From: Thermoleophilia bacterium | Lineage (GTDB): Bacteria; Actinomycetota; Thermoleophilia; BMS3ABIN01 | NCBI GenBank assembly: GCA_014874265.1 | Contig: JACWAM010000069.1 | Location: forward strand, 1 to 61,544 | Reading direction: 5' to 3' | Length of the DNA stretch: 61,544 nucleotides | Shown: one piece after another, positions 1-61,544 of the stretch | How positions within the stretch are numbered: the first letter of the stretch is position 1 | How the letters are laid out: each line of letters starts with the position of its first letter | Translations under genes and position numbers: made by a program | The notes under the pieces: model-generated | The model's input: the letters and a program-made list of their open reading frames with translations, nothing else | What the model was told of the DNA's origin: nothing | Databases searched by the model: none

Positions 1-424
1 ACTAACAGAAGATATCAGCCGGTTCGGACGGAACCTGAACGAGTTGTATGATCAGTATCATTTTTTAATCCTGTAATTTTCTCGTTCATTTCCCTGGAGA
101 TATCGACAGGTGTGATTTTATCTTTCCGGACGTGCAGGATGAGGGTTGGCGTTTTGATTTTTATCAGACTTTCTGTGCAATCATAACCGCGGGAAGCTTC
201 CGGCTGGCAACGCCTGTGCAGGCGGGCTGGGGATATTTGCTTTTACTGGGCGGCAGTCTTGAAAGCGCGTTGAGTAACTTGAATCTCATGGTTTTGACGG
301 CTCGGCAATCAAGTTGATACGCAACATCTTTGTAACAATATTCGGCTAGCGTACTCGCCAGTGCGCTAGCCGGGGCAGGCGCCCACTCAAGAGGCCGCCG
401 CTCGGCGGATGCAGAAAAAACATA

Positions 425-453
425 TTGAAATTTCTGATTCATTGTTATATATA
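425..453 (+). promoter_or_regulatory. Putative sigma70-type promoter upstream of comEA
   Basis: TTGAAA (425-430), 17-nt spacer, TATATA (448-453) in an AT-rich patch. Confidence 0.4.
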
Positions 454-464
454 TTATGCAGCTG

Positions 465-486
465 GGCGGCGAGAGCCGTCTTTTTT
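465..486 (+). terminator. Intrinsic terminator-like hairpin in the comEA leader
   Basis: GGCGGC-GAGA-GCCGTC stem (one G-U pair, GNRA loop) followed by T6. Confidence 0.45.
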
Positions 487-561
487 CATGCCCGCATCGG
501 TACGGCGACAAGCTGGCGCGAATATATAGAGACGGCGTGTTGACAGAACTGGAGCATATAC

Positions 562-1149
562 GTGCCCGGCATCTCCCAACGTCAAATCATTGCCTGGTCT
601 TTGGCCGGCCTTCTTGTGCTCATCATCGGAGCCGGATATCTGCGGGGCCACTTTGCGGAAGGCGGCCCCGGAACCGCGACGACCATCACCATCGATGCGC
701 CCCGTCCGGGGACGCAACATCCGGAAAAAATCGTGATCCACGTTGTTGGGGCTGTGACGCATCCAGGCCTGTACGACTCCAGCAGCGGCGCCCGGGTAGC
801 GGACGCCATCGGGATTGCCGGCGGGGCCACCCAATCGGCAGACCTCTCACGCATCAATCTGGCGGCAAAAATTGCTGATGGGCAGCAAGTGATCGTACCC
901 GAAAAGGGAACGCCTGCCGCTGCCGGCGCTGCGAATTCTTCATCTGTGCAAGCGCAGGCGCCAGTCAATCTCAATCTTGCCACGGTCGATCAGCTGACGA
1001 CGCTGGATGGCGTCGGTCCAAAAACAGCTCAAAAAATCATTGAATACCGTGAAGCTCATGGAGGTTTTAAAAATGTAGAAGATCTGCTTCAGGTGCCCGG
1101 TATTGGACCGGCCAAGCTGGACCGGATCAAGGATGAAGTAACAGTTTAG
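562..1149 (+). CDS. comEA: Competence protein ComEA (TM anchor, SLBB domain, HhH DNA-binding domain)
   Basis: N-terminal TM; VIHVVGAV..PG..RVADAI SLBB motif; VNLNLATVDQLTTLDGVGPKTAQKII and LLQVPGIGP HhH motifs. Confidence 0.93.
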   Translation: MPGISQRQIIAWSLAGLLVLIIGAGYLRGHFAEGGPGTATTITIDAPRPGTQHPEKIVIHVVGAVTHPGLYDSSSGARVADAIGIAGGATQSADLSRINLAAKIADGQQVIVPEKGTPAAAGAANSSSVQAQAPVNLNLATVDQLTTLDGVGPKTAQKIIEYREAHGGFKNVEDLLQVPGIGPAKLDRIKDEVTV

Positions 1150-1741
1150 GGCGACTTATCAACAAACTCATGGGATTTGGCAAGTATCTGCTGTTTCGAA
1201 GGCACTTGTGAACCTGAGGAACGGCGAGTTTGCAAATGGCTGCTGCTTCGGGTGCGAATTGCTGCCGCCAGGTTCGACACGGCTGCCAATCCGGTTTGCG
1301 AGGGCATGCGGTTCAGGCGATATCGCGAAAAACTGCGTCCCACGGGGTTTTGGCCAATGGTTTAAGTTTGTTTCAGGGGGATGAAGAATGGCTAAAGAGC
1401 AAAGACTTTGCCGCTGCAACCCTGCGGCGCTGCCGGAGGCAGCGCCGCCGGTTGGTAGAAGTGCCGCCAGTGCGCCGCCAGGTTTTCCCCCCAGCAAGGA
1501 GCCAGCATGTACCCCTTACAGGAAAAACAAAACAGCGCTCTACGATCCCGGACGGGTGAAAACCAGAACCGCTCGACACTAAAATATTTTTATCATAGGT
1601 GAGGGCTAAATTTCCACTTTTAGCGAGATTCTGCCGCTTTTATCCCGAAAAAGCCAGCGAACAGGGAGAGCGTTTCAGAGAAACAGCGAAAGGATTTATT
1701 TACTGTAAGCACGGAAAATCTCGAGTGGCAACGGCGCAGCC

Positions 1742-4102
1742 GTGAAGAAAATTATCAACTCCCTGGCTACGGCGCCGGTTGCGTATCTGAGCGGTTTATT
1801 ACTTTGTCTGATCGAGCATTCATGGTATGTGGACGCTGCGGCGGGAAGCGCTGCGGCTATTATGCTTATCATGTCGCTGATCACGAGAAGGGGCGGCGTA
1901 TTGCTGTTAGCTGGATTTGTTTGGCTTGGATTGTTGATCGGCTCCGCCCGCCTGGAAATGCTTTCAGCCAGTCCTCTGAAGGACCAGTTTCTGGGAAAGA
2001 GAGTGGCAATTGAGGCGGCTGTGACGTCTGCCTCGAAAGTTAAAGGAGAGTCAGAAAAATTCACCGCTCATGTTGACACGGTGAATTATCATAAAACCGG
2101 TATCACCGATGATGAAGACATTTTGGTTGAAATCGCCTGCCGCCCAAGCTGTCCGGCAAATGGCGGCTTTCAGTCCGGAGATCATGTCACGGTTACAGGT
2201 TTAGTCAAAGAGGCACCGGCTTCTCCCGGGGCCGATTTTGATTATGGTCTTTACCTAAGGCGGCAGGGAATCAACGCCGTTATCGAGGCCGGCCCGGCAG
2301 GTATCAGGCGGTTTCCCGGGAGGCAGGGGGAATGGTCGCGGATAACCGGCGCCGTTCGGAGCTACGCTCTTTCCAGCCTGGGGACCGGAGGCTGGGGCAG
2401 CGCCGGAGCTGTTCTGAAAGGCATGGTGCTCGGTGACACGGACTCCGTTCCAGACCAGATCATATCTGATTTTCAGGGCGCTGGTATCCTGCACATGCTC
2501 GCTGTTTCCGGTGAAAACGTGGTACTGCTCGGATTCGTGGTGTCGATGATTTGCCGGGCGCTTTATATCCCCAGGCTGATCTCGTCCATTGTGTCAATCA
2601 TCGTCATTTGTTTCTACGTGCCCGTAACGGGCTCCGGACCATCGATTATCCGGGCCGGCGTGGTCGGCGTTCTCGGGCTGATGGCGCTGCTTTTTTCACG
2701 GCAGTCGAGCCGCTACCATTTCCTGGCGCTGGCCGCTGCCGTGATTCTCACCCTGAATCCGTACAGCCTGTTTGATCCCGGATTTCAGCTGTCCTTTGCC
2801 GCCGTGCTTGCCATCTTTATAATCGCGCCACTATTTCGCGCCCCTTTAAGACGTCTGCCGGAACTGCCACGGGAAGCAATCTCCGTGTCGGCTGCCGCCG
2901 GCCTGGCGACTGCCCCGATCACGCTGGTCCATTTTCAGCAGGTATCGCTGGTGACGGTACCGGCAAACATAGCCGCCGAGCCAATGGCGGGTCCGGTAAT
3001 GGCGCTCGGAGTGTTGTCAATTCTGGCTAATCTAGTTTCCCCGGATCTTTGCTGGCTGCTAAACGCCGTGATGGCGGCGTGCACCGGCTATATTATCAGC
3101 GCCGCTCATTTTTTCGCGTCTTTGCCTGGTGCGGTCTACACCGGCCGAGCGCCCTCGATTGCGGCTGTGATCGGGTATTATACGGCGCTTGCCGGTGCTG
3201 TTCTTGCCGCTAGGAATGGCGGCGCTTCCCGGGTACGGGCGTGGGCGGGAAGTTTTTCCGGTTGGCGGCGGCGCCATCTGGCCTTGGCTGTTGTTGCGAT
3301 GATTTTGCTGGCCGCGGCGGGATTTACCTTTTTTGGCCGAAGCGGCGCAGCGCATCCGCCTGCCGGCTTCACAGTTTCTTTTCTGGATGTCGGCCAGGGG
3401 GATGCGGAGCTGTTTCAGGTCCCCGGGGGCGCAACCGTCCTTATCGACGGCGGCCCTGGCTCAGGAGTGCTGGACCGCCTGTCGGAGAGCGGCGTCTCCC
3501 GCCTGGACGCTGTCATCCTGACCCACGCGCACGCGGATCACCTCACGGGGCTGGTAGAGGTTCTGAAACACTATCCGGTCGCCGCAGTTTTCGATGGCGG
3601 GCCCCAGACGAACAGCCCACTTTACCGGGATTTTCTCAAGCAAATCGATGAAAAAAATATCCCTTACCGGGTGCTTCGCCGGGGACAGGCCTTAAACTTT
3701 GGCGGGCTGGCGATGAAGGTCTACAATCCTGGCGACAGACAAAATCCCGATGATCCCAACGCAAACTCGGTGGTGCTGGTCGCGCGCTACCGTGGTGTTG
3801 ATATACTTTGTCCAGGAGATGCAGAGAGCGATGTGCTCGGTACGCTCGGACTCCCGCCGGTGGATATCTACAAGGTTGGCCACCATGGCAGCAAGGACGG
3901 GTCGCTGGCGGAGCTGCTCGCTCGGATGAAGCCCAGGGTGGCCGTTATATCCGTGGGAGCGCATAACGACTATGGACATCCGGCCGCGAGTACCCTGTCC
4001 AAATTAAAACAGGCTGGCGCTCGCATCTTCCGGACCGACCATCAGGGAACGATCCGGATAAGCCTGTCGGATAACGAAATTGAGGTTAAGTCAGAAAAGT
4101 GA
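1742..4102 (+). CDS. comEC: ComEC/Rec2 DNA uptake channel with C-terminal metallo-beta-lactamase domain
   Basis: GILHMLAVSGENV and SIIRAGVVG competence-domain motifs; FLDVGQGDA, LTHAHADH and KVGHHGS MBL motifs. Confidence 0.95.
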   Translation: MKKIINSLATAPVAYLSGLLLCLIEHSWYVDAAAGSAAAIMLIMSLITRRGGVLLLAGFVWLGLLIGSARLEMLSASPLKDQFLGKRVAIEAAVTSASKVKGESEKFTAHVDTVNYHKTGITDDEDILVEIACRPSCPANGGFQSGDHVTVTGLVKEAPASPGADFDYGLYLRRQGINAVIEAGPAGIRRFPGRQGEWSRITGAVRSYALSSLGTGGWGSAGAVLKGMVLGDTDSVPDQIISDFQGAGILHMLAVSGENVVLLGFVVSMICRALYIPRLISSIVSIIVICFYVPVTGSGPSIIRAGVVGVLGLMALLFSRQSSRYHFLALAAAVILTLNPYSLFDPGFQLSFAAVLAIFIIAPLFRAPLRRLPELPREAISVSAAAGLATAPITLVHFQQVSLVTVPANIAAEPMAGPVMALGVLSILANLVSPDLCWLLNAVMAACTGYIISAAHFFASLPGAVYTGRAPSIAAVIGYYTALAGAVLAARNGGASRVRAWAGSFSGWRRRHLALAVVAMILLAAAGFTFFGRSGAAHPPAGFTVSFLDVGQGDAELFQVPGGATVLIDGGPGSGVLDRLSESGVSRLDAVILTHAHADHLTGLVEVLKHYPVAAVFDGGPQTNSPLYRDFLKQIDEKNIPYRVLRRGQALNFGGLAMKVYNPGDRQNPDDPNANSVVLVARYRGVDILCPGDAESDVLGTLGLPPVDIYKVGHHGSKDGSLAELLARMKPRVAVISVGAHNDYGHPAASTLSKLKQAGARIFRTDHQGTIRISLSDNEIEVKSEK

Positions 4103-5088
4103 CCGTTAGAAGCAAAAAAGCAGAAAAGCTAAAGCCGGTCTATTTAATTACGGGAAGTGATGGACCCAAGGTAGAAAAAGCCATTCGCCGGCTGCGGGAG
4201 CGGGTGGCTTCTGACTCTGGCACGGACCTGAACATCGATGTCTTCGATGCCTCTGCGAGCCCGGCGCTGGAGGTACTCCAGGCGGCGGGAACACCTCCCT
4301 TTGGCGATGGCGTGCGCCTGGTGCTGGTCAAGAATTCCGGCTTCTTCAGCAAGCCTGACAAGGACGCAATTTGTACATATCTTTCCGATCCGCCCGCGCA
4401 TGCGGTGCTGGCGCTGACGGGAGGAGGTATCCGGAAGAATGAGGCTCTATATAAAGCGGTGCAGGCGGCGGGCCAGGTGCTCTCGTTCGAGTCGCCGTCG
4501 CCGGCCAATATGCCGCGCTGGGCGCAGGAGCAGGCCGCCGGCTTGAACCTGAAACTGGGTTCCCGGGAAGCGCGCCGGCTTGTCTTTCTGACCGGCGCGG
4601 ACCAGCGGGCCATCATTGCCGAGCTGGAGAAGTTGTCTGCTTACCTTGGTGGTGGCGCCGCCGTTGGCATGGAAGAGATCGACGACCTTTGCTGGGTTTC
4701 CAGCGAGGTGCGGATCTGGGATCTGACCGATGCCCTGGGAGCCAAGAACAGGGCCGCCGTCTTCCGGCACCTGGAAGCGATGCTGGCAATTCAAACAGCG
4801 CCGGCGACCGCCTTTTTTTCCATTGCCCGGCATTTGCGGTTGCTGGCGGAAGTAGTTGCCGCGCGCGACAGGGGTGAGGATGCCGCCGGCGCCGCCCGGG
4901 CGCTGGGATTAAAGCCTTATCCGGCCAGGAAGCTGGCCGAGCAAAGCAAGGGATTCGCCACCGCTCAGCTGCGGCAGGCGGTGCGCATTATTGCCGAGCT
5001 GGATGCTGATATCAAAGGAAGGGTTGACATACCGCCTGACCTGGCTCTGGAGATGGCGCTGTCTCGGGTGCTTGATGCGGTCAGCTAG
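4099..5088 (+). CDS. holA: DNA polymerase III delta subunit
   Basis: PVYLITGSD start, TPPFGDGVRLVLV, IWDLTDAL, ELDADIKG; 4-nt overlap with comEC, the usual comEC-holA order. Confidence 0.92.
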   Translation: MTVRSKKAEKLKPVYLITGSDGPKVEKAIRRLRERVASDSGTDLNIDVFDASASPALEVLQAAGTPPFGDGVRLVLVKNSGFFSKPDKDAICTYLSDPPAHAVLALTGGGIRKNEALYKAVQAAGQVLSFESPSPANMPRWAQEQAAGLNLKLGSREARRLVFLTGADQRAIIAELEKLSAYLGGGAAVGMEEIDDLCWVSSEVRIWDLTDALGAKNRAAVFRHLEAMLAIQTAPATAFFSIARHLRLLAEVVAARDRGEDAAGAARALGLKPYPARKLAEQSKGFATAQLRQAVRIIAELDADIKGRVDIPPDLALEMALSRVLDAVS

Positions 5089-5209
5089 ATCATCCTTGGC
5101 GGCGCCGGCATAATTTGGCGTGTTCAACAGGCGGGGAAGAGTTTGACTAAATTTGGCCGCAGCGAGACCGAAGCGGAGCAAGGAGGACGGTAGCGCCAGT
5201 TCTCAATGC

Positions 5210-6064
5210 TTATTTTTCCTGATCGTCAACTTGACTTTCCTCACCGGCGGCTTCGATCTGCGGTGGCGCCTGGCTGGCCGGCCTTGTTGCTTCCATATCA
5301 AAAAAGAACAGGGAATAGGCAACGATAAAGTAAGACGCGACAATACTGGCGATCACCGCAAAGACGGTATCGGAGATATAAACTCCCTGTTTGAAATTGA
5401 ACGCGCCGATCAGACCGCCTGCGGCCGCTGCCATTAATCCAAGCACGAGGGAAAAACCAAAAACCCGCCACCAGCGCCCCTTAACCAATTCGGCGCTGGA
5501 AGCAACAGCGCCCCAGCCCCATTTGCCATAAATGACCACCATTTGAATGGCAAAAGTCCAAAAAACATAAAAATATATTCCCGGTACAATAAACAAGGCA
5601 AATAGAACGCTGAGCATAATCTCGATCATCAGCAGGGTGATAAGCGCGGCCGGCCACATAGGCAGCGCTTTTCTGAGAGCTTCCATATAATTGACTTTGC
5701 GGTCTTCGCGGGTGGCCTTAACGACCAGAACGATGGCCATAAATGAAAGGGCGCCCCCGAGTGAGCCAAAAAAGTGAATCGCCACCGCCACGCCGGCCAG
5801 TTCAACGGTTGCTCTCACGTAGCCAGGTACATCAACCTCACTCGACTTGTTGTTCCGGATCAGGTTTGATTGATGATTGACGAAACTTTGCTGTCCGCTG
5901 AGGAAGTCGATCCGGTCGATACCCTGTACCGCCAGTGACAGCGGAATCTGCACGATCAGGGTGATGATCAGGATCGTGAGGAAGTTTTCCTTAAATACTT
6001 TCCAGGCACCGGTGATCAGGTCAATCAGTGCGATGCCGCCCCCGGTTGTAGCTGCTTCCGCCAT
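5210..6064 (-). CDS. Multi-pass membrane protein of unknown function (YciC/GDPD-membrane-domain-like)
   Basis: AWKVFKENF N-terminus, about 6 hydrophobic segments, S.ELVKGRWWRVFG motif typical of this membrane family. Confidence 0.7.
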   Translation of the reverse strand: MAEAATTGGGIALIDLITGAWKVFKENFLTILIITLIVQIPLSLAVQGIDRIDFLSGQQSFVNHQSNLIRNNKSSEVDVPGYVRATVELAGVAVAIHFFGSLGGALSFMAIVLVVKATREDRKVNYMEALRKALPMWPAALITLLMIEIMLSVLFALFIVPGIYFYVFWTFAIQMVVIYGKWGWGAVASSAELVKGRWWRVFGFSLVLGLMAAAAGGLIGAFNFKQGVYISDTVFAVIASIVASYFIVAYSLFFFDMEATRPASQAPPQIEAAGEESQVDDQEK

Positions 6065-6285
6065 ATGCTAACTGGCCTCCATTGCTCGATGATAATTTAC
6101 AGGAGTTTATCATCAAACCATTTCCAATTTCTCAAAACCTGTCCTGGTCGCCACATGCCGATACTCAGACTATTGCCGGTCCGCCGCACCCAAGCCTGAA
6201 TCTTTGCCGCCCTTTTGCCATCTAAAAACTTTGATTATCCCAAGAACTACCCTTTTGGGTCGTTCTTAAGACCGAAGGAGCGCAA

Positions 6286-6693
6286 ATGCACGAATGGACC
6301 TTAATTTTGCCGCTGGGGTTGGCAGCGGGGATTCTGTTTACAAAATGGAATGCCAAGCACCGGCTCAGGCGCGCCGGCGTCAGGGAGATTGGCGCCCGCG
6401 AGACGATGGCGCTGATTAAAGAGAAAAAAGCGCTTGTAGTCGACGTGAGGGAAGCCAGCGAATTTAAAACCGGCCGGATTCCCAAGGCAAAGCACATCCC
6501 CCTGCGGCAGGTGGGAAAGCGCATCAAAGAGCTGGAGAAGCACAAGGGCCGGCCGATAATCGTTAACTGCCGCAGCGGCCGGCGCTCGGCCTCGGCCAGC
6601 ATGCTGCTTTCCAAAAATGGCTTTGATGACGTATATAATCTCAAGGGCGGCATCATCGCCTGGAACAGAGCCAACTTAAAGCTGGAGAGATGA
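6286..6693 (+). CDS. Membrane-anchored rhodanese-domain protein (YibN-like)
   Basis: N-terminal TM, VVDVREASEFKTGRIPKAKHIP, active loop CRSGRRS, VYNLKGGIIAW. Confidence 0.9.
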   Translation: MHEWTLILPLGLAAGILFTKWNAKHRLRRAGVREIGARETMALIKEKKALVVDVREASEFKTGRIPKAKHIPLRQVGKRIKELEKHKGRPIIVNCRSGRRSASASMLLSKNGFDDVYNLKGGIIAWNRANLKLER

Positions 6694-6953
6694 CACCAAA
6701 AATCACATTGTACGCATCGAGAACCTGCCGGTACTGCCAGGCGGCGGAGCGCCTGCTTGCCAGCAAGGGTGTGAGCGAGATCAATAAGATCAACATTGAC
6801 CTGACGCCGGACAGCCGCGATGAGCTGGAATCAAAGACCGGCCGCCGGACGGTGCCGCAGGTATTTATCGGCGACGTTCATGTCGGCGGTTTTGACGACC
6901 TGTCGGCCCTTGACAAGTCAGGAAAGCTCGATGAGATGCTAGCGAGGGGATAG
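6690..6953 (+). CDS. grxC: Glutaredoxin 3-like protein
   Basis: CRYC active site, TGRRTVPQVFIG and HVGGFDDL motifs; ATGA overlap with the rhodanese gene. Confidence 0.88.
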   Translation: MTPKITLYASRTCRYCQAAERLLASKGVSEINKINIDLTPDSRDELESKTGRRTVPQVFIGDVHVGGFDDLSALDKSGKLDEMLARG

Positions 6954-6983
6954 CGGCCCACCTCGTTACTCTCCCGCAACCTC

Positions 6984-7817
6984 TTACTTGCCAATCCTGG
7001 ACATGGCGACTTTGGCGTTGAGGCCGATCTCCATATCCTTGCTTCGGGAGAGCTCTTCCAGGTAAGGGATGGCGTCCTCGATCAGGCCCGGACTGCTCAT
7101 GCCGATAATCCCGATCGCCATGACGGCGTTCTTCACCACGGTTGGGTCGCTGCTCTTCAGGTAGCCGATCAACTGCGGCATATGCTCGCTAACCAGGTCC
7201 GGATAGTTGAACCCAAGAGCGCCGAAGGCGAAAACAACGCCGCCGCAACTTGTCTCTTTCGCATGTTTTAACACCGCCACCAGCTTGGGCGTCTGGTCCT
7301 TGATCAGCTCCGGCGAGTTGACGCCGATCTTGCCAAGCGCGTGGGCGCCGGCTTCTCGCTCATCTTCGTCATCGGAGTCAAGCATCTGGACCAGCCCTGG
7401 AATCCGGTCTTCCACCAGATCCGGATAGTTAAAGCCGATGTTGCCCAGGGCGTAAGCGGCGTCCTGCCGGACGAGCGGGTCCGCGTCGGCCAGCATCTCC
7501 TTCAGCATCGGCAGGACTTCTTCCGATTTGTCGCGGTAGTTGAAGACGAGATTGCCGAGGGCGCAGGCTCCCTCCGATTTCAGGACGGCGTTTTCCTCGA
7601 GGACTTTCATGATCTTGCCGGTGAAGGCGTAGACGTCCTCGGGATGATCGAAGCCGAAGCGGCCGAGCACGTTGAGAATACCGCGGCGCGTGTCATCATC
7701 GGAGGTCTCAAGATAGCTGATTAGTTCCCGCACGACCGCCTGCCGGTCCTGATATAGCAGATCCGAAACCTCGCCAAATTTTTTTTCCTTAAGCAACTTT
7801 TCCAGGTTTTCCGTCAA
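6984..7817 (-). CDS. HEAT-repeat protein
   Basis: Tandem ~38-aa repeats (VRQDAAYALGNIG, EREAGAHALGKIG, VVKNAVMAIGIIG). Confidence 0.85.
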   Translation of the reverse strand: MTENLEKLLKEKKFGEVSDLLYQDRQAVVRELISYLETSDDDTRRGILNVLGRFGFDHPEDVYAFTGKIMKVLEENAVLKSEGACALGNLVFNYRDKSEEVLPMLKEMLADADPLVRQDAAYALGNIGFNYPDLVEDRIPGLVQMLDSDDEDEREAGAHALGKIGVNSPELIKDQTPKLVAVLKHAKETSCGGVVFAFGALGFNYPDLVSEHMPQLIGYLKSSDPTVVKNAVMAIGIIGMSSPGLIEDAIPYLEELSRSKDMEIGLNAKVAMSRIGK

Positions 7818-7956
7818 CTTGACCTCTGTAATTTTCTTTTTTGTTCTGTTGCGCGGCGGCGCCTGATTTTTACATCTAGCTTATTTTATACCAGGAGCCC
7901 GTCCCGGTAGGAACCCCCGGCTGAGGCCGAACTTCCAAACTCCCGTTTTTTCTTTC

Positions 7957-7981
7957 GTTAGAAGCTGGTATTTACGGGAAT
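7957..7981 (+). promoter_or_regulatory. Possible stress-sigma (SigB/SigF-type) promoter for ku-ligD
   Basis: GTTAGA-N13-GGGAAT resembles the SigB/SigF consensus; NHEJ genes are often under such sigma factors (inference). Confidence 0.35.
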
Positions 7982-8089
7982 ATATGAATTTCCAGCACAA
8001 TTGGGAAACAACGTTTTTTCAGCAAAATTAACGAAACTGGGAACAATAAGGAAAATGCTCATTCTTTAAACTCAGACGGCTCTTATGTT

Positions 8090-8163
8090 TGTCATTATGA
8101 GCGAAGCGAAGCAATTTATTTTACGATGAAAAGCACTTCGTCGCTATGCTTTTCAGAATGACA
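8090..8163. repeat. Degenerate TGTCAT...ATGACA palindromic REP-like element, copy 1
   Basis: Ends TGTCATTATGA / TCAGAATGACA; internal GCGAAGCGAAG / CTTCGTCGC arms. Confidence 0.65.
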
Positions 8164-8182
8164 TTTTGCTTGAGTAAATTGG

Positions 8183-9025
8183 ATGAGCGGCAAAGGAAAG
8201 GAGACCGCTTTGCCCCGCGCCATCTGGTCCGGCCCGATCAGCTTCGGTCTGGTGAATATCCCCATCAGCCTGTATCCGGCTACGAAAGGAAAGAGCGTCT
8301 CGTTCCGGCAGCTTCATGCCTCTGACAATACGCCGATCAATTACGCCAAAGTCTGCCCCAACGACGGCCAGACCCTTACCGCTGACGAAATCGTCAAAGG
8401 ATACGAGTTCGAAAAAGGCCGGTTTGTGGTGATGGAGGATAAGGATTTTGAAGCGGTCACCGTCCGCAAGGGGCGGGCCATCGAAATCATCAATTTCTTC
8501 GATATCGATGAAGTTGATCCAATCTATTATCAAAAGTCTTATTACCTGGCGCCTAGGGAGACCAGCCTAAAAGCGTTCCGCCTGCTGGTGGCGGCAATGG
8601 AGCGGCAAAACAAGGCGGCGCTGGCCAAATTTTCGCTTAGGGAAAAGCAGCACCTGTCTGTGCTGAGGCCCAAAGACGGGGCTCTGCTCTTGGAAACGCT
8701 TTATTATCACGATGAAGTAAGAAGCACAAAAGACCTGGAGCTTGCCGGCGAGGAAGTCGAGCTTGACAGCAGCGAGCTGGAGCTGGCGGAGGGGCTGGTG
8801 GAGAGGATGACGGCGGCGTTTGACCTGGCCCGCTTCCGGGATGAGTACCGGGATGAGCTGCTGAAAATCATCAATCAGAAGATCGAAGGCAGGGAGATTA
8901 CCGTGCCCGAGCTGGCCCCCCTCGCGCCGGTGGTTGACATCATGGACGCGTTGAAAAAAAGCATCGCCCGTCAGGAAGAAGAAAAGAAGGAGGCGCCGCC
9001 CAAACGCCGGCGGCGGGCATCGTGA
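8183..9025 (+). CDS. ku: NHEJ DNA end-binding protein Ku
   Basis: RAIWSGPISFGLVNIP, IVKGYEFEKG, FRDEYRDEL, VVDIMDALKKS motifs; basic tail. Confidence 0.96.
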   Translation: MSGKGKETALPRAIWSGPISFGLVNIPISLYPATKGKSVSFRQLHASDNTPINYAKVCPNDGQTLTADEIVKGYEFEKGRFVVMEDKDFEAVTVRKGRAIEIINFFDIDEVDPIYYQKSYYLAPRETSLKAFRLLVAAMERQNKAALAKFSLREKQHLSVLRPKDGALLLETLYYHDEVRSTKDLELAGEEVELDSSELELAEGLVERMTAAFDLARFRDEYRDELLKIINQKIEGREITVPELAPLAPVVDIMDALKKSIARQEEEKKEAPPKRRRRAS

Positions 9026-10497
9026 GCCTGAGCGAATACGAGCGCCGGCGCCGTTTCGCGTCGACGCCCGAGCCCCGGCCCAAAAAATATCCCCGGACGG
9101 CCGGACCGCGGCGATTCGTCATTCAGAAACACAATGCCACTCACATCCATTACGACCTGCGGCTGGAGATGGGTGGCGTGCTTAAGTCGTGGGCCTGTCC
9201 CAAGTGCGTCGCCACGCCGCATTATCGCAAGAAACTGGCCGTGCACGTGGAGGACCATCCACTGGAATATCTCGATTTCGAAGGGGAAATTCCCGAGGGA
9301 GAGTACGGTGCCGGCAAGATTGAGATTTGGGACCGGGGGACTTACGAGACTTTTACCGATCCTCTGGGGGCGCTGGACAAGGGAGCGCTGACGATCGTCC
9401 TCATGGGCGAGCGGCTCCGCGGCGAATTCAGTCTGATTCACATGAAAGGCAAGGGGAACAACTGGCTGATCATTCTCAACAAGATGGAGCTGCTTAACCC
9501 CGACCTGGCGGATGAAGGAAGGGCGGCGCCAATGCCGGCCCGGATCACGCCGATGCAATCTTTTCTGGCGGCAAAACCGTTCGATTCTCCCGAGTTCATC
9601 TTCGAAGTAAAGTTCGATGGCGTCCGTGCCGTGTCTTATCTGCGGGCGGACGGTTCGCTCGCCATCCGGTCCCGCAACGGCAAGGAGCAGGCGTTGCGTT
9701 ACCCGGAGCTGGCCAACTTCGGCAAGATGTTCCTGGCTCAGGAGATCGTCATCGACGGTGAGATCGTAGCGGTCGACGCGCGGGGAGTATCACGGTTTCA
9801 GCTGTTGCAGGGACGGATGAACCTCACGGATGAGCGAGAGATCAAGAGGGCCGCCAAAGAAACGCCGATTCTCTACTATGTGTTCGACCTGCTCTATTTA
9901 AACGGTCGCGACCTGACCGGGCTGCCGCTTCAGCGGCGGAAGGAAGTTCTGGAGCGAGTATTTATTCCTCACAAGTATTTGCGTCACACCGACTGGATCG
10001 ATTCCGGGGGCAAGAATTTTTTTAACGCCGCCCGTGAGCTGGGGCTCGAGGGAATCATCGCCAAGCGCAAGCAGAGCCCCTATCGGCAGAAACGCTCGCG
10101 CGACTGGCTCAAGCTAAAGGCGGTCCAGGAGCAGGAATTCGTCATCGCCGGGTTCACCGAGCCTCGGGGCGGCAGAGCCTGTTTCGGCGCCCTGCTGCTG
10201 GGACTCTACCAAGGGAAAGATCTCGTCTATGCCGGTCATGTCGGCACCGGATTCTCCGAGGAGTGGCTCCGGCGGCTTTTCGCGCTGATGTCGCCTCTGG
10301 AGGTGGCGGCGCCGGCTTTCCGGGACGCGCCGCGGCCGAACGAGCCGGCCCACTGGTTGAAGCCGGATCTGGTGGCGCAGGTGAAATTCGCCGAGTGGAC
10401 CCGCGAAGGCGTGCTGCGCCAGCCGGTTTTTCTGGGCTTAAGAAATGATGTGAGGCCTGAGGATTGTGTCCGGGAAGAGACACGGCTGGCAGGCTGA
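9022..10497 (+). CDS. ligD: LigD: 3'-phosphoesterase domain plus ATP-dependent ligase domain (no polymerase domain in this ORF)
   Basis: FVIQKHNATHIHYDLRLE and VHVEDHPLEY (PE); EVKFDGVRA (catalytic Lys), EGIIAKR, WLKLK, LRQPVFLGLR (ligase). Confidence 0.93.
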   Translation: MSLSEYERRRRFASTPEPRPKKYPRTAGPRRFVIQKHNATHIHYDLRLEMGGVLKSWACPKCVATPHYRKKLAVHVEDHPLEYLDFEGEIPEGEYGAGKIEIWDRGTYETFTDPLGALDKGALTIVLMGERLRGEFSLIHMKGKGNNWLIILNKMELLNPDLADEGRAAPMPARITPMQSFLAAKPFDSPEFIFEVKFDGVRAVSYLRADGSLAIRSRNGKEQALRYPELANFGKMFLAQEIVIDGEIVAVDARGVSRFQLLQGRMNLTDEREIKRAAKETPILYYVFDLLYLNGRDLTGLPLQRRKEVLERVFIPHKYLRHTDWIDSGGKNFFNAARELGLEGIIAKRKQSPYRQKRSRDWLKLKAVQEQEFVIAGFTEPRGGRACFGALLLGLYQGKDLVYAGHVGTGFSEEWLRRLFALMSPLEVAAPAFRDAPRPNEPAHWLKPDLVAQVKFAEWTREGVLRQPVFLGLRNDVRPEDCVREETRLAG

Positions 10498-11527
10498 GGA
10501 TCCGCGCCACCGCGGGGAAAAACCGCGGGCTGATGATCCGCGAGGAGCCGGTCCCGGCGGGCGTCCCCGCCGCGAGCCGGAGTTGTTGCCGCCGCTGCCT
10601 GTTCCCGGCCGCGGCACTCAATTAATCTCGCTGGACGGGAGGGTTCTTACCCTGACAAATCTTGATAAGCCAATATGGCCCCGGGATGGCTATACAAAGT
10701 TTGATCTGATCAACTATTACTTTCGCGTCTCCGGATTCATCCTGCCGCAGTTGATCGGCCGGCCGCTCAGCCTGAAACGCTATCCCAACGGCGCCGGCGC
10801 CCCCTTTTTCTTCCAGAAGCGGGCGGCTCCGGAGACCCCGGCCTGGATCAGGACCAGGAGAATAAAACACGAGGATACCGGCGAGAGCGTAGACTATATT
10901 ATCTGTGACGACGTATCAACCCTGCTTTACTTGGCCAACCTGGCCTGCATCTCGCAGAATCCCTGGCTGTCGGCGATGCCAGAGCTGGACCGGCCCGACA
11001 TCCTGGCGCTCGATCTGGATCCGTCCGACCCTGATGATTTTGAGGGATGCGTCCAGGTGGCGCTTCTGGTGAAGCGGCAACTGGACCGGTTTGGCATGAC
11101 CGGCTATCCGAAAACCTCGGGGGCTACCGGCCTGCATGTTTACGTACCCATCAGGCCGGCGTACACCTATAGCCAATGCCGCCAGTTTGCCAAGATTATT
11201 GCTCTCCTATGCCGCGAGGAGCGCCCCGACCTGATTACGCTGGAATCCTCGTTATCCAGGCGGGGCGGCAAGCTGTACCTTGATTACATGCAAAACGTAA
11301 AAGGGAAGACGCTGGCCTCGGTATACTCGGTCCGGGCCCGCGCGGGAGCGCCGGTATCGACGCCGCTAAAATGGGACGAGGTTCAACCGGGACTGAGGCC
11401 CACGGACTTCACGATGGAAAATACGCCTGCGCGGCTGGCGGCGACCGGCGACCTGTTTGCCGGCGTCGTGGCAGGGGGGCAGGACCTGATGCGCGCGGTC
11501 AAGAGGGCAGAGAGGATGCTGGGCTAA
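10466..11527 (+). CDS. LigD primase-polymerase domain protein (start uncertain; possibly a frameshifted continuation of ligD)
   Basis: LTNLDKPIWP, SLKRYPNG..FFQK, DLDP, KTSGATGLHVYVP, YLDYMQN...SVYSVRARAGAPVSTPL motifs; first ~50 aa are Pro/Arg-rich linker. Confidence 0.88.
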   Translation: MSGKRHGWQAEDPRHRGEKPRADDPRGAGPGGRPRREPELLPPLPVPGRGTQLISLDGRVLTLTNLDKPIWPRDGYTKFDLINYYFRVSGFILPQLIGRPLSLKRYPNGAGAPFFFQKRAAPETPAWIRTRRIKHEDTGESVDYIICDDVSTLLYLANLACISQNPWLSAMPELDRPDILALDLDPSDPDDFEGCVQVALLVKRQLDRFGMTGYPKTSGATGLHVYVPIRPAYTYSQCRQFAKIIALLCREERPDLITLESSLSRRGGKLYLDYMQNVKGKTLASVYSVRARAGAPVSTPLKWDEVQPGLRPTDFTMENTPARLAATGDLFAGVVAGGQDLMRAVKRAERMLG

Positions 11528-12276
11528 GGGGGGATCCTGCCGGCCTCCTTCTGCCGGAGCCAGTGGCTTTCGTTTAGCTCGCCTTTATCCGGCTGGCACG
11601 CCCACCAGGGGACGTAGCGCCAAGCTCCTTTAAGCTCGCGGTCCAGCCGCCGGAAATCAGGCTCGTGGCGGGCTACCAGCGTCCAGAACCGGGGGGAGTG
11701 ATTCAGCTCAATCGTATGGCAGAGCTCATGGATGAAAACATATTCCACCAGCAGCGCCGGCACGAACAGGAGCTTCTGGTTGACGCTGATAGTTTTTCTG
11801 GCGGAGCAACTGGCCCAGCGTGTGCGCTGGCTCCTGATCGCTATTCTGGTAAACGGCAATCCGCGCTCGGCGCTTACCTGGGTTAGCCAGGGGGAGAAGG
11901 TGGCGCGGGCCTTGCGCGCTGTCCAGCGCTGCAGAGCCGTGGCGGCTTCCTCCTGGGAAGGGCAGCCGCTTACCTTTACTCCGCCCGGCGTCTCGCGCGC
12001 CAGCGCCCGGCCGGCGCGGCCGTCTGCGTAAAGGACGCTGCGCTCTTCACCGATTGCCCGCAGGAGGATGGATCGCGGCAGGGCTGGCGGCTCGTTTTCA
12101 AGCTCCTGGCGGCGGGATTCCATCTCGGCCGCGGCTTTGCTTATCCAGGCATGTTCCCGGGTAATGATGGCGGGAATGCGGGCGGCGTCGTAACCGCGCG
12201 GAACAATCACGAGCAGGCCGTTATCGAGGGTATATTTGAGCCGGACGCGCTTGGCGCGTGCGCTTTCCCTGATCAA
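11524..12276 (-). CDS. M48/SprT-like metallopeptidase (YgjP/DUF45); start uncertain
   Basis: RESARAKRVRLK, QRTRWASCS, EYVFIHELCHTIELNHSPRFW (HExxH). TTG at 12276 is the first canonical in-frame start downstream of rpsT. Confidence 0.85.
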   Translation of the reverse strand: MIRESARAKRVRLKYTLDNGLLVIVPRGYDAARIPAIITREHAWISKAAAEMESRRQELENEPPALPRSILLRAIGEERSVLYADGRAGRALARETPGGVKVSGCPSQEEAATALQRWTARKARATFSPWLTQVSAERGLPFTRIAIRSQRTRWASCSARKTISVNQKLLFVPALLVEYVFIHELCHTIELNHSPRFWTLVARHEPDFRRLDRELKGAWRYVPWWACQPDKGELNESHWLRQKEAGRIPP

Positions 12277-12325
12277 ATATGGATGATTCTGGAGAAGCGG
12301 ATCGGGCCGGCCTCCAACGAGGTTA

Positions 12326-12964
12326 TTACTCGCCTTCGCCGTCTGCTTTCTCCGGCGTTTCCGCGGCAGTCCCTGCCGGCTCGCCGGCTTGCCCGGAAGT
12401 CTCACTGGGCGCCTCAGCCTCAGAAGACTCAGCCTCAACCTGACCCTGGGTCTCCGCCTCCGCCTCCGCCTGTTTAGCGGCGGCCCCGCCTCCGGCAGGC
12501 GGCGCCTCAGCGGCTGGGGTGCTATCGGAGGGCGCCTCGCTGGCTTTCTTGCCGGCTTTTGCCGCGGCTTCAGCGCGGACGGCCTGCTTCTTATTTGTTT
12601 CTTCCTTCTTCGAACGCTTGGCTGCCGTACGCTCAACCCGCGAATCGGCCTTGCTCTTGCCTGATTTAGGCTCGGTCGTTGCCGGCCCCGCAGGCTTTGA
12701 AACGCCTTCCGCCAGCTGGATGATCGCAGTTACACGTGACTTTTTCCGGGCGGCGTTATTGGCATGGAGCACGCCGCGGCCCGCGGCTCGGTCGATGAGC
12801 GCAATGAGCTCCAGCGCCAACTGCTGGGCTTTATCCTTGTCTTCCGCCGCCGCCAGTGACAGCGTCTTGAACATGGTCTTGATCCGGGATTTGTACTGGA
12901 GATTTTCCAGCCGCTCGCGGCTGGCGATCTTCACTCGTTTGCGTTGCTGTTTGATATTTGCCAA
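12326..12964 (-). CDS. rpsT: 30S ribosomal protein S20 with a long low-complexity C-terminal extension (212 aa)
   Basis: TTG start with GAGGT SD; ANIKQQRKRVKIASRERLEN...IDRAAGRGVLHANNAARKKSR is S20. Confidence 0.92.
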   Translation of the reverse strand: MANIKQQRKRVKIASRERLENLQYKSRIKTMFKTLSLAAAEDKDKAQQLALELIALIDRAAGRGVLHANNAARKKSRVTAIIQLAEGVSKPAGPATTEPKSGKSKADSRVERTAAKRSKKEETNKKQAVRAEAAAKAGKKASEAPSDSTPAAEAPPAGGGAAAKQAEAEAETQGQVEAESSEAEAPSETSGQAGEPAGTAAETPEKADGEGE

Positions 12965-13087
12965 TAAAGACCTCGGATGCTCGCTGCTCCGCTTCACGGT
13001 AAAAGCCGGCCCGGTTTGCCAGAGCATTAAATAATATGAAATAAATAAGCAGTGGCGAATAATATCACAAAATGAAAATGCTTGCAG

Positions 13088-15913
13088 ATGAACAGTAATC
13101 AGCCGGAATATGACTTTTCCAAATTCTGGGAGTATCTCTCCCGGCGCTTTCATCTGGGCTCTGAGCCGCCGCCGGGAAAAGTCCGCCCGATTCGGCCCGG
13201 GAACAGGAAACACCGCCGCTGGTGGCCCTGGGCGGCGATCGCGATCATCGTCTTTCTGCTGGTGGTCTTTCTCGGCCGCGGTGTCTATCTCTACACCGAA
13301 TGGCTGTGGTTTGGAGAAGTCGGCTACCAAGGGGTTTTCTGGAAAACCCTGCTGACCAAGGTTGGCCTTGGTCTGGGAGGCGGCGCCATCTTCTTTGCCA
13401 TCATCTACGGCAACGTCCTCCTGGCGCGAAAGATGTCTCCCCGGTTCAAGCTGGACCGCAAAACCGAGATCATCGAGCGGGTGCCGATCCCGGACCGGCT
13501 CCTGCGGGTGCTGATCCCGGTAGGGCTGCTGCTGCCGACTCTGATTGCGATTGCCGCCGCTGGCAGCGCCTGGCTCGACTTGCTGAAATTTCTCGACGGG
13601 GCGCCGTTTCATATCAAGGACCCCGTCTTTGGCCACGACGTCGGCTTTTATGTCTTTAAGCTGCCATTGCTTCGGGAGCTGCAGTCATTTGTCTGGTGGA
13701 CCCTGATCCTGGCCTTCCTGGCAACGGCGGCGATGCACTTTTTCGACTTCGCCATCAACTGGGAAAAGGACAGGCTCAACTTTGCTCCGCACGTCAAGGG
13801 ACATCTGTCGGTGCTGCTGGGCCTGATCATGTTTACGCTGGGCTTCGGCTACCTGCTTAAGGGCTATACGCTGATGTTCTCTTCCCGCGGCGTCGTCTTC
13901 GGCGCCAGCTACACGGATGTGCACGCTCAACTGCCGGTTTTCAAGTTTTTATTTGCGGTGGCAATTATATCGGGGATATTATTTCTGATCAACATCCATT
14001 TTCGCGGCTGGAAGCTCCCGATCGCCGCCATTTCCCTGATCATCGTCACGGCGATTTTCGCCGGCATTCTCTATCCTTTTATCGTCCAGCAGTACGAGGT
14101 GGCGCCGAACGAGCTGTCCAAGGAATCCCCGTATATCAAAGACAATATCGATTTTACGCGGCAAGCGTTCGGCTTAAACTCCATTCAGGACAAGCCGTTT
14201 GCCGCTGACAACACGCTGACGGCGGCCGATATCCAGGCAAATACCCCCACGATCAACAACATCCGGTTGTGGGAGCCGGACACCCTGGGGCAGACTTACA
14301 ACCAGATCCAGGCCATCCGCCTCTATTACAACTTCCCGGATGTGGACGTGGATCGCTATACGATAAACGGCAAGGAAACGCAGGTAATGCTGTCAGCCCG
14401 GGAACTGGACGTGAGCAGCCTTCCCGCGGAGGCAAAAACGTGGCAGAACCAGCACCTGGTGTATACCCACGGTTTCGGGCTGGCGATGAGCCAGGTGGCC
14501 CAGGTAACCGCGGAAGGGCTGCCGCAGCTGCTGATCAAAAACCTGCCGCCGGAGAGCTCCACCCCGGAGCTGAACGTGACTAACCCGGCGATTTACTACG
14601 GCGAGCAGGCCAACAATTATGTCATCGTCGACAGCAGCACCAAGGAGTTTGATTATCCCAAGGGTGAACAAAATGTCTACACAAGCTACAGCGGCAGCGG
14701 CGGCATCAACATAGACAGTCTCTGGCATCGCTTGGCTTTCAGCTGGCGGTTTGCCAGTTTGAAAATGCTGGTCACTGACACTGTCAATAGCCAGAGCCGC
14801 ATCATGATTCATCGTCAGATCGGCGACCGCATCCGCAATATCGCACCTTTCCTGACCTACGATCATGATCCATATCTGGTGCTGGTGGGCGGCCGGCTTT
14901 ACTGGATCCAGGACGCCTATACGACCAGCGACAGCTATCCATACTCGCAGCCGGCGCCCGGCGGATACAATTACATCCGCAACTCGGTAAAGGTGGTCGT
15001 TGATGCTTATAACGGCAGCGTCACGTTTTACGTCGTCGATAATTCAGATCCGGTAATCCGGACATACGAGAACATCTATCCGGGCCTGTTCACGCCGGGT
15101 GACAAGATGCCGGCCGAGTTGCGCGCCCATCTTCGTTATCCTGAGGATATCTTCAAAGCCCAGGCACAGATGTATGCCACTTATCATATGACTGATCCTA
15201 AAGTTTTTTACAACAAGGAAGACCAGTGGAGCATCCCTCAGCTAAACGGAAGCGACATGTCGCCTTATTATGCGATCATGAGTCTGCCGGGCGAGTCGCA
15301 GGAGCAGTTCATGCTGCTGCAGCCGTTCGTGCCCAACACCAAGGACAACATGATCTCGTGGATGGCGGCAAAGTCGGACCCGGGCGTTTACGGGCAGCGG
15401 CTCGTGTTTAACTTCCCGAAGGACAAGCTGGTGTACGGACCCCAGCAGATCATGGCCCGGTTTAACCAGGACCCGACGATCTCGCAGCAAGTGACTCTCT
15501 GGAACCAGAGCGGGAGCCAGGTAATTTACGGCAATCTGCTCGTGATCCCGATCAAGGAATCGATCATGTACGTGGAGCCGCTCTACCTGCGCGCTTCCAA
15601 CGGGCAGATACCGGAGCTGAAACGGGTGCTGGTGGCGTATGGAGACCAGGTTGTCATGGAAGATGATCTGGCAGCGGCGCTGGCGCGTATTTTCGGCCAG
15701 CCCGTCACGGGTGTGGCCGCGCGGCCTCCGGGAGCGGCCGCCCCGGCGGCGCCGGCGGCTTCACAGAGCCTAAAGGCACTGGCGAGCAGCGCGCTTGACG
15801 AGTACAACAAGGCGATTCAGGCCGAGCAGCAGGGTGACTGGGCCACTTATGGCAGCGAGCTGAAAGCGCTGCAAAACACCCTGAACCAGATGCAGTCGGC
15901 CGGTGGAGGGTAA
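13088..15913 (+). CDS. UPF0182 family membrane protein
   Basis: YTEWLWFGEVGY, DPVFGHDVGFYVF, NQHLVYTHGFG, YNYIRNSVK, YVEPLYL motifs. Confidence 0.95.
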   Translation: MNSNQPEYDFSKFWEYLSRRFHLGSEPPPGKVRPIRPGNRKHRRWWPWAAIAIIVFLLVVFLGRGVYLYTEWLWFGEVGYQGVFWKTLLTKVGLGLGGGAIFFAIIYGNVLLARKMSPRFKLDRKTEIIERVPIPDRLLRVLIPVGLLLPTLIAIAAAGSAWLDLLKFLDGAPFHIKDPVFGHDVGFYVFKLPLLRELQSFVWWTLILAFLATAAMHFFDFAINWEKDRLNFAPHVKGHLSVLLGLIMFTLGFGYLLKGYTLMFSSRGVVFGASYTDVHAQLPVFKFLFAVAIISGILFLINIHFRGWKLPIAAISLIIVTAIFAGILYPFIVQQYEVAPNELSKESPYIKDNIDFTRQAFGLNSIQDKPFAADNTLTAADIQANTPTINNIRLWEPDTLGQTYNQIQAIRLYYNFPDVDVDRYTINGKETQVMLSARELDVSSLPAEAKTWQNQHLVYTHGFGLAMSQVAQVTAEGLPQLLIKNLPPESSTPELNVTNPAIYYGEQANNYVIVDSSTKEFDYPKGEQNVYTSYSGSGGINIDSLWHRLAFSWRFASLKMLVTDTVNSQSRIMIHRQIGDRIRNIAPFLTYDHDPYLVLVGGRLYWIQDAYTTSDSYPYSQPAPGGYNYIRNSVKVVVDAYNGSVTFYVVDNSDPVIRTYENIYPGLFTPGDKMPAELRAHLRYPEDIFKAQAQMYATYHMTDPKVFYNKEDQWSIPQLNGSDMSPYYAIMSLPGESQEQFMLLQPFVPNTKDNMISWMAAKSDPGVYGQRLVFNFPKDKLVYGPQQIMARFNQDPTISQQVTLWNQSGSQVIYGNLLVIPIKESIMYVEPLYLRASNGQIPELKRVLVAYGDQVVMEDDLAAALARIFGQPVTGVAARPPGAAAPAAPAASQSLKALASSALDEYNKAIQAEQQGDWATYGSELKALQNTLNQMQSAGGG

Positions 15914-15953
15914 CGTTTTCCTCCAGGTATGAGATCTGATTGACTGCTTAAGG

Positions 15954-17084
15954 ATGGTCCCGGCGGGCCATGATTCACAATTTAGGCCGGCTGGGTTAAA
16001 CTTGAGGCGTAAATTTGTTTATGTTGTGACGGAAAGTCCCGTCATTCCCATCGTTGCCGACAAAGGTCCTGGTGCCGCCCATGGAAATTCCCCCTTCAAT
16101 CAAACGGTCATTGCCAGAAATCTTTTCGCGCTCAAGGCGGCGCGGGTGCTGATGAACCCCAGGGCCGACCAGAGATCGCTGGTCCTGGACATCCTCCGTA
16201 AGCCCTTTTACGGGGAGGACACGCGGCGCGAGCTGGAACTGGTCGATACCGTTTTCCGCTGCCGGCATCGACGCCACCGGCATCCCCACGACATGGCGCA
16301 TGACCTGGAGCTCGTCAAGTGCGTTTTAGACAGCCGTGACGGCGATGGTTCAAGCCTGCAGGAGATCGCCCGTGAGCGAGAGCTGATCCGGTTTGTGCTG
16401 GAGAATTTTGACAAGCAGCCGCTGCTTGCGGAGCTGGTTGAAAAACCATTTTACGAAGTTGATACCGCAACTGATTCATATCATCTCAATTTCACGCATT
16501 TTATTGAGGAAGTGGACGGGATGAAGTCTCCCAGCATCCTGGAGCTGGGAGGCAGAAAGGTTAACCAGAGGCATCGCTTTGCCGCTCCCGGAGATTATGT
16601 CGTTTTTGACATTTTGGCAGCAGATGATGTCGATGTCGTCGGAGATGTTCACCGGCTAGGCGATTATTTCGTGGCGGAACGCTTTGACGCCGTTTTTATG
16701 ATTTCCGTGCTCGAACATCTGGCGATTCCCTGGAAGGCGGTTCTGGAAATTAACAAAGTAATGAAGCCCGGCGGACTATTGTTTATCTCTACACACCCGA
16801 TCTGGCCGCCTCATGCGCTGCCCTGGGACTTCTGGCGATATTCCGAGGCCGCTTTCAAGGTGCTCCTGAACGAGCACACCGGATTTGAGTTGGTCAGGTG
16901 CAGTGAAGGGCTGCCGTGCATGGTGCTGCCCTTCGGCCACGAAATCGCTTTGATGAACATGCACCGAGAGCCGGCAAACCTGGGAGTCAGCCTGGTGGCC
17001 AGAAAGACCGGTGGATTTGACGAGGATCTGACCTGGGATATTGACCTGGAGCAGATAATTGACTCGACGTATCCCAAAAGCTGA
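15954..17084 (+). CDS. Class I SAM-dependent methyltransferase with an unknown N-terminal region (start uncertain)
   Basis: SILELGG motif I, FDAVFMISVLEHL, VMKPGGLLFIST, PWDFWRY; resembles glycan-associated Methyltransf_11 proteins. Confidence 0.8.
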   Translation: MVPAGHDSQFRPAGLNLRRKFVYVVTESPVIPIVADKGPGAAHGNSPFNQTVIARNLFALKAARVLMNPRADQRSLVLDILRKPFYGEDTRRELELVDTVFRCRHRRHRHPHDMAHDLELVKCVLDSRDGDGSSLQEIARERELIRFVLENFDKQPLLAELVEKPFYEVDTATDSYHLNFTHFIEEVDGMKSPSILELGGRKVNQRHRFAAPGDYVVFDILAADDVDVVGDVHRLGDYFVAERFDAVFMISVLEHLAIPWKAVLEINKVMKPGGLLFISTHPIWPPHALPWDFWRYSEAAFKVLLNEHTGFELVRCSEGLPCMVLPFGHEIALMNMHREPANLGVSLVARKTGGFDEDLTWDIDLEQIIDSTYPKS

Positions 17085-17158
17085 GCTTCCAGGTTACAAA
17101 AATACAGGATAAACTCTCAAAGCCGGCTGACGCGGCCGGGTGATTATGCAAATAGCAA

Positions 17159-17302
17159 GTAGCCCCGGGTGATCTTGGTCTTTTGGCCTGGGACCCACAC
17201 CACTCCTGATCAACTCGAATTATCCACTGACGGACTCCTGTGCCGTCTTTCCAGCCGGAGGAGCTTTCCCTTGGCCCGATTTGCGACCTCCCGGGGCTCT
17301 AC
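17159..17302 (-). ncRNA. Candidate structured RNA of unknown class (~144 nt) between convergent genes
   Basis: Six nested helices read by eye on the minus strand: AGCCCCGGG/CCCGGGGCU, GGUC/GAUC, GGCC/GGCC, GGGA/UCCC, GCUCCU/AGGAGU, GACGG/CCGUC. Confidence 0.45.
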
Positions 17303-17376
17303 CATAAATTATCGTCATATCCCGCGATGACATGATATGTGATGATGAACCAATACCTGCCGGGACGGGCTCGGGG

Positions 17377-18291
17377 CTATGCCAGGTTAAGGCATATGTC
17401 TGCCGCGGCCATCGCGATCATGGCGATCAGAACCAGGCGGCGGAAGCCGTTGTTGTCGAGCCGCGAAGCCAGCTGCCGGCCGATGAAGAATCCCGGCGCC
17501 ACTGCCGCGATCAGCAGCAGCGCCCGGACGGCCATCTCGCCGGTTATCATCCCTGCCACTAAAAAAGACGCCAGGGCAAACAGGTTGCCAATTGCGAAAA
17601 ACAAGGCCAGCGTTCCCCGAAGCGTGCCTTTGGCCAGGCGCCGCCCAGTAAGATAAAGCACCACTGGTGGCCCGCCCATGCTAGTTGATCCCATCAGCAG
17701 GCCGCTGGAGGCGCCGGCGACGTGTCTTAAGAGTCTATCCCGGTAGGTGATCCTGCTGTGGCCGGCGGCAAAACCCATGGGCTGCGTTCTTGGCGCAAAA
17801 AGTCCTCGACGTACCCCACTGGTGCGACTGTGGGAATTTTCCTCCTGCGTCCTTGCCCATGGGCTTTCACGGCCTTGCCCCGAATTGCCTGCCGGGATAG
17901 ATTCTGGCCCCGGCCAGGATCTGGTTTTCGTCCGGCGACGGGGGATCATCATTATGACTGACAGAAATAAGAATACGGCTGGCAGCGCGGTTTTAAATGT
18001 GGGGCCGTTCAGGTTTTTAAGCAGATACACGCCAGCGACGGCGCCAACGGCGGAGGCCGGGACGAGGGTTTTAATTTCCTGCCAGTCGATATGTCGCTGC
18101 TCATCCCGGATCATTAGCAGATTTAGCCAAAGGCCGAGAATCAGGCATGTAATCACGGCATCGGCTGCCGGCATCAGCGGGAGCAGCAGGGGGACGGCTA
18201 CGACGGCGAACCCAAAAGCGGCGGCCCCCTGCACTGCGGCCGCCAGCAAGATAATGGCAAAGCTAAGAATCAGGCTGAAAGGATCGGGCAT
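17377..18291 (-). CDS. TauE/SafE sulfite exporter family permease with a hydrophilic mid-protein insert
   Basis: AAVQGAAAFGFAVVAVPLL and GSTSMGGPPVVLYL motifs; about 8 TM segments. Confidence 0.88.
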   Translation of the reverse strand: MPDPFSLILSFAIILLAAAVQGAAAFGFAVVAVPLLLPLMPAADAVITCLILGLWLNLLMIRDEQRHIDWQEIKTLVPASAVGAVAGVYLLKNLNGPTFKTALPAVFLFLSVIMMIPRRRTKTRSWPGPESIPAGNSGQGRESPWARTQEENSHSRTSGVRRGLFAPRTQPMGFAAGHSRITYRDRLLRHVAGASSGLLMGSTSMGGPPVVLYLTGRRLAKGTLRGTLALFFAIGNLFALASFLVAGMITGEMAVRALLLIAAVAPGFFIGRQLASRLDNNGFRRLVLIAMIAMAAADICLNLA

Positions 18292-18735
18292 CCGAATGTG
18301 ACTCAGGAATGCATTGTTTTGTAAATCCTTTTTTCAGTTTTCCCGGTTGGCGGGCAGGCTTTCCGATCCGGAAACCGGAAACCGCAAATCAACCAAGTTG
18401 CCGGGCGGGCCAGGTTGCCCTATTCTACCGGCATGGAAACGGGCGGATGAAAACAGTAAGTTAAACGCTTGTTATAGCATTCGAGAGTCCCAAGTGAGGT
18501 TTGCTGACGGTCCGATAAAATAGCTATTCCGGCAATCTGCAGGAAAGAGTTTCAGCCCATCTCTTTTTCTTGGGACTCAATATAATTATATCGCCGATCA
18601 AGGGAATCATAAACATCATTAAATCTTACTGCTCCTGGCTGGAAAAAACATGACGTTTCCGCTTCCGGAGGAAGCCCCGGCCTTGCGGAGAACAAATCGT
18701 GGATCAAATTCGGGCGTCAAAGGAGAAAGTCCTAC

Positions 18736-20328
18736 TTGTCTCTAAATCCGGTAACGGGAGCTGAGGCCGCGCCGGTGGGCCGGCGGTTGGCCGCAGCCGC
18801 CATGATTGTCATCGCCGCAACCGCCGCTTCGCGCGGCTTTGGTTATGTTCGCGAGATCGCCGCCGCTGCTTACTTTGGAGTGGGAAGGGAAAAAAGCGCC
18901 TTCGATGTTGCCTTTCTGGTTCCAAATACGATCCAGATCCTGGTGTCGCAAGCGGCGCTCAGCGCGGCCCTGATCCCGGTCTTTGCCGGGCTGCTCGAGA
19001 CGGGCAAGCGCGAGGAGGCCTGGCTGGTGGCGCGCACCGTCCTGACGCTGATGATTCTGGTCCTGGGCGCGCTTGTCGTTCTGGTGATAGCCTTTGCTCC
19101 GGAGATCATGATTATATTCGCCCCTGGCTATCGCCACGATCCGGCCATGATGAGCAGCATTGTGCACATGTCCAGACTCCTGTTTCCGACCGTTGTCATC
19201 CTGGCCGTCACTGGAGTGGTTATTTCCGTTCTTAACTCATTTGATCATTTTACCTTGCCGGCGGTGGCGCCGATTGCCTGGAATCTGGTAATCGTGCTGG
19301 CAATAGTGCTCGCGGCCAGCCGTTACGGCATCGACGCGATGGCCTGGGGGGTGCTGGTGGGCACCATGGTGCAGCTGGTCATTCAGCTCCCGGGGCTAAA
19401 GGGACGGAACGGGCGGCTGGGCTGGAGCCTGGCCTGGCGTAATCCGCACGTGCGTAAAGTTGGAGCTTTAATGCTGCCTGTCAGTCTGAGCATCGGCTTG
19501 ATTAATTTCAATCAGATAGTTGACGTTCAGTTTGCTTCCTTTCTGGGCAATGGAGGGGTGGCGGCAATGAATTACGCCTTCAGGCTTTACCAGTTGCCTG
19601 AATCCCTTTTCGCGATCGCGGTGGGAACGGTGTTGTTTCCGACGCTATCCCGGCTGGCGGCCCGAAACCGGCGGGATGACTTCCGCTCGACGCTGGCTCT
19701 GGGTTTGCGGATGATTTTTTTCGTGCTGATACCGGCCAGCGCGTTTCTACTCATCATGGCCGAGCCACTCGTGCGGCTGGCGTACCAGCACGGCGCTTTT
19801 GGCGGTCACGACACTTCCGTGGTGGCGTCGGCGCTGTTCTTTTTTGCGCTTGGAAGCGCCTTTAGCGGCGGCAGCACCCTGCTTACCCGCGGGTTTTTCT
19901 CGCTCAGCCGTCCCTGGATTCCCACAATTCTGGCAGCTGCCAACCTGGGAATTAACGCTTTGCTGGACTGGCTTTTTATCAAACCGTTTGGTCTGGGCGG
20001 CATTCCCCTTTCCACGTCGGTGGTGTCCGCCCTGACGTTTTTCGTGCTCTTGTTTCTCATGCGGCGGGAGCTGACGCGGATCAGCGGCTCAGAGCTGCTC
20101 GGCTCGGCCATGAGAGTGACCGTGCTTTCGATGGTGGCGATCGGCATTGGCTACCTGATCTGGCTTGGAGTTGAATATCAGATAGGGCGGGCTGTGGCGG
20201 CGCAGATCCTGTCTATCACCGCGTCGCTCGCGGCAACCTCCGCTCTATTTATGGGTCTGGCCTGGATTCTGAAGATGCCGGAGCTGAAGCTGTTAGCCAC
20301 TCTGAGAAGAAGAGAGAAGAGAGTGTGA
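18736..20328 (+). CDS. murJ: Lipid II flippase MurJ (MviN)
   Basis: SRGFGYVRE, AFDVAFLVPN, MNYAFRLYQLP, FPTLSR motifs. Confidence 0.95.
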   Translation: MSLNPVTGAEAAPVGRRLAAAAMIVIAATAASRGFGYVREIAAAAYFGVGREKSAFDVAFLVPNTIQILVSQAALSAALIPVFAGLLETGKREEAWLVARTVLTLMILVLGALVVLVIAFAPEIMIIFAPGYRHDPAMMSSIVHMSRLLFPTVVILAVTGVVISVLNSFDHFTLPAVAPIAWNLVIVLAIVLAASRYGIDAMAWGVLVGTMVQLVIQLPGLKGRNGRLGWSLAWRNPHVRKVGALMLPVSLSIGLINFNQIVDVQFASFLGNGGVAAMNYAFRLYQLPESLFAIAVGTVLFPTLSRLAARNRRDDFRSTLALGLRMIFFVLIPASAFLLIMAEPLVRLAYQHGAFGGHDTSVVASALFFFALGSAFSGGSTLLTRGFFSLSRPWIPTILAAANLGINALLDWLFIKPFGLGGIPLSTSVVSALTFFVLLFLMRRELTRISGSELLGSAMRVTVLSMVAIGIGYLIWLGVEYQIGRAVAAQILSITASLAATSALFMGLAWILKMPELKLLATLRRREKRV

Positions 20329-20592
20329 CCGCGAGGACTGGCGATGGCGAAGGAAGATAGGACACAAATTAATTACATAACAACCAAGGCCCCCGCGGGT
20401 ACCCCAAATTTAATGTTATCAGATTTGACAACGCCGCGCCATACAACTTTGGTTTGATTTTTCGTCGACAAAAGCATTTTTTAAAAGGAGAGCTTGCCGT
20501 TCGGCAAATCCATATCTGCTAATCTATTCCTGATTTAAGCGGCTGATGACATGACGCGGCCGCCTTTTAACACAGGGAGAAGCACTTTTTTC

Positions 20593-22398
20593 ATGTCCGA
20601 CCAGTCTCTGATCCGAAACTTTTCCATTATCGCTCATATCGATCACGGCAAGTCGACGCTGGCCGACCGTATCCTCGAAATCACCAATACAGTCAGCGGC
20701 CGGGATATCACCGATCAGATGCTGGACATGATGGACCTGGAGCGGGAGCGCGGCATCACCATCAAGGCGCAGGCTGCGCGCGTGCTCTATAACGCCGCCG
20801 ACGGGCGCACATACATGCTGCACCTGATTGACACTCCCGGCCACGTGGATTTTTCCTACGAGGTTTCCCGCAGCCTGGCCGCCTGCGAAGGCGCGCTGCT
20901 GGTGGTTGATGCCGCCCAGGGCATTCAGGCGCAGACGCTGGCGAACACGTATCTGGCGATAGACAACAATCTAGAAATTATCCCCGTGCTCAACAAGATC
21001 GACCTTCCGGCGGCCGACCCCGAGCGTGTAGCCGGCGACATCTCCGAGCTGTTTGGCGTGGACCCTGATGATGTCCTGCGCGTGTCGGCCAAGACGGGGG
21101 AAGGCGTCGGTGCGGTGCTGGAGGCGATTGTAAACCGGATTCCACCGCCGGCCGGCGAATCTGACGCACCGCCGCGGGCGCTCATTTTCGACTCTGTTTA
21201 TGATCAGTACCGTGGCGTCATCGCCTTCGTGCGCGTGGTCGACGGAGTCTTTTACAAAGGGGATGAGATCGTCGCCATGGAGCTGGGCACGCGGGCCGAT
21301 GTCGAGGAGGTCGGCTTCTTCTCGCCCAACATGATGCCGGCGCCGTCGCTGGCCGCCGGCGAGGTTGGCTATATCATCACCGGCATCAAGACCGTGCGGG
21401 ACCTGCGTGTAGGCGACACGCTCTCGAGCGCCGGGAGCCGCGCACAGGCGCCGTTGCCCGGCTACCGCGAGGCCAAGCCGATGGTTTTCTGCGGCCTCTT
21501 TCCCATCGATGGCGACGACTACCCGGCGCTGCGTGACGCGCTGGAAAAGCTAAAACTCAACGACGCCGCGTTCAGCTATGAGCCCGAGACCTCGCAGGCG
21601 CTTGGCTTTGGCTTCCGCTGCGGCTTTCTCGGCCTGCTTCACATGGACATCGTCCGCGAGCGCCTGGAGCGTGAGTATGACCTGGACTTGCTGGCAACAA
21701 CACCAAACGTCGAATATAATCTCCAGCTCTCCGACGGCAGCGAGATCGTTGTCCGCAGTCCCGCGGAGATGCCGGATCCGGTCCGGATCGCGCTTGTGCG
21801 CGAGCCATTCGTGAAGGCTGCGGTCCTGGTCCCCGGTGACTTTGTCGGACCGGTGATGGAGCTTTGTCAGGAGCGCCGCGGCGATTTCGAGGACATGCAG
21901 TATCTGTCGTCCAACCGGGTGCAGATTCGTTACCGGCTGCCGCTGGCGGAAATTGTGCTGGATTTCTTCGATCAACTCAAATCGCGCACCAAGGGCTATG
22001 CCTCGCTGGATTATGAAATGGATGGTTACCGGGAAAGCGACTTGGTCAAACTCGACATCATCATTGCCGGCGAGGTGGTGGATGCATTGTCACTTATAGT
22101 TCATCGGGACAAAGCTTTTGCCCAGGGGAAAGCGCTGGCCGAGCGGCTGAAGGCCGAGATCCCCCGGCAGTTGTTTGAGGTGGCTATCCAGGCCGCCATC
22201 GGCAAGAAGATCATCGCCCGGGAGACGATCCCGGCCAAGCGCAAGGACGTGCTGGCCAAGTGTTATGGCGGCGACATCTCTCGCAAGCGCAAGCTGCTAG
22301 AGAAGCAGAAAGCGGGGAAGAAAAGAATGAAGCAGGTAGGAAACGTGGAAATTCCTCAGCGCGCTTTCCTGGCGGTGCTGGATTTAGAAAAGAAATAG
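20593..22398 (+). CDS. lepA: Elongation factor 4
   Basis: [46 protein letters not shown]. Confidence 0.98.
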
Positions 22399-22514
22399 TT
22401 CAAAGTTCAAAGTTTCCTGCATCAGTGAACCTCATGACTCCAAACGGGGCGCGTGAACACTGCCTGATACCATTTTCTTAACTGACAGGGATGATCGTTC
22501 AGTTCTTAAGGCAT

Positions 22515-22592
22515 TATCATCCCGAAGCGCCGCAGGCGATAAAGGATCTGTTTCTCCCAAGATCAAGATTCTTTGCTTCGCCTGAACTGATA
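22515..22592. repeat. Degenerate TGTCAT...ATGACA palindromic REP-like element, copy 2
   Basis: TATCATCCCGAAGCG...AAGGATCT left arm and AGATTCTTTGCTTCGCCTGAACTGATA right arm. Confidence 0.55.
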
Positions 22593-22680
22593 TTTGGGAT
22601 GCGTATTAGCAATCAGCGATCAGTTTTTCAACATTTGGTTGCAAGGTTTTCCAGTTTTGAACTTGTAACTTGGCTTAGGC

Positions 22681-22717
22681 AAAGAAAAAGCCCCTGTCTA
22701 GCCGGCACAGGGGCTTT
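22681..22717 (-). terminator. Intrinsic terminator
   Basis: AAAGCCCCTGT-GCCGGCTAG-ACAGGGGCTTT (11-bp perfect stem) followed by TTCTTT on the minus strand. Confidence 0.85.
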
Positions 22718-22762
22718 CCACTAGGGGGGTGGGGGGTTGAAAGGTTTGGGCACCTTTCTTCC
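22681..22762 (-). ncRNA. Candidate ~80-nt C-rich small RNA
   Basis: Lies between a promoter (22770-22799) and a strong terminator. 5' hairpin GAAAGGU/ACCUUUC, then CCCCCCACCCCCC. 5' end estimated from promoter spacing. Confidence 0.6.
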
Positions 22763-22769
22763 AAGGAGA

Positions 22770-22815
22770 AAGATACCATACCCCCTTAGGTATCGTCAAT
22801 ACCCTACCGTTATTA
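22770..22815 (-). promoter_or_regulatory. sigma70 promoter with CsoR/RcnR-like operator(s)
   Basis: TTGACG (22799-22794), 18 nt, TG-G-TATCTT (22775-22770). The spacer holds ATACC-TAAGGG-GGTAT with a G5 tract; a weaker AATACCCTACCGTTATT site abuts the -35. Confidence 0.65.
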
Positions 22816-22844
22816 AATATCCTGATGGAAAAATTTTGGATAAC

Positions 22845-22853
22845 TGATATAAT
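22845..22853 (+). promoter_or_regulatory. Extended -10 promoter for the GGDEF gene
   Basis: Perfect TG-A-TATAAT. Confidence 0.55.
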
Positions 22854-22975
22854 CAAATTTATCGCCTTAATGCAGGCAAAAAGCCGCTTTTCCCATTGCC
22901 AGGCGGGTTCGAAAACGTCCGCTGGGGCGCGGACTGACAAGCGTGAAAATTGATTATTTCCCAGGGGAACGAGGA

Positions 22976-25078
22976 ATGAACATTGGTTTTGGCAAATCCC
23001 GCCTGATCGGTTACTCGATCATGGGCGCCATCATCGGCGCAGCTATCTTCATAATCCACGACTCGCTGGAGATTTTCTATCCCGAGTCGCACAACTGGAT
23101 TCTTGTCGTATTGATCCCGTTGACTGCCGCCGGGATGGCGTTGATCGCCAGGAACGAAAATGCAGTCTACGAATGGGGCAGCCGCCTTGAAGCGGCGCGC
23201 AAGCGGATAAATGAGTTGATGCTATCCGCGGTCGCCGAAAGGCACTGGGTACAGAGTATTCACGATCCTGCTCTGGTTACATGCTGGCGGGAACTTGAAT
23301 GTGACAAGGAGGATTGCCCCGTTTATGGCAGGGAACACGCCCGCTGCTGGCTGATCGTGGGCACTTATTGCCACGGTGAGGTCCAGGGAAAATTTGCCCG
23401 CAAGATCCATGATTGCCAGCTCTGCCCGGTTTACCGGAATGCGACAGAAGATCCGGTCAGGGAGATTTCCGAAAACTTTATGGCGATGAATTACTTGCTC
23501 AGCGAGCGCGAGGAGCAACTGGAGAGCGCCTACAATGAAGCCCGGGACCGCAGCCAGAAGCTGGCGGGGTTGGTGGCGCTTTCCGAAGCCGCGCTTTCAT
23601 CGGTTCATCTTTCCGAAGTCATGCAAAACCTGCTGGAATCAGCGGCCCAGGTTGTAGGCGCCGATATGGGATTCGTCTCTCTGGCCGGCTCGGCCGGCGA
23701 CGCCCTGGGCACGGCCGCCACATACGGGCTGGCCTCGGGAAGCGCAGCTGAGCTGACGGTCAAGGTGGGTGAAGGCATCGTCGGTCGAGCCTTCGCGGGC
23801 GCTTACATTGCCATCTCCGAAGACCTTACGGTTGACAGCAGGTTTGTGGCGCCTTTTCTAAAGAATGCCAACGTCCACACTCTGATCAGCCTGCCTCTGA
23901 TCGGCAAGCAGCAGCCGCTGGGGATGCTAACCCTCGGCACCTTCTCGCCGCATCATTACTCGGAGGAAGAGAGAGATTCCTTGTGCGTAGCAGCAGACCG
24001 GATCGCGGCGGCAATAGAAAATGTAAAGCTGAATACCGAACTCAGCCGTGACCGGGGTCAGATCGAGCTGATGGAGGTCGTCACCAGGGATCTGGTATCG
24101 CAGGATCATGTCGGCGGCATCTATGATTCATTCATCCAGCATGCGGCGGCGATATTGGATTTTGACCGCGCCAGCCTGGTTCGCTGGCACCCGGAAGCCG
24201 GCGAGATTGAGATTCTGGCGGTCAGCACCAAGGCTCCCAAAACCTGGCTGGCCAAGGGGCTGCGCCTGCCTCTGGGCGCAGCGGCGGTGGGAGATGTGAT
24301 TGAAAGCGGGGTTTCGCTGGTGCGCGATGAAATTACCGGCGATGAATACCAGATTGACAAGTTGCTATTGGAGGAAGGCATTAAATCATGCGTGATCCTG
24401 CCGCTCAGGGTGAAAGGGGCCGTGCTCGGCGCAGTGATGCTGGACAGCTTCCGCGCGCATGCGTTCAGCACCGATGACCTCGAGCTGCTCGAGCCGCTGG
24501 CCCGCCAGCTGGGACTGGTGCTCGATAACGCCCGCCTGCTGGAAGAGGCGAAGCGGTTGTCGCTTGTTGATAGCACGACAGGTTTGTATAACCATCGTTA
24601 CTTCTTTGATGTGGCGTCGCGGGAGATGTCCAGGAGCGTCCGGCATGGACGTCCGGTCGCGGTGATGCTGATCGGCATCGATGGCTTCCAGGAGTTTATC
24701 CGCTCGCGTGGGCGCATCCAGGGAGACCGGCTGCAACAGGATATCGCCGGCAGCCTGAAGGCAAACGTGAGGGGCGCGGATGTGACCGCCCGTTATGGTG
24801 GCGACGAATTTGCCGTGCTGCTGCCGTATCTTGGTGCAGAAAGCGTCGGCAGCATCGACCTGACCTCAGTCGCGAGCCGGATTCGCCGGGCGATCACCGG
24901 CGTTTTAAAGCGGGATGACGGCCAACCGCCGGTTGGCTTGAGCATCGGCGCCGCCGGGTATCCTGATCAAGCCAGCGACACCGCGGGCCTGCTGGAGCGG
25001 GCCGATTGGGCGCTAAGGGAAGCAAGGGCGGGCCATGGGGACTTTGTGCTGGCGGCAAAGCCTTACTGGGACGGCTAG
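22976..25078 (+). CDS. Membrane sensor: 2 TM, two-CW Cys-rich domain, 2 GAF domains, degenerate GGDEF (alternative GTG start at 22943)
   Basis: CWRELEC..CPVY..CWLIVGTYCHG..CQLCPVY; two GAF-like segments; LVDSTTGLYNHRYF and RYGGDEF. Confidence 0.88.
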   Translation: MNIGFGKSRLIGYSIMGAIIGAAIFIIHDSLEIFYPESHNWILVVLIPLTAAGMALIARNENAVYEWGSRLEAARKRINELMLSAVAERHWVQSIHDPALVTCWRELECDKEDCPVYGREHARCWLIVGTYCHGEVQGKFARKIHDCQLCPVYRNATEDPVREISENFMAMNYLLSEREEQLESAYNEARDRSQKLAGLVALSEAALSSVHLSEVMQNLLESAAQVVGADMGFVSLAGSAGDALGTAATYGLASGSAAELTVKVGEGIVGRAFAGAYIAISEDLTVDSRFVAPFLKNANVHTLISLPLIGKQQPLGMLTLGTFSPHHYSEEERDSLCVAADRIAAAIENVKLNTELSRDRGQIELMEVVTRDLVSQDHVGGIYDSFIQHAAAILDFDRASLVRWHPEAGEIEILAVSTKAPKTWLAKGLRLPLGAAAVGDVIESGVSLVRDEITGDEYQIDKLLLEEGIKSCVILPLRVKGAVLGAVMLDSFRAHAFSTDDLELLEPLARQLGLVLDNARLLEEAKRLSLVDSTTGLYNHRYFFDVASREMSRSVRHGRPVAVMLIGIDGFQEFIRSRGRIQGDRLQQDIAGSLKANVRGADVTARYGGDEFAVLLPYLGAESVGSIDLTSVASRIRRAITGVLKRDDGQPPVGLSIGAAGYPDQASDTAGLLERADWALREARAGHGDFVLAAKPYWDG

Positions 25079-25119
25079 CAAACTGGAAACTGGGAGCCAG
25101 AAACTTGTTTGGGGGGAAT

Positions 25120-25842
25120 GTGCCAGAAATCCGGATCGGCACCTCGGGATGGAATTACCGCCACTGGCGGGAGCTGTTTTATCCAAAAGGGCTTAAGCAA
25201 TCCGACTGGTTGAGCTTCTATGCCGGCAGTTTCAATACTGTTGAGGTGAACGCCACCTTTTACCGTCTGCCCCAGCCTGACTACGTTCGGCGCTGGCGAG
25301 ACTCGGTCCCACCTGATTTCCTTTTTTCCGTCAAGGGGAGCCGGTACCTGACCCACGTCAAGAGGCTGGGGGAGACAGAGGAGCCGGTGGACCGTTTTTT
25401 TGACCTGATCGCAATTTTGCAGGCTGAGGCGGGTCCCGTTCTCTGGCAGTTGCCACCTAACTTCAAGCGCAATGATGACCGCCTGGCGGCTTTCGCCGGC
25501 GCCCTGCCGGGCGGCTGGCGCCACGCCTTTGAATTTCGCCATCCATCTTGGTTTGTCCAGGAGGTTTACGACATTCTCGAACGGGCGCAGGCGGCCCTGT
25601 GCATTCCGGACCATCCCGACCTGCCGTCGGCGTCCGTCCTCACTGCCGGCTGGACCTATATCCGTTTCCATTTCGGTGGCTCAGATGGACGTTATTCCCG
25701 CACGGAGCTAAAGGAATGGGCCCGCCGGATCAGAGATTTTGCCGCCGGCGGCGCCGTCGTATACGCGTATTTTAATAATGATTGGAAGGGGTATGCTATT
25801 GACAATGCCCGTCAGCTTAACGAGTTGCTGGAATTAAAATAA
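25120..25842 (+). CDS. DUF72 family protein
   Basis: RIGTSGWNY..W, FNTVEVNATFYRLP, LWQLPP, AFEFRHPSW, YAYFNND. Confidence 0.92.
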   Translation: MPEIRIGTSGWNYRHWRELFYPKGLKQSDWLSFYAGSFNTVEVNATFYRLPQPDYVRRWRDSVPPDFLFSVKGSRYLTHVKRLGETEEPVDRFFDLIAILQAEAGPVLWQLPPNFKRNDDRLAAFAGALPGGWRHAFEFRHPSWFVQEVYDILERAQAALCIPDHPDLPSASVLTAGWTYIRFHFGGSDGRYSRTELKEWARRIRDFAAGGAVVYAYFNNDWKGYAIDNARQLNELLELK

Positions 25843-25957
25843 TACCGGTCAGCTCGGATTAACACGCCGAATGGGGTAAAATCGGGAATGCTTTTGCTGC
25901 ATAAGTCGAAAGGCCCGTCCAGCAGGTGTCTGCTGGCACAGGCTCAGAGCCGGTGTT

Positions 25958-26569
25958 ATGAAAATATTTATCGGAATAACGGGGGCCTCCGGCTCCATCT
26001 ACGGCGGGCGCCTGGTGCGCGCCCTGGTAGCCGCCGGGCACGAAACTACTGTCTGTTTTTCCGCCGGCGCCGTTGAGGTCATCCGGCAGGAAGAATATGA
26101 CGCCGGCCTGGAGCTTCTTGGCGCCGGAAGCGAAAAGGTTCTGGAGGCGTTTTTCTCCCGGCATGACATTTCACCCCAGGCTGTCGAGGTAGCGCTTCCG
26201 GATAATATTGGACACGCTTATTCCAGCGGCACGGCGCTTATGGACGGCGCCGCGGTCTGCCCCTGCTCCATGTCAACGGCCGCATCGATCGCGGCAGGGA
26301 TCACCGGCGACCTGATCCACCGGGTTGCGGGTGTGGCCCTGAAAGAGGCGCGGCCGCTGGTTGTGGTCCCGCGGGAGGCCCCCTTAAGCGAGATACACCT
26401 TCAGAACCTGCTCCGGATCAGACAGGCCGGCGGCCATGTTTTGCCGGCGGCGCCGGCTTTTTATCATAATCCGCAGTCGATCGAAGACCTGGTGGATTTT
26501 ATTGCCGGGAAGGTCCTGGACCTACTGGGAGCAGATCATCAGCTGTTTAAGCGGTGGGAGGGAATTTGA
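25958..26569 (+). CDS. ubiX: Flavin prenyltransferase UbiX
   Basis: GITGASGSIYG, CPCSMST, RVAGVALKEARPLVVVPREAP, PAAPAFYH. Confidence 0.93.
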   Translation: MKIFIGITGASGSIYGGRLVRALVAAGHETTVCFSAGAVEVIRQEEYDAGLELLGAGSEKVLEAFFSRHDISPQAVEVALPDNIGHAYSSGTALMDGAAVCPCSMSTAASIAAGITGDLIHRVAGVALKEARPLVVVPREAPLSEIHLQNLLRIRQAGGHVLPAAPAFYHNPQSIEDLVDFIAGKVLDLLGADHQLFKRWEGI

Positions 26570-27294
26570 AAGCCTCTTCCGGATTCCCGTCCTCATCCTT
26601 TCCCGAGCCCGCTCGCGTGCGGGCGATGTTTGGCGATATCGCCGGACGCTACGATCTGATAAACACCGTCATGACCGCGGGCATGCATCACCGCTGGCGG
26701 CGGCTGGGCGTCGAAGTATCGGCGCTTAAAGCCGGCGGCTCTGCCTTGGATGTGTGCTCGGGCACCGGCGATTTTGCCTTTGCCCTGGCCCGCGCCGCCG
26801 GTCCTCTTGGTTCCGTGACCGCAGTGGATTTTAGCCGCCGCATGCTTGCCGAGGCGCGGCGAAAGGCCGGGCGAGCCGGCCTGAACGTTGATTTTCACTG
26901 GGGAGACGCGACCAGCCTCGAGTTCGATGACGGCAGTTTTGACTCCTGCACGGTTGGTTTTGGCGTGCGCAACATTCCCGATCTGCATGCGGTGTTTTCC
27001 GAGATGAGGCGGGTGGTGCGACCGGGAGGGCGCGTAGTCTGCCTGGAGATAACCAGACCCACAAGAACGCCGTTTAGCCAGTTTTACGGGGTCTGGTTTG
27101 ACCGGGTGGTGCCCGCGGTCGGCCGGATGGTTTCCCGTAACGACACCGCTTATGGGTATCTCCCGGCGTCAGTGAGGCGGTTTCCGCCGGCCGATGCGCT
27201 GGCCGCGGTTATGAAAAACGCCGGCATCGACGACGTAACTTACAAACTTCTGGCCGGCAGTATCATTGCCCTGCACTGGGGCTCAGTGAGATAA
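26566..27294 (+). CDS. menG: Demethylmenaquinone methyltransferase
   Basis: MFGDIAGRYDLIN, LDVCSGTGD, GFGVRN, AYGYLPASV; TTGA overlap with ubiX. Confidence 0.9.
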   Translation: MKASSGFPSSSFPEPARVRAMFGDIAGRYDLINTVMTAGMHHRWRRLGVEVSALKAGGSALDVCSGTGDFAFALARAAGPLGSVTAVDFSRRMLAEARRKAGRAGLNVDFHWGDATSLEFDDGSFDSCTVGFGVRNIPDLHAVFSEMRRVVRPGGRVVCLEITRPTRTPFSQFYGVWFDRVVPAVGRMVSRNDTAYGYLPASVRRFPPADALAAVMKNAGIDDVTYKLLAGSIIALHWGSVR

Positions 27295-27305
27295 CGGAGC
27301 AAGCG

Positions 27306-28304
27306 ATGGCGCGACTTGAACAATCAGCGGTAACAAGCCCCATGGAACAGTTCAAGGAGCTGTATTGGGACCGCTTCCTGGAACCTGTGCGCAGCTGCGA
27401 GTCAAGACTGAAGCAGATTGCCGGACGTCCCGAAGCTCCGCTGGGAGAGCCGTGCACGCTGACGCTGGCGGCTGGTGGCAAACGGCTGCGTCCGCTGCTT
27501 GTGTTTATGTCGTCCCGGACGGGCAGCAAGGCCGGGGAGAAGCAGGTGCTGGCCGCGGCCGCTGTCGAACTGGTCCATATGGCTACCCTCGTGCACGACG
27601 ACGTGCTGGACGGCGCCAGTTTAAGGCGCGGGCAGCCAACCCTGTTGGAAAGATACGGCAAACACGTCAGCGGGGCTGCGGGCGACTATCTCTTTTCTGC
27701 CGCTTTTAAGCTGCTGGCGCAGACCGGCTTCGCCGGCGCCGTTTCCGTTTTGAGCCAGGCTAGCCTGGACCTGAGCCGTGGTGAACTGGCGCAAATGTGT
27801 GAAGGGTTTGACTACGGTCTCCCGGCGGCGTCGTACTTTGAGCGTTGCCGGCTGAAGACCTCAGGGCTGTTTATCGCTGCCTGCCGCCTGGGAGGAATGT
27901 TGTCCGGATGTTCCCCAGAGGTTATCGAAGCCGTCGGGCGATTTGGAGAGTACCTGGGTCTGTCTTTCCAGCTTGCCGACGATATCCTTGATTTCGAAGG
28001 AAGTCCGGAGGAGACAGGGAAGGAAAAAGGGACGGACCTTCGAGACGGGACGGTAACGTTGCCGCTGATTCTGGCGCTAAAGCTTGACCCAGGTGTCAGG
28101 GCGATGCTGAAACGGGACCCTTCACCAGCCGAACTGGAAAAGATTCGCCGGAGGGTGCAGGCAAGCGGGGGCATCGAGGAGACGCGGCGTCAGGCGCTGA
28201 CGTTTGCTAGGCAGGCGGTTACCGCTCTCGAACCGGCGGCCGGGGAACTGGACACCGAACCTCTGGCCTTGATGGCAGAGGCATCAGTCTACAGGCGGGC
28301 TTAA
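27306..28304 (+). CDS. Polyprenyl (heptaprenyl-type) diphosphate synthase
   Basis: GGKRLRP, HDDVLD (FARM), DDILD (SARM), KTSGLF. Confidence 0.92.
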   Translation: MARLEQSAVTSPMEQFKELYWDRFLEPVRSCESRLKQIAGRPEAPLGEPCTLTLAAGGKRLRPLLVFMSSRTGSKAGEKQVLAAAAVELVHMATLVHDDVLDGASLRRGQPTLLERYGKHVSGAAGDYLFSAAFKLLAQTGFAGAVSVLSQASLDLSRGELAQMCEGFDYGLPAASYFERCRLKTSGLFIAACRLGGMLSGCSPEVIEAVGRFGEYLGLSFQLADDILDFEGSPEETGKEKGTDLRDGTVTLPLILALKLDPGVRAMLKRDPSPAELEKIRRRVQASGGIEETRRQALTFARQAVTALEPAAGELDTEPLALMAEASVYRRA

Positions 28305-28306
28305 GG

Positions 28307-28783
28307 ATGGATTGGGATGACATGCAATCAATGGGGGCGGCAGAGGGGAAAGCTGAGGCTGAGCTGGAGCAGCTGCTTAACGCCGTGATCCCGTTTGCTC
28401 AGCAGATGCTGTCCAAGCACGGAGAATTTAATCCGTTTGCCGCCGCCGTCAGCCGGGAAGGAAGGCTGAAGTTTATCGGCATCCCTCCCTATGAGCAGAA
28501 CAAGATCAACGAGGAGTTGATCGATAGCTTGCGGGAAACCCTGATCATTGGGGCCAGCAAGGGAGATTATCGCGCCACCGGCATCTGCTCTGACGTGAGT
28601 GTGGCGGTAACTGATGATGGCGAAAAAAGTGATGCCGTCCGCATCTCCCTGGAGCACCTCGATGGCCAGTCCATGAACGTCTTTCTGCCTTACAGGATGG
28701 ATCCCGCCGGGGAGATCGAATACGGCGAGATTTTCGCGTCGGTTACCGACCCGGTAGTGTTTCTGCGCAGGTTTAACGATTAG
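28307..28783 (+). CDS. Hypothetical protein
   Basis: 158-aa ORF filling the gap, globular-looking composition (FAQQML..GEF.PF, LEH...VFLPY); no function recognised. Confidence 0.7.
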   Translation: MDWDDMQSMGAAEGKAEAELEQLLNAVIPFAQQMLSKHGEFNPFAAAVSREGRLKFIGIPPYEQNKINEELIDSLRETLIIGASKGDYRATGICSDVSVAVTDDGEKSDAVRISLEHLDGQSMNVFLPYRMDPAGEIEYGEIFASVTDPVVFLRRFND

Positions 28784-28881
28784 AATCTGTCTCAAAGGAT
28801 TACTCGCTACGAGTCAAACCGGGCCAGCCGTGAACGGGCGGGTGCTTTTTTCGATGAATAATGATGCCGCCGGGAACGAAT

Positions 28882-29676
28882 ATGGCAGAAAGCAATAACA
28901 AGATCAGGGTCATCGTCATCGGCGCCTCGGGGCGCATGGGCCGCACCGTCTGCGAGGCGGTGGCGGCGGAGGACGATCTGAAGCTTACGGCAGCCGTCGA
29001 CAGCGCCCTTGGAAATGATGAGGCCCGGCCGGAATTTCCGTTTGCCGGCGTGCCCCTGTACCCGTCGTTGATAGACTGCCTTGCGAGCGAGAGCGTCGAC
29101 GTAGCCGTGGACTTCACGGTCCCGGCGTCAGTTTTTGAAAATATTTTGTCATGTCTCAGTCATGAGGTTAACTGTGTGGTCGGCACCACCGGTTTAACCG
29201 GCGCGCAGCTGGTTGAGATAGAGCGGCAATGCCAGCAAAGCGGCGCCAGCTGCCTGGTGGCGCCGAACTTTGCCATCGGCGCGGTGCTGATGATGGATAT
29301 CGCCCAGGTTGTGGCCCGGTATATGCCGTACTGTGAGATTACGGAGCTGCACCATGACAAAAAGCTGGATGCTCCTTCAGGGACTGCTCTCAGGACGGCG
29401 GAGATGATCTCGGCCGCCCGCCTCGATTGCCCGGATGTCCCCGGTCCTGAAGGCAGTGTGGCGCGAGGGCTCAACCATCGGGGCATCCCCATTCACAGCG
29501 TCCGGCTTCCCGGACTGGTTGCTCACCAGGAGATCGTCTTCGGCGGTCAGGGGCAGACGCTCACGATCAGGCACGATTCCATTTCGAGAGAGTCTTTTAT
29601 GCCGGGTGTGCTCCTGGCGGTCAGGCGGGTTTTGGAGCTCGACGGCCTGGCGGTCGGGCTGGAGAAGGTCATGTAA
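28882..29676 (+). CDS. dapB: 4-hydroxy-tetrahydrodipicolinate reductase
   Basis: IGASGRMG, VVGTTG, ELHHDKKLDAPSGTA, HSVRLPG. Confidence 0.95.
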   Translation: MAESNNKIRVIVIGASGRMGRTVCEAVAAEDDLKLTAAVDSALGNDEARPEFPFAGVPLYPSLIDCLASESVDVAVDFTVPASVFENILSCLSHEVNCVVGTTGLTGAQLVEIERQCQQSGASCLVAPNFAIGAVLMMDIAQVVARYMPYCEITELHHDKKLDAPSGTALRTAEMISAARLDCPDVPGPEGSVARGLNHRGIPIHSVRLPGLVAHQEIVFGGQGQTLTIRHDSISRESFMPGVLLAVRRVLELDGLAVGLEKVM

Positions 29677-29760
29677 AAATGGGATAATAAGCCTCAGCAT
29701 AAGCTCGGGTTTTTGGTAACCGATTGCATATGCGCCACCGGAATTTTTTAACTTTTAACT

Positions 29761-30639
29761 ATGAGTCTATTCGGCGACATACTTACGGCGATGGTGACCG
29801 CCCTGAACGAAGACGGGTCGGTGAATTATGACGTCACCGCCGGATTGGCGGAGCATCTGGTGGAAAACGGGTCCGACGGACTTGTGGTCTGCGGTACTAC
29901 CGGTGAGTCTCCGACGCTGACGGACGATGAGAAGGTGCGGCTGTTTGAGGTGGTGCGGGAAGCAGTCGGCGGCCGCGCATTCATCATCGCCGGCACGGGC
30001 TCCAATGACACCGCCCACAGTGTTGAGCTTACCCGGCGCGCCGCGGGCGCCGGTGTCGATGGTATTCTGGCCGTCACCCCCTATTACAACAAGCCGCCGG
30101 TAGCCGGCGTCATCGCTCACTTCCAGGCTATTGCCGCCGCCGCCGATCTGCCGGTGATTCTCTATAACATTCCCGGCCGGACGGCTCTAAACATAGAGCC
30201 GGAAACGCTGGCGACGTTAGGGGAAACCCCAAATATCGTGGCGGTAAAGCAGGCCAATCCTGATCTGGGGCAATCCAGGCGGGTGGCGGAGATCTCCGAC
30301 ATGGGCATATACGCCGGAAACGATGACATGCTGTTCCCGTTGCTCGAATATGGCGCCTGGGGCGGCATTTGCGTTGCCTCGCATCTGGCCGGCGCGCAGA
30401 TGAAGAAGATGGTGGAGCTGTTCCGGGCCGGAAACGGGGAGGAGGCCTGCACTATCGATGATTCGCTGACGCCGCTTTACGAAGCCATGTTCGTGACCAC
30501 AAATCCGATTCCCATCAAAGCAGCGCTGAACCTGCTTGGCCATCATGTTGGCGGCTTGCGCCTGCCGCTGGTTCCGGCCACCGAAGCTGAGACAGCGCGC
30601 ATCCGCGAGGCCCTGGCGGCGAGGGCGCTAATCGGCTAG
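29761..30639 (+). CDS. dapA: 4-hydroxy-tetrahydrodipicolinate synthase
   Basis: GTTGES, PYYNKP, LYNIPGRT, VAVKQA (Schiff-base Lys). Confidence 0.96.
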   Translation: MSLFGDILTAMVTALNEDGSVNYDVTAGLAEHLVENGSDGLVVCGTTGESPTLTDDEKVRLFEVVREAVGGRAFIIAGTGSNDTAHSVELTRRAAGAGVDGILAVTPYYNKPPVAGVIAHFQAIAAAADLPVILYNIPGRTALNIEPETLATLGETPNIVAVKQANPDLGQSRRVAEISDMGIYAGNDDMLFPLLEYGAWGGICVASHLAGAQMKKMVELFRAGNGEEACTIDDSLTPLYEAMFVTTNPIPIKAALNLLGHHVGGLRLPLVPATEAETARIREALAARALIG

Positions 30640-30811
30640 AGCCCCGGCGATTCCAAAGGCCCGTCCAGCCCCGCAGGAATAACCCCGGAAGCAGCGAAAA
30701 TCTATTACAAGAAACATTTTGATTTTGGCAAATCTTAAGAATCGGATCGCTTGCGATCCCGTTTGGGCGTGCCTGTCTGGCAGGCGCGGCGGAGGCTGAA
30801 GGAACAGATAG

Positions 30812-32479
30812 ATGGCAGAAACTGAATCCAGATTGAGAATCATCCCCCTGGGCGGGCTCGGCGAAATCGGGAAGAATATGATGGTGTTCGATTTCGACGG
30901 CCGCCTGCTTGTCATCGATGCCGGCCTGGCGTTTCCCCGGGACGAAGTTCTTGGCATCGACCTGATGATTCCGGACTTTACCTTCCTCCGGGAGCGGGCA
31001 GACGCGGTCGAGGCGGTTCTGCTCACTCACGGCCATGAAGATCACGTGGGGGCGCTTCCCTTCCTTCTGCGGGAGATGAACGTTCCGGTTTACGGCACCA
31101 AGCTGACGCTTGGCCTGGTCCGGAACAAACTGGAGGAGCACGGGCTGGCCGGAGCCGCCGACCTGCGCGAGATCGAGCCGGGAAAACCGGAAGAAATCGG
31201 CCCGTTTCACTGCGAGTTTATTCATGTGACCCACAGCATTCCTGACGGCGTGGCGGTGGCGGTGAAGACGCCGGTGGGCACCGTGGTACATAGCGGTGAT
31301 TTCAAGCTGGACCCGAATCCTATCGACCGGAAGCGCACCGATCTCGGCAAATTTGGAGAGCTTGGCATCCAGGGAGTGACGCTGCTTCTTTCCGATAGCA
31401 CCAACGCCGAAGTCGGCGGCGTCACCGCGCCGGAAAAATCAGTCGGCAAGACCCTGGATGAGATATTTACCCTGGCGCCGGGACGTATCATCGTGGCTTC
31501 CTTTGCCTCACACATCCACAGGATCCAGCAGATTGTCAATGCCGCCCGGCGCCACCGGCGTCGGCTGGCGGTCGTCGGCCGGTCCATGGTCAGGAACGTC
31601 CAGATTGCCCGCGAGCTCGGATACCTGGATGTCCCTGAGGAGATGCTCATCTCGCTGGGAGACATCGATAACTTCAAGCCTCGCAAGGTTGTGATACTTT
31701 CCAGTGGCAGCCAGGGCGAGCCGCTGTCGGCGCTGACGCGGATGGCCTATAACGACCACAAAAAGGTAAAGCTTCAGGCCGACGACACGGTCGTCATCTC
31801 CGCGCGGCCGGTTCCCGGCAATGAGCTGAGCGTGCACCAGGTGATCAATCGCCTGTTCAAGGCGGGCGCTAATGTCATTTACGAGGCGGTGGCGCCGGTG
31901 CATGTATCCGGCCACGCGGCCAGGGAAGAGCTGAAGATGCTCATCAACCTGACGCAGCCGGAGTTTTTCATCCCGATTCACGGCGAGTACCGCCACCTGC
32001 ATTTTCACAAGGAGCTCGCGGAAGAAATGGGCATGGACAGTCGCCGGATCATCATGGCGGCCAACGGAGACGTGATTGAGCTGTCCGGCGGGAAGGTTAA
32101 AATTGTGGACACGATCGAGGCCGGCATTGCTTACGTGGACGGCCTGACCGTGGGCGACATTCATGATGTAACCCTGCGCGACCGCAAGAAGCTGTCCCGG
32201 GACGGCTCCATCATTGTGGTTCTGCCGGTGAGCGAGCAGGATGGCTCCCCGGTTGCGAAGCCGGAGATATTCACCAAGGGGTTTGTCTACATGGGAAGCC
32301 GCAAAGAACTGATGAGAGAGGTGTCGAGGATGGTGGACGACATTATCGGGGACAGCGCCAGCCACGGTATTACCGATCCGGGTCTGCTGCAGGAGCACAT
32401 CCATGATCGCCTGGCCCGGTTCATTTACAGGAAAACAAAGAAACGGCCGCTCATCATTGCGGTTGTGGTAGAAGTCTAA
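30812..32479 (+). CDS. rnj: Ribonuclease J
   Basis: PLGGLGEIGKN, THGHEDHVGA, GSQGEP, HVSGHA. Confidence 0.96.
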   Translation: MAETESRLRIIPLGGLGEIGKNMMVFDFDGRLLVIDAGLAFPRDEVLGIDLMIPDFTFLRERADAVEAVLLTHGHEDHVGALPFLLREMNVPVYGTKLTLGLVRNKLEEHGLAGAADLREIEPGKPEEIGPFHCEFIHVTHSIPDGVAVAVKTPVGTVVHSGDFKLDPNPIDRKRTDLGKFGELGIQGVTLLLSDSTNAEVGGVTAPEKSVGKTLDEIFTLAPGRIIVASFASHIHRIQQIVNAARRHRRRLAVVGRSMVRNVQIARELGYLDVPEEMLISLGDIDNFKPRKVVILSSGSQGEPLSALTRMAYNDHKKVKLQADDTVVISARPVPGNELSVHQVINRLFKAGANVIYEAVAPVHVSGHAAREELKMLINLTQPEFFIPIHGEYRHLHFHKELAEEMGMDSRRIIMAANGDVIELSGGKVKIVDTIEAGIAYVDGLTVGDIHDVTLRDRKKLSRDGSIIVVLPVSEQDGSPVAKPEIFTKGFVYMGSRKELMREVSRMVDDIIGDSASHGITDPGLLQEHIHDRLARFIYRKTKKRPLIIAVVVEV

Positions 32480-32540
32480 AAGCGGACGTTGGACTTTGGA
32501 TGCTGGATTTTGGATAAATCCCAAAATGCGATGAAAGCCA

Positions 32541-35003
32541 ATGGCGAAGACCGCTAGATACCGCAAAAAGCCGGCCGGCCGGTCTGGCAGGGGGAAGAAA
32601 AAAGGGAAAAAGGACGCCTTCCTTGACCGCCGCCTCCGGGAGTTTGGCGGCCTGGCAATGGCGACAGCCGGCTGCTTCGTGGCGCTGGTCCTGTACCTGG
32701 GCTGGTCGGGTGGGCTGGCCGGAATTTTCCTGGAAGATCTTCTTCGCTATCTCTTTGGCGTGTTTGTCTTCCTGAGCCCGCTGGCTTTCATTGGCGGCGG
32801 CCTGATGATGATCTTTCCTGACGCGCCCCTGGGCCCGAGAGGGGTGAGGGCAGGCGCGGCCATGTTTCTGGCGGGGTTGTTCCTGGCCGCCGGCGCCAAC
32901 ATTTTTTCAATCCTCGGCAGTTCTCCGGCGCACCACGGTTTTTTTGACAGCGCCTATGTTCCGGCACATGGAGGCGTTGCCGGCGACGCGCTTTACTGGG
33001 TCACGTCTTCGCTTGCCGGCGACGTGGGCAGCACCATCGCGGCTGTCTTCCTGCTTCTGTCCGCGGCTTTTCTGATTACCGGCGCGTCGGTCAGAACGGT
33101 GCTGCTGACTTCCGGAAGGCACGCGCGCATGGCGGCGGGCGGAGCGCGCCGGACGACGGTTCATATGGGGCATAATCTTGCTGAGCGCCGGGCCCGGGCC
33201 GGGGAAGCGGCTGCGGCGGCAGGCACCGTCGGATCTTTTGACGCCGGGGGACCTGCGGGAGCGCCGGCAGTCCCCTTCGGGGTGGGGCCTGCCGCGGTAA
33301 CGGAACGGCCGGTGGGTGACAGCCCCCTGAATGGCGCCGAAACCTTTCCCGATCTCTTCGAGCCGGCAAAGCAGGCCGTGGCTGTGATCGAGGCGCCCGA
33401 AGCAGTAGAAACGGCGCCCCGGGATGACGGCTGGATGCCGGGTGTGGAAAGCGGCGACGGCGTCCAGGGAGAGCTGTTTCCGGTAGCGGGCGCGACCGGG
33501 GTTAGTTATACCCCGCCCCATTCGGATTTGCTGCGAAAAAGCGGCTCCGATAAGCAGATTGCCGGAGAGAGCTTCGACAGGATCAGCCGGGTGCTGGTTG
33601 AGACATTGGCAAGTTTTGGCATCGAAGCCCGGGTGGCCGGGACGGTCTCCGGGCCGCGGGTAACGCGCTACGAGCTCCAGCTGGCTCCGGGGATAAAAGT
33701 TTCCCGGGTCACAAATCTGAAAAATGACATTGCCTACGCCCTGGCGACTACGGATATTCGCATCCTGGCGCCGATCCCGGGGAAATCCGCCGTGGGGGTG
33801 GAGGTGCCGAACACCAGTCCGAACCTCGTTACTCTGGGCGACATCTACCGGGATTTTCCCGCCGGCAGCGGCCACCTGATGGTCTGGCTGGGCAAGGACA
33901 TCGCCGGGAAGCCTGTGTATACGGATCTGGCGATGATGCCGCATTTGCTCGTGGCCGGCACCACCGGCTCCGGCAAGAGCGGCTGCATCAACTGCATGAT
34001 TTCTTCGGTTCTCCTGCGGAGTACTCCCGATGAGGTGGGAATGATCCTGATCGATCCCAAGCGGGTGGAGCTGAACCACTTCGAAGGCATCCCGCACCTG
34101 CTGACCCCGGTTGTGACTGTGATGAAGGACGCCGCCAACGTGCTGGCCAACCTGGTGCAGGAGATGGAATCGCGTTACAGCCAGATGCAGCTGGTGAAGG
34201 CGCGCCATCTGGACGAGCTGAACCGTGTCCGGGGCCTGCGGGGACAGAAGCCGCTGCCGTTTATTCTGCTTGTTGTTGACGAACTTGCCGATCTGATGAT
34301 GGTGGCGCCCGGAGAGGTGGAGGACGCGATCATCCGCCTGGCGCAAAAATCACGGGCGGTGGGAATTCACCTCGTACTGGCGACACAGCGGCCCTCCGTG
34401 GACGTTATTACCGGCATGATCAAGGCCAACGTCCCGTCCCGGATCGCCTTCGCCGTGTCTTCACAGATTGATTCCCGGGTCATCCTTGATGCAACTGGCG
34501 CCGAGAGCCTTCTGGGCCAGGGCGACATGCTTTTCCGGCCACTAGGCTCCTCGCAGCTGCAAAGGATTCAGGGCGCCTATGTCTCGGAGGAAGAGGTCAA
34601 GCTGCTGACGGATCGCTGCCGCAGCCAGAAATCGCCAGACTTTCGCTACGAGCTGCTCGAGGGCAAGGAGGCTGATGATGAAGAAAGCCTGCCTCCGGAT
34701 GAGGACGATCTCCTTCCCGAGGCCATGCAGCTGGTAGTGTCTACCGGCACCGCGTCGGTTTCATTTCTGCAGCGGCGCCTCCGGGTTGGATACACCAGGG
34801 CCGGCCGGCTCATTGATATGCTGGAGAAGCGAGGTGTCATCAGCGGCTACGAGGGTAGCAAACCGCGGCGGGTGCTGATGAGCGAAGATGCTCTGGCGCA
34901 GCTTCTGTCCGGCGGGGGAGAGCGGCGCCGGCCGGAAGCAGCCGGCAACGGCAGCGACGTACAATCTGCGGGAGATGACGGCGGCGGCCAGTCCGGTTGG
35001 TGA
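32541..35003 (+). CDS. ftsK: DNA translocase FtsK/SpoIIIE
   Basis: N-terminal TMs, PHLLVAGTTGSGKS, LATQRPS, LQRRLRVGYTRAGRLID (gamma domain). Confidence 0.96.
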   Translation: MAKTARYRKKPAGRSGRGKKKGKKDAFLDRRLREFGGLAMATAGCFVALVLYLGWSGGLAGIFLEDLLRYLFGVFVFLSPLAFIGGGLMMIFPDAPLGPRGVRAGAAMFLAGLFLAAGANIFSILGSSPAHHGFFDSAYVPAHGGVAGDALYWVTSSLAGDVGSTIAAVFLLLSAAFLITGASVRTVLLTSGRHARMAAGGARRTTVHMGHNLAERRARAGEAAAAAGTVGSFDAGGPAGAPAVPFGVGPAAVTERPVGDSPLNGAETFPDLFEPAKQAVAVIEAPEAVETAPRDDGWMPGVESGDGVQGELFPVAGATGVSYTPPHSDLLRKSGSDKQIAGESFDRISRVLVETLASFGIEARVAGTVSGPRVTRYELQLAPGIKVSRVTNLKNDIAYALATTDIRILAPIPGKSAVGVEVPNTSPNLVTLGDIYRDFPAGSGHLMVWLGKDIAGKPVYTDLAMMPHLLVAGTTGSGKSGCINCMISSVLLRSTPDEVGMILIDPKRVELNHFEGIPHLLTPVVTVMKDAANVLANLVQEMESRYSQMQLVKARHLDELNRVRGLRGQKPLPFILLVVDELADLMMVAPGEVEDAIIRLAQKSRAVGIHLVLATQRPSVDVITGMIKANVPSRIAFAVSSQIDSRVILDATGAESLLGQGDMLFRPLGSSQLQRIQGAYVSEEEVKLLTDRCRSQKSPDFRYELLEGKEADDEESLPPDEDDLLPEAMQLVVSTGTASVSFLQRRLRVGYTRAGRLIDMLEKRGVISGYEGSKPRRVLMSEDALAQLLSGGGERRRPEAAGNGSDVQSAGDDGGGQSGW

Positions 35004-35053
35004 TCTCTCAAAATCCAAACTTTCGAACAATTTAGTCAGGAAGCTTAGTAACT

Positions 35054-35125
35054 TGTCATTCCAGGGGAGCAAAGTGACGAGGAATCTGTTTTAGGAGCAG
35101 ATCCCTCACTCCGCTTTGGATGATA
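35054..35125. repeat. Degenerate TGTCAT...ATGACA palindromic REP-like element, copy 3
   Basis: TGTCATTCCAGGGGAGC...GAGGAATCT left arm and AGATCCCTCACTCCGCTTTGGATGATA right arm. Confidence 0.6.
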
Positions 35126-35169
35126 TTCTTAAAGTAACCTGATTCGTTCGTATGGTCAGCATAGCTTAA

Positions 35170-36714
35170 ATGCGCAAATTATCCTCCAGATTAACTTCCC
35201 ATCCGGCGGCGTCAGGCGGCGCGGCTGTCGGCATCGCCTTCCTGGCTCTTTATACGTACACGCTGGCTCCCGATGTCCTCGGGCATGACTCCGGCGACTG
35301 GGAAGCTGCCGGCGCCCTTCTCGGCCTAAGCCATTCGCCCGGGTCGCCGGCATACACGATCATCGGATGGCTTTTTTCCCGGGTGCCGATTGGCAGCCTG
35401 GCAGCCCGCGTAAATTTTGTGTCCGCGGTGATAGGAGCCGCGGGCGTTGCCGCCGTTTTCGTCCTGATGTACATGCTGGTGAGGCACTGGCTGCCGGCGC
35501 TGATCTCTGCCGTCACCCTTGGAGTCGCGGGCCTCTGGTGGTCGCAGGCGTCGGTGGCCGAGCCCTACAATTCAGTACCGGCGGCCATCGCCGTCCTGCT
35601 GATTCTACTGCTTCTCTGGCACCGGAACGGCACCGTCAAACTTGTCTGGGCAGGCGCGCTGATCATCGGGGTCGAGCTGGCGTATCATCCGACGCTGCTA
35701 TATTTCACTCCTGTGCTTCTCGCCGGGGTTATTGTTCTGGGACCCTGGCGGAAATTGCTCAGCATAAAAGGGGTGGCGCCGGTCGTGGTGCTGCTGATCG
35801 CGGGTTTGAGCATCTATGCCTATCTGCCGATCCGGAGCGCTTTGAACCCGCCGGTGTTCACCGAGAAAATTGGTTCTTTGACTGGACTATGGATGTTTGT
35901 GACGGTCAGAGAAGCCCGCACCACCGGTTCTTTCGGCGTTCATGTTCCCGGGATTACCGAGATTCGCGCCCGCCTCTCAGAGTTGATGCTGCAGGGTTAT
36001 CTGCCTCCCTTTGTTTTTCTTGTTTTTGGCCCGGCGCTGACTCTTCTTTATCCGAAGGTACTGTCGCGGCTTAGAGCAAGCCGGCGTTTCCTTTTGTTTC
36101 TCCTGGGAGGAGGAATATTTCACATTATCGTGATTTTCGCGATCAGCGGCGTCTTTATTCAGTACTACATGCCGCTGCTGCTTTATTTTGCCATCTGGAC
36201 CGGGTTTTCCATGTATCTGATCATGGTTGTTGCGGATGCCTACCTGCCCCGGGAAAAACTGCGCCTGATTCCGGTTGTGGCCCTGGCGGCGGTGTATTTT
36301 GTCTTTCTGGCGCTGGGAGTGCATCAAGTATGGCCTTTTGTTAACCACCGCCAGGACCGAGGGATGCGGGATTTCAGCAACTTTGTCTTTAAGAATGCTC
36401 AGCCGGGGGCTGTAATTCTGGCCAACTGGGAGTCTTACACCGGGTTGATCTACGCTCAAAAAGTAGATGGTCAGGGGCGGGACGTAACCATTGAGGCGGT
36501 GTCGCAGGATGCCTGGCGGAGCGTTCTGCCGCGCATCAGGGCGCAGCATCCCGGCGCTGAGATCATGCTGGCGCGGACGCTGCCCTTTAATGATAGCAGC
36601 GGCACCAGTAAAATTGGCTCCTGGTTCTTTATTGAGGTCAAAGGACGGACATACCAGGATCAGAAACATGGAACCCCCGGGCCGGCATCGGTGGAGCTGT
36701 ACCGGGTGCAATAA
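35170..36714 (+). CDS. DUF2723 / TMEM260-like GT-C membrane protein (putative protein glycosyltransferase)
   Basis: TLAPDV.GHDSGDW...LGLSHSPGSP.Y N-terminal motif, AEPY, YLPIRS; about 11 TMs. Confidence 0.8.
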   Translation: MRKLSSRLTSHPAASGGAAVGIAFLALYTYTLAPDVLGHDSGDWEAAGALLGLSHSPGSPAYTIIGWLFSRVPIGSLAARVNFVSAVIGAAGVAAVFVLMYMLVRHWLPALISAVTLGVAGLWWSQASVAEPYNSVPAAIAVLLILLLLWHRNGTVKLVWAGALIIGVELAYHPTLLYFTPVLLAGVIVLGPWRKLLSIKGVAPVVVLLIAGLSIYAYLPIRSALNPPVFTEKIGSLTGLWMFVTVREARTTGSFGVHVPGITEIRARLSELMLQGYLPPFVFLVFGPALTLLYPKVLSRLRASRRFLLFLLGGGIFHIIVIFAISGVFIQYYMPLLLYFAIWTGFSMYLIMVVADAYLPREKLRLIPVVALAAVYFVFLALGVHQVWPFVNHRQDRGMRDFSNFVFKNAQPGAVILANWESYTGLIYAQKVDGQGRDVTIEAVSQDAWRSVLPRIRAQHPGAEIMLARTLPFNDSSGTSKIGSWFFIEVKGRTYQDQKHGTPGPASVELYRVQ

Positions 36715-36813
36715 GCACAGCGGCTGCTAAGCAAAAACCGCGCGGACGGTTTTAACTCCTCCCAATTGGGAAATAAGTCGTGCAAAATATCACCAAGGCA
36801 GAGAGGTTCTGCA

Positions 36814-38025
36814 ATGACCCTGACCTGGAAGACAGGCAAACGGAAGGTGCTGGACGGCGCCGGGCTCGGTAGGGTCCTGGCTCACATATTACCCGGTATT
36901 GTTTTCTTGGCGCTGCTTGCCGCCCCTGGCTGCAGCATTGGCGGCTCCAGTTCCAATCCCTCTTCCCCGGCGAAAACGGTCACGGTAGCAACAGCGCCGG
37001 CGGCCGGACCGGCGCCGCTGGCGGTACCGGCGTCGGGATTTACGACAGCAATAGCAAAAGTAGTCCAACAGGTTAAACCAGCTGTGGTGCAGATCACCAA
37101 TGAGCAGACAACTGCGGGGCAGTTTAACCAGCCGTTCACGGTTCCCACGGGTGTCGGATCGGGGGTCATTTACGACTCCGCGGGACATATCCTCACCAAT
37201 GATCATGTAATCACCGGCGCTCAAAAAATACTGGTCACTCTGCCTGACGGGCGCAACTTCAACGGGAAGATTATCGGCGGTGACAGCAAGACTGACGTCG
37301 CCGTGGTCCAGATAACCGGGAGCAGCCTGCCGGTCGCCATTCTCGGGGACGCCAACAAGATGCAGGTGGGCGACTGGGTGGTGGCGATCGGGAATGCGCT
37401 GGCTTTGCCGGGGGGCCCTACTGTCACCAAGGGCGTCATCAGCGCCCTGAACCGAACGGTGCAGGAGCCGGGAAACTCAACGACCCCTTCACAGCAGCCA
37501 ACCGTTCAGGGACCTTATCTCTTCAATGTGATCCAGACGGACGCGCCGATCAATCCCGGCAATTCCGGGGGACCGCTGGTCAACCTGGCCGGACAGGTCA
37601 TCGGTTTGAACACGCTGGTTGCCGATAGTACTTCCAGTGGGGGGCAGGCCGAAGGAATCGGATTTGCCATCTCGATCAATACGGCGGTCCAAATCGCACA
37701 GCAACTGGTAACGACCGGCAAAGTCATCCATCCCTATCTTGGCATAACATATCAGCCTCTCAACGCGGTGGTTGCTTCCGAACTGGGAATTCCGACAAAC
37801 CAGGGCGTGCTGGTGGAGCAGGTGGCGTCCGGATCGCCGGCGGCCGCTGATGACGCAATCAAGGTCCAGGATGTCATCACCGCCGTTGACGGCAATGCTC
37901 TGGTCAGCGATTCCGACCTGGCCCAGATCATCAACTCGCACAAGCCGGGTGACACCCTCATCTTGAGTGTTCTGAGGAACAACAAGAAGATTACGGTAAC
38001 CGTAAAGCTGGCAAAATCTCCGTAA
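36814..38025 (+). CDS. HtrA/DegP-like S1C serine protease with PDZ domain, probable lipoprotein
   Basis: GSGVIY, TNDHV, DVAVV, IQTDAPINPGNSGG; LAAPGC lipobox-like site; C-terminal PDZ. Confidence 0.92.
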   Translation: MTLTWKTGKRKVLDGAGLGRVLAHILPGIVFLALLAAPGCSIGGSSSNPSSPAKTVTVATAPAAGPAPLAVPASGFTTAIAKVVQQVKPAVVQITNEQTTAGQFNQPFTVPTGVGSGVIYDSAGHILTNDHVITGAQKILVTLPDGRNFNGKIIGGDSKTDVAVVQITGSSLPVAILGDANKMQVGDWVVAIGNALALPGGPTVTKGVISALNRTVQEPGNSTTPSQQPTVQGPYLFNVIQTDAPINPGNSGGPLVNLAGQVIGLNTLVADSTSSGGQAEGIGFAISINTAVQIAQQLVTTGKVIHPYLGITYQPLNAVVASELGIPTNQGVLVEQVASGSPAAADDAIKVQDVITAVDGNALVSDSDLAQIINSHKPGDTLILSVLRNNKKITVTVKLAKSP

Positions 38026-38063
38026 CGGCTGCGATCGGAATTAACCGGAAGGTCGTACGAGCG

Positions 38064-39098
38064 CTAACAGATCCGTGGCAGTTGTTCGCCCACGGGCATC
38101 CGGATGATCCTCAAGCCGCCCAGGACGGTGCGGGCAAAAACCCGAAAAGGGCCAGAGAACCCGGCTCCGGCGGCGGGATCAACCACCCGGCCGATAATCG
38201 CCGCTTCGGCGCCCAGGGGGTGGCTCCGCATCGCCGCCAGAACGGAACCGGCGTCATCCTCGGGAACGAAGGCCACGAGCTTTCCCTCATTGGCCAGGAG
38301 CAACGGATCAAGGCCAAACAGCTCGCAGGCGGCGCGCACTGACGGTTTCACCGGCAGCGTTTCTTCTTCGATTTCGATTGCCACCCCTGAGGCGGCGGCG
38401 ATTTCATTTAACGCCGCCGCCAGCCCGCCCCGGGTCGGGTCGCGCATCGCATGCACGCGGACGGAGGCCGCCAGCATCTCCCGGACGAGGCTGTTTAGCG
38501 GGGCACAATCACTTTTTAACATTGAATCAAATTCGAGCCCCTGCCGGCAGCTGAGGATGGCGACGCCGTGGTCTCCCAGGGTGCCGCTTAGGATGACGGC
38601 GTCCCCCGGACGGGCGCCGCGGCCGCTTGGGCTGACGCCCTCAGGAATCAGGCCGATGCCGCTGGTGGTGATAAAGACACCGTCGGCGGCCCCTCTTTCG
38701 ACGACCTTGGTATCGCCTGTCACTACCTCGACTTTTGCTTCGCCGGCAGTTGCCCGCATTGATTCCGTTATCAGCTTGAGCGTGTGGAGCGGGAGTCCTT
38801 CCTCAATGACAACGCCAAGAGCGATGTAGAGTGGAGTCGCGCCCATCACCGCCAGGTCGTTGACCGTACCGGTGACCGACAGGCGGCCGATATCTCCACC
38901 GGGGAAAAAAAGAGGAGAGACTACGTGCCCGTCGATGGTAAAGGCCAGCCGGCCTTGCACTTCCAGGCAGGCGGCGTCGTCCAACCGGTTCAGGATATTA
39001 TTTGCGAGCGCGCTGCTGAAAACTGATTCGACCAGTTCCCTGCCGAGCCGGCCGCCGCTGCCATGCGCCATCTGCACTGTTTCCGTATCATGCGTCAT
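38064..39098 (-). CDS. hypE: Hydrogenase maturation carbamoyl dehydratase HypE
   Basis: MAHGSGG, GGDIGRL, RDPTRGG, terminal LPRIC. Confidence 0.97.
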   Translation of the reverse strand: MTHDTETVQMAHGSGGRLGRELVESVFSSALANNILNRLDDAACLEVQGRLAFTIDGHVVSPLFFPGGDIGRLSVTGTVNDLAVMGATPLYIALGVVIEEGLPLHTLKLITESMRATAGEAKVEVVTGDTKVVERGAADGVFITTSGIGLIPEGVSPSGRGARPGDAVILSGTLGDHGVAILSCRQGLEFDSMLKSDCAPLNSLVREMLAASVRVHAMRDPTRGGLAAALNEIAAASGVAIEIEEETLPVKPSVRAACELFGLDPLLLANEGKLVAFVPEDDAGSVLAAMRSHPLGAEAAIIGRVVDPAAGAGFSGPFRVFARTVLGGLRIIRMPVGEQLPRIC

Positions 39099-39140
39099 TG
39101 TTTGAAAAACGGCGTCATGCTCTTATTAATGACAACTTAA

Positions 39141-40247
39141 TCAATCCTGAAACTCATACTGGTAGTAAGCGGCGCAGGTCCCCTCTGAGGAGACCATGCA
39201 CGGACCCACCGGGTGATCGGGGGTGCACGTGCGGGCGAAGCGGCGGCAATCGGGCGGGATTTTCTGACCGGTGAGGATCGCCCCGCAGATGCATCCGGCC
39301 GGCTCGCGCGAGTAGGACGCATCGACTGCAAAGACCCTGGCGGCGTCATGAGCGGCAAACTCTTCGCGAATCGTCAGTCCGCTTGCCGGAATCGTGCCGA
39401 GGCCGCGCCAGCCGGCGTCACAGGGGGCAAATACGGAATTCATCATCTCAAGCGCTGCGGGGTTGCCGCCGGGTCTGACGCCGCGGGCGTACTCAACCTC
39501 GACCCGGCAATCTCCGCTGTCCAGCTGGTCAAGGATCATGTTAAGGGATTGCAAAATATCAACCGTCTCGAATCCGGAAATGACACAGGGGATTCCCCGC
39601 TCCGCCAGCGGCCGGTATGGATCGGCTCCAATAATGGCCGAGACATGACCGGGGCAGAGAAAGGCGTCAACGGCCAGCCCGGGCATGCGGCAGAGGGCGG
39701 AGAGCGCCGGCGGCACCAGCTTGTGGGCGCTGTAAACAAAAAAATTGCTGGCGCCAGACTGCCTGGCCGCGGCGATCGCCGCGGCCACCGTCGGCGCCGT
39801 GGTTTCGAAGCCGACGCCGAAAAAAATCACCTTGCAGTCAGGGTTCTCCCTGGCCAGGCGGAGGGCGTCCAGCGTCGAGTAAACGATCTCGACCCGCGCC
39901 CCCCGGGCGCGGGCTCCTCCGAGGCCCATTCGCGTGCCCGGCACCTTGAGCATGTCGCCAAAACTGGCGGCGATGACGCCGGGCAGCAAAGACATCTCAA
40001 TAAAGCTGTCAATATCGTAATTGGAGGTGACGCAAACCGGGCAGCCCGGCCCTGAGATTAATCTGAGCCAGGCCGGCGACGCCTGCCTGATTCCGTGCCG
40101 GGAGATCGCCATCGTGTGCGTGCCGCAAACTTCCATGATCCGTACCGGCCTTTCCGGCCGGCGGTGAAGACGATCAAGCAGTCTTCCGGCGGGGCCCGAG
40201 GCTCTGAATTCGTCCAGGTAGGATAAAACCGGAAGATTATTCATCAT
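39141..40247 (-). CDS. hypD: Hydrogenase maturation protein HypD
   Basis: MEVCGTHT, GPGCPVCV, GFETT, GPCMVSSEGTC. Confidence 0.96.
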   Translation of the reverse strand: MMNNLPVLSYLDEFRASGPAGRLLDRLHRRPERPVRIMEVCGTHTMAISRHGIRQASPAWLRLISGPGCPVCVTSNYDIDSFIEMSLLPGVIAASFGDMLKVPGTRMGLGGARARGARVEIVYSTLDALRLARENPDCKVIFFGVGFETTAPTVAAAIAAARQSGASNFFVYSAHKLVPPALSALCRMPGLAVDAFLCPGHVSAIIGADPYRPLAERGIPCVISGFETVDILQSLNMILDQLDSGDCRVEVEYARGVRPGGNPAALEMMNSVFAPCDAGWRGLGTIPASGLTIREEFAAHDAARVFAVDASYSREPAGCICGAILTGQKIPPDCRRFARTCTPDHPVGPCMVSSEGTCAAYYQYEFQD

Positions 40248-40533
40248 CAGCCGCCGGCGTTTCCTTGAGACCCAAATCGCCATCTTCAGGGCCGGGTCCG
40301 GAGAGCCCGGGCCGGCCGCCTGGCGGCGCCAACTCCTCAAATAGCAGGAGCGTTTCCAGTGCTTCTTTTTTGTCAATCATACTGATGGCAAATCCGGCGT
40401 GAAGCAGCACATAGTCACCGGTCACCGCTTCCGGCAGAAGGACAATCGAGGCCTGTTTGCGCAAGCCTCCGATCTCAACGATCGCCTGCTGGCCGTCGGT
40501 TTCAATTATTTTAGCGGGAACAGCCAGGCACAT
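40237..40533 (-). CDS. hypC: Hydrogenase chaperone HypC
   Basis: MCLAVP start with GGAGGA SD; GDYVLLHAGFAI. Confidence 0.95.
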   Translation of the reverse strand: MCLAVPAKIIETDGQQAIVEIGGLRKQASIVLLPEAVTGDYVLLHAGFAISMIDKKEALETLLLFEELAPPGGRPGLSGPGPEDGDLGLKETPAADDE

Positions 40534-40534
40534 C

Positions 40535-43090
40535 TTAAAATCCTCCATCAGGTCCCGGGGATGATAAGGTCTTTTGTAAATCTTCCTGAGAGCCGGCCGC
40601 ATCAATATTTCCCGTTTTTTGATTTGATTTCAGATTCAGGGCCAGCGCCGCCTGGCCAAACGAAAGGCCGCCGTCACCCGCGGGAAGCTGCCGCTGGCAA
40701 AGCGGTTTCAGTCCTTGCTCTGTCAAGCCCCGGTCCACGAGCGCCAGCAGCAGGCGGTTCTGCCAGACGCCGCCGCTGAAGGCCACCATTCCTGAGCCGC
40801 AAAACTCCGCGGCGTCCAGGCAGGTGGCCACAATCGCCGCCGCCAGGCCCAAATGAAACCGGAGCGCCACGACTCCGGCGGTGACGCCCGCGGCAATATC
40901 ATCAATCATCGCCGCTACCGCCGGCGCCGGATTAACCTGCCAGGGCATGATATCTTTCTGTAGCAGAAACTGGTAACCGCCGGCCGCATGAGCGCCGGAT
41001 TCAAGCTCCTTCCTGGCCACTGTTTCCAGCTCCATCGGAGCCTGTGCCTCATACGTAACGGTTGATCGCAGTAATGCAATCGCCGCCACCGCGTCAAACA
41101 GGCGGCCGCAGCTGGAAGTTGGGTAGCAGTTTAACCCTGTTTCCATCTGTTTGATGATCAGCTCTTCATTGATGCGGGAGACGCCGAGGCGCCGGGCAAT
41201 AAAATCAGTCCATGCGGGAGCAAAAGTCCGGGTGAGAGCCAGCGCCGTGCGCCACGGACCGCGGACGCATGCGTCTCCCCCCGGCAGTGGAAAGTAAGTC
41301 AGGTGGGCGGTCCGTTTAAAACCGTCGCTGAGGGTCCCCGTAAAAAATTCGCCTCCCCAGACGGCGCCGTCGTCGCCCAGGCCGGTGCCGTCCAGGGCAA
41401 CCCCGACGGCCGGCCCAGAAACTCCGTGCTCCGCCAGGCAGGAAGCGATGTGGGCGCGGTGGTGCTGTACGGTCAGGACAGTCTTGCCGGATTCGAGGCT
41501 GCGCTCGCGCGCGTAAGCCGTGGAAACGTAGCCGGGATGGCGGTCGCAGATAAATCTTTCGGCCCGGGTGCGGAAAAGAGTCTCGTAAAGTTCCGCCGTC
41601 CGCTGATAATGGACCGCCGTCGCCAGGTTTTCCAGGTTGCCGATATGTTGTGACACAAACGCGTCTTCGCCTCTGGTCAGGCAGAAGGAGCTCTTCAGGT
41701 CTCCGCCGGCCGCCAGCAGCGGTTCTGGGCGCCGGGGCCGGGCGGGGCCCGGCGCGTGCGGCAACGCCGGCTGCTCCGGGCGCGGCGAGAAAGGTGTCCT
41801 CGCGGCAGGCGGAGACAGCCTGATCGGCAGCGGGGCGTATCCCCGGGCCCGTCTGATCATCATTGGCAGATCCCGGTCGTCAAGCGCCACGACGCTGTCG
41901 TCATATGTTGATAATATACCACGGTTGTGAAGAAGAAACAGATCGGCGACGCCGGCCAGCCGCGCGAGCGCCGCTTCATTGCTGCCACAAATCGGCTCCC
42001 CGGTTACATTGCCGCTCGTCATTACGAGAGGCGCTCTAATCTCAGCCATAAGCAGAAAATGAAGCGGCGTATACGGAAGCATCACGCCCAGTCGGTCAAG
42101 GCCGGGTGTGACTTCCCCGGCGACGCTGCCGCCGTCGCGGTCAAGCAGCACGATCGGCCGCTCGGGGGAAGTAAGCAACCACTTTGCCGCCGGGGATATC
42201 CTGCAGGTCAAAGCCGCTTCCGCCAGGGAGGGCATCATCATCGCAAAAGGCTTGTCTGGCCGGTGCTTTCGCTTCCGGAGCAATTGCACCGCCGGTGCGC
42301 TCTCAGCCAGGCAGGCCAGCTGAAAGCCGCCGAGGCTTTTAAGGGCGACAATTTTGCCTGCCGCCAGCGCCGCCGCCGCTTCGCGCACGGGATCGGCGGC
42401 TGCCAGCGGTGAGCCGTCAGGGCCGGTGAGCCACAGGGAAGGCCCGCAGTCAGGGCAGGCATTCGGCTCCGCATGAAAGCGCCTGTTGGCCGGATCGTCA
42501 TATTCATCGCGGCAGGCGGGACACATCTCAAATTTATTCATGGACGTCAAGTTACGGTCGTAGGGCAGGCCGGCGATAATGGTGAATCTGGGACCGCAAT
42601 TCGTGCAATTGATAAAAGGGTAGCGGTAACGGCGATCGCCGGCGTCGAATAATTCCGCCTGACAGTCACCACAGGTACAGCTGTCGGCGCCTACCAATCC
42701 CTCCGGACCGCCGGCGCCATCCGAGGCGGTGATCTGGAAATCATCGTAACCGGCCGCTTCCGCGGTGACGACTTTAATGGCAGTAATTACGGCCCGGGGC
42801 GGCGGTGATTTTTGCAGGGCCCGGATGAAGGAATCAATCCCGGCACCCGGGCCTTCAACATTAATCCTGACGCCGGCGGCGGAGTTGAGCACGCGGCCGG
42901 AAAGGCCCCGGGATACCGCCTCCCGGAAAACAAAGGGCCGGAAACCGACTCCCTGAACAACACCCACAAGCTCGATATCAACTCGCGAGACCCCGGTTCC
43001 CTTTACCGGCGCAGTCATCAATTCAGGGCCGGCGCCCGAAATTTGCCGTTTTTTCAATCGATGCTCGCCGCTGTCCGCCGTTGCTGTCAT
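40535..43090 (-). CDS. hypF: Carbamoyltransferase HypF
   Basis: GVVQGVGFRPF, zinc fingers (CTNCGPR, CPAC, CPDCGP), QHHRAH, LDGTGLG, GDGGLSFGQ. Confidence 0.97.
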   Translation of the reverse strand: MTATADSGEHRLKKRQISGAGPELMTAPVKGTGVSRVDIELVGVVQGVGFRPFVFREAVSRGLSGRVLNSAAGVRINVEGPGAGIDSFIRALQKSPPPRAVITAIKVVTAEAAGYDDFQITASDGAGGPEGLVGADSCTCGDCQAELFDAGDRRYRYPFINCTNCGPRFTIIAGLPYDRNLTSMNKFEMCPACRDEYDDPANRRFHAEPNACPDCGPSLWLTGPDGSPLAAADPVREAAAALAAGKIVALKSLGGFQLACLAESAPAVQLLRKRKHRPDKPFAMMMPSLAEAALTCRISPAAKWLLTSPERPIVLLDRDGGSVAGEVTPGLDRLGVMLPYTPLHFLLMAEIRAPLVMTSGNVTGEPICGSNEAALARLAGVADLFLLHNRGILSTYDDSVVALDDRDLPMMIRRARGYAPLPIRLSPPAARTPFSPRPEQPALPHAPGPARPRRPEPLLAAGGDLKSSFCLTRGEDAFVSQHIGNLENLATAVHYQRTAELYETLFRTRAERFICDRHPGYVSTAYARERSLESGKTVLTVQHHRAHIASCLAEHGVSGPAVGVALDGTGLGDDGAVWGGEFFTGTLSDGFKRTAHLTYFPLPGGDACVRGPWRTALALTRTFAPAWTDFIARRLGVSRINEELIIKQMETGLNCYPTSSCGRLFDAVAAIALLRSTVTYEAQAPMELETVARKELESGAHAAGGYQFLLQKDIMPWQVNPAPAVAAMIDDIAAGVTAGVVALRFHLGLAAAIVATCLDAAEFCGSGMVAFSGGVWQNRLLLALVDRGLTEQGLKPLCQRQLPAGDGGLSFGQAALALNLKSNQKTGNIDAAGSQEDLQKTLSSPGPDGGF

Positions 43091-43110
43091 TTCCTGGAAC
43101 CGTCAGCCCG

Positions 43111-43779
43111 TCAGTCGGCTGCTGGGGCGGCCCGGTTGGCGGCAGTGGCTCCGGTCAGCCACTCACCCCATCTGGCTACTCCGCTATCTTCCTTACAGGA
43201 AAGCTCAAGGATGGGAGCGGCCGGGTTGAGCGTTGTGACTACCTGCCGGAACCGCGGCAGGTCAAAATCGCAGTAGGGAAGCAAATCAATCTTATTCAAA
43301 AGGACCAGGTCCACCTGCCTGAACATGAGCGGATATTTATGCGGCTTGTCGTCGCCTTCGGCAATGCTGGCGATCATCACCCTGGCCGTCTCTCCCAGGT
43401 CAAATTCAGCGGGACAGACCAGGTTGCCGACGTTTTCAATCACGATCAGGTCCAGGAGGTCGAGATCAAGGTAGTTCAGGGCGGAGGTGATCATCAATGC
43501 CGTTAAATGGCAGGAGCCGCCGGTATTGATCTGGAGCGCCGTGACACCCATCGCTTCGATGATCAGGGAATCGACCTCGGAAGCGATGTCGCCTTCGATC
43601 ACCGCCATTTTCAGCTCCGGCGCCCGCTCGATGGCCTTGATGATGGCGCTGGTCTTGCCGGCGCCGGGGGATGCCATCAGGTTGACCATAAAGACGCCAT
43701 GGCGCCGCAGCCGCTCCCGGTTTTTACCGGCAGCGGAGGCGTTGCTGGCCAGTATATTTTTATTGACCTCAATTCGCAT
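43111..43779 (-). CDS. hypB: Nickel-insertion GTPase HypB (short form; alternative start 43866)
   Basis: SPGAGKTS, NTGGSCHL, ENVGNLVCPA, EGDDKPHKYP, NKID. Confidence 0.95.
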   Translation of the reverse strand: MRIEVNKNILASNASAAGKNRERLRRHGVFMVNLMASPGAGKTSAIIKAIERAPELKMAVIEGDIASEVDSLIIEAMGVTALQINTGGSCHLTALMITSALNYLDLDLLDLIVIENVGNLVCPAEFDLGETARVMIASIAEGDDKPHKYPLMFRQVDLVLLNKIDLLPYCDFDLPRFRQVVTTLNPAAPILELSCKEDSGVARWGEWLTGATAANRAAPAAD

Positions 43780-43931
43780 GCTTTCCGACTGCCTTCCGGT
43801 CCCGCCACGGCGATATCTGTTCAAATCCCGCGCAGACCTGTTTAAATCGGTAAATCGATGGCTCATGAATCGCCGGACTGGTTTTTGACAAAAGCTGCAA
43901 AACGCGCACGTGAAACTTTATCCGGCGTTTT

Positions 43932-44273
43932 TTAATCCACCTCAATGCTTTCAACAAACATTTCCTGTCCCTGCTTGATATCAAACATCGGTGAGCCGCA
44001 GTCGGGGCAGGCATAAAAGGCGTGACGCGGCTCGAACCGGCTGCCGCATTCCAGACAGACCGCCTTTGCCGGCAGATTGATAAAATTGAGCAGCGCGCCT
44101 TCGGCGACCGTACCCCGGGAAAGCTCGCCAAAATAAAACTCAATCGATTGCCCGGAAAAAGTTGATAGTTCTCCCAGGATGATGTTGATTGACCCGACGC
44201 GGGCGGCTCCCGCTCTGGTGGCCTCGTCCTGAACGATCGCGATGATATTCTCGGTGACGGAGTACTCGTGCAT
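43932..44273 (-). CDS. hypA: Nickel metallochaperone HypA
   Basis: MHE start, CLEC and CPDC zinc sites. Confidence 0.96.
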   Translation of the reverse strand: MHEYSVTENIIAIVQDEATRAGAARVGSINIILGELSTFSGQSIEFYFGELSRGTVAEGALLNFINLPAKAVCLECGSRFEPRHAFYACPDCGSPMFDIKQGQEMFVESIEVD

Positions 44274-44281
44274 GGACGGAT

Positions 44282-44827
44282 TTACCGGACGGCAAGACTC
44301 AGCCGGCGCTCGGGGGTTAGGCCTGCGTCAATTATCAAATCAATAGTAATATTGCATACACGTGTCAAACACAAACGCACTTTTTTTGACATTGCTTCAT
44401 CTTGCGGGTCATCTTTGCCTGGCTGGACGCCGATGATCGTCACCGGCGGGCGGGTGCCCCGGCGCCTGGCAGTTTTCAGCGCGTCCATGAGCGCATCATC
44501 ATGCAGGATGATGCTGCTCTTGGACAAGGTGTCTATTTCATCGGCGTTAAACATGAAGATGCTTCCCGGTTTTGAGCCGGACTGAACCGCGGCAATGACA
44601 ACGGCCTGATCCGCCGCCCCCAGCAGCGCGAGCAATGACAAACCGGCGCCGGCTGTGTCGACCACAGAGACGCCGGGGGGAAAGATGTACTCTTCGTTAA
44701 GCTTCTTGACCGCCTGTACGCACAAGCCGGCGCCGCCGGCGCCCAGGACCAAGAATCTTTCCACCGTCCGGTCCCCGTCTCTGCCCCAAAAACCTGGCTC
44801 ATCAAAAGGATCGTGGAAGATCATCAT
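44282..44827 (-). CDS. Degenerate hydrogenase maturation protease-like protein
   Basis: HupD/HyaD-like layout (VLG.., VVD, GSKPGSIF, LHD, IIGVQP), but the GNxxxxD[DE]G segment is deleted and vDA is AA. Confidence 0.7.
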   Translation of the reverse strand: MMIFHDPFDEPGFWGRDGDRTVERFLVLGAGGAGLCVQAVKKLNEEYIFPPGVSVVDTAGAGLSLLALLGAADQAVVIAAVQSGSKPGSIFMFNADEIDTLSKSSIILHDDALMDALKTARRRGTRPPVTIIGVQPGKDDPQDEAMSKKVRLCLTRVCNITIDLIIDAGLTPERRLSLAVR

Positions 44828-44867
44828 GTCTTGCCCCCTTTGCTTTATTTGAAGGTGATGCGGCCGG

Positions 44868-45401
44868 TCATCCGCTACGCCTCCTTTGTTTGTGCCAGCA
44901 TCTGATTTCTTCGAGAACCAGCGCCTGAACCCTCCCGGCGGCAGCGGCCACCGCCGGCGTCAGCTGCCTGTCGTTCGGCCGGACGTCGCCGACCTGGATC
45001 CCGAAGATAATTACCTCCGGGCAGGCCCCCCGCAGCCGGGCGGTTGTCAGCAGGTAACCGACGCCCATGCCATGGATGTTGTTTGAGCGAAGGCCGGTAA
45101 CCCCCGCCTCATCCGGATGAAACCGGAAGATGTCTCCCGGCTGGGCGCCGGCGGCGATGGCGTCGACGACTATGACCAGCCTTGACTTGAGGAAGTAACG
45201 AACGTTGGCCATGCTGGCGGCGCCGCCAATAATAAATTCTACATCTCTGTTAATATCGCCGGCCTTGAGGTTCTCGACCACTTCAACGCCAACGCCGTCA
45301 TCTCCCATAAAGATGTTGCCGAAGCCGATAACGGCCACCAGGGACGACGTTTCTTGCGGTGCCCGCCGGACGCAGCTCCGGTCTGGGGCGGCGCCGGTCA
45401 C
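44868..45401 (-). CDS. Hydrogenase maturation protease (HyaD/HupD family)
   Basis: GFGNIFMGDDGVG, VVDAI, NIHG, FGIQV; GTGA overlap with the cytochrome b stop. Confidence 0.92.
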   Translation of the reverse strand: MTGAAPDRSCVRRAPQETSSLVAVIGFGNIFMGDDGVGVEVVENLKAGDINRDVEFIIGGAASMANVRYFLKSRLVIVVDAIAAGAQPGDIFRFHPDEAGVTGLRSNNIHGMGVGYLLTTARLRGACPEVIIFGIQVGDVRPNDRQLTPAVAAAAGRVQALVLEEIRCWHKQRRRSG

Positions 45402-46048
45402 GCCCGGCTGTCTTTCTCCGGTTTTTCGCGGCCGACTTCTTTCCAGAGGAACATCAGGGGAACCTCCCAGATGACTTCCGCAAATACCAGATAGACATGC
45501 ACGGCGACCGAAATGATGAAGATCCACATGATCCAGTAATGGATCGTGGTCATGGCGGCGAGGCCGCCGAAGAAATAAGTGACGGGCTGGAAAAACGATT
45601 TCGTCGGCTCCCAGATGGCGGCGCCGGAAATCCCAGCCAGAATGCCCAGCAGGATCCAGAACAGGTAGGTTGCCTTCTGCAGCGGATTGAATTTCATCTG
45701 CTGCGGATAGTCCTTGCGGAGGAAGAGGTAATACTGGATTGTCCTGAGTGCCTGATGGCCCGATCCCCTATGAAACCAGAACCAGTGGAAGTCAGGATAG
45801 CGGCGGCGTTTTCCAACCGCCGCGGAGCCGCCGCCGGCAAAGGCCCAGTAAATTCTGACTACTCCATTGAGGAGAAACACCCACATAAAGATGAAGTGCA
45901 GGTTTCGATTGATATTCATGGCGCCGCCGTAATAAGGCCGCCAGATGTAAAATCCGGTGGCGATCAGCACGAACAGGGACACCAGGTGGACACCGTGCAT
46001 GATCACCGCCGGCAGCGGATGCTCCTGTCTTGTCGGTGGAACCTTCAT
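45398..46048 (-). CDS. Ni/Fe-hydrogenase b-type cytochrome subunit
   Basis: Heme-ligand His in MHGVHL, LHF, IHY, VHVY; FNPLQK motif; 4 TMs. Confidence 0.92.
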   Translation of the reverse strand: MKVPPTRQEHPLPAVIMHGVHLVSLFVLIATGFYIWRPYYGGAMNINRNLHFIFMWVFLLNGVVRIYWAFAGGGSAAVGKRRRYPDFHWFWFHRGSGHQALRTIQYYLFLRKDYPQQMKFNPLQKATYLFWILLGILAGISGAAIWEPTKSFFQPVTYFFGGLAAMTTIHYWIMWIFIISVAVHVYLVFAEVIWEVPLMFLWKEVGREKPEKDSRA

Positions 46049-46051
46049 CGC

Positions 46052-47680
46052 TTACCTGACCTTGAATTTTAGGACCCTGTTTGATTCCGGTTCAATCACG
46101 TGAACCGCGCACGCCATTCATGGGTCGAAAGTGTGGACTACTCTCAGGATCTCCAGCGGTTTTGCGGGATCCGCCACCGGCGTACCTACCAGGGTTTCCT
46201 CAACGGGACCGCGGACTCCCTTGTCGTCACGCGGCGACAGATTCCAGTTGGATGGCGGCACCGCGGCGTAAGCGTCCGTCTTGCCGTCTTTTATTCGGAC
46301 GTAATGGCACAGAGCGCCCCGGGGAGCATCCCAGCCGCCGACACCGGTGCCGCTGCCGTTCAGATCGATTTCCCGAAATACCTGGTTGTTTCCCTTGCCG
46401 ATATTTGTCAGAAGCTCATCGGCCCAGCCAACCGCATTGTCCGCGTTTATTTTTGCTTTCAGCACCCGGGCGGCGATCCGGCCCAGATTTGACATCAGGA
46501 TCTCAGGCTTGCCGGCGGCGCCGATCTGCGCCAGCGTGCTGTCAACCAGCGATTTGACGTCGGCGCTTCCGGACGCATACGCAACCAGCATCTCTGCCAG
46601 CGGTCCCACTTCCATCGGTCGGTCCTGGTCCGTGAGCCGGACGGCCTGGGTCCAGTCGTACTTTCCATCGGGAAGCTGATCGCCCTCCAGCGGCGGCAAG
46701 GCGGTGAAATCAATCGGTTCCTGGCCGGAGTCGAGCGGATGCTTGCCGGCGCCGACCGAGTCATCAAACCACGAATGTTTGGTATACCGCCGGGTCATGC
46801 CGGGATCGACCTTCTGCACCGCGAGCTTGCTGTCAAACAGAGCCCCCCGGGGGAATAGCCGGTCGTAAGGATCCTGGCTCGGCGCGTCAAGTACGCCCCA
46901 GGTCAGGTAATTGCCCACGCCCTTGCCCGTCTGCGCCAGGTCAATATAGTAGGGCGCAAGCGCCAGCAGGTCGGGGACCATCACCGTGTTGACAAAATCC
47001 TGCACCTCTTGCATTCGCGCCTTGTAGAACATGATCTCGTCGTAGGCGGGCAGCTGCGTGACGCCGCCGGGGATCATATGATGGATCATCGGGTAGCGGC
47101 CGCCCAGGATGCTGTTGGCCTCATTGGCTTTGGCCTGGGCGTCGATTGCCTGCAGGTAATGCGCCGTCAGCTCCAGGTTGAGGTCGGGCGGCAGCTTGTA
47201 TCCGGGGTGGTCCCAGTACATGTTGGCAAAAGGCCCGAGCTGTCCGGACTGGATGACCGCCTTTACCCGGTCCTGCACCGCCATCAGCGACGGCGTCGTC
47301 GGCTTGGCGTTGAGGGCGTCGGTGACGTTGACATAATCGAAGGCATTCAGTATATAAAACCAGAGGATGTGGTCGTAGCCGATCTGGGCTGCTTCGGTCA
47401 TGTTGCGGATCAGCCTGGCGTTATCATCCACCTTCTCGACACCCAGCGCCCGCTCCACCGCCTGCACCGAATTAATCGCGTGCGGATTCGGACAGACACC
47501 GCAGATGCGCTGGGCAAACTGCCAGACGCTGCGGGCGTCCCGGTTTTTCATGAAGATTTCAAAACCGCGAAAGAGAGTGGAGGTATTCCAGGCGTCCGTG
47601 ACCTTGCCGCCTTCCACCTGGCACGTGATGCGCAGGTGGCCTTCAATCCTGGTAATCGGGTCGATGACGACTTTGGTCAT
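46052..47680 (-). CDS. hysA: [NiFeSe]-hydrogenase large subunit (542 aa; UGA at 46120-46118 read as Sec521), group 1a-like
   Basis: DPITRIEGH; L1 QRICGVCP; reading through UGA gives FDP-U-MACAVH plus a 15-aa tail to TAA at 46054-46052; SECIS-like hairpin follows. Confidence 0.93.
46088..46107 (-). promoter_or_regulatory. Bacterial SECIS element
   Basis: CGGUUCA-CGUGAU-UGAACCG 7-bp stem; apical loop begins 18 nt after UGA with G at loop position 2. Confidence 0.8.
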
Positions 47681-48861
47681 TGGCTGCCTCCCTTGCTGGA
47701 TTTATCTGCTTTTTCCGTCTCAGCTAAACTTGGTTGGTCCACTGGTCCCTGTTCCTGGGAAAGCGGCCCTCCCTTTCCCATGCGACCCCTGGCGGTCTGG
47801 ACAATCGCATGGGCGGCGATGCCCACCGCCGTGGCGCCGCCGAGAACTTCGCCGATCGCCACCGGGGAGACGTCTCCCGGGATTCTGATCCCCGGCTCCT
47901 TGCTGTAAAACGGCGTTAGCTTGTCCCAGAAGCCAGGCTCGGAGCACCCGATGCACGGTCCCGCCTTGACCGGCCAGCTTGTATCCCCATTCCATCTGTT
48001 TACGGGGCAGGGCGCATAGGTTACCGGCCCCTTACATCCTACTTTATACAGACACCAGCGTTTGCGGGAACCTTCGTCGCCGAACTGCTCGACAAACTCA
48101 CCATTGTCAAAATGGCCGCGGCGTTCGCAATTGTCATGGATCGTCTGGCTGAACAGGAATGTGGGCCGGCCGATGCCGTCCAGTTCCGGCAGCTTTCCGT
48201 TGACAAGGATGTAGACCAGGATGGCAATCGTGTCTTCGGCTTGACCCGGGCAGCGCGGCGAATTGATGACCACTGCGTCCGGGATGCCGCCTTTGCCGCG
48301 AAGGTAGTCGCGAACGCCCTGGGCGCCGGTGGGATTTGGAGCCGCTGCCTGGATATTGCCGTAGCAGGCGCAGCTGCCAATGCAGATCGTGCCCTTGGCT
48401 TTCCTGTAGGTATCGCGGACAATATCCATCGACGTGCGCCCGTGGACGGTCATGGCGCCAGGGATTTTCACGGCGATGGCGCCTTCGATAATGTAATAAA
48501 AATCACCGGAGTTAACCGTGTCATCAAAGCTCTTTTCCGCCTGGTCGCCGGCGGGAGCCATGACTGCTTCGTGGTAGTTAAGAGAAATCTGCTGCAGGAT
48601 CAACTGGGCTGGATCGGGCTTGCGCGCTTGAAGCAGGTTGACAGAGCACCCGAGACATTCCTGAAACAGCGACCAGACCACTTGCGGCCGCCGCGCCAGC
48701 GTCTCCAGCGCATCGGCCACCTGCGGCACCCCCATCGGGCCGGAAAGGCCGATCACAGACGCAAGCAAGCCGCAGAATTTCAAAAAATCGCGGCGGGAAA
48801 GTCCGGGAAACAGGGGCGCCTCTTCATCGGGTGAGTGATTGTGATTATCAGCCAAGACCAT
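47677..48861 (-). CDS. Hydrogenase small subunit with Tat signal and C-terminal TM anchor
   Basis: GGGAGG SD before ATG 48861; SRRDFLK Tat motif; ECLGCS, GSCAC, PRCPG, HDNC, CLYKVGCKGP, CIGCSEP. Confidence 0.95.
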   Translation of the reverse strand: MVLADNHNHSPDEEAPLFPGLSRRDFLKFCGLLASVIGLSGPMGVPQVADALETLARRPQVVWSLFQECLGCSVNLLQARKPDPAQLILQQISLNYHEAVMAPAGDQAEKSFDDTVNSGDFYYIIEGAIAVKIPGAMTVHGRTSMDIVRDTYRKAKGTICIGSCACYGNIQAAAPNPTGAQGVRDYLRGKGGIPDAVVINSPRCPGQAEDTIAILVYILVNGKLPELDGIGRPTFLFSQTIHDNCERRGHFDNGEFVEQFGDEGSRKRWCLYKVGCKGPVTYAPCPVNRWNGDTSWPVKAGPCIGCSEPGFWDKLTPFYSKEPGIRIPGDVSPVAIGEVLGGATAVGIAAHAIVQTARGRMGKGGPLSQEQGPVDQPSLAETEKADKSSKGGSQ

Positions 48862-48996
48862 TCCGCTTGCCTCCCAGTTAATTGGCAAAAAATCTAACCG
48901 ATTCTTCCGGACCGGTCTGACGACCGCAACCGCAAAGCGTCTTGCCGAAAAGGACTGCCAGACCAAAAATACGGCGGCCTGAAGCAGAATTAGCTT

Positions 48997-49026
48997 ATAA
49001 TATAATCATTCGTCTAAATTTGTAAA
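48997..49026 (-). promoter_or_regulatory. Putative sigma70 promoter of the hydrogenase operon
   Basis: TTTACA (49026-49021) then TATATT (16-nt spacer) or TATTAT (18-nt spacer). Confidence 0.45.
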
Positions 49027-49208
49027 CTTCGCCGCTAATTTCAATCACTCAGGAATGCCCGCCATCCCTTTGTCTCGCTCCGGACGGCCCTGAGGCGAAT
49101 CGTTTCAACCGCTTGGCCAGCGGTAATGTTCGCAAGTTAGGTTCTTGCTGCCAAAGGGAAATCATTGCTTAAAGTCTTTTTGACAGAAAATGCCAAAAAG
49201 ATTTGCAT

Positions 49209-49238
49209 TTGACAAGATTGATTCGCAATTTCTATAGT
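49209..49238 (+). promoter_or_regulatory. sigma70 promoter of the rodZ-pgsA-cinA-thpR-recA cluster
   Basis: TTGACA, 18 nt, TATAGT. Confidence 0.6.
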
Positions 49239-49390
49239 GCTAGTTTTATATCTGTTTCAGAAAAAAATGCTGTAAAATAAGCGATCTTTAGCCTGCCGGC
49301 GGCAATGGCTGGCTCATAAACAATAAGAGAGAACAAGAGAGTATTCTGCCAGAAGGTCGGAAACGGGGCGATCTCCTGCCAGGGAGGGAC

Positions 49391-50191
49391 ATGTTTGAAA
49401 TCGGGACTACATTACGGGATGCGAGAGTACGGTCAAATATTTCGCTGCAGCAGGCCGAGGAAGATACGAAGATCAGGATCAAGTACATCCAGGCGATGGA
49501 AAATGAGGATTTTAATCAGCTTCCCGGTGATACCTACGCCAAGGGCTTTTTAAGGACTTATGCGGAGTATCTCGGACTTGATTTTCAGATCTTGCTGGAC
49601 GAATTCAATGAGCGATTCGGCGACGGGGAATACCGGGAGCATGTTATTCAACCGCCGCGGACGGCAAGACCCAAGGAGCCACACAAGCGCAAGAACTACG
49701 TGTTTGTCGCAATTCTGGCGGTGGCCATCATCGCGGTGCTTGCCTACCTCGGATGGGGCAATTCATCAAGTGAGAAACCGGCGCTGGTGACTTCAACGAC
49801 CGCCTCGACGGGAGCGGACGCGCAAACCCAGGCGGCGCCCGCCGGAATCGGCGCTAGCCAGACCGGGACGGAAACCGCGCCGGCTGAAACGGCGACTGCC
49901 GAAACGCAGCCCGGCGCATTTCAGAGCATCGTGTTTAAGTCCAGCTCAAGCAATAACTGGGTTGAAGTCTATCAGGACCGCGCTATGAAGCAGGTTATCT
50001 GGGGCGGCACGCTGGCCGCGGGCGACAGCAAGTCGCTGGGAAGCGCTGATCTCCAGTCGGCCAATGCTGTCTGGCTCGACCTGGGCAGCGTCAAGGGGCT
50101 GGTGATCACCGTGAACGGGCAGGATCAGCAGATCAGCCGCGGAGGCTTCTATAAAGTGACGCCCAGCGGGCTTACTCCTGCGGGGGGATAG
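49391..50191 (+). CDS. rodZ: RodZ-like HTH/TM protein
   Basis: IGTTLRDAR, TKIRIKYIQAME, YAKGFLRTYAEYLGLD, one TM, DUF4115-like C-terminus. Confidence 0.88.
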   Translation: MFEIGTTLRDARVRSNISLQQAEEDTKIRIKYIQAMENEDFNQLPGDTYAKGFLRTYAEYLGLDFQILLDEFNERFGDGEYREHVIQPPRTARPKEPHKRKNYVFVAILAVAIIAVLAYLGWGNSSSEKPALVTSTTASTGADAQTQAAPAGIGASQTGTETAPAETATAETQPGAFQSIVFKSSSSNNWVEVYQDRAMKQVIWGGTLAAGDSKSLGSADLQSANAVWLDLGSVKGLVITVNGQDQQISRGGFYKVTPSGLTPAGG

Positions 50192-50197
50192 GTTTAA

Positions 50198-50794
50198 ATG
50201 GATGAAACGCGGACGGTGGCTCCGTCCAACCCGGTGCCGGTGAAAGAACGTTGGCGGCTGCCGCTAAATCTCGCCAACAGCCTGACGATCTTCCGGATTC
50301 TGCTGATCCCGGTTTTTATGGTGTTCCTGCTGGAATTCCAGCTGGTCCCATTCAGCGCAGCCATCGCCGTAGCCATCTTCGTCCTGGCGGCGGTCACCGA
50401 TACCCTTGATGGCTACTTCGCCCGTTCACGAAACGCGGTCACTGTATTTGGGCAGTTTCTCGACCCTGTCGCCGATAAGCTGCTCATATCGGCGGCGCTG
50501 ATATCGCTGGTTTCACTCGGCCGCATCTCTGCTTGGGTTGCGATGTTGATCATTGCCAGGGAGTTCTCGGTCTCGGGCCTGCGGCTGGTGGCGGCGGCGA
50601 GCAGGATCGTGATCCCCGCCAGCCCGCTCGGAAAGATCAAGACGATTAGCCAGGTCGTGGCCGTGGTTGCCTTGATCTTGCCCCGGTTTGGCTACTTTCT
50701 GGGCCGGCCGCTCAGCTGGTACCTGATTTATCTGGCCGCCTTTTTCACAATAGTTTCCGGAATCAATTATTTTATTCGTGCCCGCAAATGGTAG
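50198..50794 (+). CDS. pgsA: CDP-diacylglycerol--glycerol-3-phosphate 3-phosphatidyltransferase
   Basis: NLANSLTIFRI; DTLDGYFAR...GQFLDPVADK. Confidence 0.95.
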   Translation: MDETRTVAPSNPVPVKERWRLPLNLANSLTIFRILLIPVFMVFLLEFQLVPFSAAIAVAIFVLAAVTDTLDGYFARSRNAVTVFGQFLDPVADKLLISAALISLVSLGRISAWVAMLIIAREFSVSGLRLVAAASRIVIPASPLGKIKTISQVVAVVALILPRFGYFLGRPLSWYLIYLAAFFTIVSGINYFIRARKW

Positions 50795-50909
50795 GGGTTG
50801 TTCGGGGTTGGAGTTGCGGGTTCCGGATTAAGGTAAATCACAGAAAGATGGAAGGGAATCAGACTGGTTTGGCCAGCAAGTCTTTGAGAGCCGGGCGCCG
50901 GTTTTTTAG

Positions 50910-52154
50910 ATGACGGCGATAATAATTACAGTAGGCACTGAGCTTACTGAAGGACGCGTGCTCGATACAAATACCGCTTTCCTCGCAGGGAGCCTGGAAG
51001 CGCGCGGGCTTAAGGTAATTCTTTCCTTGAGTGTTCCGGACCTCCGCCAGGAGATTGGTCAGGCGGTAAATTTTGCTTTGGAAAAAAAATCTGATTTGAT
51101 CGTACTGGCCGGTGGCCTGGGACCGACCGAAGATGACCTGACCGCGTCAGCGGTGGCGGCGGCCCTTGGTCTTGAGCTTCAGCTAAATCCGGAAGCGGAG
51201 TCGCTGGTGCGGCAGGCTGTCGGGGCCACTGGTCCCCTGGAGCCGCACCAGGCCAAGCAGGCGGTAATGCCTTCCGGCGGCAGGGTAATCAGGCCTGTCG
51301 GGACGGCGCCGGGCTTTATTCTGACGGAGAATCATACCGTGATGGCGGTATTGCCCGGCGTTCCCAGGGAGATCAAGGCCATGTGGGGAGACGTGCTCAG
51401 ATCGCCCCAGATGGCGCCCGTCTTAAGCGCTGCCCGGCCGCCGGCGCGGGGCCGCCTCGGCTTTTACGGCGTCAGGGAGATAGAAGTTGACCAAGCGGTT
51501 GAACGTATCCTGGGAAAGGCTCAGGCTGCCTTTGAGGTCAGCATCTGTTCGCGCCGGGGAGAGGTATTGCTCGAAGTTTCCAGCCCGGGCGACTTTGAAG
51601 ATCAGATCCAGGCTTTGCTAAAGACTCTCAAGAAAGAGTTCGGGCTCTCGGTCTATTCTGAAGGGGAAGAGATTGAAACCGTGGTTGCCGCCCAGTTGGC
51701 GCGAGCCGGAGCAACGCTGGCGGTTGGCGAATCCTGCACCGGCGGCATGCTGGGAGAAGTAATCACCCGGGTGGCGGGATCATCTGCCTTCTTCCTGGGC
51801 GGCGTGACGGCGTACAGCAATGATGTCAAGAAAAGTCTGCTTAAAGTCAGACAGGAGATTCTCGACAACACTGGCGCCGTCTCCAAGCCAGTCGCCCAGC
51901 AGCTGGCCCTGGGAGCCCGGTCAGCCACGGGCGCTGATTACGGCGCCGGCATCACCGGGGTCGCCGGACCATCTGGGGGGACGCCTGAAAAACCGGTTGG
52001 CCTCGTTTACATTTGCGTGTCCTCGAGCACCGGCGACGTGGTTGAGCGTTTCAATTTCAGCGGGGGGCGCGACGATATCCGCGAAGCCGCCGTTACGGCG
52101 GCGCTGCACATGCTTCATCTGAAGGTAACGGAAGATGAAGCGCCTGGAGGATAG
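50910..52154 (+). CDS. cinA: CinA (molybdopterin-binding domain plus NMN deamidase PncC)
   Basis: VGTELTEGRVLDTN, GGLGPTEDDLT, ESCTGG, TGVAGPSGG. Confidence 0.94.
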   Translation: MTAIIITVGTELTEGRVLDTNTAFLAGSLEARGLKVILSLSVPDLRQEIGQAVNFALEKKSDLIVLAGGLGPTEDDLTASAVAAALGLELQLNPEAESLVRQAVGATGPLEPHQAKQAVMPSGGRVIRPVGTAPGFILTENHTVMAVLPGVPREIKAMWGDVLRSPQMAPVLSAARPPARGRLGFYGVREIEVDQAVERILGKAQAAFEVSICSRRGEVLLEVSSPGDFEDQIQALLKTLKKEFGLSVYSEGEEIETVVAAQLARAGATLAVGESCTGGMLGEVITRVAGSSAFFLGGVTAYSNDVKKSLLKVRQEILDNTGAVSKPVAQQLALGARSATGADYGAGITGVAGPSGGTPEKPVGLVYICVSSSTGDVVERFNFSGGRDDIREAAVTAALHMLHLKVTEDEAPGG

Positions 52155-52171
52155 ACTCCCGGCAACGGAAA

Positions 52172-52819
52172 ATGAATCTGAGCAAAGACTATCCAGCCAA
52201 GCGCTCCCGGCGCCAGGGGCGGGGAGAGCGCTATCGGGAAGGGCGTCCTCACCGGCCTGACGGCCCGTCTTTCCGGCTTTTTTTCGCGGTCGAGATTCCC
52301 GAGGAAGCCACCGGCAGGCTGGTTGCCTGGCAAAGGGATTTTCTGGCAGCTGACCGGGCGCTCAGGCTTGTTCCCCGGGAGCAGCTGCATATAACGCTGA
52401 TCTTCCTGGGCCAGAAGAACGAGGAAGAGCTTGTGCGGGTGTCCGGACAGCTGGATGAGCTCGCGGATGAAGATCCGCTGACCTCATTTGAAGCAGCGGC
52501 AACCGCGATGGTGGGGCTGCCGAAGGGAAGAACGCCACGGGTGATCGCCGCCAGCATCGAAGAACCGGCCGGGCGGCTTAAGAGCATCCACGGCCGGCTG
52601 GCGGCAACGCTCGCCCGGAAACAGCTCTTCCAACTGGAGCGGCGTCAGTTTTTTCCCCACGTCACCATCGCCCGGGCCCGTGGCCGGGTGCATCTTGACC
52701 TGGCTCAAATGCAACCTGATCCGGTCAAATTTACAGCCGTCCGAATCACGCTGTATAATAGCATTCTCAAATCAAGCGGGGCCATACATCAGGCCCTGAA
52801 AACGGTCCAACTCAATTAA
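52172..52819 (+). CDS. thpR: RNA 2',3'-cyclic phosphodiesterase (2H family)
   Basis: RLFFAV, two HxT motifs (LHITL, PHVTI). Confidence 0.92.
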   Translation: MNLSKDYPAKRSRRQGRGERYREGRPHRPDGPSFRLFFAVEIPEEATGRLVAWQRDFLAADRALRLVPREQLHITLIFLGQKNEEELVRVSGQLDELADEDPLTSFEAAATAMVGLPKGRTPRVIAASIEEPAGRLKSIHGRLAATLARKQLFQLERRQFFPHVTIARARGRVHLDLAQMQPDPVKFTAVRITLYNSILKSSGAIHQALKTVQLN

Positions 52820-52831
52820 CTGGAGGCAGAA

Positions 52832-53902
52832 GTGGAAAAAGACAAAGCGTTGGAAGTTGCATTGGGCCAGATCGAACGCCAGTTCGGCAAGGGATCGATC
52901 ATGCGCATGGGGGACGACTGTGCCGGCATACAGGTCGGCGTAATTCCCACCGGGGCTTTGGCGCTCGACATTGCGCTGGGCATCGGCGGCCTGCCACATG
53001 GCCGTGTCGTGGAAGTTTTCGGGCCGGAGGCGTCCGGCAAGACAACCCTTGTCTACCATGTCATCGCCGAGGCTCAGAAACGGGGCGGAATCGCCGCGTT
53101 TATCGATGCGGAGCACGCCATGGATCCGGTATACGCCCGCCGGATTGGCGTCAATGTTGACGACCTGCTGGTTTCCCAGCCCGATTACGGCGAGCAGGCG
53201 CTGGAGATCGCGGAGATGCTCATCCGCAGCGGCGCTCTGGATGTGGTCGCCGTCGATTCGGTGGCGGCGCTCACGCCTAAGGCTGAGATTGAGGGTGAGA
53301 TGGGTGACTCGCATGTCGGGCTTCAGGCCCGCTTGATGTCTCAGGCCCTCAGGAAGCTGGCCGGGACTCTCAACAAGACTGGTACGGTGGCCATCTTCAC
53401 CAACCAGTTGCGGGAGAAGATCGGTGTTATGTTCGGCAATCCCGAGGTGACGCCGGGCGGCAAGGCTTTGAAATTCTATGCATCTGTTCGCCTCGATCTG
53501 CGTCGGATAGAAACATTAAAGGAAGGGACGCAGGCGATCGGCAACCGGGTCCGCGCCAAGGTGGTCAAGAACAAAATGGCGCCGCCGTTCCGGCAGGCCG
53601 AATTCGACGTTATGTACGGAGAAGGCATTTCCCGCGAAGGCAACATTCTTGATATGGGCGTGGCCCATGGAATTATCGACAAGAGCGGCGCTTTCTTCTC
53701 GTATGGCGGCGAGCGGCTCGGGCAGGGCCGCAATAATTCCAAAGTGTTCCTCAAGGAAAACAAGGATCTGGCGCAGGTGATCTTGCGCGAAACACTGCAT
53801 GCCGCGGGCGTGGATTTGTCGCCAGCCGAAGATGATGCGGCTGTGGCGGAGCAGGCGCCGGAGGCGATGGTAACCCGCAAGAAAGCTGCTTCCAAAGCCT
53901 GA
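52832..53902 (+). CDS. recA: Recombinase RecA
   Basis: [46 protein letters not shown]. Confidence 0.99.
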
Positions 53903-53922
53903 AAAAACAGTCAGCACCTTGA

Positions 53923-53952
53923 TTGACAGCGCTAGTCCGGCGGCGATAGAAT
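53923..53952 (+). promoter_or_regulatory. sigma70 promoter
   Basis: TTGACA, 18 nt, TAGAAT. Confidence 0.65.
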
Positions 53953-53958
53953 GAAAGT

Positions 53959-54214
53959 GTTCTACAATCTGCTTTGCATATTAGGCGATCAACGATAGAT
54001 TTCCTTGTTTTTTAGCATTTCAAGGCTTAATGGCAATAAACATGGCTATCAATAGCTGCGACGGGCTTAGTGAAAGTAATGGGAGTCCAGAAATTTCACT
54101 AGCATAAATACCCGGATGCCCGGTCTTCCCGGGAGTTTATGGCGGGCGGGCGCCGCCATACAAGGAAAACTAAATTGGTTTCGTATATGCCGAGCAGGTA
54201 TTGCTCGGCTTTTT
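53959..54214 (+). ncRNA. Candidate 6S-like RNA (or structured rny leader)
   Basis: Bounded by promoter and terminator; long irregular rod with a central bubble (pairings listed in findings). Confidence 0.5.
54189..54214 (+). terminator. Intrinsic terminator upstream of rny
   Basis: GCCGAGCA-GGTAT-TGCTCGGC (8-bp perfect stem) followed by T5. Confidence 0.8.
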
Positions 54215-54295
54215 CATTTTTAAGCCGGGATCGTGGCCAGCAATGAGATGTTTTAGGTCAGGCCGGCCGCCTATTGATTGAGACTGGAGCATGTT

Positions 54296-55828
54296 ATGAA
54301 TCTAGTGCTGATTGCGATTGTGGTTGCGCTTGTTTTCCTTGCCGTCGGTTTTTTCCTGCGAAAGGCGCTTTCGGAATCGAAATTGTCATCCCTGGAAAAA
54401 GAGGCGGAAAGGGCCCGCAGCGATGCCGCCCGGGAGGTAGAGACTATCCGCCGTTCCGCGGAGGTGGAGGCGCGGGAAAAGCTGCAACAATTCCGCGAAG
54501 AGGCTGAAAACGAGTTGAAAGACCGGCGGTCGGAGGTGTTAAGGAGCGAGCAGCGGCTGGAGGACAAGGAAAAGTTTCTCGCCGACAGGGACAGGGAGGT
54601 CCAGCGCCGGGAGCAGTCCTTGCTGGACCGTGAGGCCAATATCCAGAAAATTGGGGAGGACCTGCAGCAATCTCTTGATGAGCAGCGCCGGCAATTGGAG
54701 CGGGTCTCGGGCTTTACCAGCCAGCAGGCGAAGGACCTGCTTCTGAAGCAGGTCGAGGAAGAGGCGCGGCACGATATGGCTAAGATGGTCCGCTCGATCG
54801 AGGAAGACGCCAGGCGGGAATCTGACCGCCGGGCAAGGAACATTCTTTCGCTGAGCATCCAGCGCACGGCCGCCAACCATGCGGCTGAAACCACCGTCTC
54901 GGTAGTGCCGCTGCCATCTGACGAGATGAAAGGCCGCATCATTGGCCGCGAAGGCCGTAATATCCGGGCGCTGGAAAATATCAGCGGCATTGACGTGATC
55001 ATCGATGATACGCCGGAGGCGGTAGTTCTCAGCGGGTTTGATGGCGTCAAACGCGAAATCGCCCGGCTCACCCTGACAAAACTGCTGGCGGACGGACGGA
55101 TCCACCCTGCCCGCATTGAGGATACTTACAAGCAGGCTAAAGCTGAGGTTGAGAAAGCGATTATGGAAGCCGGCGAGCAGGCGACGTTGGAGGCAAATGT
55201 CCACGGTGTTCCCGAAAACCTCGTCAAGCTCCTGGGACGGTTAAAGTACCGGACCAGCTACGGCCAGAACGTTCTGGCCCACTCGCTGGAAGTGAGCCAT
55301 CTGGCCGGAATCATGGCCGCGGAGCTGGGCGCCAGCACGAAGCTGGTGCGCCGGGCCGGCCTTTTGCATGATATCGGCAAGGCTGTCGACCATCAGATTG
55401 AGGGCACCCATGCCGGCATCGGCGCAAATCTGGCCAAGAAAAACAGGGAGAGCCAGGCCATCTGGCACGCGATTGAGGCTCATCACGGCGATGTGGAGCC
55501 GCAAACGGTGGAAGCGGTGCTGGTCCAGGCCGGCGACGCTGTAAGCGCAGCCCGGCCGGGAGCGCGCCGCGACAGCCTCGAGAGCTATATCAAACGGCTG
55601 GAGTCTCTGGAGAGTATCGCCGTTAGCAAGAAAGGCGTTGAGAAGTGCTATGTGATGCAGGCCGGACGGGAGATTCGCGTCATGGTCAAGCCGGCGGAGA
55701 TCGATGATGACGAGGCGGCGCTGCTGTCGCGAGAAATTGCCAAAGAGATCGAAAAGCAGCTGGATTACCCCGGTCAGATCAAGGTGACGGTGATCCGCGA
55801 AAGCCGCGCGACGGAGTACGCCAAGTAG
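54296..55828 (+). CDS. rny: Ribonuclease Y
   Basis: N-terminal TM, coiled coil, KH domain ([14 protein letters not shown]), HD domain (LLHDIGKA). Confidence 0.97.
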
Positions 55829-56075
55829 ACGTTTCTGCTTCTGATGCTTCTTGCATGCGGCCATGGATGTTTCTCCTCGTTCGCATTGCTCGAGATCTGC
55901 GCCGGACGGGATGCTTCCCCTTCTCTGAATCGCTCAGGGAAAAACATCCAGTCCGGCTTAAATTTTGAATGGCTGCATATACTTTGCTCAGGGGAAACAG
56001 CCTGTCCGTAAAATTCTTTTTCCAACAGCGAGGCGGCTTCACGCCGGGCGACTGCTGCCTGATAAACTATTTCTC

Positions 56076-57383
56076 ATGGCTACTTATTACCTGACCACAT
56101 TTGGCTGTCAGATGAACGAGCATGACTCCGAGCGAATCCGGGGAGTGCTTGAAGAGCATGGATGGAGCGCTGCATCAAAGGCGGATGAGGCGGACCTGCT
56201 TGTCTACAACGCCTGCGCCGTTCGGACGAGCGCCGAAAACAGGCTGCGGGGCAGGCTGGGGGAGGCGAGCCGGAGGAAAAAGGAGCAGCCGGCCAGCCTG
56301 GTGGCGCTCGGCGGCTGCTTCGCCCAGAGTCGCGGGGAAAAAATCTTTGCGGAGTTGCCTTTCCTAGATGTTGCCTTTGGGCCGCAAAACATCGCCGAGC
56401 TGCCGTCGCTGCTGGCGGCGGCCGCTTCCGGTTCCGGGCCGGCATACGCGTTTGAGGACAATCCATTTCCCAGCGCCAGCCTGCCGACCCGGCGGCTGGA
56501 TCCCTTCCGGGCCTGGGTGCAGGTAATGACCGGCTGCACCAACTTCTGCAGCTACTGCGTGGTCCCCTATGTCCGGGGACCGGAACGAAGCCGTCCTGCC
56601 GGCGACATCATCACCGAAGTCAAACGGCTCGCCGCCGAGGGTGTCCAGGAAGTAACGTTATTAGGACAAAATGTCAATACATACGGTCTTGATCTTGATC
56701 TGTCTTCCCGGCTGGATTTCGCTGGATTGCTGGCGCAGCTCGATGGCATTGAGGGGATCAGGCGGATCCGGTTTACTACTTCTCATCCCAAGGATCTGGG
56801 AAGCCGCCTGATCGAGGCGATCAGGGATCTTCCCAGCGTTTGTGAGCATCTGCATCTGCCGGTTCAATCCGGCTCCTCCTTTATCCTGGACCGGATGAAC
56901 CGCGGCTATACCCGCGAGGAATATCTGGAAAAAGTTGACCGGCTGTACGAAGCGGTACCGGGACTTTCCCTGACCACAGACCTGATCATTGGTTTTCCCG
57001 GTGAGCGGGAAGAGGATTTTTACCGGACGACGACGCTGGTTCGCGAATGCCGGTTTGACGGAGCGTTTACTTTTGCCTTTTCATCTCGTCCGGGAACGGA
57101 TGCCGCTGGCCTGCCGGGCCGGGTGCCGGAGGCGGCCGTGAAGCGGCGCATGCGGGAGATCGTGACGCTGATTCAGGAGATCGCCGCAAAAAAGAATTCA
57201 GCGCTGATTGGCCGCGAAATGGAAGTGCTGGTGGAGGGCGGAAGCAGGCACGGCGGCGGGCGACTACGCGGCCGCACCAGGACGAACAAGATAGTCAACT
57301 TCACAGGCAAAGCAGATCCAGGAATGATTGGTGACGTCAAGATCGAATCGGCCACCTCGACGACCCTGAGCGGCCGCCGATAA
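56076..57383 (+). CDS. miaB: tRNA-2-methylthio-N6-dimethylallyladenosine synthase
   Basis: TFGCQMNEHDSE, NACAVR, GCTNFCSYC, FTTSHP, TRAM domain. Confidence 0.96.
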   Translation: MATYYLTTFGCQMNEHDSERIRGVLEEHGWSAASKADEADLLVYNACAVRTSAENRLRGRLGEASRRKKEQPASLVALGGCFAQSRGEKIFAELPFLDVAFGPQNIAELPSLLAAAASGSGPAYAFEDNPFPSASLPTRRLDPFRAWVQVMTGCTNFCSYCVVPYVRGPERSRPAGDIITEVKRLAAEGVQEVTLLGQNVNTYGLDLDLSSRLDFAGLLAQLDGIEGIRRIRFTTSHPKDLGSRLIEAIRDLPSVCEHLHLPVQSGSSFILDRMNRGYTREEYLEKVDRLYEAVPGLSLTTDLIIGFPGEREEDFYRTTTLVRECRFDGAFTFAFSSRPGTDAAGLPGRVPEAAVKRRMREIVTLIQEIAAKKNSALIGREMEVLVEGGSRHGGGRLRGRTRTNKIVNFTGKADPGMIGDVKIESATSTTLSGRR

Positions 57384-57472
57384 TTGATTCAAACCCGTCA
57401 ATTGGGGAAGAATTCCGAAAGAGCTATCCAAATAGATGATCCTCATGGGGGGCTTCCAGGGAAGGCGAATAA

Positions 57473-58291
57473 ATGAGTCCATTGACAGCTCCGGTAAGGC
57501 AGCCGGCCGTGGCGGGCCAGTTCTATCCCCGGGATGCCGGGGAGCTGGAACGGACGGTTAAACCTTTGATCGGCCCCGGTCCGGCGGAACCGGCTTTGGG
57601 GGTCGTGGTTCCTCACGCCGGTTACATGTACTCCGGCCGCGTTGCCGGACAGGTTTACGGCAGCGTCGAGCTGCCCGGGGCGTTTATAATGATCGGCCCC
57701 AATCATACGGGGCTGGGCCCAGCGGCGGCGATTATGACTGCGGGCGTTTGGCGAATGCCGGCGGGAGATGTTCTGATTGATACCGAGCTGGCCGGCGACG
57801 TCCTGGAAAACAGCCGCCTGTTGGAGGAGAACAGCTCCGCTCACCTCTACGAGCACTCGATTGAGGTGCAGTTGCCCTTTCTTCAGTATCTCAAAGGCAA
57901 TCCGTTGATTGTGCCAATTTGCGTAATGATCACGGACGCGGACCAGTGCCGTGACATCGGTTTGGCGGTGGCCGCCGCTGTGAGAATGTTTCCGGCTCCG
58001 GTGCTGATTATCGCCAGCTCCGACATGTCGCATTACGAGAGCCAGGCCGCGGCCCGGCGGAAGGACGAACTGGCGCTGGAGCAGATCTTCGCTCTCGATC
58101 CCGAAGGTCTGCTGGCGGCCACGCATAAAAATCATATTTCCATGTGCGGCGCCGCTCCGGTGGCGGCAATGCTGGTCGCCTGCAAGGATCTTGGCGCCCG
58201 GTCGGCAAAACTGGTCAGATATGAAACTTCCGGGGATGTCACCGGTGATTTTCGCCAGGTGGTTGGCTACGCCGGCGTCACCATCATCTGA
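57473..58291 (+). CDS. amrB: AmmeMemoRadiSam system protein B (MEMO1-like)
   Basis: RQPAVAGQFYP, PHAGYMYSG, EHSIEVQLPFLQ, SSDMSHY, SMCG. Confidence 0.92.
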   Translation: MSPLTAPVRQPAVAGQFYPRDAGELERTVKPLIGPGPAEPALGVVVPHAGYMYSGRVAGQVYGSVELPGAFIMIGPNHTGLGPAAAIMTAGVWRMPAGDVLIDTELAGDVLENSRLLEENSSAHLYEHSIEVQLPFLQYLKGNPLIVPICVMITDADQCRDIGLAVAAAVRMFPAPVLIIASSDMSHYESQAAARRKDELALEQIFALDPEGLLAATHKNHISMCGAAPVAAMLVACKDLGARSAKLVRYETSGDVTGDFRQVVGYAGVTII

Positions 58292-58382
58292 CCATCGTGT
58301 GGAGCAAGGACGCGCTTGCCGTCGCGCCGGCGCGATGCCGAAGTTTCCAGGATAAAACAAACCCGTCAGACAAGAATATGGC

Positions 58383-58901
58383 ATGAAAATAATTCCAGCT
58401 CAAAACCCGGCACTGTTTGCTCGGGCGGCCGTTGCGGCTGCGCTCAAGCATGAACCGATGCCGAAGCCTCCGGATGAAGACTTTTACCGCCAGCGGGCCG
58501 CCTGTTTTGTCAGCATCAAAATGGACGGAGCGCTGCGGGGATGTATCGGCACGCTGGAGCCGGCGGAGCCCTCGCTGGGTGGAGAGATCATCAGGAACGC
58601 CCAATCGGCGGCGTTTGCCGACCCCAGATTTAATCCGCTTTCGCCAGCTGAACTGCCGCGGCTTAAATTCAGCGTTGACGTGCTCAGCCGGCCGGAAGCC
58701 GTATCATCTCACGAAGACCTGGATTGCAAGAAATACGGTGTCATTGTCGGTTGCGATTATCGTCGTGGAGTGTTACTTCCCGATCTTGCCGGCGTCAGCT
58801 CCGTCGAAGAGCAGCTGGCGATAGCCTGCCAGAAAGCAGGTATATTGTCGCACGAAGAATTTACCGCTCACCGCTTTACGGTCGACAGATTTGAGGAATA
58901 G
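58383..58901 (+). CDS. amrA: AmmeMemoRadiSam system protein A (AMMECR1-like)
   Basis: ACFVSI, LRGCIGT, AAFADPRF, FSVDVLS, GVLLP. Confidence 0.92.
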   Translation: MKIIPAQNPALFARAAVAAALKHEPMPKPPDEDFYRQRAACFVSIKMDGALRGCIGTLEPAEPSLGGEIIRNAQSAAFADPRFNPLSPAELPRLKFSVDVLSRPEAVSSHEDLDCKKYGVIVGCDYRRGVLLPDLAGVSSVEEQLAIACQKAGILSHEEFTAHRFTVDRFEE

Positions 58902-58931
58902 GCCGGAAGGAAAGGCTCCCAGGCGGACGCC

Positions 58932-60820
58932 CTAGGACAATCCCAGCTGCTGGCGTTTATCCTCGATGTGCCTGGCGATCATCGCCGCCGCGCTTTCCGG
59001 CTCATCGTCAACGGCGACCCGGCCGCCGGTAAGGCCTTCGATGTCCTGAGTCAGCACCCGCGTGACCAGGTCGCTGCCGGTCACGGGCGGAACCGGCGAC
59101 AGGTGCGTAAGCAGTCCGTAGGCGACCGCGAAAAAGGCATCCGCGACTGCTTTCTGCTCCAGCCATTCGGGCGCCGACACGGCCACCGGCAGCTCGGAAA
59201 TATCAACGTCAAGCACGTCCGCAACTGCGGCGGCAATGTCAGCGATGCGGCCGATGTCGGTACACGATCCGAATGACAGCACTGGAGGCACCCCCAGGGA
59301 TTCACAGACAGCTTTGAGGCCAGGACCGGCCTTGCCGGATGCGTCAGCACCGGTGAGGCCAGCGTTTTGCACGGTCGAGCTGGTGCAACCGCCGGTGACT
59401 ACCAGGATGTCGCTTGCGATCAAGCGCTCGGCTATGCCGATGATGTTGCCGCCCCTTGCTTCCGGGCCGGCGGTGGTGCAGCCAACTACAGCAGCGATTC
59501 CCCGGATGGAGCCGGCGGAGATCGCGTCCACCAGCGGCTGGACGCTGCCTCCCAGCGCCGCCACCATCGATTCAGTGGAAAACCCGGCGATACTGCTTTG
59601 GCTCTCTTCGGGAATGTTCGCTTCGCCGCGTTCGCTGAAAGCGGCCACCGCCTGCCGGAGGATTTCCCTGGCGGTCTCGCCGGCGGTTTCCGGCGTGTGT
59701 TCCAGGCGCTCAACGCCGCTCATCCGCACCGCCTGGTCGGTAGTGACCAGCCGCGTGGAAAATCGCTCGGCATATTCCGGCAGCGAAGGGATCGAGCAGT
59801 TGTAATCCATCATCACCAAGTCAACGGCGCCGGTCCCCAGCACGAATTCCTGGTGCAGCCAGTTGCCCAGCTGGCCGGCGAAGCCGCTGTTGCCGCCGTC
59901 CCTCTGAAACAGCTCCTGGCCTTCGCACATGGAACCGTAGACCTTGATGCCCGCGGCTCCGGCTGCGGCAGCTTTCTGCGCGAACTCTTCGCTGGCAGCA
60001 AGCTCCGTCACCAGCGACGCCAGCAGCGGCTGATGGCCGTGAGCGAGATATTGACCGTTGCCGGGTCCAGCATGCCCAGATTTGTCGAATTACCGCCGAT
60101 GCCGGCGCCACCCATGAGGATATCCTGGAGCCGGTTGATGGCGTGCAGGCCGGCGTAAGCATTGGCGATGGAGAGCTTCATCGCTGTCAGCAGCAGGTCA
60201 ACCGGATCATTGTTGACGTTTGTCATGCATTTGACCAGGGCGGTGCGGATCTCGGCATTGACGCCGCCGGGCATGACGCCCAGCTGGCGCCAGGCGGCCA
60301 CCCGCCTGGCCGGCGCCAGAGCCTCCACCAGCACCATCTCTTCGTTATCGGGCTTATTGATCTCATGAATGATCAATGATGCAACTTCCTGCGCAAGTCC
60401 GGCAGTGGACCGGCCGGCGCTGATTCCCAGCGTTGCCGCCAGCGCCGCGAGCCGGGAAGCGTCCCTGACGTTGAAGGCGCCGCCACTGCCCGCGGCAAGG
60501 AGCGCCCGCGCCGCATTTTCTGCATGATAAGTGTTACCGGCAGTACCGATAGCGGCCTTCTGCAGCAGGTTGCGCGACACGATCAGGTCTGGTGAAGAGC
60601 CGCAGACACCCGCCGGCGATTTGGCCGTGATCCGGCAGGGCCCGTTGGCGCACAGGGTGCAGCAGGTTCCCGTAAGGCCCTGCTTGCACTGGGGCTGCTG
60701 ACTTTCATAACGGTCAAAAACAGTGGTCATGCCCGCTTCGTGGACTGCTGCGTCCAGCGAGCACAGGGCAGGGTCGTCGCAGAGGCCGAAATCAACCGTG
60801 TCTGATTTCCGGTTTTGCAT
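58932..60820 (-). pseudogene. cooS: Anaerobic CO dehydrogenase (CooS)-like gene, ~629 aa, with a 1-nt frameshift at ~60041-60043 (true lesion or sequence error)
   Basis: 5' ORF has QPQC, CCTLCANGPC, GVCG. 3' frame begins HGHQP and has YNC, VGC, GGC, GSCTD, EQKA. Adding one base restores a single ORF. Confidence 0.85.
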
Positions 60821-60884
60821 GTGCGCTCCTCTCAAGAGTTGTTAGTTACGCCCCGGCGTTATCAGGCGGGCGCGCCACACAATA

Positions 60885-60941
60885 TAGCAATATAACCACT
60901 GAGTCAATAGTGTTTATCATGCGTGACAAATGGCATATACT
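60885..60941. promoter_or_regulatory. Back-to-back promoters and palindromic operator between cooS and its divergent regulator
   Basis: Minus: TTGACT (60907-60902), 17 nt, TATTGT. Plus: TTTATC, 17 nt, TATACT (60936-60941). Palindrome TTTATCA-TGCG-TGACAAA at 60913-60930. Confidence 0.5.
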
Positions 60942-61018
60942 TTTGGGAGGGATCAGGCAGGCAGTCAAATTTGCCGCCAGCCCGATTGGTTACCGTTTGC
61001 AGTAAAAGGAGGACCGTT

Positions 61019-61544
61019 CTGACAGCTGAAAATGAAGACGTTACTCGGATACTGGCCGATCCTACCCGGATGAAGATCTACCGGCACGTAATCGCCGCTG
61101 GCGGGGAACCGGTCACAGTAGCGGCGGTGGCCAGCAGCTTTGGCCTCCATCCCAATGTAGCCCGGATGCACTTGGAAAAGATGAAGGCCACCGGATTGCT
61201 CGAATCAGAGATATTTAAGCCCGGCACTGGCGGGCGTCCGGGCCGCTGTTACCGCGTGGGCGCCGCCGTCGCGCCTCAATACCCGCCGCGGAACTACCGC
61301 CTGCTGGCTGAGATCGCCCTTGGCGCTATTGAAAAAGGCCGCCGGCCGGAAAAAGTTGCCCGCGAAGCGGGCCTTGCCGGAGGGCGGCTGCAAATGGCGG
61401 AGCGGGGCCTGACCCTGGATAGCCTTCCGGCGGCGCGGCTCGATAGCCTGAAAGATTTTCTGGACGGGCAAGGCCTATTCGCCCGGTTTTCTGGCGGTGA
61501 AAATGGAAGGCTGGAGGTCGAGGTCCTTAACTGCATCTTCCGGG
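61019..61544 (+). CDS. ArsR-like HTH regulator (SufR/COG2345-like), runs off the window end; absent from the ORF track
   Basis: LADPTRMKIY, FGLHPNVARMHLEK, GRPGRCY, YPPRNYRLLA, NCIF; AAGGAGG SD 6 nt before a CTG. Confidence 0.85.
   Translation, partial: MTAENEDVTRILADPTRMKIYRHVIAAGGEPVTVAAVASSFGLHPNVARMHLEKMKATGLLESEIFKPGTGGRPGRCYRVGAAVAPQYPPRNYRLLAEIALGAIEKGRRPEKVAREAGLAGGRLQMAERGLTLDSLPAARLDSLKDFLDGQGLFARFSGGENGRLEVEVLNCIFR

Follow-up and report, generated by a model that had tools for sequence, protein, structure and literature searches.

The 61,544-nucleotide stretch of Thermoleophilia DNA analysed here (the window) leaves a gap of 544 bp between lepA and the gene for a GGDEF-domain membrane protein. 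A sequence-only reading had proposed that the minus strand of this gap carries a complete transcription unit with no protein gene, namely a C-rich small RNA (sRNA) of about 80 nt under a CsoR/RcnR-like operator. The locus raises the questions of whether the gap really holds an RNA gene, which regulator and signal would control it, and how its product would act.

A candidate RNA gene between lepA and a GGDEF gene

The RNA gene lies on the minus strand of the gap, and all of the features that had been described for it were recovered. They are located as follows, together with the neighbouring genes.

20551-22398, plus strand: lepA (EF4), the convergent neighbour (Pfam)
22801-22677, minus strand: conserved block from the -35 element to the terminator (comparison of relatives)
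22799-22794, minus strand: -35 element TTGACG (promoter scan; TTGAC(G/T) invariant in 21 aligned genomes)
22793-22778, minus strand: candidate operator ATACCTAAGGGGGTAT, 16 bp of the 18-nt spacer
22778-22770, minus strand: extended -10 element, with TG at 22778-22777, G, and TATCTT at 22775-22770 (promoter scan; TGnTAnnnT kept in relatives)
22762-22681, minus strand: predicted sRNA of about 77-82 nt (invariant block from GGAAG to the U-tract)
22762-22735, minus strand: predicted hairpin 1 (MFE and alifold structures)
22753-22721, minus strand: GUG micro-ORF MPKPFNPPPP, reading frame not conserved
22736-22724, minus strand: C6-A-C6 tract CCCCCCACCCCCC, largely unpaired in the MFE and consensus folds, candidate seed
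22719-22681, minus strand: intrinsic terminator, with a GC-rich core stem at 22714-22690 and the U-tract CUUUUUCUUU at 22689-22681
22826-22853, plus strand: predicted promoter of the GGDEF gene, TGGAAA-16-TATAAT (promoter scan only)
22943-25078, plus strand: membrane protein gene with a Cys7 cluster, two GAF domains and a GGDEF domain, the divergent neighbour (Pfam)

The 5' end of the sRNA was placed at an invariant GG, 8 nt past the -10 element, and the 3' end within the U-tract. Hairpin 1 consists of a 7-bp stem formed by the arms GAAAGGU (22758-22752) and ACCUUUC (22745-22739), closed by the loop GCCCAA, and in the predicted fold GG/CC pairs lengthen it beyond a 2x2 AA/AA internal loop. The stretch CCCCACCCCCCUAGU is unpaired between hairpin 1 and the terminator in both the consensus and the MFE folds. 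The unit has its own promoter and an intrinsic terminator and lacks a conserved ORF, as expected of a trans-acting sRNA gene. Taken by itself, the window sequence is suggestive of an RNA gene without being compelling, its signals being modest. The promoter scan listed the sRNA promoter among 2 sites in 1.5 kb, against 1.3 expected, and the 90-nt fold gave z = -3.39, with none of 200 shuffles folding as well. The divergent gene encodes a protein with a 7-Cys cluster (Cys at residues 114-161), which bears out its earlier description as Cys-rich. Its predicted promoter stands back-to-back with that of the sRNA, and 26 bp separate the two -35 hexamers.

Conservation among relatives was decisive. 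The block occurs once per genome in 22 of the 24 family genomes, covering 9 genera, and assembly gaps account for the two genomes without a copy (lepA is missing from G009, and in G020 the contig stops 15 nt past lepA). DNA searches of relatives returned the block at 85-94% identity, with matches in distant genera running from the -35 element to the U-tract. Pairwise identity is 0.94 in the RNA body and 0.86 in the promoter, against 0.40 in the 8-nt discriminator and 0.48 and 0.27 in the two flanks. In the 21-genome alignment, the stretches TTGACGATACC-N4-GGGGTATGGTA and GGAAGAAAGGUGCCCA..AACCUUUCAACCCCC..CCCCCCUAGUGGAAAGCCCC are invariant or nearly so, and about 8 nt from -10 to GGAAG, as well as both flanks, vary freely. 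Around 55 consecutive nucleotides, loops and linkers included, are invariant in about 30 copies. Proteins encoded by the same genomes diverge far more than the RNA body, with identities of 85% for LepA, 81-92% for the CsoR-family regulator, 69-77% for sulfide:quinone reductase (SQR) and 40-52% for a DUF5658 protein, the nearest relative (G005, 94%) excepted.

A covariance model, R1, was built from 17 distinct sequences. Each of 22 of the 24 family genomes has a single match to it, scoring 104-115 bits, and among 401 class and 401 phylum genomes it gave no true match outside the family. The outside matches (28-38 bits) were rejected as hairpin-plus-terminator sequences, at least some of which are apparently tRNA 3' ends. 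An exact-pattern scan of 185,579 species genomes yielded 19 records, every one an uncultured member of the Actinomycetota labelled Thermoleophilia, Gaiellales or 'Bacterium BMS3Abin01', and a metagenome collection contributed 7 further contigs whose copies have the same invariant core. The comparative data thus give solid grounds, far beyond chance, for regarding the RNA gene as real, and the stand-alone non-coding unit that had been proposed was upheld by its presence in 22 of the 24 genomes. By the same comparison, this sRNA gene is new and specific to one family of Actinomycetota, uncultured sulfate reducers represented by MAGs from subsurface and sediment sites that carry the label Thermoleophilia or Gaiellales. 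The sRNA is presumably transcribed.

The pattern of variation fits an RNA and not a peptide. The loop of hairpin 1 shows 1-2-nt indels among relatives (CCCAAACC, CCCAAAACC, CCCAATAACC), and the lengths of the C-runs range over 5-6 plus 6-8. Across 21 genomes, the micro-ORF that starts at the GUG falls in all three frames and extends over 10 to >39 codons; its products, of 10, 18, 26, 28 and >38 residues, have only the first residues, MP(K/N), in common. The micro-ORF is therefore not coding, because the 1-2-nt indels shift it into all three frames, and the doubt already voiced about its meaning was justified. A conserved ORF on the opposite strand was rejected on account of the same frame-shifting indels. 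In the terminator stem, compensatory changes were observed at two pairs (AU:14/UA:2/GU:1 and UA:6/AU:4/UG:1), with 6 double-change cells compared with 1.4 in shuffles, and the signal collapsed in slid-partner controls, which indicates constraint at the RNA level. All 9 pairs of hairpin 1 are invariant, equally so in the 8 extra metagenome copies, from which no covariation was gained; as this hairpin never varies, covariation speaks neither for nor against it. The check for covariation in relatives, advised at the outset, was accordingly answered by the terminator stem, and hairpin 1 was silent.

These data also bear on the ways in which the block might be something other than an RNA gene. A tiny proline-rich peptide encoded from the GUG at 22753 has a negligible probability, and a conserved coding sequence at this place is refuted by the sequence comparison. 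The GUG does come after a run rich in purines, and the frame for MPKPFNPPPP is uninterrupted in the window, but AAGG directly adjoins the GUG, leaving no spacer, and is tied up by hairpin 1 in the predicted fold; moreover, the frame changes at two indel-prone sites in the 21 genomes, and the resulting sequences differ. We find it hardly credible that the block has no function and is a relic, being what remains, beside the lepA terminator, of the promoter and operator of a CsoR-controlled gene since lost. There is indeed no gene downstream of the promoter, and in most genera the terminator adjoins the lepA stop codon and also closes this convergent gene. A relic would decay, however, and the promoter-to-terminator segment is the most conserved DNA of the region across 9 genera. 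A copZ/copA-type ORF in relatives had been named as the mark of a deletion scar; no relative has any ORF, of this type or another, at the RNA position, so the block is not such a scar.

Very improbable, too, is that the block works as DNA, providing regulator sites for the GGDEF gene and a bidirectional terminator, with the transcript being incidental. The back-to-back promoters, with 26 bp between their -35 hexamers, would suit this explanation, as would the conserved pairing with the GGDEF gene (the order lepA> <RNA GGDEF> is kept in two distant genera, g7 and g4, and lepA is also found in the alignment flanks of other genera). Yet conservation runs 80 nt away from the GGDEF promoter and ends exactly at the U-tract, the compensatory pairs of the terminator reveal an RNA-level constraint, and the operator lies about 40 bp from the GGDEF -35 element.

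Operator box, regulon and presumed regulator

The candidate operator ATACCTAAGGGGGTAT contains a TAC-X8-GTA dyad and a G-tract (G5), both of them invariant, as are ATACC and GGGGTAT in relatives. Published CsoR operators are built of TAC/GTA dyads around a G-tract, usually as TAC-X9-GTA (PMC3902906), and the S. mitis cst operator reads ATATACCCTTATGGGGTATAT (PMC8643695). The X8 spacing is consistent at all the kinds of site described below (sRNA, regulator, SQR and DUF5658), whereas the characterised operators have X9. On sequence grounds, the spacer box resembles an operator of the CsoR-family type and comes close to the S. mitis cst operator. The second weak site that had been reported did not hold up: the only candidate seen, TAGGGTAT just upstream of the -35 element, is not conserved in relatives.

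In the 2.0-Mb genome of the window, ATACC-N4-GGGGTA occurs only twice, in the spacer of the sRNA promoter and at the CsoR-family gene. The latter is the single PF02583 gene of the genome, so the search for a csoR-family gene that had been recommended was successful, and the presence of the same box at its conserved promoter supports the CsoR/RcnR-like operator as first proposed. At the regulator gene, the box is positioned just downstream of the -10 element, and the promoter is conserved in 21 of the 21 genomes having the gene (TCTTGACAC...GTGnGATAAT, followed by ATACCC-N3-(G/T)GGGTA).

Across the 24 family genomes, 67 unique exact boxes were found, compared with 18 for a reversed-pattern control, and 59 of the 67 precede four targets: the sRNA, the regulator gene, SQR and the DUF5658 gene. 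They are distributed as follows.

RNA promoter: 22 boxes
Regulator gene promoter: 18 boxes
20-100 nt upstream of an SQR homologue: 9 boxes (of 16 genomes having SQR)
75-100 nt upstream of a gene for a membrane protein with a Cys-rich N-terminus and DUF5658: 10 boxes
Elsewhere: 8 boxes

The SQR homologue matches PDB 3hyv with E = 4e-77. The fusion of the -35 element with the box, TTGACNATACCN4GGGGTA, is confined to the sRNA promoter, once per family genome, and no exact match to it was found in 377 other class genomes. The exact box is missing from the SQR and DUF5658 genes of the genus to which the window belongs. Membership of the sRNA in the box regulon is solid by this sequence comparison, and because the regulon is coherent and conserved, binding of the repressor to the box may be inferred.

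Some box-like sites were seen outside this set. In a sister-family genome, a similar box-in-spacer design precedes an MBL-fold gene. Other sites are located before adk (C121:75420) and before a multihaem cytochrome gene (C86:2488); in these, the leading A is missing or the spacing is different.

The PF02583 gene (contig C109, region 176-463) encodes a product of 96 aa with an RLRR motif, corresponding to the RLXR motif for DNA contact, and C28, R53 and C57 are invariant in 21 orthologues. The sensor motif is x-C-R-C without a His ligand, which agrees with the x-C-x-C pattern of the CstR type. In alignments, the position of R53 is taken by His in InrS and in the CsoR proteins of Geobacillus and Streptomyces, and by Asn in S. 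pneumoniae CstR. The x-C-H-C ligand set of Cu(I)-sensing CsoR proteins is absent, an invariant Arg occupying the His position. The neighbours of the regulator gene encode an Fe-S protein and a PBP, with no copA or copZ among them, and the gene of a CopA-like ATPase (C89:24592) has no box upstream in the window's genome. It has been reported that x-C-x-C together with sulfide-detoxification genes defines the persulfide-sensor clusters, which include a large, uncharacterised actinomycete cluster (PMC8643695). The sulfide-detoxification gene under the box is SQR, in 9 of the 16 genomes with SQR, the window's genome not being one of them. The regulator looks, from its sequence, like a CstR-like CsoR-family repressor of the persulfide-sensor type. 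An Arg at the His position, in place of the Asn of structurally characterised CstR, is an observation against a CstR assignment.

The signal is more likely to be reactive sulfur (persulfide or sulfide) than copper, since the His is replaced by Arg and SQR belongs to the regulon, and since the regulator gene has no copA/copZ neighbour and the CopA-like ATPase gene has no box. Derepression by metal or stress had been expected, with Cu, Ni, Co and sulfide listed as options; the metals fared poorly, given x-C-R-C and the box-free CopA-like ATPase gene, and sulfide gained from the co-regulation of SQR. It is quite unlikely, in our view, that the same sRNA and repressor serve a metal-stress response, with the regulator sensing copper or another metal. 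In its favour, boxes of this type were known first from Cu-sensing CsoR (PMC3902906), a pair of Cys is able to bind Cu(I), and most genera have a His immediately preceding the canonical ligand position; among NCBIfam models, RicR is the most similar, at 62 bits and far below the cut-off of 175. Against it stand the invariant Arg at the canonical ligand position, the absence of copA/copZ beside the regulator and of a box at the CopA-like ATPase gene, and SQR as a recurrent member of the regulon. Because actinobacterial x-C-x-C CsoR proteins are largely uncharacterised, copper or another oxidant retains some probability as the signal.

Mode of action and target searches

Taken together, we consider it on balance probable that the block is an independently transcribed non-coding sRNA gene, under the control of a CstR-type repressor, whose product would act in trans through its C-tract with no chaperone. 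Within the physiology of the host, its role would probably lie in the response to reactive-sulfur stress, as the RNA arm of that response. In the proposed mechanism, the reduced x-C-R-C repressor would sit on the spacer operator of the sigma-A-type promoter and block RNA polymerase. Modification of its cysteines by persulfides or polysulfides would release the repressor from the DNA, allowing synthesis of the RNA alongside the regulator and, in many genera, also SQR and the Cys-rich DUF5658 membrane protein. The RNA would most likely act in trans and chaperone-free, the exposed C6-A-C6 tract pairing with G-rich stretches at ribosome-binding sites (RBSs) as in 6C RNA.

The C-rich loops of mycobacterial 6C RNA bind G-rich RBSs without a chaperone, and C-rich single strands are common among the sRNAs of M. 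tuberculosis (PMC6486639). By tblastn with approximate query sequences, no homologue of Hfq or CsrA was found in the genome. A trans-acting C-tract sRNA is the most economical model, because the C-tract is predicted to be unpaired, Hfq and CsrA were not found, and 6C provides a precedent; pairing of the C-tract with G-rich mRNA sites may be inferred by this analogy. The idea of a CsrA sponge, suggested by two GGA motifs, was dropped because tblastn returned neither CsrA nor Hfq. To our knowledge, Actinobacteria lack both Hfq and ProQ.

The target scans covered the window's genome and used home-made gene calls. In this one genome, no site with up to 3 mismatches to the 19-nt complement of the C-tract was found, complements of 9 and of 11-13 nt occurred genome-wide at chance level, and nothing stood out in a ranking of contiguous complements on crude gene calls. 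When about 6,400 candidate start regions were ranked by duplex folding, intragenic artefacts such as the zinc-finger codons of MutM prevailed. By eye, the RNA had no good complementarity to the GGDEF, SQR and regulator mRNAs in their 5' regions. Genes with a G6 run in the RBS include those for a radical-SAM enzyme, pgsA, an epimerase, a YeeE-like transporter, nuoK and amt. The YeeE-like sulfur transporter was rejected as a target, being present in only 7 of 24 genomes with a G-run that is not conserved. The DUF5658 mRNA has GGGGGGAGAG or UGGGGAGG as its RBS in 10 of the 10 genomes where the gene carries the box, and GGAGGA in the window's genome, where it has none; on this sequence pattern, it may be regarded as a weak lead for a target.

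The same data can be read with a different partner. We consider it unlikely, though deserving attention, that the RNA is regulated as described and works mainly by binding a conserved protein or the translation apparatus instead of pairing with mRNA; it would then be a decoy, a sponge or a cofactor, with the C-tract and the purine-rich 5' end as contact sites. The invariance of about 55 consecutive nucleotides, loops and linkers included, in some 30 copies exceeds what a short seed needs and could mean that the RNA has some further or other partner, perhaps a protein or the ribosome. The conserved linkage to lepA and the lack of a conserved mRNA target among the candidates point in the same direction. 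Against this, there is no candidate partner, CsrA and Hfq being absent by tblastn; pairing through C-rich single strands is well established in Actinobacteria (PMC6486639); and the search that returned no target was crude, confined to one genome and made with no accessibility terms. More speculative, and improbable in our estimation, is the broader proposal that the RNA forms the riboregulatory arm of a CstR-type regulon, the first sRNA on a CsoR-family sensor, and, given the 55 or so consecutive nucleotides unchanged across nine genera, may be more than a simple seed-type sRNA and dock on an equally invariant protein or on the translation machinery, so as to couple reactive-sulfur stress to translation in sulfate-reducing actinobacteria. 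The constant linkage to lepA might hint at such docking.

The chaperone-free trans-acting sRNA under CstR-type control, which we prefer, would have consequences beyond this locus. Sensing of reactive sulfur by CsoR/CstR, SqrR and BigR has so far been described only as transcriptional control of protein genes. If our reading is true, control would extend to the post-transcriptional level through an sRNA, the best-kept member of the regulon, much as RyhB extends that of Fur. The lineage in question makes its living from sulfate reduction and has to cope with sulfide at all times. Although the hosts are uncultured, the 96-aa repressor, the 16-bp operator and the 82-nt RNA make a compact set for heterologous study, and model R1 together with the box pattern allows the RNA and its regulon to be annotated in MAGs of the family.

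Comparison with known systems

An Rfam scan of 22300-23100 gave only noise (snoRNA, ctRNA and NsiR1), all far below the gathering scores. The sequence-only reading had compared the RNA with actinobacterial 6C RNA and noted a different architecture, which agrees with our results. In 22300-23100, 6C (RF01066; gathering score 47 bits) had no match even at E <= 10. In the 24 family genomes at E <= 1, the only match was one of 25.9 bits elsewhere in a single genome (G006), and none was found in the class. The resemblance to 6C RNA is nevertheless considerable: an actinobacterial host (the records are titled Actinomycetota, Thermoleophilia and Gaiellales MAGs), a length of about 80-100 nt, a stand-alone unit with an intrinsic terminator, exposed runs of at least 6 C, and probably the same logic of chaperone-independent G-C pairing with G-rich RBSs (PMC6486639). 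In 6C RNA, however, the C-runs are located in the loops of two hairpins, whereas here a single linker, joining hairpin 1 to the terminator, contains both; the one predicted non-terminator hairpin has the loop GCCCAA(A) with three C, so the two C-loops typical of 6C are lacking. Genomic context and promoter control differ as well, and 6C is phylum-wide, whereas the RNA described here is confined to one family. It is not 6C, because the covariance model has no match and the two-C-loop architecture is absent, and it would represent a second, structurally different C-tract sRNA for Actinobacteria.

On the side of the regulator, the closest parallels are the CstR regulons, namely the S. aureus cst operon with sqr and the cst operons of S. 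mitis and E. faecalis. The common features are a PF02583 repressor with x-C-x-C and RLXR, SQR in the regulon, and a regulator that is apparently autoregulated. The operator ATACC(C)-N-GGGGTA(T) found here resembles the S. mitis cst operator, with a dyad 1 bp shorter (X8). In CstR an Asn occupies the former His position, where the present regulator has Arg, and the regulator gene, which heads the cst operon in CstR regulons, stands alone here. Unlike in CstR regulons, the best-conserved member of the regulon is a non-coding RNA. A limited full-text literature search brought up no published case of an sRNA belonging to a CsoR/CstR regulon, which does not prove that none exists.

Circuits of this design are known from other sensors. 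In Fur-RyhB, PrrF and FsrA, a sensor repressor controls a short stress sRNA that extends the regulon post-transcriptionally, and RsaE/RoxS is redox-controlled and directs C-rich motifs against G-rich SD sequences. The circuit proposed here has the same design as that of Fur-RyhB/PrrF/FsrA, in that the operator of a sensor repressor lies across the promoter from which a short sRNA with its own terminator is made. Neither these RNAs nor RsaE/RoxS have sequence or structural homology to the RNA described here, and the sensor family and the presumed signal differ. Exposed C-rich or C/U-rich motifs also pair with G-rich mRNA leaders in CcsR1-4 and the 'cuckoo' RNAs of Rhodobacter and in RepG of Helicobacter, under stress or for phase-variable G-repeats. 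The phyla and architectures of CcsR1-4 and RepG are unrelated to those of the present RNA, their motifs lie in hairpin loops, and there is no Rfam match. By analogy with these systems, the RNA would be a new family of a known kind of regulator, combining a C-rich seed like that of 6C, RsaE/RoxS and CcsR with a circuit like that of Fur-RyhB.

DNA flanking the sRNA

The sRNA terminator and lepA are separated in the window by approximately 280 nt of non-coding DNA (22399-22680), which gave no match when compared with Rfam. This stretch appears to be confined to a portion of the genus to which the window belongs; elsewhere, the lepA stop codon directly adjoins the sRNA terminator in most genera. 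In the relative G020, the lepA match (locus L105, contig C5, 1501-3306) is interrupted by a single in-frame TAG, and just 15 nt follow lepA before the contig ends. Both the TAG and the contig end are probably an assembly or sequencing fault beside the homopolymer-rich sRNA.

On the other side, in the stretch that separates the GGDEF gene from the sRNA promoter, an ATCAG/CTGAT motif pair with a spacing of about 21 nt (window ~22816-22860) is kept in most genera (columns 1-45 of the alignment of relatives) and overlaps the predicted -35 and -10 elements of the GGDEF promoter. A similar motif, CTGATCGCTGATT, occurs again at window ~22612-22624. These motifs may constitute a site for another regulator. 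The GGDEF protein itself (window 22943-25078, plus strand) carries a membrane-proximal cluster of 7 cysteines at residues 114-161 (CWRELECDKEDCPVYGREHARCWLIVGTYCHGEV...CQLCPVY), and a closely similar cluster (CWEAKQCSKAGCPAFHSTDQRCWLQCGTYCNN...CERCDVF) is found in a large sensor protein encoded in the own genome at C109:31944 (minus strand). The cluster common to the two proteins could be an Fe-S or a redox/sulfide-sensing module.

The DUF5658 gene and near-boxes in the own genome

The gene for a DUF5658 protein is a recurrent member of the box regulon: 23 genomes have the gene, and in 10 of these it carries the box. Two of its copies are located as follows:

Own genome, contig C26, 1449-1985, plus strand: DUF5658 protein gene
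Relative G011, contig C3 (locus L054), 894-1430, minus strand: DUF5658 protein gene

The conserved product of about 180 aa combines an N-terminal C-x..-C-x3-C-x2-C cluster with the DUF5658 membrane domain, and its gene is flanked by a ROK kinase gene on one side and an LCP-family gene on the other.

The SQR gene of the own genome (C109:57512-56313, minus strand) is without an exact box. About 190 nt upstream of it lies AAACCCTTAGGGTTT, a decayed box look-alike, which suggests that the box at this gene was lost or altered in the window's genus. In the own genome, near-boxes also precede a gene for a multihaem cytochrome c (TACCCGCTGGGGTA, C86:2488-2501) and adk (TACCCGCAGGGGGTA, C121:75420-75434).

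Further box elements in relatives

The box ATACCCTA(A/G)GGGGTAC is common to two genomes of different genera, at loci L059 (G013:C37) and L062 (G006:C2), where its surroundings are alike, with CCTAGCG.CAATGGGGGTTTTCC upstream. This shared arrangement points to yet another conserved element. In the sister-family genome G122 (locus L119, contig C7), TTGAAG-ATACCCCAGGGGGTAT-CTTTGGTATCT at ~97-130 places a box within the promoter spacer, the same design as at the sRNA, and a gene for an MBL-fold hydrolase begins approximately 110 nt after it.

Follow-up and report, generated by a model that had tools for sequence, protein, structure and literature searches.

The stretch of DNA analysed here (the window, 61,544 nucleotides) comes from a Thermoleophilia bacterium (assembly GCA_014874265.1, contig JACWAM010000069.1) and carries on its minus strand an intact hydrogenase operon, in which the small subunit, the cytochrome b, the endopeptidase and hypABFCDE accompany the large subunit (Table 1). 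The small subunit probably starts at the ATG at 48861, its ORF being open from a TTG at 48966. It bears a twin-arginine signal, SRRDFLKF (TIGR01409 25.4, cut-off 16.7), and a C-terminal hydrophobic anchor, and its stop overlaps the large-subunit ATG (ATGA). The cytochrome b gene scores 102 bits with TIGR02125, under the equivalog cut-off of 121.5. The true start of the maturation endopeptidase probably lies downstream of 45527, since the HMM match begins at residue 64. The large subunit is the only match to PF00374 above cut-off in a profile search of the genome, and reaches 487 bits with one in-frame TGA.

Table 1. Features of the hydrogenase locus (positions in the window)
Feature	Position	Strand	Basis or remark
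Predicted [NiFeSe] hydrogenase large-subunit gene, full	46052..47680	-	542 codons including Sec521, plus TAA
Large-subunit ORF as called by ORF callers	47680..46118	-	ends at TGA after HTFDP
UGA codon, residue 521, predicted to be read as selenocysteine	46118..46120	-	TGA in 46/46 distinct TGA-type relatives compared
N-terminal Ni-Fe ligand motif L1, R58-I-C60-G-V-C63-P-N-P-H67	47480..47509	-	translation
C-terminal Ni-Fe ligand motif L2, D519-P-U521-M-A-C524-A-V-H527	46100..46126	-	translation with TGA=U
C-terminal extension VIEPESNRVLKFKVR, 15 residues after His527	46055..46099	-	followed by TAA 46052-46054
SECIS hairpin	46088..46107	-	fold, wobble invariance, compensatory variants, published criteria
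Hairpin core stem G15GUUCA20 / U27GAACC32	46106-46089	-	conserved part
Hairpin loop C21GUGAU26	46100-46095	-	6 nt
Hydrogenase small subunit	47677..48861	-	TIGR00391 320.5 bits (cut-off 179.5)
b-type cytochrome subunit (predicted membrane anchor, electron acceptor)	45398..46048	-	TIGR02125 E 2.5e-29
Hydrogenase maturation endopeptidase	44868..45527	-	TIGR00072 106 bits (cut-off 47.45)
Second endopeptidase paralogue, more divergent	44282..44827	-	TIGR00072 71 bits
Maturation genes, hypA-hypE block	38064..44273	-	Pfam matches
hypA	44273-43932	-	Pfam HypA
hypB	43866-43111	-	Pfam CobW/HypB
hypF	43090-40535	-	Pfam HypF domains
hypC	about 40605-40237	-	Pfam HupF_HypC
hypD	40376-39141	-	Pfam HypD
hypE	39098-38064	-	Pfam AIRS/AIRS_C

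The minus strand reads CAC ACT TTC GAC CCA TGA ATG GCG TGC GCG GTT CAC GTG ATT GAA CCG around the end of the called ORF, and continues as GAA TCA AAC AGG GTC CTA AAA TTC AAG GTC AGG TAA gcg ATG. The ORF thus ends at HTFDP with the UGA at 46120-46118, as the first-pass annotation had it. When TGA is translated as U, a 542-residue protein is obtained with the C-terminus HTFDP-U-MACAVH-VIEPESNRVLKFKVR. The RxCGxCxxxH motif of [NiFeSe] hydrogenase large subunits is present as R58-ICGVCPNP-H67. The UGA occupies the place of the first Cys in DPCxxCxxH; in an alignment with PDB 1FRF, U521 pairs with Cys543 and C524 with Cys546. The earlier placement of the UGA at the Ni-ligating Cys of the L2 motif (there written DPxxxCxxH) was correct, as was the remark that two Ni ligands would be lost without read-through. 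The anticipated 15-residue tail is indeed found past His527, and the TAA (46054-46052) stands the predicted 3 nt ahead of the cytochrome b ATG at 46048. This tail is kept in orthologues and in 1FRF (VIEPETNEILKFKV), and is expected to be cleaved after His527 by a maturation endopeptidase.

Across 61 related genomes, 23 of the 24 homologues carry one TGA at the Sec521 codon (49-100% identity). The total comes to 46 distinct TGA-type sequences, down to about 40% identity, with the UGA codon at an identical position. TGC or TGT occupies the codon only in homologues of 52% identity or less, and the alternation of Cys and UGA for which the first-pass annotation suggested searching is seen, among these more distant homologues, at exactly this codon. 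In all orthologues the frame continues past the UGA through xxCxxH and a conserved tail to a stop just before cytochrome b; none ends functionally at the UGA, an outcome that had been named as evidence against selenocysteine. Database records tell another story, as had been foreseen of annotation pipelines: in all of the best 120 database proteins the last residue is the one just ahead of the UGA (119 with F/YDP, one with FDA).

Folding of the region returns the hairpin C14GGUUCA20/U27GAACCG33 as its minimum-free-energy element, although the outermost pair, C14-G33, is not kept in all relatives. The core stem begins 11 nt and the loop 17 nt after the UGA. Published criteria for bacterial SECIS elements comprise a loop of 3-9 nt, a stem of at least 4 bp, a G in loop positions 1-2, a spacing of 16-37 nt and a minimum free energy (MFE) of -7.5 kcal/mol or lower (PMC13188914). 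The hairpin has a 6-nt loop, 7 bp, a G at loop position 2, a spacing of 17 nt and an MFE of -9.5 kcal/mol, all within these limits, so that the early report of CGGUUCA/UGAACCG with loop CGUGAU at bacterial SECIS spacing stands. The same criteria are passed by 37 of 46 Sec-type but only 2 of 18 Cys-type sequences (Fisher P = 4e-7), and in every close orthologue TGA and hairpin both recur, far above chance.

Codon usage points to selection on the RNA itself. Over 31 distinct orthologues, 125 degenerate codons specify an invariant amino acid and only 5 are themselves invariant, 4 of which fall in the hairpin (GTT, CAC, ATT and GAA; hypergeometric P = 2.6e-6); GTT and ATT are minority codons in the large-subunit gene. 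In Cys-type homologues whose peptide is identical or almost so, such as L061 (C-MACAVHV) and P0124 (C-VACAVHVVEP), other synonymous codons are used and the hairpin is absent. Since the peptide V-H-V-I-E-P, through its fixed first and second codon positions, dictates the loop GU and three pairs of the six in the stem, the independent evidence lies in the wobble bases only. Likewise, the stem is invariant within the clade of this locus, and evidence of covariation therefore comes from distant lineages only, in which the 3' arm is shifted by one base. The Anaerosomatales version (UGUCCA-CGUGG-UGGACA) and that of a second distant lineage (GGUGCA-CGUGG-UGCACC) have two of six stem positions changed on both arms with pairing preserved, and a third lineage has a different hairpin with the loop GGUCU.

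Bulk thermodynamics are unremarkable. Shuffled versions of the 66-nt region fold as stably as the region itself (z = -0.28). Over the 45 nt that follow the codon, mean MFE is -12.7 kcal/mol for Sec-type and -11.8 kcal/mol for Cys-type genes (P = 0.35); the two types are not told apart in this way, since the Cys-type genes derive from genomes rich in G+C. The analysis relied instead on position-specific SECIS criteria and on conservation at wobble positions. An Rfam scan of the 4.5-kb operon stretch (45000-49500) at a permissive threshold returned nothing relevant, its one chance match being to an sRNA (E = 6.9). The SECIS of Escherichia coli fdhF is a minimal 17-nt upper stem-loop located 11 nt after the UGA. 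The element described here shares with it the 11 nt from UGA to stem, a stem-loop length of about 17-18 nt, the stem sequence 5'-GGUU...ACC-3' and a loop containing GU; it differs in its 6-nt loop (CGUGAU) and in having no bulged U, and its recognition by SelB is putative.

The genome (97.4% complete, 0.58% contamination) encodes the machinery that such an element would serve, and the proposed search for selA, selB, selC and selD recovered all four. selA (587 bits), selB (376 bits, with SelB-wing_2 and wing_3 domains) and a 96-nt tRNA-Sec(UCA), the sole UCA-anticodon tRNA of the genome, are adjacent on contig C100. selD, on contig C109, is itself Sec-type, with an in-frame UGA (SG-U-ACK), and fdhA also has one (CART-U-HAP); both have G[G/U] loops at the same distance from the UGA as the hydrogenase hairpin. 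TGA otherwise serves as an ordinary stop, ending 394 of 1067 long ORFs. All 23 genomes that carry a Sec-type large subunit contain selA, versus 266 of 401 overall (P = 5.7e-5), and the gene is missing from G064, the nearest Cys-type carrier. The figure of 266 in 401, drawn from sampled genomes of the phylum, runs against the initial view that selenoproteins are uncommon in Actinomycetota, Sec decoding being no rarity in this part of the phylum.

Among the known enzymes nearest to it is the periplasmic [NiFeSe] hydrogenase HysAB of Desulfovibrio vulgaris Hildenborough and Desulfomicrobium baculatum (2WPN, 1CC1), which also has Sec at the first Cys of DPCxxCxxH (UxxC), a UGA with an in-ORF SECIS, a Tat-exported heterodimeric organization and endopeptidase maturation, export and processing being predicted for the enzyme described here. 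Unlike HysAB, which is soluble, cytochrome-c3-linked and hosted by sulfate reducers, this enzyme includes a cytochrome b and has a membrane anchor on its small subunit, and its host is an actinobacterium. The large subunit scores 255-272 bits against the 2WPN and 1CC1 chains versus 434 bits against a standard [NiFe] enzyme. With the HysA model NF045518 it reaches 358.8 bits (cut-off 780), where a HysA-type control (P0160) reaches 835 bits, and the small subunit scores 210 bits with NF045520 (cut-off 470). These sub-cut-off scores, the cytochrome b gene and the anchor helix rule out a canonical periplasmic HysAB, and grouping with the HysA-type sequence was rejected by the AU test (P = 2e-11). 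The best match of solved structure is 1FRF, the standard periplasmic [NiFe] hydrogenase (group 1b) of Desulfovibrio fructosovorans, aligned end to end over residues 4-541 at those 434 bits. Both ligand motifs, L1 and L2, are shared and the C-terminal tail is near-identical (VHVIEPETNEILKFKV), but the D. fructosovorans enzyme carries Cys, not Sec, as terminal Ni ligand and belongs to a different clade of the tree.

The enzyme instead appears, by gene content and phylogeny, to be a cytochrome-b-linked relative adjoining HydDB group 1i, the 'Coriobacteria-type'. In the tree, the clade of this locus, the group holding Parvivirga and Eggerthellaceae, and the Cys-type pair L067/P0122 form a three-way fork with 92% SH-aLRT support. 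Group 1i members (Parvivirga hydrogeniphila, Anaerosoma, Eggerthellaceae) show 42-47% identity to this large subunit and the same order of small subunit, large subunit, cytochrome b and protease genes, Parvivirga included, where the cytochrome b gene matches PF01292. In the Anaerosomatales members the Sec521 codon is likewise UGA and is followed by a compensated form of the hairpin, whereas those of gut Eggerthellaceae have Cys at this position. In the literature on group 1i that we consulted, these enzymes are described as [NiFe], with Sec not mentioned (including PMC9686372). The cultured P. hydrogeniphila grows on H2, and its only reported [NiFe] hydrogenase is of group 1i (PMC9686372). Its gene has the same UGA, a hairpin and the xxCxxH tail, all unannotated. 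Sec-containing group 4 [NiFe] hydrogenases were found in silico by Takano et al. 2026 (PMC13582414), likewise by read-through analysis of UGA-truncated large subunits, with a conserved G in the SECIS apical loop and co-occurring sel genes; here, the Sec position is the canonical C-terminal one and the enzyme is a group 1 uptake hydrogenase. The large subunit scores 485.4 bits with NF033181 (cut-off 600), a model that also accepts Cys-type proteins (P0316, P0122) and is not Sec-specific. NF033181 is the NiFeSe_hydrog equivalog, presumably used by PGAP, and the sub-cut-off score would fit with the gene remaining truncated at the UGA in NCBI records.

The sequence anatomy, the recoding signals and the Sec machinery were observed directly, as were their conservation and co-occurrence. 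On this genomic evidence we consider it very probable that UGA521 is decoded as selenocysteine and that the intact gene codes for the large subunit of a [NiFeSe] uptake hydrogenase. The [NiFeSe] assignment of the first-pass annotation is upheld by the sel machinery, the conserved UGA, the SECIS criteria, the wobble invariance and the Cys-type controls. A genuine stop, leaving a 520-residue pseudogene product or non-catalytic remnant deprived of two Ni ligands, is how every database record annotates the gene, and the local fold energy is unexceptional. Nevertheless, we regard it as very improbable: the 22 codons that follow the UGA are conserved as protein in 46 of 46 distinct relatives and always finish shortly ahead of cytochrome b, neither the operon nor the set of hyp genes shows damage, no other PF00374 hydrogenase of the genome exceeds cut-off, and a cultured carrier, P. 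hydrogeniphila, grows on H2.

Any read-through would restore the frame, whether through near-cognate Trp or Cys, through Cys-tRNA(Sec) under selenium limitation or through lineage-wide reassignment of UGA. The Sec pathway can deliver Cys under selenium starvation in other organisms, which speaks for this explanation. We nonetheless give it only a slim chance, as TGA ends 37% of the long ORFs, only tRNA-Sec has a UCA anticodon, selA is present in all 23 carrier genomes, Trp is unable to ligate Ni, and near-cognate decoding would have no use for a conserved hairpin at SECIS spacing. Conversion of TGC or TGT to TGA by sequencing or assembly error could be suspected in a metagenome-type assembly of 126 contigs; its probability is practically negligible, the same TGA recurring in dozens of independent assemblies from different studies, including the genome of a cultured isolate.

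If UGA521 is decoded as selenocysteine, we infer selenium insertion, processing, export, catalytic direction and quinone acceptor as follows. SelB-GTP-Sec-tRNA(Sec) would bind GGUUCA-CGUGAU-UGAACC on the operon mRNA via its C-terminal winged-helix domains and deliver Sec once the UGA enters the ribosomal A site, and translation would run 21 further codons to the UAA. HypABCDEF would assemble and insert the Ni-Fe(CO)(CN)2 centre, with Cys60, Cys63, Sec521 and Cys524 as ligands, Sec521 being the predicted terminal Ni ligand and counterpart of D. fructosovorans Cys543. The endopeptidase would then trim the 15-residue tail after His527, and the dimer of large and small subunits would be exported via the Tat signal of the small subunit. 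Anchored by the small-subunit C-terminal helix and cytochrome b, the dimer would likely pass electrons from H2 to the quinone pool.

Lineages whose proteins are only about 40% identical have one and the same 18-nt element after the UGA, and the tree requires at least five changes of Sec/Cys state. Recent transfer of the 3' end between lineages as the source of the identical hairpin was rejected, since these C-terminal codons vary freely between lineages at their wobble positions beyond the 18-nt core. Nor does the identity of the hairpins establish common descent, as much of the element is forced by the peptide sequence. We tentatively propose, as a possibility that we rate below even, that the conserved C-terminal peptide A-V-H-V-I-E-P of group 1 hydrogenases pre-encodes the SECIS, that Sec is the default Ni ligand of the respiratory uptake enzymes found throughout anaerobic Actinomycetota (Aquicultor-like lineages, Anaerosomatales and several others) and that the Cys forms of gut Eggerthellaceae are secondary reversions. 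A switch between Cys and Sec may need only three wobble bases (G, U, U) and a change between UGY and UGA. Such pre-encoding would explain both the shared element and the repeated changes of state.

Interest in [NiFeSe] hydrogenases rests on their high activity in H2 production and their rapid recovery after exposure to O2. A 2026 review describes them as confined to sulfate reducers and methanogens (PMC13188914), and the clade was not described in the literature retrieved on NiFeSe enzymes in Actinobacteria, Coriobacteriia or Aquicultor. The sequences presented here indicate that anaerobic Actinomycetota from sediments and groundwater possess a large clade of [NiFeSe] enzymes that are bound to the membrane and linked to cytochrome b. 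All the public protein records examined, among them that of a cultured H2 oxidiser, are truncated at the Sec codon, leaving hydrogenase surveys and metabolic reconstructions of these lineages with large-subunit records deprived of two of the four Ni ligands. Selenium availability is a likely control on H2 oxidation in these habitats, and Parvivirga hydrogeniphila would offer a cultivable system for the study of a predicted [NiFeSe] centre on a quinone-linked chassis.

The hydrogenase operon lies on the minus strand, where the codons within 45900-46300 read GAC CCA TGA ATG GCG TGC GCG GTT CAC GTG ATT GAA CCG ... AGG TAA gcg ATG. Under translation table 11 the large-subunit ORF (47680..46118) stops at the TGA at 46120-46118. 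With TGA read as selenocysteine (Sec, U), translation yields 542 residues, with R58-ICGVCPNP-H67 in the N-terminal region and D519-P-U521-MA-C524-AV-H527 in the C-terminal region. H527 is followed by a 15-residue tail, VIEPESNRVLKFKVR, and a TAA at 46054-46052, 3 nt before the cytochrome b ATG. All that the first-pass annotation had stated of the sequence, namely the UGA site, the L2 motif, the tail, the TAA and the hairpin, was found correct upon re-reading of the minus strand and its translation.

Features of the hydrogenase locus and of the Sec machinery of the host genome (C, contig of the host genome; L, DNA locus compared; other coordinates, window)
Feature	Location	Strand	Remarks
Small subunit gene	47677-48861	-	Tat signal; TIGR00391 320 bits
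Large subunit gene	47680..46052 (called to 46118)	-	translation with TGA=U
b-type cytochrome gene	ATG 46048	-	downstream of large subunit
Maturation endopeptidase, first paralogue		-	TIGR00072 106 bits
Maturation endopeptidase, second paralogue	44282-44827	-	TIGR00072 71 bits
hypA, hypB, hypF, hypC, hypD, hypE	same locus as hydrogenase genes	-	
selA	C100:15399-16760		587 bits
selB	C100:16906-18786		376 bits; GTPase, beta-barrel, SelB-wing_2 and SelB-wing_3 domains
tRNA-Sec (selC)	C100:18892-18987		96 nt, anticodon UCA
selD	C109:27000-27932 (= L009:1501-2433)		own in-frame UGA in SG-U-ACK
fdhA	C31:5729-7717		in-frame UGA in CART-U-HAP

The small-subunit stop and the large-subunit start overlap in ATGA. 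Given the Tat signal and C-terminal hydrophobic helix of the small subunit, the cytochrome b gene and the maturation genes, the locus is predicted to be the complete operon of a membrane-bound uptake hydrogenase with cytochrome b as its acceptor. The small subunit also contains SWPVKAGPCIGC, in which the Pro probably marks the medial cluster as [3Fe-4S], the type found in standard [NiFe] enzymes; HysB has Cys there. The second endopeptidase paralogue follows the first and has the lower TIGR00072 score.

The host is an uncultured anaerobic actinobacterium, and related contigs, from sediment and groundwater, are labelled Candidatus Aquicultor, 'Thermoleophilia bacterium', 'Actinomycetes bacterium' or as similar MAGs. 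Its genome (97.4% complete, 0.58% contaminated) contains a single PF00374 large subunit above cut-off, that of this operon, and the search proposed at first pass for selA, selB, selC and selD recovered all four. A genome-wide reassignment of UGA is excluded, since TGA serves as an ordinary stop in 394 of the 1067 host ORFs of at least 300 codons. SECIS-like hairpins, the SECIS being the hairpin that SelB binds, lie 3' of the UGAs of selD and fdhA; their G[G/U] loops begin 21-22 nt past the U of UGA (GUC from nt 21 in selD, GGUCU from nt 22 in fdhA), and the hydrogenase loop begins at nt 21. This association of a UGA with an evenly spaced hairpin in three genes implies that the genome has at least three selenoprotein genes.

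All 23 sampled genomes with a Sec-type large subunit (in-frame TGA at the Ni-ligand codon) have selA, versus 266 of the 401 sampled genomes of the phylum overall (66%; P = 5.7e-5), and G064, the genome carrying the nearest Cys-type gene (TGC/TGT at that codon), is without it. The overall figure contradicts the earlier remark that selenoproteins are uncommon in Actinomycetota: within this part of the phylum, the decoding of Sec is common.

A homologue was found in 24 of 61 related genomes. In 23 of these the homologue (49-100% identity) contains a single in-frame TGA, at the same codon, after which the frame runs through xxCxxH and a conserved tail to a stop; the remaining one (43% identity) reads DPCLACSIH. 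The same pattern emerged from a scan of named genomes, along with locus L061, 40% identical and with TGC, and the 401-genome sample added Sec-type genes with identities as low as about 37-41%. The Sec-type comparison set comprised 46 distinct sequences. The alternation between Cys and UGA that the first-pass annotation had suggested looking for is found at this codon among the more distant homologues: UGA is kept in all close relatives, and TGC/TGT occurs solely at 52% identity or less. The truncation that it had predicted from annotation pipelines is general among the best 120 matches from 5.8 billion database proteins, all 120 of which end one codon before the UGA (119 at F/YDP, one at FDA). 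The 50%-identity library keeps a single, truncated representative of the entire clade, and there the nearest full-length protein with Cys shows 52% identity. Six database proteins (P0045, P0050, P0053, P0054, P0056 and P0063) bear 40-60 additional Thr/Ser/Pro/Ala-rich N-terminal residues ahead of the conserved VVIDPxTRIEGH; their starts were probably called too far upstream, within the 3' end of the small-subunit gene. Locus L058 (JARRRH010000457.1), labelled Deltaproteobacteria bacterium, encodes a large subunit 68% identical to that of the window, with the same UGA and hairpin core and a different tail after GAA; its phylum label suggests horizontal transfer or mis-binning.

The hairpin CGGUUCA/CGUGAU/UGAACCG (46107-46088, minus strand) is the minimum-free-energy (MFE) element of its region. 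In the bSECIS model (PMC13188914), an apical loop measuring 3-9 nt caps a stem of 4 bp or more and has G as its first or second base, usually with G or U next; the loop lies 16-37 nt from the UGA, and the MFE is -7.5 kcal/mol or lower. With a loop of 6 nt (C-G-U-G-A-U), a stem of 7 bp, a spacing of 17 nt and -9.5 kcal/mol, the window hairpin conforms on all four counts, and the bacterial SECIS spacing ascribed to it at first pass holds. UGA and core stem are 11 nt apart, the same distance as in the minimal fdhF element of E. coli. The strict criteria select 37 of the 46 Sec-type sequences, 36 of them at 17-18 nt spacing, versus 2 of 18 Cys-type sequences, at 33-36 nt (Fisher P = 4e-7). Eight of the nine Sec-type failures keep the core hairpin and have too weak an energy because the outer C-G pair is lost (the outer two pairs in L058). 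The ninth, shared by L046 and L062 (Candidatus Aquicultor sp. MAG), has CUUGAU for CGUGAU at nt 21-26 past UGA (Val to Leu); it alone among the 46 is without the consensus G at loop position 1 or 2.

Codon conservation argues that the hairpin is under selection as RNA. In a codon alignment of 31 distinct orthologues, 5 of the 125 columns with an invariant, degenerate amino acid have an invariant codon, and four of these fall within the hairpin (V526 GTT, H527 CAC, I529 ATT and E530 GAA; hypergeometric P = 2.6e-6). GTT and ATT are minority codons in the gene (5 of 46 Val and 6 of 28 Ile), and codons just outside the core are free to differ (GCG/GCC/GCT, TGC/TGT, CCG/CCC/CCA). An identical 18-nt core is found 3' of the UGA in lineages about 40% identical in protein (L089-L091, L093, L068, L069), and differences at the adjoining wobble positions disfavour its recent transfer between them.

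The window pairs, numbered from the U of UGA, are 15-32, 16-31, 17-30, 18-29, 19-28 and 20-27. Compensatory changes that keep the pairing occur in distant lineages. Anaerosomatales (UGUCCA-CGUGG-UGGACA) have U-A in place of G-C as first pair and C-G in place of U-A as fourth; a second lineage (GGUGCA-CGUGG-UGCACC) has G-C as fourth pair, with a G-U wobble pair in one member, and locus L092 has a distinct 8-bp hairpin with loop GGUCU. None of the 46 Sec-type sequences compared is without a hairpin at the SECIS position. Cys-type homologues differ in their synonymous codons and lack a hairpin there, even with the same or nearly the same peptide, as in L061 (C-MACAVHV) and protein P0124 (C-VACAVHVVEP; GCC GTC CAT GTA GTC GAA CCG). 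Pairs G16-C31, U17-R30 and C19-G28 and the loop G-U are dictated by the fixed codon positions 1 and 2 of V-H-V-I-E-P, which limits the independent evidence to wobble bases G15, U18 and U27 and loop bases C21 and G24; the core shared by deep lineages is therefore no proof of common descent. In two of seven gut Eggerthellaceae Cys-type genes (L082, L083), nt 14-28 past TGC form a 5-bp hairpin, CGGUG-CACAU-CACCG, at the SECIS position. It has no loop G and may be a vestige of an earlier SECIS or due to chance.

Among solved structures, the large subunit best matches a standard [NiFe] hydrogenase, that of D. fructosovorans (1FRF, 434 bits); Cys543 and Cys546 of that enzyme stand opposite U521 and C524, and its tail is nearly identical. 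Canonical [NiFeSe] structures reach just 255-272 bits. The window protein scores below cut-off with the HysA model NF045518 (359 bits; cut-off 780) and with NF033181 (485 bits; cut-off 600), which accepts Cys-type proteins too. In a maximum-likelihood tree of 66 sequences, it belongs to a clade with full support that unites 17 Sec-type sequences and a single Cys-type sequence on a long branch. This clade forms a fork (92% SH-aLRT), of unsettled internal order, with Anaerosomatales (Sec) plus Eggerthellaceae (Cys) and with the Cys-type pair L067/P0122. The HysA-type sequence lies elsewhere, amid further actinobacterial Sec-type lineages, and at least five Sec/Cys state changes are needed. For groups named after the tree was seen, AU tests rejected one clade of all Sec-type sequences (P = 4e-52) and a grouping in which the HysA-type sequence joins the window clade (P = 2e-11). 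The long-branched sequence, P0123 of the representative library (SFDPCMGCAVH), may be a Sec-to-Cys reversion or, given its composition flagged as deviant, a placement artefact.

Exact look-up identified the Anaerosomatales protein as WP_267192337.1/MCL4078932.1 of the cultured Parvivirga hydrogeniphila, and members of the Cys-type group as Arabiibacter, Gordonibacter, Paraeggerthella, Eggerthella and Hugonella. The Parvivirga description assigns its hydrogenase cluster to HydDB group 1i, reports no other hydrogenase, demonstrates that the strain grows lithotrophically on H2 and is silent on selenocysteine (PMC9686372). In the isolate DNA, the called large-subunit gene ends at FDP-TGA, and the next 26 codons, IGCAVH-VVDTVTGKDVTLSTSPMGVM, include the hairpin UGUCCA-CGUGG-UGGACA and extend up to where cytochrome b starts. 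The 82 nt that separate the annotated large-subunit end from cytochrome b (L099:4591-4675; JAMCCO010000001.1) are thus an unannotated Sec-IGCAVH tail with its SECIS, and the public record WP_267192337.1 is truncated.

[NiFeSe] hydrogenases with UxxC in the C-terminal motif are well known. A 2026 review holds them exclusive to sulfate reducers and methanogens (PMC13188914), HydDB lists Sec variants solely in groups 1a, 3a and 3c, and a 2026 survey adds group 4 hydrogenases with N-terminal Sec (PMC13582414); our literature searches found no description of an actinobacterial [NiFeSe] clade. New here are the lineage of the host, an architecture linked to cytochrome b and the place adjoining group 1i. 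Parvivirga is the nearest thing to physiological support for the UGA-containing large subunit: its growth on H2 with a sole reported hydrogenase that carries the UGA implies that an organism living on H2 depends on such a subunit.

Follow-up and report, generated by a model that had tools for sequence, protein, structure and literature searches.

A cytochrome b-linked [NiFeSe] hydrogenase of a Thermoleophilia bacterium with proline at the medial-cluster ligand position and a predicted 4Fe-3Fe-4Fe relay

Introduction

Selenium hydrogenases are normally reversible enzymes that are prone to H2 evolution, and they are candidates as H2-production catalysts. The Hys enzymes are soluble or lipoprotein dimers that lack a cytochrome b subunit, and their redox partner is periplasmic cytochrome c3. 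[NiFeSe] enzymes have been reported with three [4Fe-4S] clusters, and standard [NiFe] enzymes with a [3Fe-4S] cluster of high potential in the medial position (PMC8020662). PMC6695573 cites the P238C variant of the D. fructosovorans enzyme (Rousset 1998), in which the medial 3Fe cluster became a 4Fe cluster, and PMC8020662 cites the F420-reducing [NiFeSe] hydrogenase of M. voltae (Bingemann & Klein 2000), in which the central cluster went from 4Fe to 3Fe. For the Coriobacteria-type enzymes of HydDB group 1i, a group for which HydDB lists no [NiFeSe] variants, menaquinone-linked anaerobic H2 respiration has been proposed (PMC5037454, PMC9686372). In the Firmicutes Syntrophaceticus schinkii, Thermacetogenium phaeum and Carboxydothermus hydrogenoformans, small, large and cytochrome b-like subunits of a [NiFeSe] hydrogenase and a Tat signal have been annotated (PMC5113046, PMC3551663).

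Here, we describe a hydrogenase operon from a contig of 61,544 nucleotides (JACWAM010000069.1, assembly GCA_014874265.1) of a Thermoleophilia bacterium; this whole stretch of DNA is referred to below as the window. A sequence-only reading of the window had proposed a hybrid enzyme, in which a large subunit containing selenocysteine (Sec) is combined with a standard-type small subunit and a cytochrome b. All sequence features named in that reading are present in the DNA.

Results

Subunits of the Hydrogenase and Decoding of the In-Frame TGA

The hydrogenase genes are located on the minus strand in the order small subunit, large subunit, cytochrome b, maturation proteases and hypABFCDE. The electron-relay protein of the [NiFeSe] enzyme, its small subunit (47677..48861, 394 aa), matches TIGR00391 hydA with 320.9 bits (cut-off 179.5) as well as PF01058 and PF14720; among PDB entries it is closest to 1h2a_S, the standard enzyme of D. 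vulgaris Miyazaki (E 6e-84). A GGGAGG Shine-Dalgarno sequence is located 8 nt upstream of the ATG start codon at 48861, and the stop codon (47677-47679) overlaps the ATG of the large-subunit gene as ATGA. The Tat export motif RRDFLKF occupies residues 23-29 (48775..48795, minus strand; TIGR01409 25.6 bits, cut-off 16.7). Residues C69, C72, C164 and C204 are the ligands of the proximal cluster; H242, C245, C270 and C276, which form an HDNC...WC...GC motif, are those of the His-ligated distal cluster; and C285, C303 and C306 are those of the medial cluster, whose fourth position is taken by Pro297. The C-terminal transmembrane anchor that had been claimed is present as a hydrophobic helix at about residues 336-354 (47800..47856, minus strand; Kyte-Doolittle 19-residue mean 1.57), and alignments to two membrane-bound enzymes, 3rgw_S and 3uqy_S, extend through this region as far as residues 356-373.

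The large (catalytic) subunit (46052..47680, minus strand; PF00374 495.6 bits) is 542 aa long with TGA read as Sec and scores under both NCBIfam NiFeSe cut-offs (NF033181, 485 vs 600; NF045518, 359 vs 780). The TGA, codon 521 (46118..46120, minus strand), is in-frame within DPUMACAVH, a motif followed by 15 further in-frame codons. Both the TGA and the downstream frame are kept in 15 of the 15 close relatives that reach the site (among L001-L017), and an in-frame TGA with a conserved frame is also present in 21 clade members examined and in many more. A SECIS-like hairpin of 7 bp with a GU-containing loop, CGGUUCA-CGUGAU-UGAACCG (46088..46107, minus strand), starts 13 nt after the TGA; when the 21 clade members were folded with RNAalifold, no other consensus helix emerged, and synonymous sites inside the hairpin are almost invariant. 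The selA (587 bits), selB (376 bits) and tRNA-Sec genes are adjacent on contig C100 of the genome.

Gene callers end the protein at the TGA, which yields a 520-aa ORF here and a 523-aa product in L346. Such a result would be obtained if the TGA were a genuine stop, leaving a truncated large subunit in a decaying pseudogene operon whose relay signature is irrelevant, yet the chance of this is practically negligible. In dozens of genomes the reading frame of the 21 codons past the TGA is conserved, and with it the Ni-ligand Cys, the cleavage-site His and a C-terminal extension of typical form; the SECIS-like hairpin is conserved, and selA, selB and tRNA-Sec are all present in the genome; and an intact hyp cluster and a protease adjoin the hydrogenase genes. 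The conserved frame, the hairpin and the Sec machinery together indicate that the TGA is decoded as Sec.

Cytochrome b, Maturation Genes and Quinone Context

The claimed cytochrome b partner is encoded directly downstream. It is a di-haem membrane subunit of the HydC/HyaC type (45398..46048, minus strand, 216 aa; PF01292 93.2 bits, cut-off 30.1) with four hydrophobic segments, in which His18, 51, 170 and 184 are invariant in 25/25 sequences; its score with the TIGR02125 equivalog, 102 bits, is under the 121.5 cut-off. The sequence-only reading was mistaken in treating this partner as an oddity: cytochrome b is the normal partner throughout the Sec lineage to which this enzyme belongs. A hydrogenase maturation endopeptidase whose start codon is uncertain (44868..45305, minus strand; PF01750 62.5 bits, TIGR00072 67 bits) is followed by a second, apparently degenerate paralogue (44282..44827, minus strand; PF01750 52.9 bits), which reads VLGAGGAGLC where the GNxxxxDDG loop is expected. 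The hypA, hypB, hypF, hypC, hypD and hypE genes (38064..44273, minus strand) account for matches above cut-off to TIGR00100, TIGR00073, TIGR00143, TIGR00075 and TIGR02124, hypC having been identified by reading the sequence (MCLAVPAK...).

The ubiX, menG and prenyl synthase genes that had been listed are present on the plus strand (25958..28304), outside the hydrogenase operon. They encode a ubiX-family flavin prenyltransferase (TIGR00421 175.7 bits), a menG/ubiE methyltransferase (TIGR01934 227.2 bits) and a polyprenyl diphosphate synthase (TIGR02748 207 bits, under the 456.55 cut-off). These menaquinone genes lie ~20 kb from the hydrogenase and are general housekeeping genes. The genome also contains an MqnA/D-family gene and two copies of dsrA, a gene present in 11/11 genomes of the subclade described below. 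No match to the cytochrome c3 family (PF02085) was found in the genome, which is 97% complete. The proposal of a quinone-coupled selenium hydrogenase fits the Tat signal, the anchor, the four-His cytochrome b, the menaquinone genes and the lack of a cytochrome c3 match, which support a Sec hydrogenase that is probably built for quinone coupling.

Proline at the Medial Position

Where the medial Fe-S cluster would have its fourth ligand, the small subunit has Pro297, encoded by CCG (47971..47973, minus strand) within SWPV. In the alignment this residue matches Pro241 of 1e3d_A, the solved enzyme of D. desulfuricans, and the conserved Pro of 3ayx_B and 3rgw_S, and, via a constant 3-residue offset in the alignment ranges, it corresponds to Pro238 of D. 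fructosovorans. Every solved enzyme in the alignment has Pro at this position. The residue is therefore the Pro of [3Fe-4S] enzymes, as had been read from the sequence, and alignment with Hys and group 1 enzymes placed no other Cys there. The accompanying statement that Desulfovibrio-type small subunits have a medial Cys was correct as well, since NWC[VI] is the medial sequence in each of the 11 Hys-type loci that were fetched.

The 233 distinct small subunits collected include 107 with a Sec-containing partner, of which 93 have medial Cys and 14 have medial Pro. All 14 fall into one subclade that is nested among Cys forms, so the predicted relay is unusual, as had been suggested. Judging by this distribution, the rare trait of the window's enzyme is the medial Pro and not the combination of Sec with cytochrome b. 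Stepping outward from the Pro subclade, every successive outgroup has medial Cys in the small-subunit, large-subunit and concatenated trees. The codon at this position is CCG in 12 of 13 subclade genomes and TGC or TGT in 19 of 19 Sec relatives; a change from TGC to CCG alters all three codon positions and takes at least two non-synonymous steps. The stem of the Pro subclade carries only four fixed small-subunit differences, and neither a new Cys nor any other conserved candidate ligand is among them. A DNA pattern scan of the whole collection retrieved 9 Pro and 32 Cys forms, with each Pro inside the Pro subclade, and Pro was found in 0/44 Coriobacteriia 1i-type Sec enzymes. The Pro has persisted over roughly 30% of sequence divergence, in ~27 protein clusters and 13 species-level genomes, and the residues flanking it vary (NGDTSWPV, NGNNSWPV, NANTAWPV). 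The closest relatives, with 60-68% small-subunit identity to the window's enzyme, have medial Cys, and the relative L189 has Val. Elsewhere in group 1 there have been repeated flips of the medial residue, for example in Nitrospirota-type Cys/Cys enzymes and in L271; P0035 and P0048/P0073 may be further cases.

From this one residue, and by analogy, the medial cluster is predicted to be [3Fe-4S]. One can also imagine that the Pro is neutral or compensated: three Cys plus Asp, Ser or water in place of the fourth would still hold a medial [4Fe-4S] cluster, or the cluster type would be physiologically irrelevant and the residue would have drifted. According to PMC6695573, P238C only slightly altered activities in vitro, and the rate was not limited by electron transfer within the molecule. 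The repeated flips of the medial residue in group 1, along with the Val of L189, point the same way, in that the Cys-to-Pro change may matter less than assumed. We nevertheless consider neutrality unlikely, since the stem provides no replacement ligand, the flanks are unconserved and the Pro, which took at least two non-synonymous steps to arise, has been retained throughout the divergent genomes listed above. Moreover, all solved enzymes aligned have Pro, and standard enzymes of this kind are reported to have [3Fe-4S] as their medial cluster (PMC8020662).

Phylogeny of the Two Subunits

The small- and large-subunit trees agree: both contain the same 21-row Sec clade (97/100, both values starred) and the same Pro subclade (97/99, both values starred), and the branching order within the Sec clade is the same. 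In the concatenated tree both groups have 100/100 support, and the Sec clade is inside a medial-Cys superclade (99/97), apart from the standard clade and from Hys. The relatives, all of them metagenome-assembled genomes, are labelled Thermoleophilia, Coriobacteriia and Ca. Aquicultor. The small-subunit tree has weak resolution for the deep placement of the Sec clade with respect to standard enzymes.

A true hybrid would have arisen when a Sec large subunit was joined, via recombination or operon shuffling, to a small subunit of the standard [3Fe-4S] lineage. In line with this, the raw identity of the small subunit is 51% to the standard enzyme L018 vs ~37-38% to 1i or Hys types, and the large subunit is at about equal distance from standard and 1i/Hys types. 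In the tree of the small subunit only, the Sec clade is sister to the standard clade (SH-aLRT 90-92, not starred), and a first AU test, which included L271, apparently rejected the large-subunit topology on small-subunit data (p 0.005). However, the rejection was caused by L271, one unrelated sequence; when it was left out, the small-subunit data fitted the large-subunit topology at least equally well (lnL +1.07, p-AU 0.53). The two trees share one branching order within the Sec clade, and the closest relatives have Cys and not Pro, from which it follows that the Pro did not come from a standard-type donor. The four residues fixed on the stem are, furthermore, unlike the pattern expected for a swapped subunit. 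A hybrid origin is thus very improbable, and this part of the earlier interpretation has to be abandoned: the separate phylogenies have the same clades and no differing histories, with no significant AU conflict without L271. In PDB comparisons, standard [NiFe] enzymes score better than Hys against both subunits. The trees assign the two to a single clade of cytochrome b-linked Sec hydrogenases, mainly actinobacterial and distinct from Hys.

Cys166 near the Proximal Cluster

An extra Cys near the proximal cluster had also been singled out. Cys166 (48364..48366, minus strand) is indeed present two residues past the proximal ligand Cys164, in GSCACYG, and it is enriched in the Pro subclade (10/14) vs other Sec relatives (8/93), as might be the case if it altered the proximal cluster, for example into an O2-tolerant 6-Cys [4Fe-3S]-like one, and were the real oddity of the relay. 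It is not special, however. The solved standard O2-sensitive-type enzyme 1e3d_A has the same motif as GTCACYGG, and residue 166 varies among C, T, S, A, V and H over the 233 distinct small subunits, with T or S in further members of the Pro subclade. The supernumerary-Cys positions of O2-tolerant enzymes, which we take to be those of Gly71 (ECLGC) and Asn169 (GSCACYGN) here, are both different from that of Cys166, which is not a ligand position, and both are Gly in solved O2-sensitive-type enzymes. The group 1d supernumerary pair (CxCC and a Cys five past the third ligand) is absent from the window's small subunit. A role for Cys166 in altering the relay is, then, extremely unlikely.

Discussion

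In all probability, though with some room for doubt, the window encodes a membrane-anchored, periplasm-facing, H2-uptake [NiFeSe] hydrogenase that is non-mosaic, underwent a Cys-to-Pro change on the stem of its subclade and has a predicted 4Fe-3Fe-4Fe relay. The mechanism is drawn from the homologous enzymes Wolinella HydABC and E. coli Hyd-1; cluster type, electron path and any effect on catalytic bias are inferred. The folded dimer of small and large subunits would be exported through Tat via RRDFLKF of the small subunit, and H2 would be cleaved at the Ni-Fe-Se site. Electrons would then pass through the proximal [4Fe-4S] cluster, the medial cluster and the His-ligated distal [4Fe-4S] cluster to the two b haems of cytochrome b, which would reduce menaquinone in a proton-motive redox loop, and the loop may feed the dissimilatory sulfite-reductase (dsr) respiration of the organism. 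The ancestral medial Cys, as in Desulfovibrio Hys, became Pro on the subclade stem through TGC to CCG, which would give the 4Fe-3Fe-4Fe relay a middle cluster of higher potential.

We put at about even the chance that this is the first natural [NiFeSe] hydrogenase with a medial [3Fe-4S] cluster, with the Cys-to-Pro change fixed one to three times and the raised potential tuning the enzyme for uptake of H2, with electrons going into the menaquinone pool. If so, the hosts of an uptake-tuned Sec enzyme would be dsr-bearing (sulfite/sulfate-respiring) Actinomycetota. To our knowledge, Sec and medial-cluster type had been separated before by mutagenesis alone, in P238C, in Hyd-1 C576U and in the M. 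voltae conversion, which was reportedly made via a Cys-to-Pro change; the Pro lineage uncouples Sec from the medial-Cys signature in nature and combines it with the 3Fe signature and cytochrome b. Its Cys-keeping relatives, 60-75% identical to the window's subunits, provide matched natural pairs that could address the role of the medial cluster in catalytic bias, O2 behaviour and quinone coupling. The collected sequences show cytochrome b-linked Sec hydrogenases to be common in anaerobic Actinomycetota, where they are easily missed because gene callers end the large subunit at UGA.

Like HysAB (D. vulgaris Hildenborough and Desulfomicrobium baculatum; HydDB group 1a; 2WPN, 1CC1), the window's enzyme has Sec in DPUxxCxxH, is Tat-exported and periplasm-facing, and has a His-ligated distal cluster. 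Unlike HysAB, to which identity is 36-37%, it belongs to a separate clade (100% support), and its small subunit (NF045520, 210 vs 470), like the large one, scores below the cut-offs of the NCBIfam HysA/HysB models. The Hys-type small subunits fetched are short (about 306-335 residues as extracted, one of 414), which we take to mean that they are anchorless, whereas that of the window has a membrane-anchor helix; their medial position is Cys (NWCV), in contrast to Pro297. The window's genome also differs from the Hys systems in having a cytochrome b gene and no cytochrome c3 family protein.

Group 1i enzymes of the Coriobacteria type (Anaerosoma tenue, Parvivirga hydrogeniphila, Eggerthellaceae) likewise come from Actinomycetota (PMC5037454, PMC9686372), have an operon of small subunit, large subunit, cytochrome b and protease in which the small subunit is anchored, and are part of the same medial-Cys superclade, but the window's clade is on its own 100/100 branch and identity is 38-46%. 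Sec is carried by 44/59 of the 1i-type loci, the Eggerthellaceae members having Cys instead, and medial Cys, unlike Pro here, is found in 59/59 small subunits for which the partner's Sec/Cys state is known. The Firmicutes clusters annotated as [NiFeSe] hydrogenase with cytochrome b are a precedent, at the annotation level, for the pairing of Sec with cytochrome b; the single Bacillota-labelled Sec-type MAG examined has medial Cys.

The standard quinone-reducing uptake hydrogenases (Wolinella succinogenes HydABC; group 1b/1d enzymes such as E. coli Hyd-1 HyaABC, 4GD3; R. eutropha MBH, 3RGW) share the predicted relay signature of four-Cys proximal, medial Pro and His/3Cys distal sites, the C-terminal anchor helix and the four-His di-haem cytochrome b, and for each of the two subunits the top PDB matches are of this type. 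Their nickel site, however, has Cys instead of Sec, and in trees they form a separate clade (99-100% support); the O2-tolerant group 1d enzymes carry supernumerary Cys residues that the window's enzyme does without. The combination predicted for the latter, Sec with a medial [3Fe-4S] cluster and cytochrome b, was created artificially in E. coli Hyd-1 C576U (PMC8020662), and the M. voltae variant is a laboratory counterpart of such a cluster conversion in a selenium enzyme. Hyd-1 C576U, P238C and the M. voltae variant are laboratory constructs, whereas the combination in the window is natural, fixed and clade-wide.

The hydrogenase operon and selenocysteine decoding

The gene under study runs on the minus strand from an ATG at position 48861 to a stop codon at 47677; a GGGAGG Shine-Dalgarno sequence is located 8 nt upstream of the ATG and a promoter-like site ca. 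140 nt upstream of the start. Its 394-residue product, P0001, is a hydrogenase small subunit: in a profile search it scored 320.9 bits against TIGR00391 (cut-off 179.5), and it also matched PF01058 and PF14720. The protein has RRDFLKF as its Tat motif and, near its C-terminus, a hydrophobic helix (approximately residues 336-354), and is the only group 1 small subunit of the window's genome (2.0 Mb, 97% complete). The start of the large-subunit gene (46052-47680, minus strand) overlaps the small-subunit stop codon as ATGA. Next come, on the same strand, genes for a 216-residue cytochrome b (45398-46048; PF01292, 93 bits) and two maturation proteases, with the active-site loop degenerate in the second, and, further downstream, hypA, hypB, hypF, hypC, hypD and hypE. 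In the second protease paralogue (44282-44827, minus strand), located after the intact one, the sequence reads VLGAGGAGLC and the GNxxxxDDG loop is absent; its PF01750 score is still 52.9 bits. Elsewhere in the window, the gene for the catalytic subunit of anaerobic CO dehydrogenase (TIGR01702; 58932-60835, minus strand) consists of two ORFs with a 4-nt overlap. Since these cover model positions 7-251 and 263-621, the split points to a frameshift or to an indel from sequencing.

Codon 521 of the large subunit is TGA; it lies within DPUMACAVH and is followed by 15 more in-frame codons and TAA. Comparison of this codon across the first 80 related loci showed TGA, followed by a conserved MACAVHVIEP frame, in all close relatives with sequence extending to this codon (L001-L017, loci from other genomes with 53-96% small-subunit identity), while all more distant relatives (50% identity or less) carry TGC or TGT. 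A 7-bp hairpin, CGGUUCA-CGUGAU-UGAACCG, begins 13 nt past the UGA. In an RNAalifold fold of 21 clade members this hairpin is the sole consensus helix, and the synonymous sites inside it are nearly invariant, while adjacent ones are variable. The selA (587 bits), selB (376 bits) and tRNA-Sec genes form one compact cluster on another contig of the same genome (C100:15354-18987). We conclude that the TGA of the large subunit is decoded as Sec. L002 (JARRRH010000457.1), a member of the window's subclade, has DAU instead of DPU and a longer, different C-terminal tail (VIEQQHGGVLPTDFEQ...), and could be a divergent copy or one in decay.

Relay ligands of the small subunit

The cluster-ligand motifs of P0001 could be aligned unambiguously to those of solved enzymes. 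At the fourth-ligand position of the medial cluster, Pro297 (SWPVKAGPCIGC) pairs with Pro241 (NWPVAAGHPCIGC) of the D. desulfuricans enzyme 1e3d_A, in agreement with the sequence-only reading, which had placed a Pro there. The residue corresponds to Pro238 of D. fructosovorans, since that enzyme's chains align over ranges shifted by exactly three residues.

An extra Cys near the proximal cluster had also been proposed as part of an unusual relay. The Cys exists (C166, in GSCACYG) but is an ordinary residue: solved standard enzyme 1e3d_A has GTCACYGG at the same place, and among 233 distinct small subunits the position holds C, T, S, A, V or H (C, T or S within the window's own subclade). C166 is thus ruled out as a special proximal-cluster feature. 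The positions of the two supernumerary Cys residues of O2-tolerant enzymes correspond to Gly71 and Asn169 in P0001. In ten Nitrospinota loci (L020, L024, L027, L030-L033, L040, L042 and L050) the proximal motif is ECTGDSEAF, with Asp replacing the second proximal Cys; in Nitrospirota-type loci L028, L047, L049, L055, L058, L064 and L069 it is SD[ST]GCTE, with Asp replacing the first.

Selenocysteine is common next to cytochrome b and rare next to a medial proline

A cytochrome b partner had been regarded as unusual for a Sec enzyme, and this view did not hold. Of 401 genomes sampled from the window's phylum, 96 encode a group 1 large subunit, many of them with one in-frame TGA, and among 30 loci fetched, cytochrome b is encoded 3' of the large subunit in all 15 that are of the Sec type. 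In this region of the tree, Sec normally comes with a cytochrome b. The combination also has precedent, since "[NiFeSe] + cytochrome b" clusters have been annotated in Firmicutes genome papers (PMC5113046, PMC3551663). When loci are described by the residue at the large-subunit nickel site and that at the small-subunit medial position, 75 Coriobacteriia loci (L204-L278) include 44 Sec/Cys and 15 Cys/Cys members of the "group 1i" type, Anaerosomatales and Eggerthellaceae labels among them. Of the 59 group-1i-type loci in which the C-terminus of the large subunit could be read, 44 have Sec (DPU[ILVM]GC); those from Eggerthellaceae (Paraeggerthella, Eggerthella) are of the Cys/Cys kind, with DPCTAC. 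HydDB has [NiFeSe] variants in groups 1a, 3a and 3c only and none in group 1i (PMC5037454), and the paper on the 1i enzymes of cultured Anaerosomatales makes no mention of Sec (PMC9686372).

The medial Pro, on the other hand, is a rare feature among Sec hydrogenases, and to this extent the relay is unusual, as had been claimed. The 233 distinct small subunits with known partners comprise 94 Cys/Pro, 31 Cys/Cys, 93 Sec/Cys and only 14 Sec/Pro forms. A DNA pattern scan for HxFDPUxACxVH over a whole collection of 185,579 species returned 59 matches; in those fetched blocks that included the small subunit, its medial residue was Cys in 32 cases and Pro in nine, and all nine belong to the window's subclade. 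Sec/Pro pairs were found neither among the 75 Coriobacteriia loci nor, outside the clade, in the Desulfobacterota sample of Hys ([NiFeSe]) enzymes. None was present among 401 genomes sampled from the phylum to which a Bacillota-labelled MAG belongs, a set that gave only two matches, one of them spurious. Further Sec-type MAGs labelled Bacillota or Deltaproteobacteria have a medial Cys.

In a collection of 5.8 billion proteins, Pro was present in 28 of the best 120 homologue clusters, and 24 of these form one clade (SH-aLRT 99). P0035 falls outside this clade, and its Sec partner and cytochrome b were confirmed; P0048 and P0073 are Pro forms on short contigs, with partners outside reach. The data are compatible with one common origin for the 27 Pro forms (p-AU 0.5), so that Pro arose one to three times. 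P0095, from a 2-kb Logan contig, has a Sec-clade-like N-terminal part (FQECLGCSVNLL) and a C-terminal cluster region like that of standard Pro-type enzymes; it looks like a recombinant or an assembly chimera.

The two subunits share one history

The sequence-only reading had described the enzyme as a hybrid of a Sec large subunit with a standard-type small subunit, to be checked by alignment with Hys and by a separate phylogeny for each subunit. The alignment upheld the contrast between medial Pro and the Cys of Hys; the phylogenies revealed no separate histories. Against PDB sequences, P0001 scored 286 bits with D. vulgaris Miyazaki and 171-175 with Hys, the large subunit 434 bits with D. fructosovorans and ca. 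272 with Hys, and both are below the NCBIfam NiFeSe cut-offs. Small- and large-subunit trees of 90 sequences each share a 21-sequence Sec clade of mainly actinobacterial enzymes (SH-aLRT 97 and 100, respectively) and, inside it, a 10-sequence Pro subclade that contains the window's enzyme (97 and 99); the order of outgroups (L168, L171, L015) is identical. A search for related loci with the Sec-clade alignment gave mostly standard enzymes among the matches listed, and these were used solely as outgroups. In a concatenated tree built with the medial column removed, the Sec clade and the Pro subclade each received 100/100 support. The Sec clade lies there within a 39-sequence superclade (99/97), every member of which has a medial Cys except for the Pro subclade; the standard Pro-type clade and Hys stand apart from this superclade, each with 100/100 support.

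In the small-subunit tree the Sec clade adjoins the standard clade with modest support (90-92), as a hybrid might, and in a first AU test on small-subunit data both the large-subunit topology (p 0.005) and, unexpectedly, the small-subunit tree's own grouping were rejected. As was seen by drawing the tree, the rejection was due to a single outgroup sequence, L271, the subunits of which fall into different clades. With L271 removed, the large-subunit topology was a marginally better fit to the small-subunit data than the free tree was (p-AU 0.53), and the alternative is mildly rejected by the large-subunit data (p 0.026). Congruent trees, and AU tests that show no real conflict once L271 is left out, make a hybrid origin very unlikely; therefore, both subunits share one history.

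L271 and L272 come from MAGs labelled Deltaproteobacteria/Deferrimicrobiaceae. The small subunit of L271 (medial Cys) clusters with a Nitrospirota-type Cys/Cys clade, while in the concatenated tree L271 stands beside a Thermovibrio standard-type enzyme (100/99); forcing the small-subunit data to that placement costs 62 lnL units (p 0.005). This locus may represent a true exchange of subunits.

In each of the three trees, the Pro subclade branches from within the Cys forms. Only six fixed differences separate it from its nearest Cys relatives, four in the small subunit (V84P, Y237F, C297P and G330D) and two in the large; no new Cys or obvious substitute ligand is among the six. The medial Pro is encoded by CCG in 12 of the 13 subclade genomes and by CCT, the codon of L002, in the remaining one, versus TGC or TGT for Cys in 19/19 Sec relatives; the codons thus differ at all three positions. 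Identity of the window's subunits to the nearest Cys forms is 60-68% (small) and 68-75% (large).

Predicted electron path and comparison with known enzymes

Quinone coupling had been proposed, with menG, ubiX and a prenyl synthase as genes that would fit menaquinone. ubiX, menG/ubiE and a polyprenyl diphosphate synthase gene are indeed found at 25958-28304, ca. 20 kb from the operon and on the opposite strand. The genome also has a gene of the MqnA/D family (futalosine route to menaquinone), and no cytochrome c3 family protein was found in it. The cytochrome b has four hydrophobic segments, and His 18, 51, 170 and 184 are invariant in 25/25 sequences. Together with the Sec codon and its decoding machinery, these features argue for the proposed quinone-coupled, Sec-containing enzyme.

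To judge from the homologous Wolinella HydABC and E. coli Hyd-1, the folded small/large dimer would be exported by the Tat system and would oxidize H2 at the Ni-Fe-Se site. Electrons would pass from the proximal [4Fe-4S] to the medial cluster, the His-ligated distal [4Fe-4S], two b haems and menaquinone, providing proton-motive force for dsr-type respiration. Two dsrA genes above the curated cut-off (C27:21403-22563 and C95:31339-32484) are present in this 2.0-Mb genome, and a pair of dsrA genes also occurs in several relatives from the subclade. dsrA was found in 11/11 Pro-subclade genomes versus 5/17 Cys-type relatives. We make no causal claim linking Pro to sulfite respiration, since the pattern goes back to one phylogenetic event and, in Ca. 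Aquicultor, dsrA occurs together with Cys.

Judging from one residue, the medial cluster is probably [3Fe-4S], with a higher potential than in other Sec enzymes. One may speculate that this shifts the enzyme toward H2 uptake, and laboratory precedents point modestly in that direction. For the P238C enzyme of D. fructosovorans, a passage in PMC6695573 describes slightly worse oxidation and better evolution; for the M. voltae Se enzyme, the title of Bingemann & Klein, cited in PMC8020662, states that 4Fe-to-3Fe conversion lowered uptake. The window's subclade is a natural [NiFeSe] hydrogenase lineage with the [3Fe-4S] signature and offers a natural system in which the part played by the medial cluster could be tested. 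Desulfovibrio-type Hys enzymes, as had been stated, have a medial Cys: all 11 Desulfobacterota loci of this type (one of which exceeds the NCBIfam HysA cut-off) combine NWC[VI] with Sec, whereas the window's enzyme combines Sec with Pro.

Follow-up and report, generated by a model that had tools for sequence, protein, structure and literature searches.

The spacer between recA and rny, the gene for RNase Y, in an uncultured Thermoleophilia bacterium carries a structured leader RNA that we read as a cis-acting transcription attenuator of rny (probability of about 0.6). It belongs to an RNA family that is not in Rfam and that occurs in one family of Thermoleophilia. Transcript start, termination and read-through are all predictions from the DNA sequence. 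A preliminary description of the spacer had proposed a 6S-like RNA and had named an rny attenuator as the alternative. The alternative is now the favoured reading, on the strength of a single copy before rny, a promoter, a terminator and a competing helix between the 5' and 3' parts of the leader.

The recA-rny locus and its predicted elements

We analysed a window of DNA (the whole stretch of 61,544 nt) in which the recA-rny spacer occupies positions 53903-54295. The gene order is cinA, a LigT/2',5'-RNA-ligase-like gene, recA, the spacer, rny and a MiaB-like radical-SAM gene. The window's genome is a metagenome bin of 2.0 Mb in 126 contigs, and the organism is known from metagenome bins alone. 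The elements of the locus are as follows, with helices numbered as in the family structure described below.

52832-53902, + strand: recA, the upstream neighbour, with Pfam RecA and RecA_C domains
53923-53952, + strand: sigma-70-type promoter, -35 TTGACA at 53923-28, 18-nt spacer, -10 TAGAAT at 53947-52
53954-54214, + strand: leader RNA, extent of the match to covariance model R1 of the family (47.8 bits, E 2e-11, over the whole model 1-224)
53967-53981, + strand: predicted 5' antiterminator strand AUCUGCUUUGCAUAU, partner 54185-54199
53984-53998, + strand: 5' strand of the predicted antiterminator extension, partner 54170-54182, prolonging the rod to P1
54000-54008, + strand: P1 5' strand UUUCCUUGU, partner 54160-54168 (ACAAGGAAA)
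54024-54057, + strand: lineage-specific hairpins, in place of the family helix P3 (UGGC/GCCA in other genera)
54062-54114, + strand: P4, CGGG 54062-65 / CCCG 54111-14, enclosing P5 and an A-rich 3' internal loop
54068-54101, + strand: P5 hairpin, UAGUGAAA 54068-75 / UUUCACUA 54094-101
54138-54160, + strand: P6a hairpin UAUGGCGG / CCGCCAUA, arms 54138-45 / 54153-60
54160-54168, + strand: P1 3' strand ACAAGGAAA, partner 54000-54008
54170-54199, + strand: predicted antiterminator 3' strand, comprising the extension (54170-82), AUAUGC (54185-90) and GAGCAGGU (54192-99)
54189-54214, + strand: intrinsic terminator, stem 54189-97 / 54201-09, U-tract 54210-14
54215-54295, + strand: post-terminator spacer, variable, without a promoter-like site, Shine-Dalgarno GGAG at 54286-89
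54296-55828, + strand: rny (RNase Y, 510 aa) with RNase_Y_N, KH and HD domains, the regulated gene in the proposed view

The promoter matches the consensus at 11 of 12 positions and was the sole promoter-like site found by a simple scan of 53700-54500. Its position predicts a transcript start at about 53957-53960. A simple terminator scan returned the hairpin GCCGAGCAG-GTA-TTGCTCGGC at 54189-54209, followed by TTTTT. The preliminary description had placed a promoter and a terminator on either side of ~255 nt, and the near-consensus promoter at 53923-53952 and the intrinsic terminator at 54189-54214 agree with this. The distance from the terminator to the rny start is 81 nt in the window and 80-100 nt in most family copies, and a comparison of these copies revealed no conserved element in this interval besides a second U-run and the Shine-Dalgarno sequence. 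Several relatives, whose sequences were inspected by eye, have a hairpin followed by a T-run 3' of recA, and we read these as separate recA terminators.

A 265-nt stretch of the window folds to -85.4 kcal/mol, compared with -70.7 ± 4.6 kcal/mol in dinucleotide shuffles (z = -3.24; 1 of 200 shuffles was as good). The nested pairings of the preliminary description can all be located. GCATAT 53976-81 / ATATGC 54185-90 is present, TTTCCTTGT 54000-08 / ACAAGGAAA 54160-68 forms nine perfect base pairs and corresponds to P1 of the family, and the apical hairpin TAGTGAAA 54068-75 / TTTCACTA 54094-101 is kept in relatives as P5. Two others stood in part. The pairing of GCAATAAAC 54033-41 with GTTTATGGC 54135-43 exists with 8 of 9 pairs but is not conserved in relatives, and that of GACGGGC 54060-66 with GCCCGGTC 54118-25 exists with one bulge, but the partner of CGGG in the consensus is the first CCCG, at 54111-14.

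Distribution of the leader

BLAST with the spacer reached the same genus and one other genus only. An invariant motif, GGGCTTAGTGAAA-N(4-30)-TTCACT, was found exactly once in 15 of 24 family genomes, and a control with the reversed pattern gave no matches. All 15 matches lay at the expected recA-rny spacer, beside recA, rny or both depending on the extent of the contig. The named public records with the motif are bins labelled 'Thermoleophilia bacterium', 'Actinomycetota' and 'Actinomycetes', and the bins come from groundwater, a deep mine and sediment. BLAST and the fixed pattern fell short, and a covariance model was needed for the remaining genomes.

The covariance model R1, built from nine sequences of other genera, matched exactly once in 21 of the 24 genomes of the uncultured Thermoleophilia family (all 21 that contain rny), and the match at 53954-54214 was the single one in the window's genome. 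No match was found in 377 other genomes of the class. The three family genomes without a match also lack rny in the assembly, and in one of these the contig ends inside the element. The 21 matched genomes and this cut-off copy together cover all nine genera of the family. A pattern scan of metagenomes added only three new copies, giving 24 full-length copies (21 genomes and 3 metagenome contigs) for comparison. All 24 are on the rny strand, with recA upstream and rny downstream wherever the contig extends far enough. As judged by these searches, the element is restricted to one uncultured family of Thermoleophilia (Actinomycetota).

The promoter is kept with the leader. TTGACA-17/18-TAGAAT lies immediately 5' of all 24 copies, with a one-letter variant in three; the -10 variants among the copies are TAAAAT (two) and TATTAT (one). 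Between the terminator and rny, 0 of 24 copies have a promoter-like site, in a scan for sigma-70-type sites that leaves room for an unrecognised promoter before rny. In every copy, therefore, the leader lies 5' of rny on the same strand and the only promoter found by the sigma-70-type scan is upstream of it. Since a consensus promoter precedes every copy and none was found downstream, the most economical interpretation is that transcription can reach rny only by way of the leader and its terminator.

The same arrangement bears on whether the leader is a stand-alone small RNA, a terminated transcript of ~255 nt that acts in trans or binds a protein, with rny transcribed from an unrecognised promoter or by leaky read-through without regulatory meaning. 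A complete unit of promoter and terminator would suit such an RNA, as would a structured core larger than a simple attenuator requires, and an attenuator would release the same RNA as a by-product, so that a second role in trans is possible. We nevertheless consider a stand-alone RNA improbable. The element always lies directly 5' of rny on the same strand, in one copy per genome, and is missing only where the assembly has no rny; no copy has a second promoter-like site ahead of the gene; and a plain small RNA would have no use for the conserved ability of the 5' end to pair with the terminator, described below.

Conserved structure of the core

The leader is ~255 nt long in the window and about 215-275 nt in relatives. 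Single-sequence folds of other genera gave one common architecture, which RNAalifold also recovered. It begins with a 5' tail of ~45 nt with a small hairpin P0, followed by P1 (GGUUUCUUUGU / ACAAAGGAAC) and P2. These lead to a junction formed by P3 (UGGC/GCCA), by P4 (CGGG/CCCG), which encloses P5 (consensus UAGUGAA/UUCACUA, with an A-rich 3' internal loop), and by P6 with its inner hairpin P6a. A short linker after the junction connects to the terminator. The part conserved across relatives is a domain with a four-way junction, carried by a stem.

Pairing was scored on an alignment of the 24 copies that was model-guided and fitted to R1, and which therefore favours the structure: 93.2% of cells pair, a value reached by none of 500 column shuffles (85.8%), and both sides change in 24 of 44 pairs, compared with 10.2 in shuffles (0 of 500 as high). 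In slid controls, with the partners moved by 1-3 columns, pairing falls to 32-50%. In the window's genus, three sequences have an additional insert, and their alignment at P1 is partly wrong. A rerun of RNAalifold on the model-guided alignment still recovered P1, P5, P6a and the terminator. With plain MAFFT alignments that included all genera, RNAalifold lost P1, because the window's genus is shifted and carries insertions. The preliminary description had proposed comparing orthologous recA-rny spacers by RNAalifold, and this comparison yielded both a conserved fold and covariation.

Compensatory changes concentrate in P1, P2, P3 and P6a. Across the family, two-sided changes occur in six of the seven pairs of P1, and all 5 pairs of P6a (family helix 7) covary. 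P4 has one scored compensatory change (CAGG/CCUG in genome G007); CCGG/CCGG in G006 was read by eye from the sequence and was not scored as compensatory in the pair count. The P5 stem is nearly invariant while its loop varies from ~11 to 50 nt across the family. Overall, the loops of P5 and P6a vary and the nucleotides of P4/P5 and the junction are almost invariant. Every terminator cell is paired in all 24 copies, and G023 and G007 show compensation from A-U to G-C.

We also considered a leader peptide or mini-ORF and rejected it, as there is no conserved ORF with a ribosome-binding site among the 24 leaders. A 25-codon ORF in the window (ATG at 54030) is absent from other genera.

Comparison with 6S and Ms1 RNA

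Searches of Rfam 15 at gathering scores gave no match anywhere in the window. At E <= 10 over 53850-54350, no model matched the leader strand, 6S and Ms1 included, and this permissive scan returned three chance matches on the minus strand only (mir-9418, rliE and PreQ1). The Rfam comparison with 6S and Ms1 models proposed in the preliminary description was thus negative for both, and Ms1 identity was rejected at gathering scores as well as at E <= 10. Judged against Rfam, the leader is an uncatalogued RNA family. Most bacteria have one 6S gene and a few, such as B. subtilis, have two. The canonical 6S RNA of this genome was found elsewhere, at G000:C56:22226-22381 on the minus strand, with 71.7 bits against a cut-off of 46.4.

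The 6S reading had been drawn from a closing stem, a central bubble and an inner stem. This layout did not survive the comparison with relatives: in the family consensus P1-P2 close a junction of P3, P4-P5 and P6a, and the conserved fold is branched. The long rod is confined to the window's genus and overlaps the terminator, and the 5'-3' stem is short in other genera. The leader shares with 6S RNA (RF00013) a size of ~200-260 nt and the pairing of 5' and 3' ends in one conformer. It differs in failing the model search, in having a branched core with no central bubble, and in ending in a terminator upstream of a gene.

That the leader is a 6S-like or Ms1-like RNA binding RNA polymerase is, in our judgement, scarcely credible. 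The lowest-energy fold in the window's genus is rod-like with paired ends, as such an RNA would have, and in B. subtilis rny mRNA was recovered with RNA polymerase by RIP-seq (PMC11077062), which is a loose lead only and not evidence on this element. Against this stand the failure of both models even at the permissive threshold, the canonical 6S RNA elsewhere in the same genome, the short stem and branched junction without a central bubble in other genera, and the intrinsic terminator at the end of the element, which competes with the element's own closing stem. For annotation, this means that the recA-rny spacer is not a 6S gene and that the true 6S RNA of the genome lies elsewhere.

Predicted competition of terminator and antiterminator folds

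The outer 5'-3' stem of the preliminary description was kept on comparison with relatives. It also proved to be longer than described: the 'closing stem' continues past ATATGC into GAGCAGGU at 54192-99. AUCUGCUU at 53967-74 pairs with this segment, which makes up the left arm and the loop of the terminator, and the antiterminator 3' strand thus overlaps both. Because the closing stem takes GAGCAGGU, the rod and the terminator are mutually exclusive. A switch had been suspected in the hairpin TATGGCGG 54138-45 / CCGCCATA 54153-60. The hairpin is real and conserved as P6a, but it is predicted in both states; mutually exclusive folds are indeed predicted, and the switch would be the outer 5'-3' stem against the terminator.

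In all 24 copies the 5'-proximal sequence (A)UCUGCUY can pair with GAGCAG(AU), and the invariant 6-bp core CUGCUY/GAGCAG is kept throughout. On the 3' strand of the core, A-to-G changes occur at three positions, each opposite a U, so that a wobble pair is retained; the A-to-G change in the terminator left arm is also compensated within the terminator. Strict covariation was looked for in the antiterminator core of the 24 copies, and no double compensatory change was seen. The antiterminator 3' strand is doubly constrained, being also part of the terminator. Some changes on the 5' side break outer pairs (G007, G010, G009 and G005). Lineage-specific extensions adjoin the core, namely UCGAAA/UUUCGA (G023), UCGAU/AUCGA (G018), ACACAC/GUGUGU (G006) and CACAU/AUGUG (G019), and in the window's genus GCAU/AUGC plus a further pair run down to P1. 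These extensions, different in sequence but the same in position, provide evidence resembling covariation.

In every one of the 24 copies, the best duplex of the 5' tail with the left side of the terminator was more stable than duplexes formed by shuffled tails, with z between -1.2 and -5.1. When either the terminator or the antiterminator was forced, the two folds, with total energies of -60 to -100 kcal/mol, lay between -5.1 and +6.0 kcal/mol apart (mean +0.5). With the transcript cut just before the right arm of the terminator, the antiterminator was in the lowest-energy fold of all 24 copies. The P1-P6 core is identical in both predicted states, and in the predicted fold the antiterminator stacks directly on P1. 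The leader is therefore predicted to have two stable and mutually exclusive folds of near-equal energy, one with the terminator hairpin and a free 5' tail and one with a long rod (antiterminator, extension and P1) that blocks the terminator. An intrinsic terminator precedes the ORF, and an alternative helix of comparable stability that excludes it is supported by prediction and conservation, as expected of an attenuator.

These folds can be set against an unregulated structured 5' UTR, in which the rod would shield rny mRNA from RNases requiring a free 5' end, and a weak and unregulated terminator, acting as a pause or a stop, would set a fixed level of expression. Structures at the 5' terminus are known mRNA stabilisers, and the antiterminator state hides the 5' end within a long helix. 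A fixed level, however, needs neither near-isoenergetic exclusive folds, kept in 24 of 24 copies, nor an invariant P4/P5 core, and we hold this explanation to be very improbable.

A possible ligand-responsive ON switch

The core has the pattern of an aptamer: P1, P2, P3 and P6a covary, P4/P5 and the junction nucleotides are near-invariant, and the loops of P5 and P6a vary. By its sequence conservation, then, the core appears aptamer-like in its combination of covarying stems and invariant junction nucleotides. It may thus act as a riboswitch-like ON switch, binding a small molecule, an ion, a protein or an RNA. The bound core would close P1 and bring the 5' strand to the left arm of the terminator, giving read-through, and the unbound core would keep the strands apart and let the terminator form. 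The direct stacking of the antiterminator on P1 and the lack of a conserved ORF in the leader fit this model. On the other hand, the core is the same in both predicted states, so that no dependence on a ligand is visible in the sequence. Confinement to one family and one gene would be less usual for a metabolite riboswitch than for a leader that is autoregulatory or binds a protein, and the single downstream gene, a general RNase, gives no pointer to a ligand. We regard an ON switch as unlikely, though worth serious consideration.

Proposed mechanism of rny attenuation

In the attenuator reading that we prefer, transcription of rny would need read-through of the leader terminator. Both antiterminator strands would emerge before the right arm of the terminator, which would make read-through the kinetic default. 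Removing, occupying, delaying or out-competing the 5' strand would let the terminator form.

The input we prefer is RNase Y itself, in a negative feedback, at somewhat less than even odds. At high free RNase Y activity, the AU-rich single-stranded 5' tail would be cut, or trimmed from the 5' end; the antiterminator strand would be lost and rny transcription would stop early. The conserved core would serve as a scaffold that joins the two strands or as a recognition platform. We favour this feedback because rny is the only regulated gene and because the B. subtilis rny and E. coli rne leaders provide precedents. RNase Y as the input is a guess, and the link between the enzyme and the leader is drawn from analogy. 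Two observations count against the feedback. RNase Y is membrane-anchored in B. subtilis, and timely cutting of a nascent leader by a membrane-anchored enzyme would be kinetically demanding. Also, the invariant P4/P5 goes beyond the demands of mere cleavage, a hint that some specific protein or ligand is involved.

A more specific and tentative proposal, which we think rather doubtful, is a 'cut-the-tether' attenuator that gauges RNase Y during transcription. The antiterminator strand would be held at the very 5' end by the AU-rich single-stranded tail, and RNase Y or 5'-end-dependent trimming would remove it before RNA polymerase reaches the terminator, so that spare RNase activity would be converted directly into premature termination of rny. 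Given the similarly arranged rny leaders with terminators in sister families, such control of RNase Y could be widespread and new to the literature. Alternatively, P4/P5 would be a new aptamer, and the invariant core would couple the capacity for RNA decay to a metabolite.

Relation to known leaders

The leader precedes the gene of a major endoribonuclease, as indicated by the RNase_Y_N, KH and HD domains of the product, and showed no homology to known autoregulatory leaders (no RF00040 match). The E. coli rne 5' UTR is a structured leader through which RNase E controls its own synthesis. Like this leader (rne5, RF00040), the Thermoleophilia element is a structured leader of the gene for the main endoribonuclease initiating decay. 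It differs in the enzyme, RNase Y rather than RNase E, and in mode of action, as rne5 acts via mRNA decay and not intrinsic termination.

In B. subtilis, RNase Y autoregulates via its own leader, a 5' UTR of 164 nt that is cut by RNase Y mainly in the first 50 nt, and RNase J1 trims after the cut (Korobeinikova et al. 2023, PMC10303841). Both elements are long untranslated leaders behind a sigma-A-type promoter and before rny, the sensitive part of the B. subtilis leader is its first ~50 nt, and that leader provides a precedent for homeostatic control of RNase Y. However, it acts on mRNA stability, and PMC10303841 reports no switch of this type, with 0 occurrences of the word 'terminator', whereas the Thermoleophilia leader has a terminator, a predicted antiterminator and a covarying four-way core. 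The two leaders showed no homology in sequence or structure.

The stacking of the antiterminator on P1 resembles that of P1 helices in ON riboswitches such as the pbuE adenine riboswitch. As in pbuE and T-box leaders, a structured sensor domain would lie upstream of an intrinsic terminator, an alternative helix would take the left arm of the terminator, and the outermost helix of the domain would decide the outcome. In contrast to these systems, the Thermoleophilia leader matches no Rfam riboswitch or T-box, its antiterminator strand is the extreme 5' end, ~200 nt from its partner, and its core is unchanged between the predicted states.

We also examined rny in other families of the class. Two sister families (f3 and f5) and a further record (L009), whose RNase Y is 64-70% identical, have a promoter, a leader of ~230-275 nt and a terminator ahead of rny, and 55-115 nt separate this terminator from the start codon. 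When the transcript is folded in truncated form, its 5' end pairs with the left-arm region of the terminator in six of the seven leaders. R1 failed to detect the sister-family leaders, and in L009 only the terminator aligned, with 11.6 bits. Simple scans gave no such rny layout in the families f4, f6 and f7. The rny leaders of the sister families and L009 are thus best described as analogous in layout.

Implications for RNase Y control

In our literature search we came across neither a published rny attenuator nor any work on RNase Y in Thermoleophilia. The mechanism proposed here is of a known kind, the terminator/antiterminator leader; what is new is the RNA family. The position of the antiterminator strand at the extreme 5' end is unusual, and the target would be a global RNase. 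RNase Y starts bulk mRNA decay in many Gram-positive and other bacteria, and its level therefore sets global mRNA half-lives. To our knowledge, the only regulation of RNase Y described so far is post-transcriptional, in B. subtilis. If the attenuator reading is true, some Actinomycetota control RNase Y by premature termination, and an RNA family absent from Rfam is added. The element is compact, consisting of a promoter, ~255 nt and a terminator, and the similar layouts in sister families suggest a broader principle.

Predicted transcript start and internal ORF of the rny leader

Two short elements were located at the start of, and within, the predicted terminator/antiterminator leader of rny:

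Window 53947-53962: GTT (mostly GTTC) about 5-8 nt past the -10 box, at the equivalent place in relatives
Window 54030-54107, plus strand: 25-codon ORF MAINMAINSCDGLSESNGSPEISLA within the leader, with a weak ribosome-binding site

The GTT motif was nearly invariant across the family. The GAAT of the -10 box and the downstream GTTC form an imperfect inverted repeat, GAAT-N6-GTTC. This repeat could be an operator overlapping the transcript start, or could simply mean that the first transcribed nucleotides are constrained. The 25-codon ORF was confined to the window genome, and the closest relative (G005) showed no equivalent closed ORF. It is probably a chance ORF.

Flanking sequence and gene neighbourhood

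Window 54210-54228: conserved GCR and second U-run after the terminator U-tract, also in relatives (UUUUUGCGUUUUUA in most genera)
Window 52172-52819, plus strand: gene for a LigT / 2',5'-RNA-ligase-like phosphoesterase, 215 aa, between cinA and recA

The remaining spacer, as far as the Shine-Dalgarno sequence, was variable in the window and relatives and carried GC-rich hairpins. Given the position of the LigT-like gene, the recA-rny pair is adjoined by the gene of an RNA-end-processing enzyme.

Canonical 6S RNA

Contig C56 of the window's genome, 22226-22381 (locus L001, 1501-1656), minus strand: canonical 6S RNA (RF00013, 71.7 bits, E 2.7e-14)

The preliminary description expected most Actinomycetota to be without canonical 6S RNA. 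This match contradicts that expectation for this genome, and a standard 6S RNA is therefore present in a Thermoleophilia-type actinobacterium.

rny leaders of sister families

L009 (a further record), 2134-2500: analogous rny leader region

An analogous layout was found upstream of rny in L009 and in loci L161, L162 and L164-L167 (sister families f3 and f5 of the same class), in the order promoter, leader of ~230-275 nt and terminator, the last lying 55-115 nt ahead of the rny start. The terminators were similar to that of the window (GGCCGGGC...GCCCGGCC then TTTTTCGTG). In L009 the leader is preceded by a 214-aa ORF, a putative recX. The covariance model of the leader family (R1, built from nine sequences of other genera) did not detect the leader bodies of f3, f5 and L009. 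Together with those of the window's family, these rny leaders may form a wider superfamily, or may have arisen by convergence.
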